This document shows positions 1-6,798 of a DNA stretch of 6,798 nucleotides, one piece after another. The position numbers and the translations under genes were made by a program. The stretch comes from Promethearchaeota archaeon (lineage in GTDB: Archaea > Asgardarchaeota > Odinarchaeia > Odinarchaeales > JBHLKK01). Within the stretch, counting starts at the first letter, position 1, and each line of letters starts with the position of its first letter. The stretch lies in the NCBI GenBank assembly GCA_048939465.1, contig JBHLPL010000107.1, positions 1 through 6,798 of the forward strand. Reading direction: 5' to 3'. The notes under the pieces are model-generated. The model was given only the letters and a program-made list of their open reading frames with translations, made no database searches and was not told where the DNA came from.

Positions 1-60
1 CTCCAAGAACTCATGTCTTTAGGAATATTCCCGAGAGTCGATATCAAAGAAAGAATTTAA
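1..60 (+). CDS. rpoB: DNA-directed RNA polymerase subunit B (Rpo2), C-terminal fragment; gene starts before the window
   Basis: Frame 1 reads LQELMSLGIFPRVDIKERI*, matching the conserved archaeal RpoB C-terminus (LxQELMS...PR). It lies 11 nt upstream of rpoA1, the canonical position. Confidence 0.93.
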   Translation, partial: LQELMSLGIFPRVDIKERI

Positions 61-71
61 GGCGATTTCGT

Positions 72-3916
<3,845 letters not shown>

Positions 3917-3921
3917 AACCG

Positions 3922-4224
3922 ATGATTGATGTAGATAAGGCGCTTAGAATAACAATTAAAAGCGGTAAGATCATAATAGGGTCAAAGAGAACACTAGAGG
4001 ACATTAAGAAGGGCAAAACCAAGCTTGTCATAATGGCATCAAATGTCCCATCAGAAATCTCAAAGGACATTGAATACTATGCAAAGATCGGCAAAATTCC
4101 TACGTATGTTTATCCAGGCACGAGCTGGGATCTGGGATCAGTATGTGGAAAGCCTTTTATGGTCTCAACACTAGCAATAACCGACCCCGGGGACTCAAAC
4201 ATTCTAAAACTTGCAGAGGTGTAG
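3922..4224 (+). CDS. rpl30e: 50S ribosomal protein L30e (eL30)
   Basis: 100 aa with GKIIIGSKRT, KLVIMASN, GTSWDLGSVCGKPF and DPGDSNI motifs. SD-like GAGGAG at 3907-3912. Canonical position after rpoA2. Confidence 0.97.
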   Translation: MIDVDKALRITIKSGKIIIGSKRTLEDIKKGKTKLVIMASNVPSEISKDIEYYAKIGKIPTYVYPGTSWDLGSVCGKPFMVSTLAITDPGDSNILKLAEV

Positions 4225-4231
4225 GAGATTG

Positions 4232-4666
4232 GTGGCGCATGTTAAGCTAACGGCAGACGAAATGCATTACATTTCACTGTTTGAGAGCATTACCGGGGCG
4301 ATCGCAAAGGACTGCATAATCGATGAAAACGGGGGAAGAATAATCTTTGTCGTCAAAGCAGGAAACATAGGCCTTGCCATAGGACGAGGTGGATCCAACA
4401 TAAAACGGGTAAGGAAGTTCGTAGGGAAGCTTGTGGATGTTGTTGAACATGCAGTTACCGCAGAGAGCTTCATCAAAAACATCCTCGTACCCGCAAAAAT
4501 CAAATCAATACACGTAACTGAAAGAAGCGACGGAAAGAAAATAGCGTCTGTCGAAGTAGAACCCAGCGATAGAGGAATAGCAATTGGAAAGAATGGCAAG
4601 AATATTATGAAAGCAAGAATACTCGCAAAACGCCATTTTGGAATAGATGATGTAAAGATTAAGTAG
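4232..4666 (+). CDS. nusA: Archaeal transcription factor NusA (two KH domains)
   Basis: KLTADEMHYISLFESITGA start, and two KH GxxG loops (AIGRGGSNI, AIGKNGKNI). The ORF-track start at 4211 overlaps rpl30e and is unlikely. The true start is probably GTG 4232 or TTG 4229, preceded by GAGGTG (4216-4221) and AGGAG (4223-4227). Ends in tandem TAG TAG. Confidence 0.96.
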   Translation: MAHVKLTADEMHYISLFESITGAIAKDCIIDENGGRIIFVVKAGNIGLAIGRGGSNIKRVRKFVGKLVDVVEHAVTAESFIKNILVPAKIKSIHVTERSDGKKIASVEVEPSDRGIAIGKNGKNIMKARILAKRHFGIDDVKIK

Positions 4667-4740
4667 TAGGTATTTCTTGCCTGCAGACATCAAAATGAAG
4701 CCTAGAATTGGGCTTGGAATAGATCTTGAAATCTGGGATT
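4667..4740. terminator. Candidate termination region between convergent nusA and rps12
   Basis: 74-nt spacer. On +, T-rich TATTTCTT (4671-4678) follows the nusA stop. Hairpin AAGCCTA-GAAT-TGGGCTT at 4698-4715 (7 bp with one G-U on +). On the minus strand the hairpin is followed by CATTTT. Confidence 0.35.
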
Positions 4741-5184
4741 TTATCGCACCGGTTTTTCTTTCTTTCCAATCAGCAGCGAATCTAAAGAAGCATTATTGAC
4801 CTTAATTACTTTCCAGCGAACGCCAGGAAGGTCTCCCTTGGCACGACCCCTTGCGCCACCTATGCCAACAACTGTGACTTCGTCATGCTCATCAACAAAG
4901 TTCAAAGCCCCATCGCCGGGTAGAAAAGCAGAAATCTGCTTGCCATTCTTGATCAATTGAATACGAACACACTTCCGGATTGCTGAGTTCGGTTGCTTCG
5001 ATTCCACACCGACCTTCTCTAGGACTATTCCTCTTGCTTGCGGTGCTCCTCCCAGAGGATCAGCTTTGACATCTAGTCTCAGCATTTTTCTTTTGTAATA
5101 CCTGTCACTCCAGAGGAATTTTTTCCTCTTCCGCTTAAGCTTCCTTGTCGAGAATTCACCCTTGGGAGCTTTTGAACCAGGCAA
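4741..5184 (-). CDS. rps12: 30S ribosomal protein S12 (uS12, archaeal/eukaryotic S23 type)
   Basis: 147 aa with [43 protein letters not shown] and [10 protein letters not shown] motifs. TTG start. Intact and full length. Confidence 0.98.
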
Positions 5185-5191
5185 TCTATAC

Positions 5192-5198
5192 CCTCCTT
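5192..5198 (-). promoter_or_regulatory. Shine-Dalgarno site of rps12
   Basis: AAGGAGG on the minus strand, 7 nt before the TTG start at 5184. Confidence 0.8.
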
Positions 5199-5226
5199 AG
5201 GACTGGCTAAGAAGTACAAAGATTCA

Positions 5227-5241
5227 TATTTAAAGCTTCTG
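5227..5241 (-). promoter_or_regulatory. Candidate archaeal promoter (BRE-like + TATA box) of rps12
   Basis: Minus strand reads CAGAAGC-TTTAAATA (TATA box 5234-5227). Typical archaeal spacing puts the start site near 5204, which is a C/A pyrimidine-purine step just upstream of the SD. Confidence 0.6.
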
Positions 5242-5290
5242 TCTAAACCGAAGCAAGGATTCATATACAGCTTGAGTGCAAATTCATAGC

Positions 5291-5329
5291 TTTAAATTAC
5301 TTAGGTTTAAATAGAGTATTGTTTAAAGA
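5291..5329. promoter_or_regulatory. Cluster of TATA-like boxes; candidate promoter(s) for the + strand membrane protein gene and possibly distal rps12 promoters
   Basis: Palindromic TTTAAA at 5291, 5306 (TTTAAATA) and 5322 in the divergent intergenic region. SD-like GAGGT at 5369-5373 lies 7 nt before TTG 5381. Confidence 0.45.
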
Positions 5330-5380
5330 CTAGCTAAAGCTTAAGAGGCAATAACCATTAGATAAACCGAGGTCGAGGAG

Positions 5381-6352
5381 TTGCCGAGGAAGAAATCGAA
5401 GAGAAAAACGAAGAAAGAGACAGAAGAGAAAGAAGAAGTTCCGGAAGTGGAGAGTGAAGAGGCGGAAAAGCAATTCTTTGGGCGAGCAGAAGTAGTTTAT
5501 AAGGCAAGTCCAAACTTCATCGTCAGATTGTGGTGGCTTTTCATAATATCAATAGCTGTGGCTGCATTAGGTGCTGTAAGACTGCTGCTATGGACCAGGA
5601 GTACGTTTTTTGACATCATTATGCCAATAACCACCGTAGTAGCTACATGGAATACTTACTATCTTTATGTTGTGTTAACAGGTATTCTATTCTTCGTTGC
5701 AATCGTTGTGCTGAGCCGTTACGTTACCAAAAACCGTTGGGTAGCTTATGCTCTTTTAGGAGTCTCAATCTTCTTCCTGATTCGCGTTATAGAAAACAAT
5801 GTTACTGCGATAATATTGCCTGCTGTCGATGTAAGCCTTCCATTCTATACCGGTATCATATACTGGGGGATGGTGATTCAAGTATTCATTGTACCTTTCT
5901 TGCTGGAGAGGGTAAACAAGGACTTGGAAAGGATATTTGTATCGACCCGTTATGGCTTTCTCCTCGATACGGGATGGCTAAGGGATTGGGACATTATTCC
6001 TTATTTCATCGTCAGCGGTGTAGAAATAGACATGCCAAAAAACCCAATAAGAAAGTTCTTCCACTGGATATTCAAACTTGCCGATGTCAAAATATTCTTC
6101 TGGAGAAAGATCGAGATTGGGGGAACGACAACAAGATACTATAGGCTGAGAGACTACCCGGACGCCCCCGATCTGGTAAGATATATAAAGAGACACAGAT
6201 ATCGATTGACGTACCTGCACAAGAGGCTACCGGGTATTAAATACTGGCGGGATAGGCGGAAAATCATAACAAAGATCAGAGACGGAAAAGGCCCGTTAAT
6301 CCTCAGTCCCGATGTCTTAGAAGAGATAAAAGACAAGACTCAAAAGAGATAA
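5381..6352 (+). CDS. Uncharacterised integral membrane protein (about 4-5 TM segments) with a probable bacterial-PH-like (bPH_2/YdbS-type) C-terminal domain
   Basis: 323 aa, TTG start with SD. Charged N-terminus, hydrophobic segments at nt ~5516-5905, then a soluble region (TRYGFLLDTGWLRDWDIIPY..VSGVEI...RKFFHWIFKLADVKI...RLRDYPDAPDLVRYIK). Its pattern resembles bPH_2 domains by eye. The CDS is well supported; the domain call is inference. Confidence 0.8.
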   Translation: MPRKKSKRKTKKETEEKEEVPEVESEEAEKQFFGRAEVVYKASPNFIVRLWWLFIISIAVAALGAVRLLLWTRSTFFDIIMPITTVVATWNTYYLYVVLTGILFFVAIVVLSRYVTKNRWVAYALLGVSIFFLIRVIENNVTAIILPAVDVSLPFYTGIIYWGMVIQVFIVPFLLERVNKDLERIFVSTRYGFLLDTGWLRDWDIIPYFIVSGVEIDMPKNPIRKFFHWIFKLADVKIFFWRKIEIGGTTTRYYRLRDYPDAPDLVRYIKRHRYRLTYLHKRLPGIKYWRDRRKIITKIRDGKGPLILSPDVLEEIKDKTQKR

Positions 6353-6388
6353 AAGACAAGGCTCAAAAGAGATAAAAGACAAGGCTCA
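6321..6388 (+). repeat. Tandem repeat, ~3 copies of a 23-bp unit AAGAGATAAAAGACAAG(A/G)CTCAA
   Basis: Copies at 6321-6343, 6344-6366 and 6367-6388 (last copy 22 bp). One A/G difference between copy 1 and copies 2-3. No spacers. Confidence 0.95.
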
Positions 6389-6404
6389 GATATGATCGCT
6401 ACTT

Positions 6405-6419
6405 GCTGTGAAAAACAGC
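6405..6419 (-). terminator. Candidate terminator of the MFS gene
   Basis: Directly after the TGA the minus strand reads GCTGT-TTTTC-ACAGC, a 5-bp inverted repeat containing a T5 run. Confidence 0.3.
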
Positions 6420-6421
6420 TT

Positions 6422-6798
6422 TCAGCCGAGCCTTGATACCTTTTTAAGAGCTAAGGAAGCAATTACTCCTGCTACGGAAATGACTGCTGTTAACACAAAG
6501 AGAGGCGTATATGATCCCGTGAGGTCTCTAAGAAAGCCGCCTAAATAGGGTGCGACAATAGCTGATGAAAAGGCAAGAGTACTGACCATCCCAAGAGCTT
6601 TGTTCACGTTTCCAGGAGAAACTATGTCTTTGGGAATCGTAAAACAAGGTCCAAAGCTCATATTGCTGCCCCAGCCAATAATCATGAGCGTGCCCAGCAG
6701 ATAGGCGAGGTTTGTTATCGGAGGGCCAGCAAGAATCAATATACTAACATTAATCCCCAACCCCACAGCCGTAACCAGGACTCTCTTTCCAGTTCTGT
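6422..6798 (-). CDS. Major facilitator superfamily transporter, C-terminal part; gene starts beyond the window
   Basis: The frame stays open to the window edge. Upstream of the ORF-track start it reads RTGKRVLVTAVGLG, resembling the loop 8-9 (D)RxGRR motif. About four TM helices follow, including the typical TM11-12 motif APYLGGFLRDLTGSY. Substrate cannot be assigned. Confidence 0.9.
   Translation of the reverse strand, partial: RTGKRVLVTAVGLGINVSILILAGPPITNLAYLLGTLMIIGWGSNMSFGPCFTIPKDIVSPGNVNKALGMVSTLAFSSAIVAPYLGGFLRDLTGSYTPLFVLTAVISVAGVIASLALKKVSRLG

Follow-up and report, generated by a model that had tools for sequence, protein, structure and literature searches.

Gene content of the locus

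The window analysed here is one entire contig (C44; 6,798 bp) of a MAG that comprises 152 contigs and 1.96 Mb, is 91% complete and has a GC content of about 43%. Genes were identified from a listing of open reading frames (ORFs) together with Pfam profile scans of the window. Its left part begins with the 3′ end of rpoB (1-60), consisting of the final 19 codons and the stop, and the frame-0 translation of this piece matches the C-terminus of the rpoB on another contig of the host genome, C66, up to ...LQELMS. It is followed by rpoA1, which encodes RNA polymerase subunit A′ (72-2732; an 886-aa ORF with Rpb1 domains 1-5 in the Logan gene calls), rpoA2, which encodes subunit A″ (2738-3916; PF04998, 1.4e-54), rpl30e (3922-4224; PF01248, 2.3e-21) and nusA, an archaeal KH-domain NusA homologue (4229-4666; PF07650, 3.5e-16; PF13184, 7e-11; Logan gene call of 145 aa), all five on the plus strand. 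The genes from rpoA1 to nusA are contiguous and co-directional, with spacers of a few nucleotides or with overlapping ORFs. An earlier sequence-only reading of this DNA had counted rpoB as a member of the plus-strand cluster, which is true of its last 19 codons only, and had placed nusA there as well, which stands as a plus-strand gene ending at 4666 with a start that is ambiguous among three start codons read in the sequence (TTG 4211, TTG 4229 or GTG 4232).

Adjoining the 3′ end of nusA, across a spacer of 74 nt from stop codon to stop codon (4667-4740), lies rps12 (uS12) on the minus strand (4741-5184), an intact gene of 147 aa with a TTG start, which matches PF00164 (1.1e-44) with 151 bits against a gathering cut-off of 22.3, over profile positions 3-109 of 110. 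The ORF listing and Pfam thus confirm what had been read from the letters, namely an intact minus-strand rps12 next to a plus-strand rpoA1-rpoA2-rpl30e-nusA series with the stop codons 74 nt apart; the term “head-to-head” that had been used for it is wrong, as nusA and rps12 are convergent, 3′ end to 3′ end (tail-to-tail). Upstream of rps12 and divergent from it is an orphan gene for a putative membrane protein of 323 aa (5381-6352, plus strand), without a Pfam family, and the contig ends within an MFS transporter gene, of which the 3′ part is present (6422-6796, minus strand; PF07690, 5.2e-10). The S7 gene (rps7) is absent from the whole 6,798 bp according to the ORF listing and Pfam, so that the reported lack of rps7 on either flank of rps12, with nusA on one side and the divergent gene on the other, is upheld. 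A search of the whole window against Rfam, spacers included, gave zero matches at E up to 1.

The 323-aa orphan is rich in Lys and Glu at its N-terminus and has hydrophobic stretches beyond it; a search of 5.8 billion proteins yielded just three homologues, of 82-97% identity, one of them labelled Promethearchaeota. It adjoins rps12 in the other same-genus genome but not in the other family, and by these matches it is genus-restricted.

As to rpoB, the window copy ends in ...QELMSLGIFPRVDIKERI and a stop, whereas that of C66 ends in ...QELMSFDFP and a stop and then runs into unrelated sequence, the two having 20 nt in common beforehand; this suggests that the assembly graph branches at the rpoB 3′ end owing to strain variation or an insertion. 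The host rpoB on C66 (C66:11153-17632, L194) is a single ORF of 2,159 codons, interrupted in frame after residue 464 by about 1,055 aa in which two stretches match an intein splicing domain (2.1e-27) and a LAGLIDADG endonuclease domain is also recognized, and the rpoB of a genome of the same genus (G002) is uninterrupted at 1,121 aa. These domain matches suggest that the rpoB of the host species carries one or two inteins.

Distribution of the inverted rps12

In GTDB, the class and the order of the host genome comprise the same seven species genomes, which fall into two families. rps12 is convergent with nusA in all six of these in which S12 was found, two belonging to the genus of the window and four to the second family, and among the latter is a closed single-contig chromosome (G003; 1,418,269 bp). 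The remaining genome, G001, which belongs to the genus of the window and is 78% complete, gave no S12 match, making the class count 6/7. A second rps12, which the earlier reading had proposed to look for, was sought in the whole host genome, and the single match was the window copy. The S12 protein shares 95% identity with the same-genus copy, 79-80% with those of the other family and 74-78% with those of several other Asgard families. In a tree built from the concatenated rpoA2, L30e, NusA and S12 proteins, the six genomes with inverted rps12 form one clade (support 96/93), which fits a single origin of the flip.

Convergence of nusA and rps12 was found in none of about 56 other Asgard genomes, which represent some 20 families; the two genes are adjacent in 16 of them, and in all 16 they are co-directional. 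In the proposed survey of relatives, the genes are convergent in all six class genomes with an S12 and co-directional elsewhere whenever they are adjacent, and the suggestion that the inversion could mark a lineage is supported by its presence in every class genome with an S12 and its confinement to that clade. The inversion was also absent from the best 80 S12-bearing JGI metagenome contigs (72-80% identity, all from other lineages), in which S12 is co-directional, and S12 followed by S7 is kept in 74 of these 80.

The other Asgard genomes show several layouts: the canonical cluster with S7, which is seen in many Asgard and Thermoprotei loci, S12-S7 detached from nusA, a solitary S12, nusA followed by S12 without S7 (Baldrarchaeia and two other families), and rpoA2 followed directly by S12 with neither L30e nor nusA between. 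The last of these, with no S7 after rps12, is found in three Asgard families (f4, f14 and f20; L025, L027, L087-L108). The relationship of the class to the lineages with nusA then S12 and no S7 (Baldrarchaeia and one other family) is a polytomy in the four-protein tree, and the nearest named relatives of nusA outside the class are those of Baldrarchaeota MAGs.

Two further loci came to light in this survey. In G056, one species of a different Asgard genus, rps12 converges on rpoA2 with about 870 nt between them (L109, G056:C2:502184-505615), and in three congeners of G056 rpoA2 is followed by a co-directional rps12 about 115 nt away; judged by gene order, this flip is independent of, and analogous to, the class-wide one. 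At locus L024 (G013:C61:31841-35266), tblastn gave the order L30e, partial nusA, partial L30e, nusA, S12-S7, as might result if the L30e-nusA pair had been partly duplicated in tandem.

Signals upstream of rps12

On the minus strand, a GGAGG Shine-Dalgarno sequence (5192-5196) is located 7 nt 5′ of the TTG start codon of rps12 (5184-5182), and a further element 42 nt upstream of this codon, TTTAAATA (5227-5234), is a candidate TATA box that itself follows a BRE-like stretch rich in purines. In an alignment of the rps12 upstream regions of the six class genomes, the 8-mer TTTAAATA is invariant and stands at the same distance from the rps12 start in every one, and the TTG start and the GGAGG are likewise present in 6/6, these elements being invariant or near-invariant, while the remaining upstream region is barely alignable between the two families. 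For a region otherwise so poorly conserved, the conservation of TTTAAATA and GGAGG in these aligned sequences exceeds chance, and the claim that rps12 has a TATA candidate and a Shine-Dalgarno sequence of its own can be extended from the window to the class. The archaeal TATA box is usually centred near -26, and by this geometry the position of TTTAAATA predicts a transcript start about 20 nt upstream of the TTG. Since the box, the GGAGG and the TTG are conserved in six genomes, rps12 most likely forms its own, monocistronic transcription unit.

The spacers of canonical Asgard relatives are informative about the earlier state. The nusA-S12 spacer is about 90-290 nt long in most of them, as against about 5-50 nt for the L30e-nusA spacer, and a TATA-like box can be recognized by eye in most of the canonical nusA-S12 spacers, of which a strict motif scan flagged few. 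Given their length and the usual presence of such a box, rps12 probably had a promoter before the flip.

The convergent spacer

The 74-nt spacer (4667-4740) contains short T runs on both strands. In the sister species the corresponding spacer measures 84 nt, and the other family has spacers of only 4-14 nt. All six class genomes carry a T5-T6 run 11-97 nt past the nusA stop, and in most of the six this run is the antisense of the Lys-rich S12 tail. These short stop-to-stop gaps and the positions of the T runs imply that the transcripts would end inside, or overlap, the partner gene.

A footprint of the inversion was also looked for. An inverted repeat of 15 nt with 80% complementarity (4669-4683/5178-5192) brackets rps12; since 1.2 kb holds 18 short pairs of this kind, this one included, and the flanks are not conserved between the families, it was read as a chance occurrence.

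Fate of rps7 and the other former partners

In the host genome, rps7 lies on contig C33 without ribosomal neighbours, convergent with three small ORFs and with a cupin gene upstream, and EF-2 lies on contig C68. The sequence-only reading had asked where these two genes were and had argued that an inverted rps12 without rps7 implies at least one more rearrangement; the solitary rps7, which lies on a different contig and whose surroundings are conserved class-wide, agrees with this. Since rps7 and the three small ORFs occur together in both families, rps7 had reached its present place before the families split. The ORFs of this trio encode about 100, 78 and 98-116 aa and have no Pfam family (L001 = G000:C33:12185-15721; L045-L048), and in the host genome the last of them overlaps the rps7 stop by 4 nt. 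In the closed genome, which belongs to the other family, rps12 is found at 320.6 kb, rps7 at 26.1 kb and S10 at 379.0 kb, so that rps7 is about 295 kb and S10 58 kb away from rps12.

The genes for EF-1a and S10 are on C83, the contig that abuts the right end of the window, and the MFS gene runs on into C83 via a 112-nt overlap of 98% identity. According to the contig overlaps and the sister genome, the order beyond the right end is MFS, PaaK-like, two oxidoreductase subunits, S10 and EF-1a, all on the strand of rps12. In the genus of the window, EF-1a/S10 are thus about 6.5 kb from rps12, with five unrelated genes between. Upstream of rps12 the two families have different neighbours; only the nusA/rps12 junction is ancestral.

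Origin of the arrangement

We regard the inverted rps12 as very probably a genuine, ancient and lineage-defining change of gene order, in which rps12 and its promoter were flipped together in the ancestor of the class, most probably Odinarchaeia, and the S12-S7 linkage was broken separately, with no functional novelty. Here the 3′ end of the rpoH-rpoB-rpoA1-rpoA2-rpl30e-nusA cluster would be the site where rps12 was turned around in place, in line with the earlier proposal of such an inversion; the gene still occupies its canonical place beside nusA, in reverse. In a separate event rps7 would have been parted from it, to become the solitary gene now found elsewhere. rps12 would now be expressed as a short-leadered, monocistronic mRNA transcribed towards nusA, with transcription driven by the TATA box 42 nt upstream and translation by the GGAGG Shine-Dalgarno sequence and the TTG. 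The reason why such a flip was tolerated is probably that the long canonical nusA-rps12 spacer already contained an internal promoter for rps12; with a promoter already in place, reversal of the cassette would alter expression little and be nearly neutral. The idea that the entire S12-to-S10 block was inverted in one larger step was rejected, as this would place S12 far from nusA, contrary to what is observed.

Several other explanations need to be weighed against this one. The host is a fragmented MAG of which the window is one whole 6.8-kb contig, and C66 diverges from the window after the 20-nt overlap, so that the assembly graph branches near the left end of the window; a chimeric contig or a mis-oriented segment could in principle have produced the inversion. 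The earlier reading had called for reads across 4667-4740 and 5185-5380 to exclude misassembly. Separately assembled Logan contigs from four public runs carry an identical S12 protein, every time convergent with nusA, and contigs from runs of four different studies, compared over 4100-5700, span both intervals; three of the four bridging runs may be the source of the window's own DNA, and the fourth has SNPs of its own. Neither alternative joints nor loose ends were found at either junction in these contigs. With both junctions bridged in this manner and the identical arrangement in five other genomes, one of them a closed chromosome, an artefact is practically out of the question and was rejected. 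Another explanation holds that the original rps12 was lost and that a horizontally acquired cassette was inserted, by chance in reverse, beside nusA. It would agree with a gene that carries its own candidate promoter and behaves as an autonomous cassette, and with upstream neighbours that are unlike between the two families. However, rps12 lies exactly at the canonical position and is the sole copy in the genome, its product shares 74-78% identity with S12 proteins from several other Asgard families, the placement within Asgard archaea is coherent in the concatenated tree, of which S12 is a part, and neither mobile-element genes nor significant flanking repeats were found. We therefore consider such a xenologous replacement very improbable.

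It has also to be asked whether the convergent layout is functional and maintained by selection, the overlapping 3′ ends of the nusA and rps12 transcripts coupling or mutually attenuating expression of a transcription factor and a ribosomal protein, and the 3′ coding end of each gene serving as an oligo-T terminator for its partner. The nusA/rps12 junction has been retained since the class ancestor while the upstream flank of rps12 was reshuffled; in the second family, with stops 4-14 nt apart, the 3′ ends must overlap or terminate within the partner gene; and the T5-T6 run past the nusA stop, mostly antisense to the Lys-rich S12 tail, recurs at 11-97 nt in all six genomes. On the other hand, T runs are common at about 43% GC, conservation of the Lys-rich tail is accounted for by the protein, and a short spacer is a small target for breakpoints, so that selection on the layout appears quite unlikely. 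Also unlikely is a reading in which archaeal rps12 would be an autonomous promoter-bearing cassette between AT-rich spacers that flips in place recurrently, with candidate cases in the ancestor of Odinarchaeia and, independently, in G056. If this were true, Asgard phylogeny would gain a reusable rare-genomic-change character in the orientation of rps12, and the 3′-overlapping nusA/rps12 transcripts in Odinarchaeia might have gained a regulatory role.

With the ancestral, neutral-looking flip as the preferred reading, the arrangement constitutes a structural synapomorphy for a deep Asgard class, consisting of an rps12 that converges on nusA and a solitary rps7 whose context is fixed, and as a marker it could help to bin, classify or sanity-check Odinarchaeia MAGs. 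The gene-order change appears harmless, revealing no new mechanism and opening no long-standing question.

Comparison with known ribosomal gene clusters

The bacterial S12 and S7 genes are transcribed together and linked in translation. The linkage of the two genes is conserved from bacteria to most archaea, and the present case suggests that it is dispensable when each gene has its own promoter.

The canonical archaeal str/L30e cluster has the order rpoH-rpoB-rpoA1-rpoA2-L30e-nusA-S12-S7-(EF-2)-EF-1a-S10 and, in “Ribosomal Protein Cluster Organization in Asgard Archaea” (2023, PMC10833476), is described for Aeropyrum pernix, Methanocaldococcus jannaschii and DPANN. The gene order in the window is the same through rps12, which directly follows nusA, but rps12 lies on the other strand, rps7 and EF-2 occupy other sites, and EF-1a/S10 do not directly follow. 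That article describes the str/L30e cluster as poorly conserved in Asgard archaea (PMC10833476), and the inverted rps12 adds one more data point to this published erosion of ribosomal and transcription gene clusters. For Ca. Odinarchaeum yellowstonii LCB_4 it gives a conserved core of rpoA1-rpoA2-L30e-nusA-S12 with no S7 (PMC10833476), which agrees with the closed relative G003 and with the window. S12 is treated there as a member of the contiguous core, and the text is silent on its opposite strand and on conservation of the layout across the class. Our literature search found no published description of the rps12 flip beyond this article. The novelty of the inverted rps12 is accordingly overstated in the earlier reading: the layout is widespread in the clade and visible in a public closed genome, and both the nusA-S12 adjacency and the erosion of the cluster have been published, whereas the strand flip itself goes unmentioned in the text (PMC10833476).

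A further parallel is offered by the Baldrarchaeia-type order rpoA2-L30e-nusA-S12, in which the S12-S7 linkage is likewise broken and S12 stays beside nusA; there, in contrast to the window, S12 is co-directional, with a TATA-like box in the nusA-S12 spacer. In the bacterial str operon (rpsL-rpsG-fusA-tufA in E. coli), the homologous S12 gene heads a cluster of translation genes (PMC10833476), whereas in the genome of the window S12 is solitary.
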